From Octopus sinensis (Eukaryota), in NCBI RefSeq assembly GCF_006345805.1, contig NC_043007.1, forward strand, positions 34,534,001 through 34,598,000: 64,000 nt of DNA. The letters run 5' to 3'. The number at the start of each line of letters is the position of its first letter. Position 1 is the stretch's first letter. This document shows positions 1-64,000 of this stretch, piece after piece. Both the position numbers and the translations under genes were made by a program. Below the pieces are notes generated by a model. The model was not told the DNA's origin. It worked only from the letters and a program-made list of their open reading frames with translations, and did not search any database.

Positions 1-961
1 TACATTATTGATGAGAAATGTAAGGATTAATGTAAAATCGTAAAAATCATTGAAATATAAAAGAATGAATGAAAATTAAAGTAATGTTTAGAAAATAAAG
101 AATTGTTTGAAGATATATAAAACTGAGATGAAATAGAGAATGGAATGAACACTGCCATGTTAGAAAAGTGCAAAACTGAAGAAAAGAAAATAATTTACCC
201 AAAAAAATTTAGATGTGACAGGAAAAAACAGAAATCGCAGAAATTTCTAGAATTAATGTAAAACCAGGATATTGATGCAAAATACAGAATTGGTAGGTTA
301 TTAAGGTAACAAATATCGGGTTGTCAGAAAAATTCATTCGATTTTTTTTCTACCTGGCATTCCATCGTTATGCCTGAAAGGAGGTAAAATTTATTCAAAT
401 TTCAAAAACCACAAACAAAAGTTATAGGGGAAGAACAGATCTTCACAAAACTATAAAACGCTGCGATAAAAATGTTTTTCGTGTTAATTCGAGTAACAGT
501 GGAAAGGATTAAAATAAATGGGGGAAAATGCACGAATTTATTTGAAAAAAACCCAATAGAATTTTAGTGAAAAATAAAGAACTGTTGAAAACTACAGATA
601 TTATAGAATACTGTATTGATGGATCTATCATTAATGGGGGAAACAGAATTGAAGGATGAACATAGATTATATAAAATGAATGCAGTCTTTATGAAAAATA
701 CGAAATTCGGATAATTGTTACAGTGTGTTGACTATGTTTGATTGCAAATTGTTCCTTTTGGGAGTGTCTGGTAACTGCGTTATCTGGAGCGCCTCTTAAA
801 GTATTTGGTCCACCAGTAAGACGGAGTGATTGATGCTGGTTGTTGAAAAGTATGTGAATATGCTTTGGTATTGTGTCTGGTGTGGTACTGTGATTTGATG
901 ACATTTAAAAAAATCAAATGTTGATTGAAATTTAAAGAATTACTTAGAAGATACAGATTTG

Positions 962-1353
962 TTTGCTAACCAACCACATGATTCCGGGTTCAGTCCCACT
1001 GCGTGGCATCTTGGGCAAGTGTCTTCTGCTGTAGCCCCGGGCCGACCAATGCCTTGTGAGTGGATTTGGTAGACGGAAACTGAAAGAAGCCTGTCGTATA
1101 TATGTATATATATATATATAAGTGTGTGTGTATATGTTTGTGTGTCTGTGTTTGTCCCCTTAGCATTGCTTGACAACCGATGCTGGTATGTTTACGTCCC
1201 CGTCACTTAGCGGTTCGGCAAAAGAGACCGATAAAATAAGTACTGGGCTTACAAAGAGTAAGTCCCGGGGTCGATTTGCTCGACTAAAGGCGGTGCTCCA
1301 GCATGGCCGCAGTCAAATGACTGAAACAAGTAAAAGAGTAAAAGAGTAAAGAG
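962..1353 (+). mobile_element. SINE family A (tRNA-like head, internal TA/TG microsatellite, GAGTAAAA tail), 5'-truncated
   Basis: Near-identical to copies at 30407 and 55490; B-box-like GGTTCAGTCCC. Confidence 0.85.
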
Positions 1354-1365
1354 ATTGAAATATAT

Positions 1366-1717
1366 ACTCTTTACTCTTTACTCTTTTACTTGTTTCAGTC
1401 ATTTGACTGCGGCCATGCTGGAGCACCACCTTTTAGTACTTATTCTATCGGTCTCTTTTTGCCGAACCGCTAAGTGACGGGGACATAAACACACCAGCAT
1501 CGGTTGTCAAGCAATGCTAGGGGGACAAACACAGACACACACATATACATATATATACGACAGGCTTCTTTCAGTTTCCGTCTACCAAATCCACTCACAA
1601 GGCATTGGTCGGCCCGGGGCTATAGCAGAAGACACTTGCCCAAGATGCCACGCAGTGGGACTGAACCCGCAACCGTGTGGTTGGTTAGCAAGCTACTTAC
1701 CACACAGCCACTCCTCC
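1366..1717 (-). mobile_element. SINE family A
   Basis: Reverse complement of the preceding copy, tail-to-tail. Confidence 0.85.
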
Positions 1718-1848
1718 TGTATTTGATAAGTAAAAATTAATAAATAAGAATAAAGAATAACAAAAATACCGATAGAATAAATAATGGGTGCAATAGGTGC
1801 AAAATCCAGAATTGTTTAAAGATGTTTAGTTATAATATATATACGTGA

Positions 1849-2137
1849 GTGGAGGCCCAGTGGTTAGGGCATCGAACTCGCGGTTTCGATTCCCAGACCG
1901 GGTGCTGTGTGTGTTTATTGAGCGAAAACACCTAACGCTCCACGAGGCTCCAGCAGGGGATGGTGGTGACCCTTGTACTCTTTCGCCACAACTTTCTCTC
2001 ACTCTTACTTCCTGTTTCTTGAGTAACGTTGCGATGGACTGGTGTCCCGTCCAGATGGGGGGAACACATACGCCACAAAAACTAGGAAACCGGGCCCATA
2101 AGCCTGGCTAGGCTTGAAAAGGGCGCATAAATAAATA
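1849..2137 (+). mobile_element. SINE family C (tRNA head, V-domain-like core TGCGATGGACTGG.GTCCCGTCCAG)
   Basis: A-box-like GGCCCAGTGG and B-box-like GTTTCGATTCC; homologous copies at 32320 and 35086. Confidence 0.8.
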
Positions 2138-2251
2138 ATATATACGTGTAACGACACGAAATGTAATATGGTTAGTATTAAAGTTATTAAAAAACATCTT
2201 GAGTCGTATATGTTTAAAAAGACAGAACCTCGTTCCGAACGCCGGTGTATT

Positions 2252-2291
2252 GCCAGACACTGTGTCGACCTGGTTTGGTCTCATCAGTGAC
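2252..2291 (-). ncRNA. Minimal type I hammerhead-like motif (GAAA mutated to GACA)
   Basis: Minus strand reads gtca-CTGATGA-GACC aaacca GGTC-GACA-CagtG-TC-tggc. Confidence 0.55.
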
Positions 2292-2839
2292 GAATACCCC
2301 GGACGTTCTGAAAAAAAAAAAATCAGCAGATAAAACAGTAACTGATTTGTACGAAAGCTGGTCAGGTTAGAATTAAATTAATATATGCACCTGAAGCCGC
2401 CGCTGGAGATTAAAATATGAGTGCACGAGTATCTATAACATTCATAATGTGTATACAAATGCGCAACATTACTAGCTCTAAAGTCCGGTCTCAGAGACAT
2501 GTATGTTGAAAAGCTAGATCTTCAGAATGCCAGTGGATCGCCAGACACGGTCTTTGCCTTCATTTGATCACACCATTAATAATTAATGCTTGTTCCTATA
2601 TAAAAATCAGTAAACAAGACATTTACTGGTTTGTGCGAAAGTTAACCCAGGCTAAAAGGAAATCAATATATGTACTTGAAAAAGCATAAGATTAAAATAC
2701 CAGGCTTAGCTCAGAACTTCTGAGGTCGAAACACCGGATCTGGCGATATACCGGTGTTCTGTTTGAAGCCCTTCCTTGTCAATATATAAATCGCTTTGAA
2801 ATGTTTCTTTGCGATAAATTATACTGTATAACAAAATGT

Positions 2840-3190
2840 TTATATTTTAGCTTGTCTTTGGTCAGTAAGTGTTATTTCCTATTTGCCTCTGTCTGAAAAC
2901 CAAAGGAAATGACTTCACACTTTGCTTTCGTGACCTGGACATCAATGTTTTGAAACTGACCTATTTTCTCTTACATTTCAGATAGATTCAGCGCTGAGTT
3001 GCTGAAGCAGAAATATAGTTATATCAAATATTCTGTTCAATACTACAGATTCGCTTGTCACTTGCTTGACGTTAACCATTTGAGCATGCTCCTAATTGAC
3101 CGACAGTTTGTGCATCTCTGATCCTTAGCAGGAATAGTGGGGAAGCATGAAATTCATGTGTTGAGAAGGATGGTTTGGGGTTTGATTAAA
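2840..3190 (+). mobile_element. Old copy of the repeat family seen at 22364-22745
   Basis: Shared stretch gtgcatctctgatc..gtgggga.gcat..catgtgttgaga.ggat..tttggggtttga. Confidence 0.55.
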
Positions 3191-4059
3191 AGTAACAAAA
3201 GCAAAGGTTGAAGAAAATATTAGCCATTTTTATACTTTCTATGGGTAAGCAAAAAGGAAATAGCAGTTACTACCAAAGAACAAAAATCGGGTTGCACAGT
3301 GTTATCACAGCGAGTGCCGTTTCGAGTTTGTATACATATTACAAATGGTATATACACTGGTAGTTTAATATAAGGCTGTTTCATGTGCGTATATTGATTT
3401 ACAGAAATTGTTTATAATATACAGAATTGTTTTAAAAAAATAAAGGATTATTGAAGCAATGAAATAATTCTTTAAAAAATATATAGAATTGCCAGAAAAT
3501 ATTATGAATCGAATTTAAAATACAGAAATGATATAATACTACGGATCTGATAGGTGGGTGATGTGGAATTGATTTAAAAGAAAAAAAACATGGAAAAAAT
3601 ATTGATATGATTTTTTTAAAAAGTAGGGGATTGATGCAAAAACACGGAATTATGGGAAAATTACAGAAATTGAGGACAAATAAAAACCTTTTTGAAAATA
3701 CAGAAATGATGGGAAAATAACAGATTTGAATAGAACACAGTCACACAAAGAATTGCTTGAAAATATATAGAAACGAAAGCATATCAGAGAATTAAAGAGA
3801 AAATAGTCAGTCAAGAGAAATTACAGATTTGATGTAAAAATATAAATCTATGTAAATCTCATATTTCAGTAGTGAAAACAAAAATGCCGAAAATGGTGGA
3901 AACAGCACTGATAAGATATGCAGAAAGAAAGGGCGGAAAATACACCGTTGATGTATACTACAGAATTCATAATAAACGGAGGGGTTGATAAAAATACAAC
4001 ACTGATAAAATATACGAATTTGAATGTATGTATATATGCATGAATTTCTATCGTGTATC

Positions 4060-4322
4060 TGTTATTTGCTTCAGTCATTAGACTGCGGTCATACTGGGGC
4101 ACTGCCTTGAAGAGTTTTAGTCGAACAAATCAATCTCAATGTTTATCTTTTACTTTTTTTTTTTAAGCCTGGTACTTATTCCGCCGGGTCTCTTTTGCTA
4201 AATCGCTTAGTTACGGGGCCGTAAACACACCAGCACTCGTTGTCAAGCAGTAGCGGTGAGACGAACACAGACACATATACCTACGCACATACATACATAC
4301 ACAAACACACACACATATACAC
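4060..4322 (-). mobile_element. SINE family A, 3' part (5' part continues at ~4955-5105)
   Basis: tttcagtcat..gactgcgg.cat.ctgg tail; head fragment after the intervening insert. Confidence 0.7.
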
Positions 4323-4327
4323 ATTGG

Positions 4328-4878
4328 TGGCGACCCCCTCGTTATCGAGTATGGCCATTGCACAAAGCTTAATCAATGTTGTTATCGTGCAATGCGTGTG
4401 CAAGAAGATTTTTTTTAAGGTGAGGAAAGGCTGTGCACTGAGTCTATCCCACTCACTAAGCAACAGCAGCCATAATCCGAAAAGAAGAACAAGTCAACGT
4501 CATCGGTAACCACTGAGCCGCAGGTTTTATATTGGAGTTATCCCAGTTACCTGAGTTACCTTCTCCTAGAAGGATGCCCTAACAAAGGCTAGGAGTCCTT
4601 CACTCCCAATGGTTTAACCGCACGATCGGGTATTCAGTCCGATTATTTCTATGTCCCCGCGCATGATACAGCCTTAAGACATTTATTGGATGGCCGTTGA
4701 CTCTCAAGAGTTCCTCCGCTCTTTAACGGGTTTTGTTTTTCATCCCGCAGGGTGTCCAATAAACACCCTCCTCACCAAGCAAGCTTGGTGGGGTTGCTGG
4801 TTTAGTCGCCGATGACCCGACCATTCAACAGGTTGTACTGGGTTACATGTTACCAGTAGCACTCGAAAGTGACCTGAC
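4328..4878. mobile_element. Interspersed repeat of uncertain class, inserted in the SINE microsatellite
   Basis: GC-richer block splitting a SINE A; a homologous fragment lies at ~41520-41640. Confidence 0.5.
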
Positions 4879-5417
4879 ACACACACATACAAGCATGCAT
4901 ACATACATACATACATACATACATACATACGTACGTACGTACGTACGTACGTACGTACGATGGGCTTCATTCTGTTTCCATCTAAGAATTCTCCTCACAA
5001 GGCTTTGGGCAGTCTGAGGCAATACTGGCACACTGCTCCCCAGTGGGACTGAACTCAGGAACTTGTGGTTGGGAAGCAAACATTTAACCTCACAGCTACG
5101 CCTATAACTATATATCCGTACATACATACATATGTGTGTACGTACGTACGTACGTACGTACGTACGTACGTATGTATGTATGTACGTACGTACGTATGTA
5201 TGTATGTATGTATGTATGTATGTATGTATGTATGTATGTATAGATTGTTTGAAGTGATGTACAGATTTTATATTATTAAGAAAAAGAAGTTACTCAGGAT
5301 TTGGATAAAATGATTTATTTAGCGCTTTCATCTCTTTTGAGACTCAATATCTCAAAGGAGATGAATGCGCTAAATAGATAATCTCAATCCAAAAACTTGA
5401 CTATCTCCCTTTTCTTA

Positions 5418-5486
5418 ATGTGTGTGTGTGTGTGCGCGTGTATGTACATGTGTGCAGATATACGTATGTATGCATATGTATGTATG

Positions 5487-5522
<36 letters not shown>

Positions 5523-5570
5523 CATACATATATGTATATATATATATGTATATATATATATATACATACA

Positions 5571-5616
<46 letters not shown>

Positions 5617-5884
5617 CATATATGTATATATATATATATATACATACATATATGTATATATATATACATACATATATGTATATATATATATATACATACA
5701 TATATGTATATAATATATATATATACATACATATATGTATATATATATATATATATACATACATATATGTATATATATATATATACATACATATATGTAT
5801 ATATATATATACATACATATATGTATATATATATTATATATATATAAGTACATATATGCATATATATATATATATATAAAAACA

Positions 5885-5928
<44 letters not shown>
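5418..5928. repeat. Long compound (TA)n/(TACA)n microsatellite
   Basis: Direct inspection. Confidence 0.95.
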
Positions 5929-5931
<3 letters not shown>

Positions 5932-6140
5932 TTAAAATAATAAGGATGAAAAATTGAATATTAATTTGATTAATATCAATTAAAACCAGTGATCTAGCAT
6001 ATTGAAAAATCTGAAGATTCAGAAGGATTATATTACATAGATATAAAAGGGATGACCACTAAGTGAACATCCATTATGCTAGACACCCATAGGGGGTCCA
6101 CTTCTAACATAATGGATATCCACTTCGTGGTCATTTCTCT

Positions 6141-6199
<59 letters not shown>

Positions 6200-6449
6200 T
6201 TAAAGGATATAATGAACAAACGTCCTAGTTGGTCATACAACTTTATAACATCCCCATATCATCACATTATTGAACATAAATATATATTAAAATAAGGGGC
6301 ATTCAACATATAAATCCCAAAAGCATGCAAATATATATATATACATACAAAAATTGATAAAACCTTCAAAGGAGGGAATATAAACATGGAATAAATCTAT
6401 GCGTATAAACGGCGGCTAAAAGGTTGAAAACGATAAAAACTAAATAATA

Positions 6450-6667
6450 TTCTTTTCTGCTCTAGGCCCGAAATTTTGGGGGAGGAGCCCAGTCGATTAG
6501 ATCGACCCCAGTACGCAACCGGTACTCTGATACTTAATTTAGCGACCCCTAAACGATGAAAGGCAAAGTTAACCTCAGTGGAATTTGAACTCAGAACGTA
6601 AAGACAAACGAAATACCGCTTAAGCATTTCTCCCGGCTTGCTAACGTTTCTGCCAGCTAGTCGCCTT
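6450..6667 (-). mobile_element. SINE family B (tail variant 2)
   Basis: Core gatgaaaggcaaagt..acctc..ggaatttgaactcagaacgta. Confidence 0.8.
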
Positions 6668-7976
6668 AAAAACTACATAATATCAAAATATAAGATGATA
6701 ACCAGTAAAATGTCCCTTCAAAGTCCATTTCTACGGCCGTTTCAAAGGACATCGCCAAATTTCAATAATGCATCAAACATTAAGGAACCAAACAGGCAAT
6801 GTACTATGGGTCAATTTATTCGTTTAACACAGCAGACTGGTACTCCACCATAGCTGCAATTTGGTGATTGAAACAGAATATTACAAACTACAGAATTTAT
6901 TGAAGTTACAGAATATTTTGGAAAATACGGATAAAATACAGAAACACCGCATCACCGCAAAGTAGATGTTTTATGAAAAGCATAAATTTGTCAGAAACGT
7001 AGTTACTAGGAATTGCAGCATAGTTTGTAAGTTACAAAACTGTTTGAAAAGTATAGAATTTTTTTTTATATGTTAAAGCAGATATACAGAAATGCTTAAA
7101 TGCTTAAAATTTCAAGAATTAAAAACAAACGTACAGAGCTCAGGTGAATAATACAGAAATAGAATAACGAAAACAACGATAGAGATTTGATGAGAAAAAC
7201 TTGATGTAAAGTAATCTGTAGGAAAATGCTGGTATAATGGGAAAATGCATGCCTGATGGAGAAATACGGAATCGAGGAAACAATACTTAATCCAAGCAGA
7301 ATTTAGAATTGATGGAGAAGCGGAAAACTGATAAAAAAAAAAAAAAAAAAAAAAACAGTGATGAAATGAAATAGATTTTTATAAGAATACCGAAGAATGT
7401 TTTAGAAAAATGTCATTCATTAAAAAAAAAAACTTTTGAAACACAAAGAAATAATTTTTAAAAAATAGAGCAAAAAATATACATAAAGTGGAAAAATTTG
7501 ATAAAATAGCGGAAGATTCAGTTGATGGGGAAATACTGTAAAAGAGATATGAGATGAAAAAAAAATGCAGAGAATTAATTTTAAAATATATATTCGTGTT
7601 TTCTACCATTTTATTACCTGTCCATTCTGATACACAATCACACACGAGCCCCTATACAGGTTTGATAGAAAATGCGAGGGTTGAAGGAAAATACAAAACT
7701 GACGAAATTATTTAGAACTGATACAAACCATAAATTTTAGAAATTTGTTCGTAAAATTGGAAAACCTGACTGATAGTAAAATTCAAAATTCGCAGTAAAA
7801 TACAGAATTGATGGGAAAATACAAAAATTATTGATGGAACAAATCCGGTGTTGATACAAAAATTAATGAAAAATGGACCAAAATAATGATTAAGTCAATA
7901 TCTTGCTGAAACTCAAGAACTGACAATGAGCAAAAAGAATGCTAGATATGACAAGAAATTGATGAAAATTACTGAG

Positions 7977-8063
<87 letters not shown>

Positions 8064-8134
8064 CATATATATCTTAATATTTGGAATTGCTTGAAAAATA
8101 CAGAGCTGTTTCCAAAAAATAAAGATATCTTTTA

Positions 8135-8372
8135 TCTTATACTTGTTTCAGTCACTTGATCACGACCATGTTGGAGCACTGTCTTGAAGGGTTTTAGTCG
8201 AACAATTCGATCCCAGGACTTTTTATTTAAACCTAGTGCTTATTCTATCCTTCTCTTTTGCCGAACAGTTAAGTTACGGGACGTAAACACACCAACAACG
8301 GTTGTCAAGCAGTGGTGGAGACAAACATAGACACAAAGACACACACATACACACACATATGTATGTGTGTGA

Positions 8373-8418
<46 letters not shown>

Positions 8419-8528
8419 GAGGGGTTTCTTTCAATTTCCGTCTACCAAATCCACTCGCAAGGCATTGGTCGGCCGGAAGCTATAGTAGAAGACTGAACCC
8501 GGAACCATGTGATTGAAAAGCCAGCTTA
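8135..8528 (-). mobile_element. SINE family A
   Basis: Family similarity along its length. Confidence 0.8.
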
Positions 8529-9590
8529 TGATAAAATAATTTTTAAAATGATACATAATTATTTGAAAATATAAAGAAATGATGGGAAAGATACTGTATT
8601 GTTAAAAAATGAATGATACAGAATTAACGAGAAAAAAAATTATTTAATATATCGAAAGATTATGGTAAAAATATAGAAGTGATGGAAAATACAAGATTGA
8701 TGGTGAAAATACAGGATTTTAAAAAAATGAAGAATGGATGGATAAATTAGAGAATTAATGAAAAATTTCAGAATTTATGGCAAAATTCAAACACCATTGG
8801 AAGCAATAGGATTGATGGCAAAAGATACTAAAAGTAGAAATGAAATGATAGAAATATCCAAAATTTATTATAAATCATGGAATTAAGGAAAAAATGCGAA
8901 AATAAAAATTATACATGCTAAAAATATAAAAAAACCTGATTTGATGAAAAAATAAAGTCTTTTAGAAAAATAAAGAATTGATAGGGGAATGCAGGATTAT
9001 TTTACGAACACAATATTATTTGAAAAAAGTTTGAATTAATGGAGAACTGAAGTGATGGCAAAGTGCAGAATTGATGGGAAAACTGCTGCGATTTATACAA
9101 AAATAGACAATTCATCAAAGATTACAGAATCGAACCAAAAATACTGTATTTTGTAAACAATTCCATCATTTTACAATTAATTCTTTTAATTATGAAACAA
9201 TTGTCTATTTTCCATACAATATTTTTTCAACAATTCATCACACATACACACACATATAAGAAAAAGCATTACACCTGATTACCGGTCTCGCAATGCCTAA
9301 GCGATTTGTGTGTGTGTGTGTGTGTGTAAATTCAAATATAAAATAGAAGCAGTGCCAGAATAACAAGCATTATCGACCACAGATACTTAACGTATGTTTT
9401 GTGCGTTTTCTAGTAGGCTGCGATTTGGCGTGGTGGAGGTTACTCCCTCAAAGCACCAGGTGTTAAAATACCTGAATGTCATGAACAGGCGGAACAGCTA
9501 ATGCCAAAGGCCATTCAGGAGTAATGGACACACACACATACAGACACATATAGGCGGTGCTCCAGCATGGGCATAGTCAGGCGAGTGAAA

Positions 9591-10043
9591 CAAAGTCAGA
9601 AATCCGGGATCTGGAATTATCTAGTAATTTTTTACTAGTTCTATTTTGTCTTTCTGTCTTCCCTCCTTGTGCTGTATGAACATTTAATGTGGTTTTAGAG
9701 TCAGATCTTGGCTGCTATTTTCAGCATGGCGGTATCTCGTAGATACCCTAGATTGTAATTTTAATAATAATTATTACCTTTGAAGTTTTTTTATATGTTG
9801 TGTGTATATATATGCGCATTTATGTTACTTTATGCGTATATTCCACTGATGAGGCAAAGCATTTCTATATGCAAAGTCAGAAATCCGAGATCTGGAATTA
9901 TCCGGTAAGTTTTTACTAGTTTGATTTTGTCTTTTTGTCTTCTCTCCTTGTGCTGTATGAACATTTAATCTGGTTTTAGAGTCAGATCTTGGCTGCTATT
10001 TTCAGCATGGCGGTATCTCGTAGATTCCCTAAATTATAATTTT
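9591..10043 (+). repeat. Partial tandem repeat (~172-bp direct repeats, ~281-bp period) containing a hammerhead motif; Penelope pLTR or retrozyme-like
   Basis: 9591-9763 matches 9872-10043; HHR motif at 9841-9897. Confidence 0.7.
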
Positions 10044-10277
10044 ATATATATATATATATATATTATGTGAAATAGAAAGATGAATAATCTTGTAGTAGAT
10101 TAATCAAAAGTTTAACCGATACCTTAGTAGCAAAAATCACAGCAGTGAACAGCACGGTTGGAGGTACAACCATCTGGCGTTGCAACCGTGCGTTGGTGCG
10201 GATAATTGAAATTAAAACATTATTGGTGAATGAAGAAATGGAGCTGAACGCAGATTGAACAGAAATCGTTTTATTTC

Positions 10278-10360
10278 ATTCTACACGTGTTTCGAAAGGC
10301 ACAAATTACCAAAATCCGATTGAATAATGGGACCATATTGTGTCTTTCTCTTCAGGAGAA
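10278..10360 (-). ncRNA. Hammerhead-like motif in a probable Penelope pLTR
   Basis: Minus strand reads CTGAAGA-GAAAG...CTTTC-GAAA-CACGTG-TA; palindromic stem III, weak stem I. Confidence 0.5.
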
Positions 10361-10768
10361 AAAAAGGAAATCCGTTGGAAAAACAAAAACAGAACAGAGG
10401 CAGAGCAAAAAACAAATCGAACTGTGCTCCTAGAGCCCATGGCGAAACTGTTTATCAGTGTATGTTGAGAACCTGTGGCTGAAGAATTCAACAGGTCAGG
10501 CATCGGTCAAACATGTGGGTGAGGGTGTATAGATGTTCTTTGTGACCGAGAAAAAGTTCTGACTATTTAAAGAAATTGGATGTTTTATAAGGGGCGAGAA
10601 AAAATCTACTTAGAGACGTGTGGTGTGTATACTGTTCTATATGGTGTGTTGGCGTAGGGGTAGAAAACATTTTTTGTGTACGTGTGTGCGTTTGATCGTT
10701 CGGCTGTCAGTGGCTACTGCCGTGATAACCGTTGGGTGGCAGAAAGAAAAAAATAATCAATTCACCAA

Positions 10769-10803
<35 letters not shown>

Positions 10804-11759
10804 ACACACACATGTGTGTGTGTGTGTGTGAGTTTGTCTTTCTGTTTCTCCCTCAGCACCGCTCAACGACCGGTGGTTGTGAGTTTACAATCCTGTAACT
10901 TAATAAGTGCTAGGCTTAAAAAAATTTAGTGCTGGGGTCCATTTGCTCGACTGAACCCTTTAAAGACTGTGCCCCTAGCATGTTCACACTCCAATGACTG
11001 AAACAAATAAAAGATAAAAGATAAACAGTACATGCGCATATAATGTGGATTAATTCTTTAATAATGCTCTACACCACGTTTTTGGATAACTGAAAGGTAA
11101 CAAACAGTTTAATCCCAATGGAAACAAAATGGCTGCGCCACCAGATTTATCTTTGTAGAAAAAATAAATCAATTCTATTAGCTTTTGGTTGTATCAAACT
11201 CTCATTAAAAAACCTTTATGGTTTTCATGCTATTTTAACTGCACTATTTTATCTCAGAAATATAATTTGAAACTGTATGACAGATGATTTATAGTATTTT
11301 TTTTTCAATAGCTGTATCAGAAGAGGAAAGGCAGTGCTACTGACTATGTTTTGAGCCTCTGGGACTAGTGGGGAGAATGGATGAAATTATCCTCAGACGG
11401 ACAACTGGAGCAATTTCTATGAACTCCGCTAAAGGCTCAGAAGGGTCAAGTAGTGGTGGCAGTATTTAACCAGGTAATTGATTAAATCTATCGTCCATGA
11501 ACAAGAACAAGCCCTTCAAGAGTTGTTCTTGGTTCTATCAACGGAATTTCATTCACAAAGCTTTGATCAAACCAAAGCTGTGTGAACAGTAGGATAAAAA
11601 AAATAATAAATAAGTTACGAACAGAATTTTTTAACTACGTAGCCATATTCGAACTACAGATTAGCAGATCCAGAATGAACAATTGTGTTGTGTTTATTCA
11701 GTCGGTGTGTTTGCTGCTAACTTTTTCATTCATAAATTCATGCTAGTGTCTTATATAAT

Positions 11760-12697
11760 ATTGGTTTCAAATAGGAATTTTGAAAAGAGGGGTAAGTCGA
11801 TTACATCGACCCCAGTGCTCAACTGGTATTTACTTTATCGACCACAGTGCTCAACTGGTACTTACTTTATCGACCCGACGAAAGGATCAAAGGCAAAGTC
11901 AATCTCGGCGGAATTTTGAACTCAGTATAGACAGACGAAATTCTGCTAAGCATTTTGTCCGGCGTGCTAACGATTCTTATTTCTTTATTATCCACAAGGG
12001 GCTAAACATAGAGGGGACAAACAAGGGCAAAGAGATTAAGTCGATTACATCGACTCCTGTGCGTAACCAGTATTTAATTTATCGACTCCGAAAGGATGAA
12101 TGACAAAGTCGACATCGGCGGAATTTGAGCTCAGAACGTAACGGCAGACGAAATACCTATTTCTTTACTACCCACAAGGGGCTAAACACAGAGAGGACAA
12201 ACAAGGACAAAGAGATTAAGTCGATTATATCGACGCCAGTGCGTAACTGATACTTATTTAATTGACCCCCGAAAGGATAAAAAGCAAAGTCGACCTCGGC
12301 GGAATTTGAACTCAGAACGTAGCGGTAGACGAAATACTGCGAAGCATTTCACCCGGCGTGCTAACGTTTCGTTGCCAGCTCGCCACCTTTGTATCATAGA
12401 AAAGTCTTAACGTTATTTATATCAAGACAGTTTTCCAGTTATATCTTGTTTTATATTTATATATCTATTTCTTTATTGCCCACAAGGGGCTAAACATAGA
12501 GGGGACAAACAAGGACAGACAAAGGGATTAAGTCGATTACATCGACCCCAGTGCGAAACTGGTACTTTATTTATCGACCCTCGAAAGGATGAAAGGTAAA
12601 GTCGACCTCGGCGGAATTTGAACTCAGAACGTAACGACAGCCAAAATACCGCTAAGTATTTCGCCCGGCGCGCTAACGTTTCTGCCAGCTCGCCACT
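11760..12697 (-). mobile_element. Cluster of 4 head-to-tail SINE B units
   Basis: Repeated tatttcttta.tacccacaaggggctaaaca tails and cores. Confidence 0.85.
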
Positions 12698-12791
12698 TTT
12701 GTATCATAGAAAAGTCTTAACGTTATTTATATCAAGACAGTTTTCCAGTTATATCTTGTTTTATATTTATATAAGTCCGTTATCATTATTA

Positions 12792-13038
12792 TATTGGGTT
12801 GTCAAATTTGTTCGTGCTTTTGTTTTCCATTGATTTCAATTCATTCCGGTGTAATTTGAATTAGCACGAAAAATATTTTTATCACAGTGTTTTATTTATT
12901 TAGTTTTGTAGCTCTGTTCTTCCTCTGCAACATTTGTTTATCGTTTTTGAAATTTGAATACATTTTACCTCTTTTGAGGTATATGATGTTGCAATGTTAA
13001 ATAATAAAAAAAACGAACCAATTTATCTGACACCCCCA
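12792..13038. mobile_element. Degenerate Tc1/mariner-type MITE
   Basis: Imperfect TIRs ttgggttgtcaaatttgttcg / cgaaccaatttatctgacacccc. Confidence 0.4.
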
Positions 13039-13217
13039 CATTTATATAGTTTGTGTACGAGAGATCGGGAAAATTTCGTAAAGCGTCGCACCCCAAAACC
13101 GCAAAGTATTGGGTCCCATACTATACCGAATCCGCTGCCCATCATAAAATAAAACGTACTTTTACGTTCTGGCCATCGAATTCCACGGAAGCAGATTTAT
13201 CAACTAACAATATAACA

Positions 13218-13752
13218 TTTCGTCCTTCTGCACCTTCTGAGTTGAAATTCCGCCGAGGTCATCTTTGCCTTTCATCTTTTCGGGGTTGATGAAATATGTA
13301 CCAGTTACACACTGGAGTCGATATAATCGATTGGCCTCCTCCCCCAAAATTTCAGGCCTTGTCCCTATAGTAAAAAGGATTATTGTACGTATACTTAAGC
13401 GGCGAGCTGGCAGAATCGTTAGCACGCCGGACGAAATGCTTAGCGGTATTTCGTCTGCCGCTACGTTCTGAGTTCAAATTCTGCCGAGGTCAACTTTTCC
13501 TTTCATCCTTTCGAGGTCGATTAAATAAGTACTAGTTGCGTACTGGGGTCGATGTAATCGACTTAATCTGTTTGTCTGTCCTCGTTTGTCCCCTCTATGT
13601 TTAGCCCCTTGTGGGCAATAAAGAAATAGGAATTGTTGGCTTGCCGGGTGAAAATCCTTAGCAGCATTTCGTCCGTCTTTACGTTCTGAGTTCAAATGCT
13701 GCCGAGGATGACTTTGGCTTTCATCCTTTCGGAGTCGATAAAATAAGTACCA
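13218..13752 (+). mobile_element. Three SINE B units; the middle copy is full length with the Tx1-like tail
   Basis: Head gcggcgagctggcagaatcgttagc at 13399; tail gccccttgtgggcaataaagaaata ending at 13628. Confidence 0.85.
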
Positions 13753-14408
13753 ACCTCCATGATACTTCCTGGGCTTTCAAGTTATTAGCTTCACAGTGGA
13801 ACTGACCATGTAATTCCATGTAGAGTAGGGTCTCTTCTCTCTCGTTGGTTATTCGTGATCGGAATGCTCTCAAGCCCATTTTTGGTAAATCCTACTGCAT
13901 TAGCAGCATGCTGTAACATTTTGTTTGCTGTTTACCAAATATTCTGCCATGCTTCTTTTTTCACTTTTTTAGCAATCCCGTACGCTAATCAGCCCATATC
14001 CACTTTTCCCCTTCTTCATGTAGAGTTTGTGTACGTTGGCCTTAGGGTGGAGGGCACCATGCATTGTCATTGTCTTTCGGGTAGTGCGATCGAGTTGGTT
14101 AGTCTCCGCTGGTATCCATTTCAGTATGGTTGCACTATAGCGGACTTCAGCAACAGCTCATATGTTGATGGCAGCCATAAGGTTCTACGAGTTTAGTCTT
14201 GATTTCAAGAGAAGTTTGAGGCGCTTCAAATATGCAGTGATGACGTTGTCTTTCATTTTACTGTACATAATATTGTCCAGCTCTAGGATTCCAAGGTACT
14301 CGTACCCATCATCATTTGGGTCTTCCATTCTCTCTCTGTTGGGCAATTCTATGCCCCTACAATCTCCTCTTTTCCTTCGTTTCAAAATGAGCACCGCACA
14401 CTTCGAAA
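13753..14408 (-). pseudogene. R4/Dong-like non-LTR retrotransposon RT C-terminal fragment
   Basis: YEYLGILELDNIMYSKMKDNVITAYLKRLKLLLKSRLNS, typical of RLE-clade RT thumb regions. Confidence 0.7.
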
Positions 14409-14440
<32 letters not shown>

Positions 14441-14452
14441 TATTATTATTAT

Positions 14453-14581
14453 TGAATGAGAGAGCAGTGCATGCCATCAAAGTGACACTGGGGTAAAATA
14501 TACGAAGCCCAGTATACCCATCATGACTACCCTTCTGATAAGGGTACACTAGGCACATGCACCAAAACCATGTGTGCGCGA
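14453..14581 (-). mobile_element. 3' fragment of the (TAA)n-associated non-autonomous element
   Basis: Reverse complement of 22614-22742; flanked by (TAT)n. Confidence 0.8.
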
Positions 14582-14582
14582 C

Positions 14583-14614
<32 letters not shown>

Positions 14615-14634
14615 TATTATTATTATTATTATTT

Positions 14635-14975
14635 TATGTTTGACTTTTGCTTTACATTTGTACAAGTTGGCTCCACGTCTCACCCAGAGATCTCAAGAGA
14701 CAACAAGTTGGAAATTCCTGTTGGTGTTATGCCTAGGGTGCCATATATTTGGTTTTGTACATAGCGTTGTTCTAGAGAATGTTTTAAAAAAAAGACATGA
14801 GAAAATTATGTTTGTTTTAAAACTTGAGATTACATAGAAAGTATTTTGCGTAGGATATGAGCGGTTCCCATGAGAACTATCTTTTGAATTTCTGCCATTT
14901 TGGGGTTTCCTGGGATCTGAGCTAGGTAGCATTCAGCCCCTTTTCCTATCATTCCCTGGGCACCTATGACAACAG
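14635..14975 (-). pseudogene. R4/Dong-like element 3' end (RLE C-terminus plus 3'UTR) embedded in (TAA)n
   Basis: VVIGAQGMI...IQKIVLMGTAHILRKILSM* followed by a UTR and TAA repeats. Confidence 0.7.
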
Positions 14976-15053
14976 TATTATTATTATTATTATTTATTAT
15001 TATTATTATTGTTATTATTATTATTATTATTATTACTGTTATTACTGTTATTA

Positions 15054-15087
<34 letters not shown>

Positions 15088-15149
15088 TGTTATTACTGTT
15101 ATTATTATTATTACTGTTATTATTGTTATTATTATTATTACTGTTATTA

Positions 15150-15186
<37 letters not shown>

Positions 15187-15904
15187 CATCATCATACATT
15201 TCTATACATGATCATACATATAATACCACATAATACCAGAGTTGCCTCCCCTGCCTTTCTCAACCAGAATTAATCTTTGAGCAAATAATTCTCTTTTCCC
15301 CATTACAGATTAGTTCGTTCGTGTAAGTTACCACCGTCCTTACTATTTGATTTCTATGCAGAGCATTTCTCTGACATTCTGCACAGTCCTTGTATTACAT
15401 TACATTATATTTTATCATATTATTTTATACCATAATCACATACACAAACATATAATAACATATAACCACGTATAAAAGTATAAAAATTTCCTTAAAAGAG
15501 AAGACATACTTTTTCTTTGCTTCCCCCCCCCCACTTCCATTTAGTAGAAATCCATTAATTATTTTCATTTAGAGTGCTTCCATTTTAACACTGACTCTCC
15601 AAGAACTCGAGACGCTTTATTCATTTATTTTGTTGTTCGTTTATTCCGTTATTCTAATGTTCTCGTCTGTTCTGCTCGTTGATCAGTCAGTCTCCTTCAG
15701 ATGATGGCTGAATGTAATTAGCTCGTAGCGAATGTAAATTTTAATTCGTCAAAACATAATCAAGGTGACATTGGGAATTTGCTCAAGAACTTACCGTTCT
15801 GTTTGCCTGTTTATTTGTCTGTCTGTCTGTCTGTTTGTTTGTTTGTTTTTTCTTTATTTTAATTTTTTTAAATTTTATCTGTCTGTGTGTGCGCGTCTGT
15901 CTGT

Positions 15905-16130
15905 CTCTTTTACTTGTTTCAGTCATTCGACTGTGGCCATGCTGGAGCACCACCTTTCGTCGAAGAAATCGACCCCATGACTTATTCTTTGTAAGCCTTG
16001 TACTTATTCTATCGGTCACTTTTGCCGAACCGCTAAGTTACGCGGACATGTAAACACACCAGCATCGGTTGTCAAGCAATGTTGGGGTTGGGGGGACAAA
16101 CACAGACACACCAACACAGACACACAAACA
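15905..16130 (-). mobile_element. SINE family A, 3' half
   Basis: Family similarity. Confidence 0.8.
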
Positions 16131-16132
16131 CA

Positions 16133-16188
<56 letters not shown>

Positions 16189-16691
16189 GTGTGTGTATAT
16201 ATGTATTTATGTATATATATTTATATGTATATATTTATATATATATACGTATATTTATATGTATAAATGTCTAAATATATATGTATTGTGTTATGTGTAT
16301 GCATACAAACACCTATGTGTATATGAGGATGAAGTTGTGTACACATACACACACACGCATGATCCACAGTCAAATGATTGAATCAAGTAAAACAGTATGT
16401 AAAAAACTTCTAAATAAGGACAAAAGAAAAGAATTCCAATGCCAAATATGCCGAGAATAGACTTTAAATCATCAATAACCACTACAAACACACGTATCGA
16501 AGCACGCTGACAGATAATTCTACAAAATTCCATTATTATCAGAAATCGATCCGATTTCTGAGTTAATTCATAAAGAATTTTCTCGTCATCAGCGGTAAAT
16601 ACGTTAAGAAATAAATGAAATACTTACTTGCACCCATGGAAGAGTGGAGGCGCAATTGCCCAGAGGTTAGGGCAGCGAACTCGCGGTTGGA

Positions 16692-16736
<45 letters not shown>

Positions 16737-16835
16737 TGTGTGTGTGTGCGCGTGTGTGTGGCGGGGTGCTAGATAAGATGATTTGGAAAATAGTGTGCGC
16801 TTTGTCTTCAATATTACATATTTGAAACAAATACC

Positions 16836-17060
16836 TATTTCTTTACTATCCACAAGGGGCTAAACACAGAGAGGACAAACAAGGACAGACAAACGGATTA
16901 AGTCGATTACGTCGACCCCAGTGCGTAACTGGTACTTATTTAATCGACCCCGAAAGGATGAAAGGCAAAGTCGACCTCGGCGGAATTGGAACTCAGAACG
17001 TAACGGCAGACGAAATACCGCTAGACATTTCGCCCGGCGCGCTAACGTTTCTGCCAGCTC
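16836..17060 (-). mobile_element. SINE family B with Tx1-like tail
   Basis: Near-consensus copy. Confidence 0.85.
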
Positions 17061-18659
17061 AGAGAGTTTATTGAAACGTCACTGAAAAACAAACTACACT
17101 TAAATGGGAGTGTTAACTAATAAGAATAAATATTAAATCATATTAGAACATATGAAAGCAAATTATTGATGCATGATGTAAAGGAAAAGAGGGAAAAGAA
17201 AATACAATGACGTCCAAACGTGGTCCCAGCCTACGTATTGAAAACTTTATAATCTGAATAAAAAGTATCAAGTATCAAGGGCTTCTGCCATTTCTGACTG
17301 AAATACTAAACCAGTGCATACGAATCTCTTGAAATTCAATGAAACATTAAGTATTCCAGAATTTATAAGTTGCTATGGAGACTGAGAATATTACTGGACT
17401 ATATTAACTTCAGAAGACAAAAATCTGAAAAACTGAAATACAAAGTCAACCCAGGAAGGATGAAAAGTAAAGCAGTTCCCAAAGGGGAGCTTACTCAGAA
17501 TGGGAAATAATGTACGGCAAAGTCTATGCTTCGTTGAAGAGCTCTGATCGGACCGAAACATCTTCCGAGTTGTCTATTGTTTAAACTGAAAAAATTAAAA
17601 TATTACTTATTGAACTAATGCTGCCTTTTTCTAGCCGCAAGAAGAATTTCTAATTTTTTTATACGCACAATATCAAGAATGTTAAGACCAACTTAACTAT
17701 CGTTTTTCAAGCAGATGGCATCTCTGAGTAATTAATCTCGATGATTTATATATTTAAAATATGCTAATATTTTTACGCCAATTCGGTACATTATCGTACA
17801 TCTATTTCCTAGTTCTCTTACCACTATTTCAGTATGTACGGTTACCGCTTATACATCGCTAAAAAAAAAGTCTAACAAGACCAATACATGTCCGGAGTTT
17901 TTCTGCTTCCTTACCGAAATGATTAAAAAAATGATAATTATTGAAATAGTGTTGTTTTTCTTCACGTAACTATTTCTAATTAGATTGTTGATGTTCGTCA
18001 GATTAATAATTTATTTTAACAATTTACTTACGTAGTTTCAACCGTTCAAAAATGAAATAAATTGATTTTTTTCCAAGGAAGAGGGAAATCTTAACTATTT
18101 GATCAGAACTGTTCGTCGGAGAGTAGTGCTGGAAAATGGAACCGACTAAATAGATGAAGAGTTGTGAGAACGCAAAAGGTAAAGAAAAAAAGGAAAATGT
18201 TGAAGAATCAATTAGCGAGTTTTCAATATTCTATATGTAGTTATTCTAAGCTTGCAGTGTGTGTGTATGATTATGAGTATGTCTGTATATGATTGTGTGC
18301 ATGTGTGTGATGGAATAGTGCAATAATCTTTTGGAATGTGATTACTCTTTGTAAAACTGGGATTGTATTGTAAAATGGGATTTTTCAAAAGAATCCATTA
18401 GTTCGACTGATGAGAGATTTTTTTTATTGTGCCTTGATGGAATTCTAATTGTGTCTTTAGAAGCATTCTTTGAAAATGGATGACACTTTTAATTGGGAAG
18501 ATGTTATTGGTATTTTGGCGCATAAATATTTTTCCGGTATAATTTCATGGAATTTTAAGTATTTCTTTTACAACATTCTGAAAGATGGATAATATTTACG
18601 TTGCAAAATCGTTTGAAATTTTATAGTTGAAACTTTAGGGTGTATTTAGGAGGGGTTTC

Positions 18660-18691
<32 letters not shown>

Positions 18692-18962
18692 GATATCTGT
18701 ATAGTTATCGATGATGGTATGGCCACCTACTATTTGTGCACACAACAATGATAAAGCCTCTATGCGGTAATTTGGCTTGGTAGAAATTGTAGCTAAATCT
18801 CTCACAAACCAAACACTGTAATTTTAAACACGGAAATGACATAAAATAATCCTGGATATGCTTAAAAAATGGAAATGTCATGGCTGGAATTCGACGGAGC
18901 CTCAACGTAGTCATTTCGGCTTGCTAGAAATGTCAACAAAATTTACCTCAAATGACACTTTA

Positions 18963-19264
18963 GTACCTTGAAAAGCGGACACATTGAATAATGTACCTTG
19001 AAAAGCGAACGCACTGAATAATGTACCTTGAAAAGCGGACACATTGAACAATGTACATTGAAAAGCGGACACATTGAATAATGTACCTTGAAAAGCGGAC
19101 ACATTGAATAATGTACCTTGAAAAGCGGACACATTCAATAATGTACCTTGAAAAGCGGACACATTCAATAATGTACCTTGAAAAGCGGACACATTCAATA
19201 ATGTACCTTGAAAGGCAGACATATTGAATAATGTATCTTGAAAGGCAGACATATTGAATAATGT
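18963..19264. repeat. 30-bp minisatellite (AATGTACCTTGAAAAGCGGACACATTGAAT), ~10 units
   Basis: Direct inspection. Confidence 0.95.
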
Positions 19265-19589
19265 AGTCATAGATATGAAATATACAAGAGAAGGACGGGA
19301 CAGTCATGATGGGAAAGGATTTGATTAAAAGTCTATTTCGCCAGGGCTGACCTGGTGTTAAACAAAATACTAGCCAATAAATATTGCTCCTAATGCGGTC
19401 GAAAACCATAAATATAATGCTAATGGCCATTTAGAAATCCCAGATTTCAAATTGAAACAAAAAGAATAGATCCAATTACGAAACGATGGAGAAAATGTCC
19501 AAGAAAAACGTCACTGAATTATATACATACGAGAGGGTCACAATATAGTGAGAAATAATTGTTACCCTAAATTTAAACCGAACTAATAA

Positions 19590-19833
19590 TAAAATAAATA
19601 AGAGCCCCTTTTAAAGCCTAGCCAGGCTCATGGGCCCGGTTTCCCGGTTTCAAAGGCGTATGTGTTCCCCAGCTGGACAGGACGTTACTCATTTTTGCCA
19701 GCTGAGGGGACTGGAGCAACGTGAAATGAAGTGTTTTGCTCAAGAACACAACGTGTCGCCCGGTCCAGGAATCGAAACCACAATCTTACGATCATGATGC
19801 TGACACCCTAACCACTAAGCCACGCGCCTCCAC
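19590..19833 (-). mobile_element. SINE sharing head and tail with family C but with a different core
   Basis: Head gtggaggcgcgtggcttagtggttaggg; tail cccatgagcctggctaggcttt. Confidence 0.7.
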
Positions 19834-19959
19834 AATCCGAACTAATAAGCAATTTAAAATATTATAAGTTTAATTAATCAACTTTTATTCATGGCATTTA
19901 AATAAAATGCGTAATTTTCTTGTCTTTTTCTCCACAGAAAATATAATACTGTTGGCAAG

Positions 19960-20105
19960 TAAAAGTCTTATGTTGTGCTAGTTGCCTTCTACGATGCAGA
20001 AACATGTTCAGTGTACAGAACAATGGAGAAAACGATAGAAGACTTTCAAATGTGGATCTTTCGCAGACTGAGCAGAATATGCTAGAAATACGGTAACAAA
20101 CGCTG
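19960..20105 (+). pseudogene. RTE-like LINE RT C-terminal remnant
   Basis: KSYVVLVAFYDAETCSVYRTMEKTIEDFQMWIFRRLSRI resembles the RTE 'YG.ETW..IEAFEMW.YRR.LRI' motif. Confidence 0.5.
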
Positions 20106-20147
20106 CCACACCAGAAGAGCTGAACGTCCAGAGACACCTATTGTCAA

Positions 20148-20703
20148 GAATCCTTTTCTACTCTATGCACAAGGCCCGAAAATTTTGGGGAAGAGGTCAG
20201 TCGATTACATCGACCCCAGTACGCAACTGGTACTTGATTTATCGACCCCGAAAGGATGAAAGGCAAAGTCGACCTCGGCGGAATTTGAACTCAGAACGTA
20301 GCGGCAGACGAAATACCTATTTCTTTACTACCCACAAGGGGCTAAACACAGAGGGGACAAACAAGGACAGACAAACGGATTAAGTCGATTACATCGACCC
20401 CAGTGCGTAACTGGTACTTGATTTATCGACCCCGAAAGGATGAAAGGCAAAGTCGACCTCGGCGGAATTTGAACTCAGAACGTAGCGGCAGACGAAATAC
20501 CTATTTCTTTACTACCCACAAGGGGCTAAACACAGAAGGGACAAACAAGGACAGACAAACGGATTAAGTCGATTACATCGACCCCAGTGCGTAACTGGTA
20601 CTTAATTTATCGACACCGAAAGGATGAAAGGCAAAGTCGACCTCGGCGGAATTTGAACTCAGAACGTAGCGGCATGCTTACGATTCTCCCAGCTCGTCGC
20701 CTT
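20148..20703 (-). mobile_element. Tandem trimer of SINE B (~184-bp period)
   Basis: Three near-identical cores with identical junctions. Confidence 0.9.
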
Positions 20704-21508
20704 TGTCGAGAATCAAATCTCCAAAGCTATCATATTTTGGTCATACAAAACGAATTCTAAACAATTACCCCAAGTTTAATCAATAAAAAATTTCTCCGAA
20801 GGACCTTTCTATAGCAACTCACCCTAAAACCCAGTTACCACTTCAGTCCAGCCCACAAACATTCAAGGAAGGATTTTAACTCAACATAGACAATATAAAC
20901 CCAAGATACACAGCAGTCTCACGATGGCTTAACTAGGCGAAACTTCAAAGTCACGATTCATAACATCCTTGTTTAAAAGTGTGTGTATGTGTGTAAGAAA
21001 ATAGAGAATACACATCGAATATTCACTTTTTTAATCATTGTGCAGCCATATTAAGTTTTTTTGCCGACGTGACGTTTCAGTCATTTGTCAATGTACACTT
21101 TAAATGGACACTGTTATAAATAAACGAAAGCTTCTTCTGGGCATTTGAGCAGCAATTTTTTTTACTTTCTCTCGAATGGAGAATTATTCGAACTGGCTGA
21201 AGCAAAAAAGAACTTGATATGACCGCACAATGATTATAAAAAGTGAACATTCTACATGTTTTCTCTATTTTCTTCTAACTATTATTTCCCCCTATATCGA
21301 AAAGAATGAAGTCTCTGCAGGGACAACTGGATTTTCAGAAGAGGAATGTACTAAGAATGGAAAAACTTACCAACCATAAACAAGAGTACATTAGAACACG
21401 AAGGATAACCAAAGCGATCAATTGATAATAGCGCAAAACTGGTGCTCGCTTGAATAACACATCCCCATAAGCAAAAAAATGTTTTCGAAGAAATTTTTTG
21501 CAAACAGG

Positions 21509-21547
<39 letters not shown>

Positions 21548-21746
21548 TCTTTTAATCATCTCATAATAATGACTTTTATGACTCGTATTACTACCTCAGT
21601 CAATCTAAATGTATATATTTGTCGTTACCTGTCATAAATAACCTTTTATTATTTGCGATGTGCATTTTCGTTGATTTTTCATATTTTACCCTTACATTTC
21701 CACGTGTATTTTATATTTTCTTTTTGTAACATATTTCTATTATATA

Positions 21747-21843
<97 letters not shown>

Positions 21844-21849
21844 GAGAGG

Positions 21850-22000
21850 AGTTTACGAAAAAAAAACAAAAGACGAAGACAGGTGATGTACAAATCAAAC
21901 GGATGTATTAGTATAACGCTCAGGAATAGAAAAAGTCTTTTACGTTTCGAGCCTACGCTCTTCTACAGAAAGGGACACAGAAAATACAAGGAGAGAAACA
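21850..22000 (-). mobile_element. Short repeat with a minimal hammerhead variant (Penelope pLTR-like)
   Basis: Minus strand 21972-21937 reads cttt-CTGTAGAA-GAGC gtag GCTC-GAAA-CGTA-aaag. Confidence 0.45.
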
Positions 22001-22030
22001 AAGGTTGCTTTCATAATCAGCATCAGCATC

Positions 22031-22124
<94 letters not shown>

Positions 22125-22310
22125 AGGTGGCGAGCTGGCAGGATCGTTAGTACGCGGGACGAAATGCTTAGCAGTATTTCGCCCGTCGCTCCGTTCTGAG
22201 TTCAAATTCCACCGAGGTCGACTTGGCCTTTCATCCTTTCGGGAAGGATAAAATAAGTACCAGTTTAACACTGGGATCGATGTAATTGACTCCTCCCCTA
22301 CCTCCCCCAA
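22125..22310 (+). mobile_element. SINE family B
   Basis: Head and core match the family. Confidence 0.8.
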
Positions 22311-22363
22311 GCTGCCCTTGAAGCAAAAAGCTGAAATTATAATAATAATAATAATAATAATAT

Positions 22364-22741
22364 TGGCTGACGATATGTGCATCGCTGATCACGAGCAGAA
22401 AGTAGTGGGGGAGCATCATAGCCATGTGTTGAGAGGGATTCTTTGGGGTTTGAATAATTCACCTCTGGAAACATGGGTGGTTCTTTCAACATCCTTAAAC
22501 AACCCTTATTCAGGGACATTTTGAGCGGGATGGGCTACTCAACCTGAAGAAAATTCTAACTGGGCCCCACCTGCAAGGTCATGCGCTGTTTATCTTGATA
22601 TGAGATCACCATGTCGCGCACATATGGTTGTGATGCATGTGCCTGGTGTACCCTTATCAGACGGGTAGTCATGATGGGTATATTGGGCTTCGTATATTTT
22701 ACCCCAGTGTCACTTTGATGGCATGAACTGCTCTCTCACTC

Positions 22742-22745
<4 letters not shown>
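22364..22745 (+). mobile_element. Non-autonomous element inserted in (TAA)n
   Basis: (AAT)n on both sides; homologues at 14453 and ~3100. Confidence 0.75.
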
Positions 22746-22791
<46 letters not shown>

Positions 22792-23149
22792 TCATTATTA
22801 TTATTGTTATTGTTGCTGTTATTGTTGATGTTGTTGTTGGCTCGAATTAGAGATTATTCTTTGTGGCTAATGGCGTGTTGGTATTGATCATGGTGGTGGT
22901 AATGGCACTGATGTCTAGTTGGGGATGGTGTTGTTAATGTTTTTTTTTTATGAAGGGGTTGCTGTTGCTGTTGTTAATGTTGCTTGTGATGTTGATGGTT
23001 ATTATCATAGTAGCGTTAATGACGTTTCTGTTGTTGGTGGTTAAGATGTCTATGTCGGTTAAGCGCTGGAATTATCGTTCCTGGAGAGGGTATTTTACAG
23101 CAATGCATGCTTGAAATGTTAGTATAGTGGAGATTTCTTGGCCTTCCAC

Positions 23150-23430
23150 TGTTATCCCATCCATCCGTCCACCTCCTCTTTTCTTCATCATCATCATCGT
23201 CATCACCATCATCAACATTGTCATCTTCCTCTTCCTCTTCCTCCTCCTGCTCCTCCTCATCATCATCACCATCCTCATCATCACCATCATCCTTATCATT
23301 ATCATCACCATTGTCATCACCACCACTACCACCACACCACCATCACTACCATCATCCTCAGCGTCATCTTCATTATCAGTATCATCACCTTCATCACCAC
23401 CACCATCATCATCATCATCGTCGTTATCAG
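23150..23430. repeat. Degenerate (CAT/CAC/CTC)n trinucleotide tract
   Basis: Direct inspection. Confidence 0.85.
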
Positions 23431-23885
23431 TAGCACAAGCAACCAGACGAAGGTTCACAGTTACATACAGGAAAAAAAATATGACTGTTTTGCGCAGAAA
23501 TTATTCATGATGCTGTTAAAAATATATCAACCAATCGGAAAGCCTCATTAAAACATACATTTAGAAATCATCATTAGTTTTAGGTTAAGTCTTTTCTGTT
23601 TTTTTGTTGCATTTATTTAGCTCTTTCCTTTTCTGCTGCTTATTAATTTTTAAATGGTGTTTTTGTGATATTTTTTTTTGGGGGGGGGGGCGAGAGGTAG
23701 TATGTGGGTTGTAAGTTCGTAATCCTTAAATTTGTCAAATAAAACAAACAGAAAACGGGAATCAGTGCGATGCTTTTGATAGTTTAATGCATACATAATA
23801 CATACATGCATACGTACATACACACACACACCACACACACACGCATATATGTACATAAATACATTCATGCAAACATACACACACA

Positions 23886-23947
<62 letters not shown>

Positions 23948-23958
23948 AACACATACAA

Positions 23959-24176
23959 GGCGGCGAGCTGGCAGAAACGTTAGCGCGCTGGGCGAAATGT
24001 TTCGCGGTATTTCGTCTGACGTTATGTTCTGAGTTCAAATTCCGCCGAGGTCGACTTTGCCTTTCATCCTTTCGGGGTCGATAAATAAAGTACCAGTTTT
24101 GCAACTGGGGTCATTGTAATTCCTTTGTCCTTGTTTGTCCCTTCTATGTTTAGCCCCTTGTGGGCAGTAAATAAAT
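23959..24176 (+). mobile_element. SINE family B with Tx1-like tail
   Basis: Complete head and tail. Confidence 0.85.
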
Positions 24177-24355
24177 ATATATATAAACACATGCGAGCTA
24201 CACCCTTATAACATTAGGGATTCAAATCAAGTGCGCAAGCGCATTCATATAGCTAACAGCAAATAATTAATTTTTAAAACTGCTTACTATATAAGCCTCA
24301 GAATTAGAATGTTTTTCTGTGTAAAGCATAGGGGTAAAAAAAACTTGAATTTATT

Positions 24356-24824
24356 ACCAGTGGTTTGCATGCATAATAAAAATCACAAGACAACATATTT
24401 TCATATATAAGAGTGTATAAAGATATATACTCAAAGAGAAGACCCATTTCAGGACTTCTTACATGCTGAAACGGGAGTTAAACGCAATCACAAGAAGATA
24501 ATTCTAAAGGCGTGCCGATAAAGCACCAGAATGAAAGGAATTATTATTTTTAGTTAATCCCATACTCGAGTTTTCCTATTAATGAGCAAATATGGGTTTA
24601 ACCAAAATGAGCAAGTGTGAGATTAACTAAAAATAATAATTCCTTTCATTCTAATGCTTTATCGGCGTGCCTTTAGAATTATTTTTTCGTAGTTGGATTT
24701 AACTTTCCTTTTAGCATGTAAGAAGTCCTGCCATGGGTCTTCGCTTTGAGTATATATCTTTATACACTCTTTTATATGAAAATATGTTGTCTTATGACTT
24801 TTATTACGCATGCGAACTACTGGT
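24356..24824. repeat. Long inverted repeat (~210-bp arms, ~50-bp spacer)
   Basis: 24356-24566 is the reverse complement of ~24615-24824, with scattered mismatches. Confidence 0.9.
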
Positions 24825-26397
24825 TCAATTGACGTTTCATTAAAAGACATACCTGTACCACCCAGGAAGGAGTATATGAAAGATTTAATTACCAAGATTA
24901 CTGAATTTATTTTACATTCACGCTAGTAAACATAAATATATTTAAATTCAGTCTTTTCTTGGATCTGTAAATCTTTATATATTAAACATTACATTGAAGA
25001 GATTGTTACCCACAAAGAATGGATTTTTATGTTATTATGGGTAAGAATCGAAACAATTGTATGTAATTTGTATTTGATATTTATTATTTATTATATTATA
25101 TTATTATAAAAATATAATATAATATGTTAATAAATTTTAATTTTTGAATTGACAATTGTATATCTCCATTTTCTTTTCATTTATATATATATATATATAT
25201 GCACGTATTATGTATATCGGAGTTGTACATGTCTGACAAGCGAATTGTCCAATGACCGTGCAATGAAGTTAAAGGAATTACACCGTGCAGGAATCATTTT
25301 AGCCATTCAAAAGCACAGAAATTGTTCTCTTCATATAATCACTCATTAGTTTGTGTCAAAACTTTTCGCTGAACTGCCAGCGACCCCGTCACTGGTAAAA
25401 CCTGTAAGTTACAGTGAAGCTGTAACTCAGTGGACTGAAGTGATTTGCGAGGATTTATGTAGCGAGAATTAGTTTGAAAGAATGCATCGGGTGTTTTGAC
25501 AAGATTTTACATCCTAATAGTATGTAGGATCCTTTTCTTTTACTCTCTTTATACAATAAAATCCTTTGAAATTATCAGTAAATAACAAAGCAATAATTTT
25601 CGATATCTCAAATATAGAGAGAGCAAAAAAAAAAAAAAAAAATGGGGTGGGATCCGTGCACCACGAAAATCACTAATGCCAACGGATGTTTACAATACTA
25701 ATATACATAAAGCTTTAGTGTATCTTAACAAAATAAGGAAAGAAATTGATATTGAATAATGACGACATATATATATAGTACTATTTCATTTTCCAAAAAT
25801 GTGACATGCTGTTGTGTTAATTTATTAAGGATGTAAAAATAATTCCAAATACAAAAAAACAAAAAAATTATATGCGCAAATTCACTTGAATTGAAAACAT
25901 TGCTAGTAAGTAACTTGGCTTACGTTCTTTCTCCTTTCTTTCACTTTTCTTAATTCTCCCGCACTGCCTTTTTCTCTCACTAACTCGCATTTTATCCTCT
26001 TTTTGTTACTCAGCTGAGTCTGAGGAATAAAGGAGTTGGAGAAAATAAAGTAAGAGAGTGTTTAAGAAATTAACTAATAAAGAAAAAAAAACGTCTTTTT
26101 TATTAGCTAATAATAAAAAAAGGAGAGTGACAAGTATACAAGATCGATCCAAACAACTCCAAAATAGATAATATTCCCTTTACCGTTATTGATGATCAAA
26201 CATTTCATTTAGTCGATCAATCAGCTAGGTTTGTGAAAGCCCTTTCGTCATTCGCAACCACTTTAATGACATTCCCTCTCTGCTTCATGTCTGTCTGTCT
26301 GTCTCCTCTATTTTAACCATTGTATACACGTTATAAATCAAATGAATGTAATTTCAAACATCCTCTTTACTTCGAGCATTTCGGATTTCTAAATATC

Positions 26398-26630
26398 TCT
26401 TTCTTTACTACCCACAAGGGGCTAAACACAGAGAGGAAAAACAATGACAGACAAACAAATTAAGTCGATTATATCGACCCCAGTACGTAACTGGTACTTA
26501 TTTAATCGACCCCGAAAGGATGAAAGGCAAAGTCGACCTCGGTGGAATTTGAACTCAGAACGTAGCGGTTGACGAAATACCGATAAGCATTTCACCCGGC
26601 GTGCTAACGATTCTGCCAGCTCGCCGCCTT
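26398..26630 (-). mobile_element. SINE family B, full length, with probable TSD
   Basis: atttctaaatatct flanks both sides (26385 and 26631). Confidence 0.85.
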
Positions 26631-27277
26631 ATTTCTAAATATCTTACACGTTCTTCCTGTCTTAAGCACCTTTTCTGATTCTTTTACCACCCATTGTTTC
26701 TCTGTATGTCTGTCATTCTCTCTCTCTCTCTCTCTCTCTGTCTTAAACGCGTGTGCGCTTCCATAGACACTCCATCTTCTCACGCCCTTTTATGTGCTCT
26801 CTTCCATGTTTAATATCTTTCTCAAGCTGTTTGCTCTTCCATACATCTTTTCACTCCTTTGTTCTTTCTCTGCTTCTTCCTGTTCTTCTTCCGTTTCCTT
26901 CTTTCAATCTCTATTGCTCCCGCTGTCGCATTCATCCAATTCACATCGCCGATTCACTCTCTTTCTCATTTCAATCTTTCCTTCTCGCTTTCCGTACACT
27001 CACGCACACTCACATACACACGCACACACACTCATACACACGAACATATATTCATATATATGTGTGTTGTATGTGGGTGCGTGTGTATGCATATGTGTGT
27101 GCATATAAATACATATATATATGTATATGTTTCTATATATATGTGTGTGTGTGCATAATTAAGAGAAATAACCTAGAATTGCTAAACTGAATTTTTCCCC
27201 TGTAAGTTTGGAATTATATTCCCTACTATTACACACACACACACGCACATACACACATATACACAGTTGCTCGATCT

Positions 27278-29927
27278 GGTGGTGGTGGTTGTGGGGAGAA
27301 TGGGCCAGTCGATTATATCGACTCCAGTACACAACTAGTACTTAATTTATCGACCCCGAAAGGATGAAAAGCCAAGACGACCCCGAAAGGATGAAAAGCA
27401 AAGTCGACCCCGAAAGGATGAAAAGCCAAGTCGACCCCGAAAGGATGAAAAGCACAGAACGTGAAGACGTACAATATGCCGCTAAGCATTTTGCCCGGCG
27501 TGATAGCGATTCTGCCAGCTCACTGCTCTTAATACGAGAATTAATACGAGAATTAATACTAAAAAACAGTTTTGTAATTGCATCATATGGAAAGTCAAGC
27601 CTTGGGGGCTTTAATAATTTTCTGTACACGTTAATGAGATTTACAGAACCCAATCTCGATTCTCACAAAATGTTTTTACCATTTTTTCTATTCAGTATAC
27701 ATCAATGTTGCTGAAGAATTCTAAGTCCTAATATCGGCTAAGAAAAGCTTACAACTAGTTTTACAGTTCAGCACTGTATTTATCGACCCCGAAAGGATGA
27801 AAGGCAAAGTCGACCTCGACTGAATTTGTGTGTGTGTGTGTGTGTGTGCGTGTGTGTGTGTGCGTGTGTGTGTGTGTGTGCACTGTCTCTCTGTCGGTTC
27901 TAATTATTTGTTAATCCAATAATATTCAATAAGTTTCTTGCGTTTAAAATTAATTTCTAAAACATCCAGAATTCCATAACTTCTCTCTTGATTTTGTAGA
28001 AGCCTGAGTCGTGTTTCAACTTGTCTTTCTCGGAGACTTTTAATCAAAGCCGAAAATATTTTGTATTTTCATTAGACGAAACTAGATCCAATGCTGTCGT
28101 ATTTCTTAGCTTAGTTTTTTTGGGGTTTTTTTTCAGTGCCGGTTAGCCTCGAAAATAATCATTCGCTTACTGGTTGTCAACAGTGAATGCATAATTTGAC
28201 TAATCTGGCATTTCAGATTCAGCAACTGAATTTTTAGATAATGCTGCTTTACACTAAAATTTAGTCAATAATAACATCTGGCTGAAAGTGACCAATTTGT
28301 GCCATTAGCTCACTACCACTTCAATTTTAGATTGATCAGCGGAAGCTAAAAAGGAGAACAGCAAAAGATTGGTGAGTATCATCATCCTCATCATCATCAT
28401 CACCATCGTTTAACGTCCGTTCTCCATGTTAGCATGGGTTGGACGGTTCGACCGGGGATCTGGGAAGCCAGAAGGCTGCACCAGGCTCCGGTCTTATCAG
28501 GCAATGTTTCTACAGCTGGATGCCCTTCCTAACGCCAACCACTCCGTGAGTGTAGTGGGTGCTTTTTACGTGCCACCTGCACTGGTGCCAGGCGAGGCTG
28601 GCATCGGCCACGGTCGGATTGGTGCATTTTACGTGCCACCTGCACGGAAGCCAGTCGAGGCGGCACTGTATGTTTGAAGAAAACACACAACGATATTTTC
28701 ATAATCGTTAGAATGATTTTAATATTTGTCGTTACACAAAGACGGCGAGCTGACAGAATCGTCAGTATGCCGGAAGAAATGCTTAGTGTCATTTCGTCCG
28801 TCTTTTACGTTTTTGGTTTAACTACTGCCGAGTTTAAATACTCCTTTGAGGATCGATAAAACAAGTACCAGTCGAATACTGGGGTCGATATAATCGACTT
28901 ACCTCTTACCCTGAAATTTCTGGCCTTGTACCAAAATCTGAAACCACTATGTCTAGTAACACGATTCAAGAGCTGTTTGCACATCTATCTCAAAAGATTA
29001 GATGTGTTTTTGTGTGACATTTTTTTCTAGGGAACTTTGGATGAAATTTAAGGGAATTTGCATTCAAAGTGAATTTTTTTCACGTAGGAGATACTATGAT
29101 TTAGTGTCTGAATTTGTTTCAAGATTCACTAATTTAAGATGCAAAATTCTTGCAGGCATTCACAATATAAAACTACGTAGTTCATCTAATTTACTACAGT
29201 GATTCACCATTTCTTCTTGGAATAGTAAATTATATTTTCATTTTCTCTCAACACAAGTCTTATAAATATTAAGTAAAGTTCGTTAGTTGTATCTAAGTAC
29301 ATTGTATGCAATTCCCCTGCATAATACTTGTCGCAACTAGAAGATTCCATTTGCCAATGTAATTTTAATGTACCCCACTGGCGAAGAATTCTTTTTACAG
29401 TTTATTTCTCACTAACAATCTTGTGGCTGGAAGCGAAATCATTTTCAATGGTTCCTCGCCAGCGTTCATTAATTTGTATATTTCCATACAGTGCAGAACT
29501 GTAAAACTAGTTGTAAGCTTCTCTTAGCCGATATTAGGTCTTAGAAGGTAATTCTTCAGCAACATTGATGTATACTGAATAGAAAAAAAATGGTAAAAAC
29601 ATTTTGTGAGAATCAAGATTGGGTTCTGCAAATCTCATTAACGTATACAGAGAATTATTAAAGCCCCAAAGGCTTGAATTTCCATATGATGCAATAACAA
29701 AACTGTTTTCTAGTATTAATTCTCATATTAAGAGCGGTGAGCTGGCAGAATCGCTATCATGCCGGGCAAAATGCTTAGCGGCATATTGCACGTCTTCACG
29801 TTCTGAGTTCAAATTCAGTCGAGGTCGACTTTGCCTTTCATCCTTTCGGAGTTGATAAATTAAGTACTAGTTGTGTACTGGAGTCGATATAATCGACTGT
29901 TCCATTCTCCCACCACCACCACCACCA
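27278..29927. repeat. Inverted duplication of ~450-500 bp (SINE B plus unique flank)
   Basis: 27278-27779 is the reverse complement of ~29486-29927. Confidence 0.9.
28378..28668 (-). mobile_element. SINE/LINE 3' end with (GAT)n tail, probably RTE-related
   Basis: catcatcgtttaacgtccg...ctggatgcccttcctaacgccaacc; class assigned from recollection. Confidence 0.5.
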
Positions 29928-30406
29928 AATTTGAGGCCTTGTACCTATAATAGAAAAGAATCGTTAGCACACCAGCAGAATTCTGAGTGCCATTCCATCC
30001 GTCTTTACGTTCTGAGTTGAAATTCCATCGTGGTCGACTTTGCATTTCATACTTTCAATGTTGATAAAATAAGTACAACTTGAATTCTGGGGTTGATGTA
30101 ATCGACTTACCCCACCCACCAAACTTGTGCCGAAATCTGACACCAATGTTAATTCCCACATGAAAAGCAATGGATTTGTCAGAATCATGAATGCGTCGGT
30201 AGAAATGCTTCGACTTATTCGTTCCAAACCATTACACTTTGAGTTCAAACCCGTCGTGCTCACTTTTTGGCTTTCACTCGTCAAGGATCGAGAAAATAAA
30301 GCACTACTCCAGTACTGGAGTTGATTTAATCTATCAACTTCTCTTCACAAATTTCTAGCTCTGTGCCTATCTTAAAAATTTATAACGAAGGAATTATAAA
30401 TATATA

Positions 30407-30803
30407 GGCGCAGGAGTGACTATGTGGTAAGTAGCTTGCTTATGAACCACATGGTTCCGAGTTCAGTCCCACTGTGTGGCACCTTGGGCAAGTGTCTTCT
30501 AATATAGCTTCGAGCCGACCAAAGCCTTGTGGGTGGATTTGGTAGACGGAAACTGAAAGAAGCCTGTCGTATATATGTTTATGTATATATATATGTGTGT
30601 GTGTGTGTGTTTGTCCCTCCCAACATCGCTTGACAACCGATGCTGGTGTTTTTACGTCCCCATAACTTAGCGGTTCGACAAAAGAGACCGATAGAATAAG
30701 TACGAGGCTTACAAAGAATAAGTCCTAGGGTCGATTTGCTCGACTAAAGGCGGTGCTCCAGCATGGCCGCAGTCAAATGACTGAAACAAGTAAAAGAATA
30801 AAA
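30407..30803 (+). mobile_element. SINE family A, full length
   Basis: Head ggcgcaggagtgactatgtggtaagtagc through tail gaaacaagtaaaaga. Confidence 0.9.
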
Positions 30804-32319
30804 GGATTAGTAGCTTCCTCAAAGCACCCAATAAAATACATTTATATTCTAAGACCAAACGCCACCGATGTTATAATTTTTTTACCTCCTGACCACCTGG
30901 TACCTTCCTCATTTCTCTGTCACTCCGACATGTAATATTCAGCTGCTCACTTTTTCAAAATTTGAGGCTTTGTGCCTTTGTAAGGAAAGCCTATTAATTT
31001 CACAACTTGATACAACCAGCAGTAGTTTTTATAACAGAATATAACTAAAGATATTCTTCTGTATTTTATTATATTTATCATACACTCACGCAGATGCTTT
31101 TCACAATTATCGCCCAACAGCAAAGAAAACCGATTATTAAATAAGATTTCAATTTGTTCTTTCAGTAAAGAAAAAGCAACAGTATTCTGTTTCCTTTTTT
31201 TATAAGTGTCATCCATTTTGTTCTATGTGGTTTCAAATTAGATGTAATTAATGCTGAAGAATTCCCTTTTATTAATAAGTTTTCCGAAATGATTAATGCT
31301 ATGAATACTTACATGGTAGCTCCAAATATCGCTAACTGTAATTCTCTAAGAATCGTTTAACTTCGTAAAATGTTTAATTTAGTGTAATGTATTTGCCTCG
31401 GCTTATGCTGTACTGTCGATTTCAAAAAAGGAAGAAATGGCACTATACATGGCTATCAACGACGGGAAGCTTTATAATGTGTAGGAAAAAGAAATATCGG
31501 TTTCAAATTTGAACTTAAGGGACGCAATTTCAAGAAGGGGGTAAATCGATTACATCTACTGGTACTTATTTTATAGAACCCAAAAGGATGAAAGGCAAAG
31601 TTGCTTTCGGCGGAATTTGAACTCAAAAGGTAATGACTGACAAAATGCCGCTAAGAATTTTGTCCGATGTGCTAACTATCTTCTTTCCTCTTATATTTAA
31701 AATTCAAACATTGAAACTTGACACAACTTAATTTAATATAGAAGGGATTGTCTCCCCTATAACAGGTGACCACCAAGAATACACAGCTTGAATGAAGTTC
31801 TAATCTTGTTATTTGGCTATTGAAACAACTATGATAGTTTGTTGAGAACTCGAGTTGATTTCAGTGCTATTTTCGTATGTTTAATTGAATAAAAAATGCT
31901 TTGTTGAATCGGTTTTTGTTTGTTCGTATTTCAAAATTGCAAGGTTTACACTTTTTTTGTTATCGCATTTCATTTCTCACACCCAATTTGAAAAATTGTA
32001 AATCCATTAACCAGAATTTTTGGAAATGTTTTATCGTATATCTTATCACGTGCTCGTGATAAGATTGGAATGATCGAGATTTATTTCAAAAGTACTTAGT
32101 TTGTTCAAACTTCTCTTTCGTGACTGAATATTATTAACTACAACATCTTATTCACTTTATTATACCGGAAAGTCTCTACATAGTCTCTCGACATGCTAGA
32201 AATAATAATCTCAATCCATACTTGTCATCTTAAGAGAATAACAGTAATAAAAATTAGATTACTTCACTATATTTATGATAGTGTTAACGTTAGAATAATT
32301 ATTAATAAACCCTTGACAT

Positions 32320-32644
32320 GTGGAGGTGCAATGGCGCAGTGGTTAGGGCAGCGGACTCGCAGTCGGAGGATCGCGGTTTCGATTCCCAGGCCGGGAGTTG
32401 TGTGTGTTTATTGAGCGAAAACACCTAAAGCTCCACGAGGTTCCAGCAGGTGGTGGTGGTGGTGGTGGTGACCCCTGTTGTACTCTTTCGCCCCAACTTT
32501 CTCTCACTCTTTCTTCTTGTTTCTTGAGTAACGTTGCGATTGAATGGCGTCCCGTCCAGCTGGGAGGAGTACATACGCCACAGAAACCGAGAAACTGGGC
32601 CCATGAGCTTGACTAGGCTTGAAAAATGCGCATAAATAAAATAA
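32320..32644 (+). mobile_element. SINE family C with TSD
   Basis: cccttgacat flanks both ends (32310 and 32647). Confidence 0.85.
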
Positions 32645-33087
32645 AGCCCTTGACATACTCATACTAACACAGACAAAGAGTACTCCTATCAGCAACCGTT
32701 TGCTAAACAATGTGACCATCATTGTCTTCTCAACGTATCACAATCTTGGATAAATTATTCTCTAGCATTCGCGAACCTAGTTACAATATACTAATTACTA
32801 ATAACTATCAGAATATTTCGTTTGAAATTAGTTTTAAGCAATATTGAAATATTATATTGAATTTGTGAAGAAAATATTCTAAAACATTAACGTGCCCATG
32901 GAATGATTGCATGAACGATCTTATCAGAACTTGTAATATAATTAGTAATGCTGCGACAGCTATTGTATGATGCAATCAGCAATAAACAATCAACAATTAA
33001 ATAAATATCAATGGAAAGTATAAGTTAGCGGAATCTTGCTTTACTTGCTCTTTTCAATTTACTTATGGAAACTCTTATGGACTACAA

Positions 33088-33479
33088 TACTCTTTTACTC
33101 TTTTACTTGTTTCAGTCATTTGACTGTGGCCATGCTGGAGCACCGCCTTTAGTCGAGCAAACCGACCCCAGGACTTATTCTTTTGTAAGCCTAGTACTTA
33201 TTCTATCGGTCTCTTTTTGCCGAACCGCTGATTTACGGGGGACGTAAACACAACAGCATCGGTTGTCAAGCGATGTTGGGGGGACAAACACAGACACACA
33301 AACATACACACACACACATATATATATATATGCGACGAGCTTCTTTCAGTTTCCGTCTACCAAATCCACTCACAAGGCTTTTATTAGCCCGAGGCTACAG
33401 TAGAAGACACTTTCCCAAAGTGCCACGCAATGGGACTGAACCCAGGGTCATGTGGTTGAGAAACAAGCTTCTTACCACA
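33088..33479 (-). mobile_element. SINE family A
   Basis: Family similarity. Confidence 0.85.
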
Positions 33480-34352
33480 TATATATCACAAATAAAATAG
33501 AAAGGTAGCTTGGAATTCTTTTAAAATAAGCCCCCAAAAGTAGTTAATACTGCAAATTTCTGAAAAAGTTGCTTCTTGAAAAGTTGCTTCATATACTACT
33601 TGTACAGCAGTCTGGCAATACTCTTCTCAAAACTTACATTTTCCATAATTTTCTCCTCTCACCACCATATGCAAATATTTTTCCTCTTGTATTTTATTCT
33701 TAATAAATATTTCTTCTGCTATATTCCCATCAACCGTTATCATTGTCGATATCTGAAGAGACTGCCAATTCCTTTGTAAATTTGTCCAAGTTTAATTAAC
33801 GTGCCAAATCATCTTGTTCACATTCCAGATAGTAAAAAAGTGAGATTTTACTATTAATCTCTGTTCACAAGAAATATTTCACTATAATTGCTATCATAGC
33901 TTGGGTTATATCAGTTCTGCACATCTTCCTTTAGTCTTTAAAAAACGATAAATATTATTGATACATCTAAAAAAAGAAAAAAACCGTAAGAAAAACTATC
34001 TTCAAACAAGCGTAATCTGTTAATCTTTATGGTATATAAATCAGTGTTTACTGTAAAATATCTTTAGTTTTAAACGAAATCTGCCGTCTTTGATAACAGA
34101 CTCCACTTCCACCGAAGTGGAAAATTCGTTTTGACACGTTAACAGTGAATCAGTGCGTAGTATGTTTTCTAGAATATCCGCCGATCAAGGTTGACCATTC
34201 ATTTGCAGATATACATTTGCAGGTCTAGGCTAGTTTTATTTTTTAAAAAAAAGGAAGACTATCGGTTGCCCTAGTACTTATTCCGATAGAACAAGTACTA
34301 GGCTTCCAAGAATAAGCCGACTAAAGGCGGTGCTCTGAAACAAGTAATAAAA

Positions 34353-34386
<34 letters not shown>

Positions 34387-34814
34387 GAAATATGTTTCAA
34401 AAATAAAATAGAAACTACACATGGAAAAGATATGGGGAAAGTAAGAAGGAAAAAGCGAAAATGCACATTGAATATAAAAAAAATAATGGCTTTTTTTATG
34501 AAAAGTAGCGATAAATAAATACAATTAGATAAACTGAGGTAGAATTAAGAGGAGTTAAATTCATTATTTGGAATTGTTAAAGAGATTCAAAGTCAAACCG
34601 GTGTCGTCATTGCTGTTCACTGGCTTTGAATACGTACCAATTATCAAACGGTGTCGGGTCTACTAGTCCCTGAGTTAAAATATTGCGTAAAGGAGGTTAG
34701 TAGTTTTGGACGTGGTGCAATTAGGGCCGATATAATACTGTAATATGAATGGTATAAGGAATTTATGGATGTTAGTGGCATTATTGGTAAGGTTAGTAGT
34801 GTTCTGTTTTATGT

Positions 34815-35060
34815 TGTGTTCATGTTAAGTTGTGGATGATATTTATTGATGAAAGTTGCTTATTTATTCATTCTTTGTTGTACTGAAGTGTTCTGTGAAC
34901 ATTGATAGAAGGGGAAAATTAGAAAATTATGATTAAGGTTCCGAGCACACCTATCTATGTATTCACTGACCTGTATCTGTCTATTGTGGGAGGCGGATTT
35001 GTTCTTTGTGAAGAGTGGTTCTTCGACGGAGTGATATTCCCGTTTGGCCCAATATATTGT
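34815..35060 (-). pseudogene. Penelope-like GIY-YIG endonuclease C-terminal remnant
   Basis: With frameshifts: YIGQTGISLRRRTTLHKEQIR...FINKYHPQLN. Confidence 0.65.
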
Positions 35061-35085
35061 TTATTACGATAAGTATAATGTAAAT

Positions 35086-35382
35086 TGGAGGAGCAATGGC
35101 CCAGTGGTTAGGGCAGCGGAATCGCGGTTTCGATTCCCAGACCGGACGTTGTGTGTGTGCTTATTGAGCGAAAACATCTAAAGCTGCACGTGGCTCCGGC
35201 AGGGGGTGGTGGTGACCCCTATTGTACTCTTTCGCCGCAAATTTCTCTCACTCTTTCTCCCTGTTTCTTGAGTAATGCTGCGATGGACTGGCGTCCCGTC
35301 CAGCTGGAGGGACATACGCCATAGAAACCAGGAAAGCGGGCCCATGAGCCTGGCTAGGCTTGAAAAGCATAAATAAATAAAA
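35086..35382 (+). mobile_element. SINE family C
   Basis: Family similarity. Confidence 0.85.
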
Positions 35383-35709
35383 ATAATGTAAATTATATTG
35401 CCAGTCTCACTGTGGGAAGAAGAAGAAGACGAAGAAGAAGAAGTCGACGATAACAGGCTATAATAATAGTGGAAAATATGTATTCACAACTAACAAGAGA
35501 GAGAAAAAAGAGAAAGGAAGATAAACAGAAAAAAAAAGAAGAAGAAGAGAAAGAGTCAAAATGTTACACAGGCACACGTACACTTACAAATACTTATTTG
35601 CAGGTAAGTAGGAATTCACAGAAATATTTTATACGCCGAAATTTGAATTTTAAAATTTGGTGTCGCTAAAGAGTTAGAAAGAATTATAGACAATTTTTGT
35701 TAATATCAG

Positions 35710-35755
<46 letters not shown>

Positions 35756-35759
<4 letters not shown>

Positions 35760-36555
35760 CTCCATCCACAACAAACACACCGACTCACAATCATACTCAA
35801 CTTCTCCTCCCACCCTACCCACACCAAGCTCTTCGTCCCTTACTCCCAATTCCTCCGTCTGCGCAGGCTCTGCAGTGACAACCATGACTTTGAGACTCAG
35901 ACTCAACTCATGGCTCACCACTTAATCCTTCATGGATATCCCCCACCACTATCCACACAGCCCTTGCGAGATCACGTTCCGTGGACCGTGCCTCTGCTCC
36001 CGCCCACGCTGCGCATTTGCCCCTACCTTTCCAACACCACCATCCTCACAGGTAGCCATTATCGTCCCTATCATATCACCGACTCCTTTACCTGCACTTC
36101 TAGCAACGTCATTTACTGCATCTCCTGCTCTTTCTGCCCTTTTCTGTACATCAGTCAAACGGGACACCGAATGGCTGACCGGTTCGCAGAACCCCTCAGA
36201 GACATTAGACTTGGCAATGACGCCCGGGTCTCGCACCATTTCCGGTCATTCGCTAAAACACCTGTCTGTGTTCCGATTGTCTTTACACGAGGGCCATCCA
36301 GACTTCTGCCTTCGATGTGAACAAGAATTAATCTTCTCTCTTCGCTCCTTTACGCCACACGGGCTCAACTCCTCTCCTGTCTTCATCTGCCACCTACTTC
36401 TTCTCTTCGCTCCTTCCCACCTCTCCTCTCTACCTCTGACACCTACTTCCTCTCTTCATTCCTACCCATTTTCTCTCTTCATTGATGCCCCGCCACCCAC
36501 ACACCCCACGTCAACATCCTACACCCGCTTTCACACACCTAGATCCCCACATCCC
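35756..36555 (+). pseudogene. Penelope-like element (RT C-terminus plus GIY-YIG), frameshifted
   Basis: PYSQFLRLRRLCS; FTCTSSNVIYCISCSFC..LYISQTG; EQELIFSLRSFTPHGLN. Confidence 0.85.
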
Positions 36556-37639
36556 AACGTCTACCAAATCCACTCAGAGGGCTTTGGTTGGCTCGAGGTT
36601 ATATTAGAAGACAGTTGCCCAAAGTCCCACGTTGTAGGACTGAACCCAGAACTATGTAGTTGGAAACCAACCTCATCAGATAGCCAATCCTGTGTGTGTG
36701 TGTGTGTGTGTGTGCACGCATGTGTATGCGTGTGTACATACAGAGGCGAGCACACACACACACATATGTACATATAGTAAATATATATACACATATACAT
36801 ACACAATGTGTTACATAAATGTATTTATATATACATATGTGCACCCACATACACATATAAGTATGTATATATGTGTGTTCGCGTATATGTTTGCATATGC
36901 ATATATTTACACGTATATATATATACAAACACTCACACATAATTTGCTGAGTCATTCATAACTCACATCTAAAGAACCATTTAAAGTTCAAGTAAAAAAT
37001 TTAATACGTTTAACCTTTAAATGTTCGACTTTTGAATATTAAAATATAAAGTAAAATATTCGATTATTTTAATTTATCTTTATCTATTTATTTTCTTTAT
37101 TATTATTATTATTATTTATATTGGCTTCTGTTTATACTTTAGTTACGTAAATAATATGAAATATAAAAGCAAGTATTAGTTGTAGATTACGTTAGTTCTG
37201 AATCGGTAGTACAGTGATGAAAGACAATCCAGCCGTGACTATCCTTTTTTATTTAAAAAAAATTCAAATTATCTAAAACTAAATACAATACACCTTTTTT
37301 TTTTTAAAAAAAAGATAGGATTTTGATTTTAGGGAAACATAATTACTATTCTTTATTTGTGACAGCTTAAAAGCTCCTTCGTTACCTTATTGGCAAGAGA
37401 TTAATCTGATTGGGTTACATCGTAACCTGATTTCCTACTCTCTAAGTTCAAACCCCATTGCTTCCATAAATTTTGCTTAACTAAAATTTTTTGGGAATAT
37501 TTGGACACACGAACTAAGAATTGGATAAATTGTTTCCTTTTTATTCTATAAAATAATTGGAATCCGAAGTGTTGCTACTCTTTAGTGCTGTATTAGTATT
37601 GACAAAACAATCGTTTTAATCCAAGGCATTACCGACATA

Positions 37640-38620
37640 TATATTGGTTTCAAATTCTGGCACTAGGCCAGCAATTTTGGGGAAGGGGTTCAGTCGATTA
37701 TATCGACCCCAGTGTTCAACTGGTACTTATATCGACCCAGAAAGGATGAAAGGCGAACTTGGTCGCGGCGGAATTTGAACTTCACGTTCTGAGATCAAAT
37801 TTCGTAGAGGTCGACTTTGCCTAACATCCTTTCGGGATGGATAAAATAAGTACCATTTGAGCACTAGGGTCGATGTAACCGACAAGCCCCAACCAAAGAT
37901 TTCTGGCCTTGTACCTACTGTATAGAGAATTATTCATAATATTATTAAGGCAGCGTCAAAGCGGTGAGCTGGCAGAAACGTTAGCACGCCGGACAAAATG
38001 TTGAACGGCATTTTGTCTGGCTGTTTACGCTCTGAGTTCAAATTTCGCTGAGGTCGACTTTGCCTTTCATCCACCAAGGGTCGATAAAATAGGTATCAAT
38101 CCATACCGGGTCGATATAATCGACATGCCCCATCCCTTAGAAAATTGCTAGTCAAGTGTCAAATTTAGAAAGAACTATAAAAGTGGCGTGCTGGCAGAAT
38201 CATTAGCGGTATTTCGTCTGAGTTCAAATTCCGCCGAGGTCGACCTCTCTGTGTTTATCCCCTTTTGGAAAGAAATAGAAATAGGTATTTCGTCTACCGT
38301 TACGTTCTGAGTTCAAATTCCGCCGATGTCGACTTAGCGTTTCATCCTTTCGGGGTCGATTAAATAAGTACCAGTTACGCACTGGAATCGATGTAAACGA
38401 CTTAATCCCTTTGTCTGTCCCCTCTATGTTTAGCCCCTTGTGGGCAATAAAAAAAATAAGAATCATTAGCTTGTCGGACAAAATATTAAGCAGCGTAAAT
38501 TCCGCAAATATCGACCTTGACCTTCATCCTTTCGGAATCGATAAAATAAGCACCAGTCAAGTACAGAAGTTGATGTAATCGATATGCCACACTCTTCCTA
38601 AATTTACTGGTCTGCTGCCA
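37640..38620. mobile_element. Cluster of SINE B copies and fragments, mostly + strand
   Basis: Repeated cores and tails. Confidence 0.8.
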
Positions 38621-38851
38621 AACACTAAAAGAAAAATGGCATAAGTTATGTTGAGGCGGTGATCTAGCAGAATCGTTAATGACGACCGAGTAGTGAAACG
38701 TTAGAATCGTTAATCATGGACGTAAGAAATCATTACCCGGACCTTGTAACGTAATTAGTGATGTATTTTTCTTTGGTTGTTCACAGTGTGAGGTAGGTTG
38801 TGCGTGTAAATATTGGCCACACTAAAGTTTAATTGATTTTTAAATATTACT

Positions 38852-39229
38852 ATTTTACTTGTTTTAGTCATTTGACTGCGGCCATGCTGGATCACCGCCT
38901 TTAATCGAGCAACTCGACCCCGGGACTTATTCTTTTGTAAGCCCAGTACTTATTCTATCCTTTTGCCGAACCGCGATGTAACGGGGACATAAGCACACCA
39001 GCATCGGTTGTCAAGCAATGCTAGGGGACAAACACAGACACACAAACACGCATATATATATATACATATATACGACGGGTTTCTTTCAGTTTCCGTCTAC
39101 CAAATTCACTCACAAGGCTTTGGTCGGCCCGAGGCTATAGTAGAAGACACTTGCCCAAGGTGCCACACAGTGCGACTGAACTCGGAACCGTGTGGTTGGT
39201 AGACAAGCTACTTACCACACAGCCACTTC
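38852..39229 (-). mobile_element. SINE family A
   Basis: Family similarity. Confidence 0.85.
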
Positions 39230-39234
39230 TGTTT

Positions 39235-39880
39235 ATTGTTTTCAAATTTCGGCAAAGGCCAATCATTTCGGAGGGGTTACACCGACGCCAGTGCTACTTG
39301 TCTTATTGATACCCAAATGGATGAAAAGCAAAGTCGATTGGGGCTGAATTTGAACTCGCAACATAAAGACGAATTGCCGCTAACTATTCGGACCGGCGTG
39401 CTAACGATTCTTTTCTTCTCTAAGCACAAGGCCCGAAATTTTTTAGGGAGGGAGCCAGTAGATTAGATCGACCCCAGTACGAAACTGGGGCTTGATTTAT
39501 CGACCCCGAAAGGGTGAAAGGCAAAGTCGACCTCGGCGGAATTTGAACTCAGAACGTAATGACAGACGAAATACCACTAAGCATTTCGCCCGGCGTGCTA
39601 ACGTTTCTACCAGCTCGCCGCCTTAGTAGAAAACAATATTTCTTACTAGGTAATATGAAAGTAAAATAAGGCGGCGAGCTGGCAGAATCGTTAGCACGCG
39701 GGGCAGAATGCTTAGCGACATTTCGCGCGTCTTTACGTTGTGAGTTCAAATTCCGTCGTGGTCGACTGTCATTCATTCTTTCGGGGTCAGTAAAATAAGT
39801 ACCAATTGTGTACTGGAATCGATGTAATCGACTTGCGCCCTTCCTCAAAATTATTGGCCCCGTGTCAAAATTCGAAACAC
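39235..39880. mobile_element. SINE B copies (two on -, one on +, head-to-head)
   Basis: Heads at 39623 (-) and 39670 (+). Confidence 0.8.
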
Positions 39881-40678
39881 TTGTTATGGAAGTGGTGTAA
39901 TCATTGTACATACAGACATGGCTACGAGGATAAAAAGCTTGCTTTGCAACCACGGGGTTTCTGGTTCAGTACCACTGCACGGCACCTTGAGCAAGTAACT
40001 TTTGTTATAACCTGGGTCTGACCGATACCTTTTGAGTGAATTTGGTTGACAGAAGTTTCTACATATTTTCCACAGAGATTAGAGCCGACACTGAAAGTTA
40101 CGACGTTTCGTACGCTAGTTCATTTGTCACGTCGACTCGGCAATTTGCGTCACTATCTATAAACTAATCTGAGAATTTGAATTTAGACGCTAATCAGTTT
40201 TGTCAAGGCTAATGTTACTAATGTCGAAACTACGGTTCAGATCTAAAATTTGTGTTAAAATGCTCTGCATCAGATACCGGATGGAAAAGAATCAAAAGAC
40301 CGCTTAAGGTTAACATCTGCATATACACACACACACCTCATTTTTTCCGTTACGGAGGTTTATATGCCCTAATATCCTTTCTTTTCCTGAAATTTTAGAG
40401 GAGAGCTGAGTCGGTTACATTGACCTCAGTGTTCATCGACTCCGAAAGAATGAAAGGCAAAGTCGAACTCGGCGGAATTTGAACTCAGAACAAAGACAGA
40501 CGAAATGGTGCTAAGCATTTTGTCCGGCGCGTGTTAACTACTTTGCCATCTCAACAATCTTTAAATGTCCTAATATAAGACAATTTTCTATAATGACTAT
40601 ACGGTGAGAGCTCATAATTCTATTGACAAAATTTCCCTAGTCACCGTTGCTCAATTTTATACAGAATCCGTATATACA

Positions 40679-40890
40679 TGACGGAATGCTGAAAAGTTCC
40701 TGGCTTTAAGGGTGTCGTGAAGGAACTGGTAAGAGGCCCAACCTTCCGAGTTCTTTTACAGGGCTTAGAAAAACTGAAGGGCCGCTGCAATAAATGTGTG
40801 AATCTGAGAGGGAAATATGTTGAATAAAATCATTAGCTGAGTATCCTGCATTTTCTCTTATCGAAAGCCAGAAACTTTTCAGCACCTCTC
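40679..40890. mobile_element. Mariner-type MITE
   Basis: TIRs tgctgaaaagttcctggcttt / aaagccagaaacttttcagca. Confidence 0.75.
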
Positions 40891-40965
40891 TCTCTATATA
40901 TATTTATATCTATCTATATATCTATCTATATCTATATATATATATATGCTTTTAATGTAATGGTT

Positions 40966-40996
<31 letters not shown>

Positions 40997-41853
40997 ATTA
41001 TATATATAATTTCCAGATTATTAAAATATCGAACAGCATATGCAGGCATCGCTCTTTTGACGTGTTAGCTATAAATTCTCAAAGTACTTACCTTTAGTTA
41101 AATGGAGTTTTTCGAAAATTAAGCTTTATATGTATAGATGCAGAGCAAATCTGGTGTGAGCGATTGTCACAACAAAAGGCAATTTCATATGTGCTGTCTT
41201 CCTTGAAACAGACTTTGCGTCTCGTCTGCTGTGAGCCACGCTGAACTGCTTACTAAATAAACTCTTGATTATTTAGTAAACCCACATTACCGTCGATGTG
41301 GTTGAATAACCAACCCCAACTAGTCGGGATTCACAGCACGGGTTGTAGTGTTCATCCTTTCGATCGTTAAATACAAAAAACATGGCTCACGGAATCTCTG
41401 TTCTGAGTGGACCGGACCAACATAAAGTACTCAATAACACAACGCACAGCCGCTCTAGGAATCGAAACCATGATATCACGCCACTAGGCTATACATCTTC
41501 ACACATTATTGGTTGACCTTTGGCTCTCTGGAGTTCCTACGCCCTTTGACGGGTTTTGTTTTTCGTCCCGTCGGATGTCCAACCAGTTAGTTGCCCACGT
41601 ACTGGATCACACATGACCAGTAGCGCTCGAGACGGCCTTAACGCATGTGCATTAAAAATGAGTAGTCTTGTGCCAACATTGGAACGAGGACACGTTTAAG
41701 GAGAAGATGCAATAGATTAAAATGAACTCCCAGTACTTACTGGTACATATTTTATCTATTCAAGAAGAACAAAACGCAAATTGGACCTTTGCAAGACGAA
41801 GTTAGAAACCATCCTATTCTTATTTCAACATAATGTGTCTTGAAATATATTAT

Positions 41854-42266
41854 GGATCTTTTCGGTTTGAACGGCAGTTTTTTCTAGTGGTGTCATATGA
41901 AATTGTCACCCATAATTATGACCCTAGTATCGATCTATTGCATTTCAATCTGTTTTAGGGTTAGGGGTGGGGGGAAGGGTACCTTTTTTTTCTTCAGAAA
42001 TGTAAATAAACCCAATCTGTTTCTTAAACGAGGGACATATTCATACGGCACAGAATGTTTTCACCTCGATAGACGTTATTGATTGGTTGAAATTGCAGAA
42101 ATTGAAGAAAAAAAAAACAACAAATATCTTACAAACTATAGAATTTTCTCAATAAAGCCAAGAGAAAAGTATGTTTTATAAACACATTCTACCAGTATAC
42201 GAAGTTTAAAAGTGTTTAGTTACCTAGAAATTATGTTAAAAACTGCCGTTCAAACCGAAAAGATCC
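41854..42266. mobile_element. MITE with perfect ~29-bp TIRs
   Basis: GGATCTTTTCGGTTTGAACGGCAGTTTTT ... AAAAACTGCCGTTCAAACCGAAAAGATCC. Confidence 0.9.
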
Positions 42267-42869
42267 CGCAAATTCGACCTTCGCAAGGGTTGAAGTTAGA
42301 AACCATCTTATTCTTATATCAACATAATATGTCTTGAAATACATTATTCCAAAGCGTCGTTGTAAAGAACATTTAAAAATTTGGTTGCTATTTCCAGCAG
42401 GTTGAACGACTGCGTAGAGGCTCCCTCGTTAGCTTGGTTATCTGAAAGTCGTTTCTGTTTGTTAATATTGTTGAAGAAAAAATATGATGCCATTTAGACA
42501 AAATTAGTGCGTCTGTCTGTTTAATGGCGATATTTCATTTGAATATGCATTAAAGCTATAGAATTTCAACAACAAAGCAAAATAAACTGCAAAAATAAAT
42601 AAATGAATAAATAAATAAAACGCAAACCAGTTTGAGAAAGATAAAAATCGTCTCGATCTATGATATATTTTTTATTAGGCTATTTATTTCAACAATCCAA
42701 GATCGAAATCAGCCAGTTCGTCACAGTTCTATTACTCTGTCACCAATGATGCATCTAACAAAACATATATCTCACTAATATATTTCCGATAACAGGAAAG
42801 CTGCTTTATAACCGGACTAACAAGATTATCATCTCTTAAAAATTCTACAGTTTCGCAAGAGCAAAAAAA

Positions 42870-42900
<31 letters not shown>

Positions 42901-43106
42901 CAAAAAAAAAAGAAGACAAAATCAAAAATGCAAACATTGAAAGTGAAAAATTTTGAGCAGAAATTTCAATTTTAGTACACAGAAGCTGAGAAGAAATTGA
43001 TACCATTCGACTCTTTGATAATAACAGTGATGATAAATAAATGAATAAAAACCTAACAGCTAGAATATATTATTTGTAGTGAAAAGTAGTATCGGTGAAA
43101 TGGTGG

Positions 43107-43398
43107 TGACCAGTAATAAAGTCATAGGAAATAAAGTCACAGGAAATAAAGTCACAGGAAATAAAGTCACAGGAAATAAAGTCACAGGAAATAAAGTCAC
43201 AGGAAATAAAGTCACAGGAAAAAAAGTCATAGGAAAAAAAGTCACAGGAAAAAAAGTCACAATTTCTGGGATCCGGTGAAATCCACCTCAACTAGCACAA
43301 ACTCCCTCGGACAAAACCCCTCCGGATAAAACCTGACTTTTTTCCTATGACTATTACTCTGAATTTTTTTCCTGCGACACTTTTTTTTACCTGGATTC
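43107..43398. mobile_element. Foldback/MULE-like element with 15-bp subterminal tandem repeats (GGAAATAAAGTCACA, ~10 units)
   Basis: Tandem array on the left; inverted units (gacttttttcctatgac) on the right. Confidence 0.6.
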
Positions 43399-43639
43399 AA
43401 AATGGTAAATGGTTTACAGAATAAAATAAATCACTTTAAACTTGCTAAAACAATAATTGAAGTGGTTTACATGATTGAACATGTAATTTCAAAGTGTTCA
43501 TGTTGTCATAATGAGGATCTGATCGAAGACTTTGTAATTAAAATATCAGGAAAAAATTTTTGAATATAAATGAAGTGGAAGTATACCAAAAAAAAAAAAA
43601 TTTTTTTAATTATCTTCCATCTTACTGTTAGTTTTTTTT

Positions 43640-43885
43640 CTTTATTCTTTTACTTGTTTCAGTCATTAGAATGTGGCCATGCTGGGGCTCCGCCTCGAAG
43701 AACTTTTTAGTCGAATGAATTGACCCCGGTACTTTTTAAAGCCTAGTACTTATTGTATCGACTTCTTTTGCCAAACCGCTAAGTTATGGGAGCCATAAAC
43801 ACACCAACACACACACACACACACACACACACACATTCGGCAGGTTTCTGTCTACGAAATCCACTCACAAGGCTTTAGTCGGACA
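43640..43885 (-). mobile_element. SINE family A, partial
   Basis: Family similarity. Confidence 0.75.
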
Positions 43886-44559
43886 AAAGCCTAGAACAGC
43901 CGTATCCAAGTAATTTTGAAAGCAGAGGTGGATGCTGCATATTATTTCGAAAAAACGGGTGTTATCCTTAAGAAAAAAAAAGAAAAAAGTGTAGTAAAGC
44001 TAGGTACAATATAACTAAGAAAGTGGTTCGTGGGAATTTGTACTGGTGGTGCACTCGCAATGGATGTAATGAACGTTTGTCACTAAGGACAAGACGAAAA
44101 AAAAAAAAAAGAAAACCTCGAATTTTTCGTGTGCATTCAACGTATCTGACCACCAAACCCGTCGTAAGCCACTTTTTATTCGGAAAAGGGGGTGGGAGGG
44201 GGTAAAGAACCTCGAAGTTTCCTGGAACCCAGAAAAGATTTGGCTGCTATTTCTAACACGCCCTGCTACCACGTAACAGCTATTTGCGATAAAGGACACG
44301 ACGTTATCGTAAATAGCTGCTAATGTGGGTGCACTAATGTGGAATAGACTATATCTAAAATTGTGGAAAAAGAGTCAAAAAAAGAAAAACTGCTAGCGAA
44401 ATGTATTTTTGAAATTCTGTGAAATTTTTGTGTTGTAAATTTTGTGATTTAAAAGTGTCAAAAAAGGAAAAAGCTCTGCTAGCGAAGTGTATTTTTGAAA
44501 TTCTGTGGAGTTTTTGTATTGTGAATTTTGTGAATTCAGTAGTAATTTTTGGAAAAAAC

Positions 44560-44749
44560 CCTTATGGGAAGGACTGATGAAATGTAACCACCCGATTTCG
44601 GGGATCGAGTGGGCATTGCACTGCATTGTAATATATTTTCATGACTCATTTTTTAATTTTCTTCGTCTTATTTCATCCTCTTTTATTATTTCTAAGTTCC
44701 CCGATTGTATCGCCCCCTCTTTGTTGGCCCCTTGTGGGTAATAAAAAAA
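44560..44749 (+). mobile_element. 3'UTR and tail of a Tx1-family element (5' limit uncertain)
   Basis: T-rich UTR ending gccccttgtgggtaataaaaaaa. Confidence 0.7.
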
Positions 44750-44825
44750 TTCAGCCGCTTCTACTGAGTGCTGCTGTTGGTTTATTTCTTATACATAAAG
44801 GACTACAGCTTCAATTGCGTACTGC

Positions 44826-46474
44826 GCGTCGTGGAGTGGTTGTTTTTTATAAGTTGCTGACTATTTATTGATTGTTGAATCTTTTGTTGTTGAACTTTTT
44901 TGTTATACGGTTTTGTTATACGGATTTTGGTTGTTGTCTGTCTGTGTTGAGACGGACAGGGGCAGCCCCTCCCTAATGGGAGAGACGGCAAGAATATTCT
45001 AAACCGTATCGGACTTGTCTGCGTCTGAGGAGGAGTTGGAGAAGGCGGTAAGAAAGAATGGACCAGAGATTGGGAATGCTTGTGCTGGAGTGGCCAAAAA
45101 ATCAGAGGAGAGAGAGTTAGACTTGGCCAAACTGCCAAGCTATCAGGAGTTTATCAAGAAGGACGGCGGTGAGGTGGAATTAGCACCGCCACCAAAATGC
45201 AGAGAATGGTACGAGGAAAGGACTATTACATACCGGGTCTATGTAAACGGAAAGAGAAAAATCGAAGTGGTAAATATGGAATGGATAGAAGAGGCTCTGA
45301 GAAGAACAGAGGAGGAGATAACATTTCTGACAAGAGGTATAGGCTACGGTACTGTGGTGGTACAGTTCGGAAGTGAAAGTGTAGCAAGGAGGATGGCGGC
45401 GAAAGCAGTAAAGTCTGAGAGGGTATTCCTTTTGCCCTCATACCTAAACAGGAAAATCACTAGAGTAAGGGTAGAGGGAATACCCCCAAATGTCGAAGCT
45501 GAATGGATTGTGGCAGCTATAATTAGCGGTCATGTAGAAGAAGTAGACATTCTCCATGCCACGGTAAAAATCGAAGGCTGGAGAGGCGCAACGCTAGATT
45601 TGAATGTACAAGCGGATGATGAAGTACTAGAGAATTTAACAGAGAACATCAGAATGGGAGGCGTTATCATGAGAGTGTGGGTGGAGGGCAGAGCTCCACG
45701 CTGTTACAAGTGTGGCCTGAGAGGTCACATAAGAGCTAACTGCCCTCCCCCATCGAAAGATATGGATGCGAAACCACAGAGAGATAGAGGAGGAGCAGAA
45801 CCCAAAGGAGAGAGAGAGAGAGAGAGACAACGGAGGAGGAGGAGGAGGTTTCAAAAGAATGGGAAGAAGTCAGGAAAAAGAGAAGAAGAAGAAAAACAAA
45901 TAATGTTGAACCCCAATCCACCCCAACACCACCCGCACCCTCTGAGACCCACCCTTCCCCTGCAGACAGTGAACCCACCCACTCCCCACCAACAAGAAAA
46001 CAAAAGAGAGAAGCATACGAACAAGATACTAAAAATAAACCTAGGCCCAACATTCTATGTATTGCAGGGAAATAAAAAAAGACTTTGACGGACTACCAAT
46101 GGTGTGATAGGGGACGGAAAAGATGTGCAGTAATCCCAAAGGAACAAGTGGATGAGTTTGTGGAAAGGTGCGAAGGGAAGGACTGGGGAATATCTAAGGT
46201 GAACATGGATGAAGAGACGGTGAAGGAGTTGGAAGAGTGGTTCGAGAGAGAGATAGAGAGGAAGGCATATTGCATTGGGACTGAGCAAGGGATATTTGTT
46301 TGAGACTAATAACTAAAGGACAGGTAAGTGATGCTAGCGGAATGGGGCCGTTAGTATCACTTTCATCTATCATCTTCATATTTCATCTTTCATATCTATG
46401 TTATTGTGATGTTCTATGTCCCCAATGTTTGTAGTGTCCCTTCTGTGTGGCCCCTCGTGGGTAATAAAGAAATA
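44826..46474 (+). mobile_element. Complete ORF1-only non-autonomous Tx1-related retroelement (HAL1-like), 1.65 kb
   Basis: 16-bp TSD TTCAATTGCGTACTGC at 44810-44825 and 46475-46490; ORF1, then ~170 bp, then the shared tail. Confidence 0.85.
45015..46303 (+). pseudogene. ORF1 (Gag-like, CCHC knuckle CYKCGLRGHIRANC), disrupted near 45810 and ~46075
   Basis: Homologous to ORF1 at 47357; ORF 46085-46303 is probably its C-terminus. Confidence 0.8.
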
Positions 46475-46901
46475 TTCAATTGCGTACTGCTTTTTGATTC
46501 ACCGTAAGGTTTGTTATTATTATTACTGTTTAACTGAAGGAAGCCATGTGTCGAAGCCATCAGGAAGCGTCGATGCTTCCTAGGGCTAAACAGCGGTGGT
46601 GTAACCCCCTACGGTCACGTTCACGTTAGATTGACAGTATACAACCATTCTATCGCCCCACCACCGTACATATCTCTATGAGAGATTTAGAAATTTAATA
46701 TTTCTGTTTAACTATTGTTATCACATTTGTTGGTTCCTCGAAAGGGAAACGTTGTTGTGTTGCATTTGTTAAATAATTGTAAACCGTAACCCTCCCCATT
46801 TGGGAGAAGGAGCTTTGGTTATTGTTCAAAAATTGAATTGTGTCCCTGTTTGGGGAAATTGACAATATTTTCATTGTTTATACGGAAGCAATTTTGTTAA
46901 A

Positions 46902-47138
46902 ATGCCTTCGATAGAAGAAAGTCCAAAAATGAATTTCGTTGCAGCCGTCGGCGGGCGTGAGCTCATTAAAATTAAAATGGAAGAAATACAAACCTATTTC
47001 GGATTGATCACCGACAAAGACAGTGAATCTAGGATAACACCACCAAACGAAATAAAAAATTAATTTAAAGAAAAGACTATATTGTCTATAAAGTATACAA
47101 TGTAGAGAAAAAAAAAAGATTTGAACACCTGGAGGAAA
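46902..47138 (+). pseudogene. N-terminal part of a decayed Tx1-family ORF1 (host of the full-length LINE)
   Basis: NFVAAVGGRELIKIKMEE...VYKVYNVEKKKRFEHLEE aligns with ORF1 at 47357. Confidence 0.7.
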
Positions 47139-47356
47139 TCAATTTTTTGCGTTATTAGTAAGTTGATATATATTTTTGCTCTCGTACTATTATCTCTGTT
47201 ATTATATACTGTTGGTCTACCTGTTTTTGTCTATTGTTGTCTAACGGACGAAGTCAGCCTTCGCGCGAAGACTTCGCGTTGGTGTTCCCCCCTCAGTGGG
47301 GGAAAACTACAATTAATTTGGATTTACCAAAGGCTTGTTAAAGCCATTTGTTCAAG

Positions 47357-48736
47357 ATGGAGTCCCCCATCTCTTATTCGCCCGTGACGAGCGAGGATGA
47401 ATACCCGGCGTTGGCGCCAGGAAAAAAAGAGGCGTTGTCGCCAAGAAAAAAAGAGGCGTTGTCGCCGAAGAAAAAAGAGGCGGCGTCGCCCAAGAAAATG
47501 GAAAAACCAGTACCAGCATCAACTCCAGCAAAAAAATTCGCTGAAGTGGCTGGGAAAAAGATCAAAAAAATAAATATAGAAAATTTTAAAAAATTTGCAG
47601 ACTGTGTAAAAAAAGAAGGCACAGAAGTGACTGTGGCCACAAACATACAAATACATGACGATATAGAAAAAAAAAGAATAATATATAAAACTTACGACAC
47701 AACGAAAAAAATGATCCAAAAAATCGAAGAAAAAAAAATAGAGTTTTGTCTAAAACCTTTTATGGATAAAATAACGTATATAAACAGAGGAAAAAGATAC
47801 GGCACAGTGGAGGTGCGTTTTACTACGGAGGAGATAGCGAAGAAACTATCGATGGAGCCAATCAAAGCGGAAAACATTGTCTTACTACCATTGTACAAAG
47901 GAAAAAGGACGTCGAAAATTTCAATGAACAACATACCGCCAGAGGCAGATGCTGAATGTCTGGTGGCAGCAGTGATGGTAGGTCTGGAGGAAAAAATAAA
48001 CATCCTCCAGGCCACAGTGGAAGAAGAGGAGTTTTGGAAAGGGCAAAAAATAGTGATAGCCATTCAGGCGGAGGTGCAAACACTGGAAGAAATTCCAGAA
48101 ACGGTAAAGATTAGTGAAGACGAGAAAATAACAGTTTTCGTGGAGGGCAGGAAGCCGAGGTGCTTCGGCTGCGGCAAGAAGGGTCATGTAAGGGCGGAAT
48201 GCCAACCCCAACCCAAACCGCAGGAAGCACCTAAGCCAAAAGAAAAAGAAGATAATGTGTCACCAGAAGCAGCGTCGGACGGCCCAGAAGGGAAGACTGA
48301 AGGTGTGGAGGTGACGGTGACAGCAGAACCAGCGGCGGAGGAAAAAAAGAGCGAGGAAAAGATAAATGAGGAGAGGTGGGCAAAAATTACCGGAAGGAAA
48401 AAAAGAAAAACGGAAACCACCCCTCCCAGAGTAATTTTAAAAAAGAAAAAAGAGTCAATGAACTCATATATGGCCGTAAAGGCAGCAAATAGCAGACTCG
48501 GAAACGTGTTGGCAGCCATGGCCAAAGTGGAGAAAGTAATGAAAAAAAACGACTTTGTAATTTACAGAATAGGCCGGAAGGATTACGGGCGGATAAAGTC
48601 AGAATTCTTCCATGACGTAGGCCCACTTAGATTGGATGTGACATCTCCACATATATTCGAGGGCCTACGTCAGACTCCCCCACGAGGCCCAGAAAAAGAG
48701 TTAGAAGAACAAGAAAAAACCGAACCACTGATATAA
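47357..48736 (+). CDS. LINE ORF1 nucleic-acid-binding protein (CCHC zinc knuckle)
   Basis: CFGCGKKGHVRAEC; first ATG at 47357; position upstream of ORF2. Confidence 0.9.
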   Translation: MESPISYSPVTSEDEYPALAPGKKEALSPRKKEALSPKKKEAASPKKMEKPVPASTPAKKFAEVAGKKIKKINIENFKKFADCVKKEGTEVTVATNIQIHDDIEKKRIIYKTYDTTKKMIQKIEEKKIEFCLKPFMDKITYINRGKRYGTVEVRFTTEEIAKKLSMEPIKAENIVLLPLYKGKRTSKISMNNIPPEADAECLVAAVMVGLEEKINILQATVEEEEFWKGQKIVIAIQAEVQTLEEIPETVKISEDEKITVFVEGRKPRCFGCGKKGHVRAECQPQPKPQEAPKPKEKEDNVSPEAASDGPEGKTEGVEVTVTAEPAAEEKKSEEKINEERWAKITGRKKRKTETTPPRVILKKKKESMNSYMAVKAANSRLGNVLAAMAKVEKVMKKNDFVIYRIGRKDYGRIKSEFFHDVGPLRLDVTSPHIFEGLRQTPPRGPEKELEEQEKTEPLI

Positions 48737-48744
48737 GGTAAGTA

Positions 48745-51700
48745 ATGGATTACATTTATGTTGGTTGTTTGAACGTGCGCGGCCTGGGAGCAGGCTGGAA
48801 GCAAGGTCGCTTCCTGCATGATATCAGGTCGCGTAATTTAGATGTTATTGTTGCTACAGAAACCCGGTTAGAGGGGCCAAGAGGTCTACTCCCGCTGTTT
48901 GACGGCTACGAGAGTTTTTTCTCTCCTGGCAGTCCTACAGGCGGGAGTGGGGTGTTGGTCCTATTAAAAAGAAACCGGGTTTCTGAGAAAAAGTTAATTT
49001 TTGCAGATCCAGAAGGTAGGCTGGTCGTCATGGATTTGACGTTCAGTAATGGTAAAGTTATCAGACTGGTTGCAATTTACGCACCCAACCATACAGGGCA
49101 AAGTGATTATTTTCGTGAACTAGAAAACTTTCTTGGTACTTCGCATTCATTAGTGGTGCTAGGAGACTTTAACACAATTTGCAAAGCGGATGTAGATTAT
49201 GTTGGCTCGTGTCCAGATAGAAAAGGCAACAGTGGCTTCATGGAACTGCTAAGCCGCTTTGAGCTAGCAGATCCTTATAGGCTGGAATTTCCGAACGCTC
49301 CATTGTGGACATGGTCAAACAGCGACGGATCTTCCAGGTCATATTTAGATAGAATACTAATTAGAAAAGTAGACAGTAAAATAGCTAAGTGTCCACAGTT
49401 TTACCCGATCAGCTACAGTGATCATAAAATGGTCACTTGTAAGCTTGACATAGATAAGGTTAAAAATAGAGGATCCGGTTACTGGAAACTTAATACGTCC
49501 CTTTTGGCGATTAAGGAGTACAAAGACCGGATTAGGAATATAATTCAGAGGGCACTATCTGGTACCATCATTAATAACAAATGGTGGTACGCCCTCAAAC
49601 GAGCCATCAAGTTTGAGTCTATTAGATATAGCATAGGAGTAGTGGCTAGAGAGGCTAGAAGGGAAACTACTCTAGTTAAGGAATTAGAGGAAGCCATGAA
49701 AACTGGCTCTGCGGCTCAGGTGGCGTCCAAGAGACTGGTGTTAAACCAGCACCTCGAGGCCAAACACATGGGCTGCATTGTCAGGGCTAGAATCCGCCAT
49801 ATGGGATGTGAAGGAATCAACGCCGTGAGATGGGCCCGAGTGGTGGAAGCTCGGCATGGTAACGATGCCACGATTCGATCTTTGACGAACCAACAAGGTG
49901 AGTTGATAAACGAACCCGAGGAGATGTGTGAGGCCTTTCAGGAGCACTTCGCTCAGCTTTTCGGTGAGTGCGGCGGACTGGATAGGAGGAGGGCCTTTAC
50001 GGACCTACTCGACGGGCTGCCACGCTTATCGGGGCGAGATGCGGAGGGCTGTGAAGGGCCAATCACGCCTGAGGAGGTGGTTGAGGCAATGGCGGACTGC
50101 GGCGCGGGCAAGGCGCCGGGTTTGGATGGTCTACCCTATGAGTTATATAAGAGTATGCCAGACTTGTTCGGGCACCTACTGGCGGAGGTCTATGCGAACT
50201 GGCAGCAGAACGGGCTTATACCCAGATCTGTGCGCCGGGGAGTAGTGACTCTCGTCAGAAAGGACCCGAGCAAGGGGGAGTGCATTGATAATTTCAGGCC
50301 CATCACTCTACTAAACACAGAGTTGAAGATTTTGGCCAAAGTGTTATCGAAAATATTGGCGCGTGTCGCGGATGGTCTGATCGGAGAGGCACAGACATGT
50401 GCCGTTCCGGGCAGATCCATTCAGGATAATCTCCATCTAATGCGGTACACTATAGAGGGGTTTAATAGTGATTCTGGCAAGGGTGGGGCACTGGTCCATT
50501 TAGACCAATCTAAAGCTTTTGATAGGGTCGACCATCGTTACCTGGTATCTGCCCTGGCACAGTTCGGGCTGAGCCTTGGCTTCCTCAGGTGGATTATCCA
50601 AATTTATGATAACATCGACTCGGTAGTTCGGGTGAACGGCTTCTTGTCGAAGCCGTTCAAAATCAAACGCTCGGTTCGTCAAGGGTGTCCGCTCTCCCCG
50701 CTTTTGTACGTGATGGCTCTCGAGCCATTACTGCGAAAACTGAGCAGCATCCCGAGACAGCCAGGTAATGGAAAATCAGTGTCAGCGTACGCGGATGACA
50801 TCACCATCATCGTAACCGAAATGGACCACCTATGTAAAGTAGGCAAGGCCATAGAGGTTTACGAGACGGTGACAGGAGCAAAAGTTAATCGCGAAAAGTC
50901 AGTCGGCTTGCAACTCGGCACCTGGAGAGGCAAGTCGATGCCTCCTGACAGCGTCGTGGGACGTTGGACGGAGGGTCCGATTAAACTGCTAGGGGTCTGG
51001 TTCGGTCCAGACCTCCAAATAGAGAAGAATTGGGGCGAGGTAACGAGCAAGGTGGCTGCAGTAGCCAAGACCTGGTCTTGGCGGTGGCTATCCCTGAAAG
51101 GGAGGGCGGAGGTGGCCAATGTGTTTATCGCATCGGTTATCACCTACCGCCTTTCCGTCGTTCCTTGCCCTGATTCGTGGTTGATCAAGTTGGAAAGACA
51201 GCTCTTCTACTTCTTGTGGAAGGGCGGGAAACCACTTGTGAAACGCTCTACTTGCTGTCAACAACCGTTAAAGGGTGGGCTAGGGATGCCTTGGCTGATG
51301 ATGCGCAGACATGCGCTGAGGTTAAGACATCTGTGGCTCTACCTGGATGGTGAACGGGTGTGGTCTTCGCTAGCAAAACTGATGTTTCCCAAGTTCACTA
51401 GTTTCGGTGGATGGGAAACCTGGCTGAATCGTAGATCGAAACTTGGTACTTGGTACACGGAGTGTCGCAAGGCTCTCCTGCTATTCCGTCGCTCGGGCAA
51501 CGCCTGCGGTGGGGGTTCCACCACATTCTTCTATAGAGGGTTGGTAGAGGCGGAATGTGAAGATACCTTGGGGGAAACCCTAGGTCTCGACGATAATCAG
51601 CTGGCCAGTCTGTTCCGACGTACGTTCGAGCCGAGGACACTGGACAACTTCCAGAAGTCTCTGGCATGGCAATGCTACAGAGGAGCTCTACCTGTTCGGG

Positions 51701-52140
51701 ATAACCTTGCAAGGCACGGTGGCCAAGACAGTCCGATATGTCCAAGATGCGGGCGGGATAGGGAAACCGTCCCGCACGCTATTGTTCATTGTCCGGACGT
51801 GTCTGAGGTGTGGGTTTATGCCGAACACCTGTTGTCAGGTACACGAAGAGTACAGCTGTCGACTGAGTCGATTACAAAAATTGACCCACCGGATTTCCTC
51901 GTGAATGAAGGTAAGTTTCGTTTTCTCGTTGTAGTAGCAATTGCGAAAGAGGTGATATGGAAGACGAGAATGAAAGGTTTACAGTCAGGCAAGTTCATCT
52001 CCGGCCCTGGTTTGATGAATTATTTTATCTTTCACCTGAAAAGGAAGATAGGGCTGGAGAGAATATGCCTGACTAGGAGAGTGTATGAAGAACGATGGAA
52101 GGATGTAGCACGAAAGTTGCGAGTGAAAGATACAACATAA
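48745..52140 (+). CDS. LINE ORF2: APE endonuclease, reverse transcriptase and C-terminal zinc finger
   Basis: LNVRGL, GDFN, YLDR, SDH; GYWKLN; KAPGLDG, FRPITL, KAFDRV, VRQGCPLSP, YADD; CPRC..ETVPHAIVHC. Confidence 0.97.
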   Translation: MDYIYVGCLNVRGLGAGWKQGRFLHDIRSRNLDVIVATETRLEGPRGLLPLFDGYESFFSPGSPTGGSGVLVLLKRNRVSEKKLIFADPEGRLVVMDLTFSNGKVIRLVAIYAPNHTGQSDYFRELENFLGTSHSLVVLGDFNTICKADVDYVGSCPDRKGNSGFMELLSRFELADPYRLEFPNAPLWTWSNSDGSSRSYLDRILIRKVDSKIAKCPQFYPISYSDHKMVTCKLDIDKVKNRGSGYWKLNTSLLAIKEYKDRIRNIIQRALSGTIINNKWWYALKRAIKFESIRYSIGVVAREARRETTLVKELEEAMKTGSAAQVASKRLVLNQHLEAKHMGCIVRARIRHMGCEGINAVRWARVVEARHGNDATIRSLTNQQGELINEPEEMCEAFQEHFAQLFGECGGLDRRRAFTDLLDGLPRLSGRDAEGCEGPITPEEVVEAMADCGAGKAPGLDGLPYELYKSMPDLFGHLLAEVYANWQQNGLIPRSVRRGVVTLVRKDPSKGECIDNFRPITLLNTELKILAKVLSKILARVADGLIGEAQTCAVPGRSIQDNLHLMRYTIEGFNSDSGKGGALVHLDQSKAFDRVDHRYLVSALAQFGLSLGFLRWIIQIYDNIDSVVRVNGFLSKPFKIKRSVRQGCPLSPLLYVMALEPLLRKLSSIPRQPGNGKSVSAYADDITIIVTEMDHLCKVGKAIEVYETVTGAKVNREKSVGLQLGTWRGKSMPPDSVVGRWTEGPIKLLGVWFGPDLQIEKNWGEVTSKVAAVAKTWSWRWLSLKGRAEVANVFIASVITYRLSVVPCPDSWLIKLERQLFYFLWKGGKPLVKRSTCCQQPLKGGLGMPWLMMRRHALRLRHLWLYLDGERVWSSLAKLMFPKFTSFGGWETWLNRRSKLGTWYTECRKALLLFRRSGNACGGGSTTFFYRGLVEAECEDTLGETLGLDDNQLASLFRRTFEPRTLDNFQKSLAWQCYRGALPVRDNLARHGGQDSPICPRCGRDRETVPHAIVHCPDVSEVWVYAEHLLSGTRRVQLSTESITKIDPPDFLVNEGKFRFLVVVAIAKEVIWKTRMKGLQSGKFISGPGLMNYFIFHLKRKIGLERICLTRRVYEERWKDVARKLRVKDTT

Positions 52141-52397
52141 ATGTAATACCAAGCGCAACCAAAAGTATCAGTGGGGAGGCGGGGCTCGTGGGGTCCGAGC
52201 TAAACCCGCACCCACTCCACCCGTAATGTCTTCCGGTCTGTCCCATCATTCGATTTCTGTCCATTTATTGTAATTCATGAAAATTTTTAAATCCGATTTA
52301 TTGTAAAAATCACTCGTTTGTCTGACCCCATCATCAGATTGTATTGTCCCATCTATGTTCGCCCCTTGTGGGTAATAATAAAACAACCTGGAGGAAA

Positions 52398-52700
52398 GCA
52401 CCATCGAAAAGTGTCTTGGTGCGACTATGAAAGATATCAAGTATCTAACCAGAGGCGGTAAATTCGCCTCAATAGAAGCAAGGGTCGAGTCAACAGAGCG
52501 TGCAAGGGAGTACTCGACTAACCTTGCAAAGTGGAAATATTTTATTTTTACCTTTATATCTGGGACGTAGGACGTCCCGGATAAGAATTAAAAATGTTCC
52601 CCCAGAAGTAGGTGTAGGCTGGATTGTAGCCACACTTCTATACAAGAGGGAGGACAAGATACAATTGATCGAAATTGCAAGAGACGAGCCTACAATTCCA
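52398..52700 (+). pseudogene. Continuation of the host ORF1 begun at 46902
   Basis: In frame across the TSD: LEE|STIEKCLGATMKDIKYLTRGGKFASIE; then LFLPLYLGRRTSRIRIKNVPPE. Confidence 0.8.
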
Positions 52701-52727
52701 GTCTGTTATATATTTTGAGTATTGTTA

Positions 52728-52873
52728 TCACTAGCGATATCAAGATATAACTTTGTATTTTATGTGTAGATGTATATATATAGATGTACATGTAATATGT
52801 ACACATATATATATTTACACATATATACATGCACTACCACTATGACCCGGCAACGACGGGTCATAATGCTAGT
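52728..52873 (+). mobile_element. Helitron-like 3' end (hairpin plus CTAG|T)
   Basis: TATGACCCG gcaacga CGGGTCATA followed by atgCTAGt. Confidence 0.55.
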
Positions 52874-53534
52874 ACATTAATAAAACAAAAATAAATAGAA
52901 ACATTACTTCATAAAGTATTTATCTTTATTTATAAACCTACAATGAACAGGTCACACAGGGTACAACCTTAAAGTTGACACCGTTCGCTACAACGGAAGT
53001 TTATTATTGGCTAAAAAAACAGCTTTTCGATTTTTAAACGTTTGTAACTTTTACGTCAAATTTTTTTCAATAAATTCTTTGGTTCAAATGAATGTTTAAT
53101 ATGACAAATTTTCAGATTTTTTTACTTCATTTTACAAGGGGGCTGATTTTGTCATTCAAACTTACTAAATCCACACTCTTTCTTGAGCTAAAAAAAATCC
53201 TCTTTCCCGGGTGACAATGTGTGTCAGATTGTTGCACAAGTTCTAGCCGTTTTGATAAAGGAAATCGAAAAGGTTTGAAATGATTTCATCGGCATTTACT
53301 TGTACCAAGAGCAATCTCTCGATAGACAATACGTTGATCTCATAAGTGTCACGTAGTGGAAATAAATGCAATTACCAAACTTTCATTCGTAAGACCCTTT
53401 ATTATTTCGTTTCTTTGCATTTCAATTTGTACATTTGTATTCCCGATTGCGTACAAGCGGATTTGTAAAACGACGTCTTTTATTTATTAATCATTATCTG
53501 CTGATATCAAAATAAGTAGTGTGGTAAGTAGCTT

Positions 53535-55489
53535 CTTACTGCGCATGTGCGAGTCAGTGTTGTGTTTGGCACTGAAGCAGTGAAGATGTGCTTTTGAAGC
53601 CGTCTTGAATTGAAAACTTTGGAAGCCCCATGTAAGGTAAGATTGTTTTCTGGGTCCAGTGGGAGTTTTTGTTGAGAATTGTTTTTTACATGCAGGAAGT
53701 CCTACTGGATTCAGAATTCTGATTCTGCCGACATGTGGCAAATATATTTTTCTCGCTGAGAAAATTTTTGGGGGCGTATCCGTCTTCGATAAAGTGAGTA
53801 AATATTTTTCTCACGTAATTGTGAGAATTGTATTGTGCTGTGAAGAACTACCAATTTTACACCAATTTTTGTGGAAGTTGTGCGATCCTGGTTCGATTTA
53901 GGCCGGGAGTACCAAATGGCCAAAAGGATTTTGCTGTGTTATTGACTTTCTTTTTAACTTTATTTGACTCTCTCCTTTTTTCACTGTGACTTTCTTCGGA
54001 TTTCCTTTTCTCGTTTTTTAGTTTTATTCTGAATACATTTATTTAAAAAAAAAAAAAAAACATGGCAACAAAAGAAACCACTGCTTTGGAATGGGAGGTC
54101 GTCCCACCCAAGCAGTGGATTGAAAGTCTTGAGAAGAGGACGGTGGTCCTACGAACCTATTCTAGGTCGCGTGGAGCCATTGCCCTCTTCGACAGGAATA
54201 CTATAGAGAAAGAGTTGGGGGACCACCTGCCAACTATAAAATTTATTTCTCGGGGGACTAAATTTGCGACGGTGTGGTTGCTAGCAGATTTGCTAGCGAG
54301 CCACTGGAGGGAGAGGAAATTTTGTTCCTCCCCTCGTATTGTGGCAGAAAAGTAAAAAGAGCCTGGGTGTGTAGGCTGCCCCCGGGCACGGAGGCGGAAT
54401 GGATCGAGAAGACCATCCGGCGAGGCCTGGGGGATAGCGGACCCAGACTACTGAGTGTGAAAATGGCTCCCGCAGTCGCCTGGGAGGAGTCAAAGGCAAC
54501 TTTGACCCTGTGGACACCGGTGGCCGTGGGAGAAATGAAATTCCCGGACTTCCTGAGAATGGCTGGGCACAGGTACCCGGTGATACTCGAGGGTCGCCCC
54601 TCCCAAGTGTCACCTGTGCCTGAAGCCCGGACATATCAGGAAGAATTGTCCCGGGGGCCGTGGTGGTGCCCCGGAGCAGAAAGGGGAAAAGGCGCCCGCC
54701 GCCCCCTCATTGGAGGGGGAGACGGTGGAAGTCGTGGAGGAGGTTGCCTCCACGAAAAGAAAGAGACAGGCGAGCAACAATGGTTGCCCGCCAAAGAACG
54801 CTCAGGGGGCGGAGGGGGATAGCAATCCCCCGTGTCTGGTGACGGAGTCCCCTGGGTCAGCAGTCTCCCCCAAAAGAAGGAGGAGAAAAAGGAGAGGTCG
54901 GACGACTGACGTTTCTGTGTCGCCGACGGAGCCGCGGGTGGGATGTGTGCCACCCGCGGACAAGGCTCCGCCAGTAGGAAATGTTCCACTGACGGAGCAG
55001 TGTGAGGTCCCTTCCTGTGAAGAGGAGATGCTTCTCCTCCTTTACCACAAGGGAGAGGAGGTGGAAAGATTTTTGAATGGCTTGGGTGACCGAGAACGTA
55101 AGGACACGGTCGGCTCAAGGAGTCCGTTATGGCCTATGCGGGTAGCTGCGGAAAAAGTAACGGAAGATACTTTGTCAAGGGTCGCAGAGACCTTTGAGAG
55201 GAAAGATTTTACTTTTCTCTTTGCAGGCCCCGACTTGTCGTCGCAGAGTTGTCTGCAGGCGGCAAGACAATTTGCTTCGGGGACCTGACGAGGAGAATTG
55301 TTGAACATTTTTTATGTAATTTGAATCATTGTGAACATTTTATTAAATGTATTTATTGAAACATTGTTTTAGAGAAGCGAAAGTCGGCGGGCGCTTTCGA
55401 CTTCTCCCATCACCATCATCCATTAACGTCCTTGTCCAGCCCGTAGCTACTACTCTGTGTGCTGCCCTAGTGGCAAATTATATAAAATA
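53535..55489 (+). mobile_element. Second, divergent ORF1-only element inserted in a SINE A head
   Basis: Probable TSD AAGTAGCTT (53526-53534 and 55490-55498); tail variant gctgccctagtggcaaattatataaaataa. Confidence 0.65.
54062..55288 (+). pseudogene. Frameshifted ORF1 (CCHC knuckle CHLCLKPGHIRKNC after a frameshift near 54600)
   Basis: RTVVLRTY, FISRGTKFATV, LFLPSYCGRK, LPPGTEAEWI and LEGRP align with the other ORF1s. Confidence 0.75.
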
Positions 55490-55858
55490 AAGTAGCTTGC
55501 TAACCAACCACATGGTTCCGGGTTCAGTCCCACTGCGTGGCATCTTGGGCAAGTGTCTTCTGCTATAGCTCCGGGCCGACCAATGCCTTGTGAGTGGATT
55601 TGGTAGACGGAAACTGAAAGAAACCTGTCGTATATATGTATATGTTTGTATGTGTATGTGTGTCTGTGTTTGTTCCCCTACCATTGCTTGACAACCGATG
55701 CTGGTGTGTTTACGTCCCCGTCACTTAGCGATTCGGCAAAAGAGACCGATAGAATAAGTACTGGGCTTACAAAAGAATAAGTCCCGGTGTCGAGCTGCTC
55801 GATTAAAGGCGGTGCTCCAGCATGGCCGCAGTCAAATGACTGAAACAAGTAAAAGAGT
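55490..55858 (+). mobile_element. SINE family A body
   Basis: Near-consensus; its first bases appear displaced to ~53519. Confidence 0.85.
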
Positions 55859-55974
55859 ATATTGAAAAATAAAAAAAGTATTTTGTAGGGGGAGGGGGCA
55901 TTTGTGACCTCAAGTGTCAAAAGGAGGCAGTTGGCCAAAATGTGTTGAGAACCTTTGGTTTACATTTTGAGCAA

Positions 55975-56046
55975 GGTTTCATGGTGTAATGGTTAGCACC
56001 CTGGACTTTGAATTCAGCGATCCGAGTTCGAATCTCAGGAGGACCT
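55975..56046 (+). tRNA. tRNA-Gln(TTG), probably a pseudogene
   Basis: 72 nt closely matching canonical eukaryotic tRNA-Gln; two acceptor-stem mismatches and one T-stem mismatch; no oligo-T terminator. Confidence 0.75.
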
Positions 56047-56204
56047 TAACTTCTTAAAGCGGTGTTCCAGCATAACCGCAGTCAAGTGACTGAAACGAGC
56101 AAAAGAATATATGGGAGTACCAAGCTTTTTTAAGTGCTTAGGGCCTCTACGGATCATAATCCGGCCCTAGTTGTAAGCATTGTTTAAGTGAGAACATATA
56201 TATA

Positions 56205-56242
<38 letters not shown>

Positions 56243-56664
56243 TTTCAAGCTGAAAATTAAATGACGGAAAAATTAAGTACCAGCTGCAGACATGCTTCGA
56301 AATTCTTACTTCGCAATTATTCGATTCAAAACAGAAAAAAAAAAAAAAAGACAGAAAAACAGTGATTGTTACGGTTAGAAATAAAACTACAATATTCATA
56401 CTTTAAATCGCCACATTTAAGCTCTTCTTAAGACACTTATCTGCCAGGAATTATTTTCCGTAAACAGTTAATTTGGCAGAAACATATATAAAGAAGGAAC
56501 ACAAATGTCTTCAGGTTTACTACAACTGCTTCAGACGTTTTTTTTTTAATTTTTATGTTGACAGAAAAATGAAAACAGTAATTTTCACGGTTAGGAGGAA
56601 TAACACAAAAATATTTATACTTTAAATCGTTACATTTAAGCTCCCCTTAAGACACTTATCTCTT

Positions 56665-56888
56665 AACTCTTACTCGTTTCAGTCATATGACTGCGGTCAT
56701 ACTGGAGCCTTTAGTCGAGCAAATCGACCCCAGGACTTATTCCTTGTAAGCCTAGTACTTATTCTATCGGTATCTTTTGCCGAACCGCTAAATTACGGGG
56801 ACGTAAACACACCACCATCGGTTGTCAAGTGATGTTGGGGGGGGGGGGGGGCAAACACAGACACACAAACATACACACACACACACAC

Positions 56889-56942
<54 letters not shown>

Positions 56943-57102
56943 GACGGGCTTCTTTCAGTTTCTGCTAACCAAATCCACTCAAGGCTTTGGTGGACCCCAG
57001 ACTATAGTAGAAGACACTTGCCCAAGATGCCACGCAGTGGGAATGAACCCGGAACCATGTGGTTGGTAAGCAAGCTACTTACCACACAGCCACTACTGCG
57101 CC
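56665..57102 (-). mobile_element. SINE family A
   Basis: Family similarity. Confidence 0.85.
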
Positions 57103-57326
57103 TATTACCGAGAATTATTTACCATAATCGGATAATTTAGCAGTAAAGAATGAACACTAATGGATTAAAGTTCTCTACATCTGTTTCAAACGTGTTTCCT
57201 TTTATTGATGAATAATTCGATTACGTCTTGCAAAAAATTGTATTCTTCCGACGAATTAAAATTTAGTTCGGAGAAAAAATACTAAGATGTGGAATATAGG
57301 CTGATCATCTCATTTCGGTAGAAAGA

Positions 57327-57439
<113 letters not shown>

Positions 57440-57913
57440 TATAGACAGCTACTTAATGTACACGCATTGTCGATAGGTCATTTAATGTAGTATTTAACAA
57501 GAACTGGGATAGATTCGCTTTCTCTATCTCATGCCGTTTCTTAGGTTAGAATCTGCCAATGGGCTCCGCCTAGTTTAAAATATACAAGACAATTATATGT
57601 CACGGTGTTGTCCCCACGACTTCATCTAGAGTTAATTCCCGGGTGGTTAACTCCCATATCAGTTCATAGACTTGTGCTTTGTTTGTGGCTACAAGGAGGT
57701 TTTTAACATTTCTAGCAGTGTAGGGGCTACAATGCACCCTCAGTCTCTATTAGAGACAGTTGAATTCCTCCTTTTTCGTTTTAGATTGCGTCTAACCAAC
57801 TTTAGTAATTTACAATTTTCGCATTACCGTTTTGCTGAATCAGCCATTATTCATTATGGCAAAAATCTGGATATTGACAGATTGGATTTGACTTAACAAT
57901 CAGTGATGGAGCA

Positions 57914-57965
57914 GTACTACTGATGAGCTTTAATTTCAAGCGAAATTGGCTTTTCAATATAGAAC
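57914..57965 (+). ncRNA. Type I hammerhead ribozyme with intact core
   Basis: cta-CTGATGA-GCTT taatttc AAGC-GAAA-TTG gctttt CAA-TA-tag; lies between ~155-bp direct repeats at 57640 and 57979. Confidence 0.75.
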
Positions 57966-58173
57966 CCTCGCTCGCTGTGGGGCGGTTATCCCCCTGTCAA
58001 TACATAGACATGTGCTATGTTTGTGGCTATAAGGGTTTTCTATTCTTATTTCTACCAATGCAGGTGCTACAATGCGCTCTCAGTCACTATTACTAACAAA
58101 TGAATTTTTCCTTTTTGGTTCAATATTGCATCTAGCGGTGCGATATATATACACACACATATATATGCATATA

Positions 58174-58271
58174 CAGGGTGTCCCAAAAAATGTATACACA
58201 CCTTAAATAATTGTAAATTTGTTATTCTTTGTAAGCCTAGTACTTATTCTATCGTTTTTGGGGATACCCTG
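58174..58271. mobile_element. Tc1/mariner MITE with TA TSD
   Basis: TA-CAGGGTGTCCCAAAAA ... TTTTTGGGGATACCCTG-TA. Confidence 0.7.
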
Positions 58272-58828
58272 TACATAATATATATATATATTTATATATG
58301 CGCACACATAATATATATATACACAATATACATACACAATATATATACAAACAAGCACAATATAAGTATATATATATATATATATACACACAATATATAT
58401 ATTTTTTTATATACATACATACACACACACCTACGTATAATTCGGTTATAGACATATAGAAATGTAATTTCAAATCGATGCAAGATTAGCTTAAATTTGT
58501 AATTACTAACATCTGTGAAGTCTTAATAGCAATTTTCGTTTTAGCAATAAATTAAAATCGATAATAATTATGCAAATATCAAAATTTTAAATATCAAATA
58601 TGTCTGAATATGTCTAAGTCAGAAAACCATTAATGCTGACTTTGGCAAAATTCCATAAAATTTCAGAAGAGATTTGATGTCGATTTTTGGCCATTACAGA
58701 CTAATGAAGATATACTTCTGGTATCGATGTAGTCTTATACTGGCTGCTAATGATCGAGTGATCGACGAATAAGCCAAAACCCCTATTGAGCCTTTCCTGT
58801 GAAGAAAGTGTGTGTGTGTGTGGTTATC

Positions 58829-59052
58829 TGTTTCTTTACTACCCACAAGGGGCCAAACACAGAGAGGACAAACAAGGACAGACAAACGGATTAAGTCGAT
58901 TACATCGCCCCCAGTGCGTAACTGGTACTTATTTAATCGACCCCGAAAGGATGAAAGGCAAAGTCGACCTCGGCGGAATTTGAACTCAGAGCGTAGCGGC
59001 AGACGAAATACTGCTGAGCATTTCGCCCGACGTCCTAACGTTTCTGCCAGCA
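58829..59052 (-). mobile_element. SINE family B with Tx1-like tail
   Basis: Near-consensus copy. Confidence 0.85.
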
Positions 59053-59499
59053 CACCACCTTGTGCGTGTGGTTATCCGTGCCTAACTGCAATGTTTAAAA
59101 CCCCCACAAAGGGCGGTAGATTGGTAGAATGATGATAGTAACGCCATACGGTATTTGTCCCAGTTCTCTGCGTACATGCACAGAGTTCAAATCATACCTA
59201 GGTCAAATTTGCGTTTCATCTAGTGGAGGTTGATAAATAAAGTACTAATCTAATACTGAAGCCGCTCTTCCTCCCTTTTCCCTAGATGCTTTTAAACGGG
59301 CAGAATCGTTAGCACGCCGGGCAATAAACATAACATTTCGTCTTGACGTCCCGAGTTCAAATGCCGCCGGAGTCGACTTTATCTCTCACCCTTAGGGGTC
59401 GGCAAATTAAGTACCAGTGAAACACTGGGATCGTCGTAATCAACTAGTCCCCTCCCAAATTTCAGGTCTTGTGTCTATAGTAGAAAGGATTATCATCAT

Positions 59500-60845
59500 T
59501 ATTATTGTTATAATTTTCTCTTTATCCCACGCTTTGTTTGAGCTCCTGGGGTCTTGCATACGTAGCAGGCTTAACACCTGCAGCCTACTGTACCATGCTA
59601 TTCGTTCTTTTCAGCTATCTAATACTTTACAGATTATTCTGGGTGTGCCAAGGAGGCAAACCGTTTGTAACAGTTCTCCTGGGCACTCTATTCCAATTTC
59701 CTTTATACTTCTCTTGATGCCTTCTTATACTGTTCCCAAGGACCCAACAATAATTGGCACTATCTTCATCCTCTTCATTTTCCATAGCAGGGCTATTCTA
59801 TACTTAAAAAGGCTGTATTTAACAATATTTTCGCTTTCCTTCTTGACTATTCGCGAGTCAAAGGAGCCTGCAATGTCAGCTATATAGCATATGTGGTGCA
59901 CCTTGTCCACAACCACCAGGTCCGGTCTGTTATGCTCTAGCACCTGATCTGTTTGGATTGAGGAATCTCAGGATCTTGCTAGTCTCCGACTCTGCTACTC
60001 TTTGCGGTTTGTGCTCAAATCAAGTCTTGCCTCTCTCTAGCCCCCCACTTTTAGCACAGTTTCCAATGTTGCCCTTCCGCTACCTGGTCGCGTCGCCACA
60101 ACTTGTAGTGGTTTTGGGCAAGTCTAGAGCATTCGTTCGTGATATGGACAATGGTTTCATCCACCCTATTGCAGATACGGCAAAGCGGATACACTTGCTC
60201 ATTCCTAAGGTTGACCCTCCAGGTCGTGGTATAGCTTGGGCTGCCAGTATAGTGCTCTCGGTCTCTTTTTCTAGGGTTCCTTTCATCAGCCAATCCCACC
60301 AATTTCTGTTGTGGCTACATGGACTTCATGTTTTGTCCCTTCTTATGTAATTCTTCTTCATGCTCTTTTTGTACTTCCTTTGTTTTCCCTTTTTTTCTTT
60401 CTCTGCTTTCAGTGCTCCCTCATTCCTAACTGTCACTAGCAAGATTTCCTTACTTTCAGTTAGGTATCTCATTAAGCTCTCAAGTTCAATACGACCGCAG
60501 TCTTCCACACTTATCAGTCCCCTTTTCCAATTTGCCCTCTTCATGTATAGGCGATCAGTGTCTGCACGTAGATAATTGGCTCCATGCCGCAATAGGAGCT
60601 TTCTTGACTCCCTGCCCATCTCCTTTAGCTCCTCCTCTCTCCACTTCAGGATTCTAGCACCATACCGAACTACTGCGACTGCGCGCGAGTTTATTCCCGA
60701 AATTCAGTTTCTGGCATTCAGCTCTGAAACCAATATTTTTCTCACTCGCCGCAGGAACTTAAATTTTGTCTTCTTTCATGTCGTGATGTTTGATTTCATC
60801 TGCCTCAAGTATTCCCAGGTATTTATAGCTGGATTGAGTTGTTGA
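59500..60845 (-). pseudogene. R4/Dong-like RLE retrotransposon, 3' portion, decayed
   Basis: GTLEKETESTILAAQ; CRICNRVDETIVHITNEC; HNRPDLVVVDK..IADIA..KY..VPIIVGSLG. Confidence 0.85.
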
Positions 60846-62446
60846 ATGCCAGACTTGTTCGGGTACGTATTGGCCGGCGTTTTCGCGAACTGGCGGCAGA
60901 ATGGGTTCATTCTCAGATCTGTGCGCCGGGGAGTGGTGACGCTGATCAGGAAGTACCCGAGCAAGGGGGATAGAATAGATAACTTCAGGCCCATCACTCT
61001 GCTGAATGCAGAGGTGAAGATTTTGGCCAAGGTGTTAGCGAAAAGGTTGACGCGTGTCACGGATGGCCTAATCGGGGAAGCACAAACTTGTGCGGTCCCC
61101 GGAAGGACCATTCAGGATAATCTTCACCTTATACGTTACACCGTAGAAGGGTTCGGGAATAATTCTGGCGAAGGTGGGGCACTGGTCCATAACTTACCCA
61201 GGGACAGTTTACCAGTGACCATCTTGTGATCACTGTAACTGACCGGGTGAAGCTGTGGACACTTAAAGTAAAGCTTTCGATAGGGTGAACCATCGGTACT
61301 TGGTGTCTGTGCCTGCACAGTTCAGTCTAGGCATTGGTTTTCTCAGGTGGATTATACAGTTGTACAACAACATCGACTCGATCATTCAGGTGAATGGCTT
61401 CCTTTCGAAGCCGTTCCGCATCAAACGTTCGTCAAGGGTGTCCGCTCTTCCCGCTTATATATGTGATGACTCTCGAGCCATTACTGCGAAAGCCGAGCGC
61501 CATCCCGACGAATCCAGGAGGTGGAGGATCTGTTACATCGTATGCGGACGACATCACCATCATCATGGCCAAGGTGGAACTCCTACAGAATGTGGGAGAT
61601 AGCATCAAGGCTTACGAGACGGTGACAGGAGCAAAAATTAATCGAGAAAAGTCAGTCGGCTTGCAACTCGGCACCTGGAGGGGCAAGTCGATGCCTTCGA
61701 ATAGCATCGTGGGATGCTGGACGGAGGGCCCGGTTAAATTGCTAGGGATCTGGTTTGGTCCAGATATCCAGATAGAAAAGAACTGGTCTGAGGTGGCGAG
61801 CAAGGTGGCTTACGCGGTCGAGACTTGGTCTTGGCGGTGGCTATCCTTGAAAGGGAGGGAGGAGGTGGCCAATGTGTTTATAGCATCGGTCATCACTTAC
61901 CGCCTAACCGTCGTTCCTTGTCCGGATTCGTGGTTGAGCAAGTTGGAGGGGCAAATCTTTCGCTTTCTGTGGAAGGGTACCCCTCTTGTAAGACGTTCTA
62001 TTTGCTATCAGAAGCCGTTAAAGGGTGGGTTAGGAATGCCTTGGCTGTTGATGCGCAAACATGCGCTGAGGTTGAGGCATCTTTGGCTCTACCTGGATGG
62101 TGAAAGGTTGAGTTAGAGAAAAGGTGTCTGTCAGAATGCGAGTTTCGAAAAAGATGGAAGCGTGTGGCACGATTGTTGGGCGTGAAAGACACTACATGAA
62201 CACGCTATGAGTCAGCTACCAAGGTTTCAGTGGAAAAATAGGGCTCGTGGGGTCGGCAATCCTGTTTTTTCTGCATCATGCGTCCTTTTCGTGTTTTTTT
62301 TTTTTTTGTTAATGTGTATCATTCGATTTTCGATTTCATTGTAATTTTTAACCATCATTTAATGTTTTATATCATAGTTTTAACATGACCCCAATCATGT
62401 TGTACAGTTCCCCTCTATGTTGGCCCCTTGTGGGTAATAAAGAAAT
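60846..62446 (+). pseudogene. 5'-truncated, rearranged Tx1 ORF2 copy with 3' tail
   Basis: High similarity to 50155-52140; inverted insert, internal deletion, tail gccccttgtgggtaataaagaaat. Confidence 0.9.
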
Positions 62447-62449
62447 CAG

Positions 62450-64000
62450 AACCTGATCTTAAGCTGTCGCTTATTCATCGATACTTCAGAAAACTGTTTA
62501 TTGTGAGTTGCTTATTTGTTGATTGTTGAATTTATTGTTGTGGAACGTTTTGGTGTACGGCTTTTGGTTGTTGTCTGTGTTGAGACGGACAGGGAGAAAA
62601 TGGACTGCCCCTCCCTAACGGGAGGGATGGCCAGACAAAGGTTGTTTGAAAGTTTGTCAGAACTGTCGACGTCCGAAGAGGAGCTGGAAAGGGTAGTGAA
62701 GAAAATGGATGAAAGACTAGGTAATACATATGCAGGAGTGACGAAGAAGAAGTCGGGAGAAAAGGAGATAAACTTGGTCAAGCTGCCAGGCTTCCAGGAA
62801 TTTATGGAAAAGGAAGACGGTGAAGTCGAACTGTCACCACCAACAAAACGTGGTGAGTGGTTCGATCGCAGGACCGTCAAGTATCGAGTGTATGCAAACG
62901 GAAAGAAAAGAATAGAAATAGTAAGCATGGAAATTATTGAAGAAGCGCTAAAACAAACAGAGGAAGAAATTGTATATTTGACAAGAGGCATGGAATACGG
63001 TACGGTAACGGTTCAATTTAGGAGCGAGAGCGTCGCAAGAAAAATGGCAGCTAAAACAGTGAAAACGGATAAGGTATACCTGCTACCTTCGTACTTGAAC
63101 AGGAAAACCACGCGAATCAGGGTGGAGGGAATACCCCCACACCTAGAAGGCCAATATATAGCAGCAGCTGTAATTAAAGGTAATGAAGAAGAGGTGGATA
63201 TCCTCCATGCCACCATAAAATATGAAGGCTGGAGGGGTGCTACCCTGGATATGAACGTACAGGCGGAGACCGAAACGCTGGAAAGGTTAACGGAAAGCAT
63301 AAGGATGGGAAACATCATCATGAGAGTGTGGGTGGAGGGCAGAGCCCCGCGCTGTTATAAGTGTGGCCTGAGAGGCCACATAAGAGACAACTGCCCTCCC
63401 CTACCAAAGGAAAGTGTGACGGAACCCCAAAGAGAGGAAGAGACTAAGGAGGAAGAACGGAACCAAACAGAAAAGGTAACAACAGAAGAAGAGGAGTCCA
63501 GCAAGAGTGGGAAGAAGGAAGGAAAAAAAGAAAGAGAAAATTAAACAGTACGGAACCCCAATCCACCCCAACACCACCCGCACCATCTGAGTCCCACCCT
63601 TCCCCTGCAGACAGTGAACCCACTCGCTCCCCACCAACAAGAAAACAGAAAAAAGATACACACAGCCAAGACACTAAAAAATAACCCAGGCCCAACGTTT
63701 TATGCATTGCAGGGAAGGAGAAGATAAAAAAGACAATGATAGACTACCAATGGTGTGGTAAGGGACGGAGTAGATACGCAGTAATTGCAAAGGAACAAGT
63801 AGACGAGTTTATAGAAAGGTGCGAAAGTGGGGACTGGGAAATATGTAAAGTGAAAATGGTTGAAGAGATGATGATGGAATTGGAAGAGGAGTTCGAGAGA
63901 AGGATAGAGATGGAGGTATATTATATTGGGACTGAGCATGGGGTATTTGTTTGGGATTGACGACTGAAGGACAGGTAAGTGATGCTAGCGGATGGGGCCG
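62450..64000 (+). mobile_element. Second copy of the 44826 ORF1-only family (runs off the window)
   Basis: Colinear with 44870-46349, including the post-ORF1 sequence gacaggtaagtgatgctagcgg. Confidence 0.8.
62600..63960 (+). pseudogene. ORF1 (CYKCGLRGHIRDNC), with a frameshift before ~63540 and a stop at ~63682
   Basis: ATG at 62600; ORFs 62516-63544 and 63736-63960 join in a common ancestral frame. Confidence 0.8.

Follow-up and report, generated by a model that had tools for sequence, protein, structure and literature searches.

A 1.65-kb unit in the genome of Octopus sinensis carries a zinc-knuckle ORF1 and a LINE-like 3′ tail between perfect 16-bp direct repeats and contains no ORF2 (Table 1). 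It raises the question of whether a single LINE has lost its ORF2 at this locus or whether a whole family spreads without one. We find that this unit, copy 1, is a dead member of an ORF1-only family, here called family A, which is large and has been spreading recently. Positions refer to the window, the whole 64,000-nt stretch of DNA that was analysed.

Family-A Copies in the Window

The 16-bp repeat TTCAATTGCGTACTGC occurs only twice in the window, at the two boundaries of copy 1, which confirms the target-site duplication (TSD) proposed for the unit. The proposed layout of a zinc-knuckle ORF1, a spacer of about 170 nt and a tail without ORF2 also stands, but ORF1 is not intact: its frame, which stops at 46301-46303 with the tail about 170 nt further on, is broken by TAA codons at 45000-45002 and 46072-46074 and by a frameshift in a GA repeat near 45810. 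Copy 2, whose broken ORF1 begins at 62600, aligns colinearly with copy 1 through the sequence behind ORF1 at 74% identity, and the differences in the RAPRCYK segment are synonymous, both as the original prediction had it. Between the two copies, dN/dS comes to 0.09 for the core and 0.16 for the whole ORF. An ORF2 following position 64000 had been named as evidence against an ORF1-only family; read past the window end, copy 2 stops at 64104 in a damaged tail without ORF2, and the next ORF2 (66526) is part of a LINE that has its own ORF1. A search for a TSD of copy 2 found none. The window copies are older members, at distances of 12% and 10% from the relatives closest to them.

Copy 1 stands within a repeat that we take to be Helitron-like from its 3′ hairpin followed by CTAG. 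A young LINE, copy 1, and a short insertion divide this host repeat into pieces (44752-44823, 46475-46535, 46695-47141, and 52386-52873). The repeat, which also occurs at loci L226-L250 (1932 first-look candidates), carries a captured LINE 5′ UTR and a two-RRM piece and is closest to the LINE ORF1s of L281 and L283. A 3′ end resembling that of family B (see below), with hairpin and tail and no recognisable ORF, lies at 44575-44750, just upstream of the host repeat. A tRNA-Gln-like sequence, unrelated to the family, is present at 55974-56047 (+) and was the only match in Rfam and ARAGORN scans.

Table 1. Features of copy 1, copy 2, and the adjoining LINE (positions in the window)
Feature	Position	Strand	Remarks
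Host repeat, presumably Helitron-like, 1.65 kb	44752-52873	+	Carries captured LINE 5′ UTR and ORF1 piece
Left TSD, 16 bp	44810-44825	+	TTCAATTGCGTACTGC
Family-A copy 1	44826-46474	+	1.65-kb ORF1-only non-LTR retroelement copy, no ORF2
5′ UTR of copy 1	44826-44975	+	
ORF1 of copy 1, broken	44976-46303	+	Intact relatives 410-540 aa
Two predicted RRM-like domains	45192-45698	+	From model of intact relative P0001
Single CCHC zinc knuckle	45702-45743	+	Pfam zf-CCHC E 9e-4, below curated cut-off
C-terminal alpha/beta domain, ~90 aa	46043-46303	+	Predicted
CAGGTAAGT motif	46321-46329	+	Splice-donor-like
11-bp hairpin	46330-46358	+	GGGG loop
3′ tail	46435-46474	+	Core common to LINEs, family B, SINE
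Right TSD	46475-46490	+	Same 16-bp direct repeat
Young LINE, full length	47139-52385	+	Adjoins copy 1; inserted at preferred site CACCTGGAGGAAA; candidate trans partner
Young LINE ORF1	47357-48736	+	
Young LINE ORF2	48745-52140	+	
Family-A copy 2	62450-64000, continuing to 64104	+	Directly behind tail of truncated LINE

A Large Family without ORF2

The genome was searched at the DNA level (best 40 of 935 candidates scored, mostly full-length colinear copies) and at the protein level (best 150 of 14441 first-look candidates scored, 61-100% identity). The census set combined 30 loci per search with 80 further stretches from other protein-search matches, with overlaps merged, and ORF1s at least 50% identical to the intact relative P0001 were assigned to family A. 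Among these sampled candidates, at least 176 family-A ORF1s occur, spread over 37 contigs and 121 merged loci. None of the 175 copies with at least 800 nt downstream is followed within 1300 nt by an endonuclease start; in the LINE ORF1s of the same set, ORF2 lies 475-664 nt behind the knuckle. The family-A tail is positioned 665-735 nt behind the core in 165 of the 175 copies, 817-875 nt in three, and 196 nt in one, and is absent in six. Fragments from the middle of ORF2 lie beyond the tail in three copies and belong to neighbouring elements. The absence of ORF2 is therefore a trait of the family, and copies with ORF2 behind this ORF1, which had been named as evidence against it, were not seen (0/175).

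TSDs scoring at least 10 were found for 36 of 64 solo copies compared with 7 of 300 cross-paired controls, several of these copies sharing a target or being duplicates; the other 28 have no clear TSD (5′ truncation, decay). With these TSDs and its distribution over 37 contigs, family A has multiplied as a unit by retrotransposition. The nearest non-adjacent copy lies within 1% for 45 of 175 copies and within 2% for 94; some identical pairs on different contigs also match in their flanks and may stem from segmental duplication or from the assembly. Constant spacing, distinct TSDs, and this close similarity support the propagating non-autonomous family of the original prediction. Subfamilies are 53-100% identical and differ in their 5′ ends. 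An open ORF1 (410-540 aa) is kept in 43 of the 176 copies.

A single-sequence protein search with ORF1 gave one match and a profile search 1450. Among ten profile matches looked up, nine were named relatives, all octopod (Octopus and Argonauta labels), and members of the family are annotated as uncharacterised host genes. In contigs of four runs (three presumed RNA, one of unspecified kind), coverage of a young copy extends to 17-30 of its 30 bins, which is not evidence of transcription.

ORF1 Domains and Purifying Selection

In the predicted structure of P0001, two RRM-like domains come first and the knuckle next; a linker modelled as disordered then leads to a C-terminal domain that is folded. 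The predicted RRM-like region gave tandem-RRM matches in Foldseek (E 5e-5) and aligned with a La RRM (VIA-align Z 8.8, rmsd 2.6, 80 aligned); searched as sequence against solved structures, ORF1 matched zinc knuckles only. The C, C, H, and C of the knuckle are invariant across 16 ORF1s. The C-terminal domain, modelled confidently (pLDDT 79.5), had a best Z of 4.8 and no Foldseek match under E 1, which does not make the predicted domain a new fold. Its identity among subfamilies is 16-54%, and its history is discordant with that of the core. At L045, L103, L120, and L122 we observe swapped modules: one pair is 61% identical in the core and 88% in the C-terminal domain, and the opposite swaps are 92-94% identical in the core and 20% in the C-terminal domain.

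The median core dN/dS is 0.16 (441 pairs from 31 copies, dS up to ~2), the pairs not being independent and the modules being mosaic. Third codon positions of the core differ at 0.35 across the 31 copies compared with 0.15 and 0.14 at the other two. With dN/dS at about 0.15, far below the value near 1 that relaxed constraint would give, we read ORF1 as being under purifying selection across deeply diverged subfamilies.

Signals behind ORF1

The sequence AGGTAAGT at the splice-donor-like motif behind ORF1 is exact in 161 of 176 family-A copies, across three reading frames, and the ORF1-ORF2 junction of the adjacent LINE carries AAGGTAAGTAATG. This shared motif may be left over from the deletion point or act as a cis signal common to both; no GT-ended joints at the donor-like motif were found among the read joints listed. 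The hairpin that follows folds in all 14 listed variants, with G-U pairs and one two-sided change, and GGGG-containing hairpins are also present in the 3′ UTRs of LINEs and family B. The tail had been described as the same as that of the neighbouring LINE; this holds for the core CCCC-T-GTGGGTAATAA, but not for the endings, which are AAAGAAAT in family A, as in the truncated LINE at 60846-62450 and in an abundant SINE, and AATAAAAC in the adjacent LINE. The remaining family-A 3′ UTR has no close match in any sampled LINE. Given that the 230-nt SINE (13392-13630 in the window, with some 20 further copies) ends in the family-A tail, it has probably been moved by these LINEs.

Target Sites, Candidate Partners, and Arrays

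Thirteen of 19 3′ flanks of the young LINE's family show one and the same target, and this preferred target lies within the host repeat, in the captured ORF1 piece. Ten of 165 family-A copies stand at this target (1 of 1910 background windows), and their presence at the neighbouring LINE's own site supports mobilisation in trans; the count at one spot in the SINE head is also 10 of 165 (8 of 1910 background windows). A copy of another LINE (L322) has its 3′ flank in common with three family-A copies. Since just 10 of 165 copies are at the young LINE's site and three share another LINE's target, the young LINE's ORF2 is probably not the only partner. No match to any reference repeat used was found for 78 of the 165 3′ flanks. 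Twelve of the 165 copies lie inside the Helitron-like repeat, all in one orientation and at no fewer than four different positions, seven of them at the LINE's position; copy 1 is not at that position. Strict sequence specificity of family A is rejected, the TSDs of solo copies being diverse.

Another element adjoins 96 of the 160 family-A copies with enough flank, and family-A and family-B units stand head to tail with LINEs. At C6:70.54-70.56 Mb (L096, L097), an array is formed by nine family-A units that are almost identical and spaced 1.75 kb apart. At least eight bases are shared by 50 of 87 neighbouring array junctions compared with 43 of 600 between arrays, a comparison confounded by subfamily-specific 5′ ends. 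Targeting of any tail is rejected, given that 38 of 46 upstream tails belong to family A and none is assigned to the far commoner SINE.

A-to-G Hypermutated Copies

A whole-copy excess of A-to-G changes relative to nearest neighbours was found in 2 of 150 testable family-A copies and in no copy in three control tests. These two have 127 A>G compared with 4 G>A, 1 T>C, and 0 C>T, and 55 compared with 7, 1, and 4. A windowed scan flagged A>G in 6 of 176 family-A copies, G>A in one, and T>C or C>T in none; elsewhere it flagged 1 of 42 family-B pieces and 0 of 29 LINE pieces. With a seventh family-A copy (20 A>G, 2 G>A), six or seven copies, about 4%, are hypermutated in the genome assembly, of which the A-to-G changes may be an artefact. 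Edited copies include those at C10182:45193, C5:48434145, and C24:25473755.

ADAR enzymes prefer the 5′ neighbours U>A>C>G. The fraction of sites edited is 0.53 after U, 0.29 after A, 0.19 after C, and 0.04 after G, and the five copies outside the first test repeat the pattern (G depletion p 9e-17); G depletion is much weaker in the remaining family-A copies (odds 0.62). Whichever the genomic orientation of a copy, the sense strand of the element carries the changes, and 2 A>G are present among the 168 A sites of the flank upstream of the most edited copy. Array neighbours of edited units are mostly unedited, though near-identical, and two downstream units have a few A-to-G changes in their 5′ ends. 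Clustered sense-strand changes in an ADAR-type context, confined to the transcribed unit, are what a hyper-edited retrocopy is expected to display, and the pattern fits ADAR acting on RNA before reverse transcription. Edited single units among unedited array neighbours point to an RNA intermediate and insertion unit by unit. Multimeric read-through RNA is disfavoured as the usual source of arrays, as the edits do not extend through neighbouring units. In the most edited copy, the A-to-G changes start inside the apparent 5′ TSD, at L101:8830-8810 (-); this one case suggests that the 5′ end of its RNA already carried target-like sequence.

Relation to LINEs and Other ORF1-Only Families

LINEs were sampled with three endonuclease queries and represent roughly eight families, a sampling that a rare autonomous parent could escape. 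Family-A ORF1s are 32-40% identical to those of LINEs in this genome, and we regard the two as homologous; the best upstream LINE ORF1 is 40% identical among the 118 endonuclease-start matches listed (overlapping loci counted twice). In a quick tree built from 38 ORF1 cores, family A forms one long-stemmed clade (SH-aLRT 100, stem 0.77) nested among LINE ORF1s and apart from families B, C, and E. Family A thus appears to have evolved for long without a close parent among the best-scoring LINEs sampled. A single origin of all ORF1-only families, a group named before the tree was seen, is rejected (p-AU 0.0003 in this quick tree), which implies that ORF2 was likely lost at least twice.

Other ORF1-only families and candidates are present as well. 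The second family, B (L101:417-1823 (-), L176-L205), is young and shares 33% identity with A, and its tail lies 890-925 nt behind the core in 29 of 30 loci; its tail ending and target are those of the young LINE, and it often forms LINE-B-LINE chains. Family E has two members seen, the window unit at 54062-55480 (+), which is ORF1-like with a hairpin, a tail-like end, and no ORF2, and a relative in L148. C1 and C2 (L034, L035, L154), apparently ORF1-only and 31-36% identical to A, lie within an array of family-A copies. A LINE family of this group (L311-L328) has 3′ ends that run into (TATC)n repeats.

The ORF2 of the young LINE, which has many near-identical copies, contains endonuclease, RT, and zinc-finger domains. 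It matches a protein labelled TX1 149 kDa (288 bits over a 431-aa RT region) and human L1 ORF2p (222 bits over 867 aa). The APE-RT-zinc finger order and the preference for one site (13/19 flanks) are as in the Tx1 clade; we use the name Tx1 on the basis of these similarity labels and the architecture.

Mobilisation Model and Alternatives

We consider it very probable that family A is a self-standing ORF1-only family, the RNA of which would be packaged by its own ORF1p and copied by ORF2p borrowed from several Tx1-type LINEs. In this model, Pol II would transcribe the element from its 5′ UTR, and ORF1p, for which we infer a chaperone role, would act in cis and package its own RNA, so that selection keeps ORF1. 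The hairpin and tail would recruit foreign ORF2p for target-primed reverse transcription, which we posit as mobilisation in trans; the borrowed endonuclease would set the insertion site, which would be the partner's. Arrays would grow by single RNAs through re-use of a duplicated target site, template switching among co-packaged RNAs would swap ORF1 modules, and ADAR-hyper-edited RNAs would sometimes be copied into the germline. The wider picture, for which we judge the case favourable on balance, is an old, parentless guild of ORF1-only elements of at least two origins that uses varied LINE ORF2s and its partners' targets, stacks its units, swaps modules, and has ADAR edits written into the germline in about 4% of copies.

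It seems quite unlikely to us that ORF1 is kept because it helps or inhibits the particles of partner LINEs, in mixed multimers, with the RNA as a passive passenger. Multimerisation with autonomous partners has been proposed for HeT-A-like proteins (PMC5786205), family-A and family-B units do stand head to tail with LINEs, and the C-terminal domain varies fast; however, a protein that works only in trans brings no selection on the copies encoding it, ORF1-less derivatives should take over, and the full spacing is instead kept in 165 of 175 copies. We give very little credence to repeated internal deletion of an unsampled autonomous LINE, from which the selection signal would be inherited: although only the best 150 of 14441 first-look candidates were scored and core and C-terminal domain differ in history, 165 of 175 copies, from subfamilies that are 53-100% identical, have one junction and tail distance, none of the 175 has ORF2, and no LINE ORF1 exceeds 40% among the matches listed. 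Almost no weight falls on spread as DNA, through a Helitron-like host or tandem and segmental duplication, despite the 96 of 160 copies adjoining another element, the 12 of 165 inside the Helitron-like repeat, and the duplicates with identical flanks, given the many distinct TSDs, the four or more positions within the host, and the edited units beside unedited near-identical neighbours.

Comparison with Known Systems

The HAL1 elements derived from mammalian L1 encode an ORF1p with coiled coil, RRM, and CTD and end in a poly(A) tail. Family A is an octopus family with Tx1-type relatives and an RRM-RRM-CCHC ORF1, its tail is short, fixed, and without a poly(A) run, and it has shared target sites, arrays, and no close autonomous parent among the sampled LINEs. 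It is thus not HAL1 proper, given the CCHC knuckle behind two RRM-like domains and the tail ending in AAAGAAAT. The likeness is that HAL1 is also a non-autonomous LINE derivative that encodes ORF1p only and is reported to have arisen several times (PMC5753468).

Non-autonomous LINEs that retain ORF1 are described from the Jockey, L1, and CR1 clades as HeT-A, HAL1, and Ag-Sponge (PMC5786205). The telomeric Jockey elements of Drosophila, HeT-A among them, resemble the octopus families in being ORF1-only, in forming head-to-tail arrays mixed with autonomous partners, in repeated ORF2 loss, and in that ORF1-only lineages give rise to new ones (PMC5786205, PMC13534243). Family A is not HeT-A: its insertions are interstitial, make TSDs, lie on 37 contigs, and are not telomeric as far as seen, and the partner ORF2 resembles that of L1/Tx1, another LINE clade. 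Ag-Sponge of Anopheles, likewise a bipartite ORF1-present non-autonomous LINE, belongs to the CR1 clade (PMC5786205). In Tx1-Mar with SINEU (crocodilians) and Tx1 in Tx1D (Xenopus), Tx1-clade LINEs prefer sites within a non-autonomous DNA transposon, and for Tx1-Mar/SINEU the shared target is taken as evidence of trans-mobilisation and TSD-sandwiching tandem copies are described (PMC4494074). The octopus passenger differs in encoding a conserved protein, and its host is Helitron-like, with the site in a captured ORF1 piece.

L1-Tx1 elements are reported from cephalopods and gastropods, with no ORF1-only forms listed in the available text of these sources (PMC13282606, PMC8967140, PMC11203168). 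Our literature search found neither ORF1-only Tx1-type or mollusc elements, in agreement with the original prediction, which knew of no such case, nor edited genomic LINE copies; Repbase and Dfam lay outside its scope and may hold these families.

The ORF1-only lifestyle is already known from HAL1, HeT-A, and Ag-Sponge, and what is new is the group that carries it: the octopus families add molluscs and a fourth LINE group to its range. Family A offers a natural experiment on the purpose of ORF1p, given that selection retains ORF1 in an element encoding nothing else, even as the C-terminal domain of the protein is swapped or changes rapidly. The shared target sites provide testable pairings of passenger and ORF2 donor. 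Provided that the A-to-G changes exist in the genomic DNA, edited RNA has become heritable sequence in the animals most noted for RNA editing, and germline ADAR action on retrotransposon RNA would be measurable from the genome alone, as a fossil record of editing.
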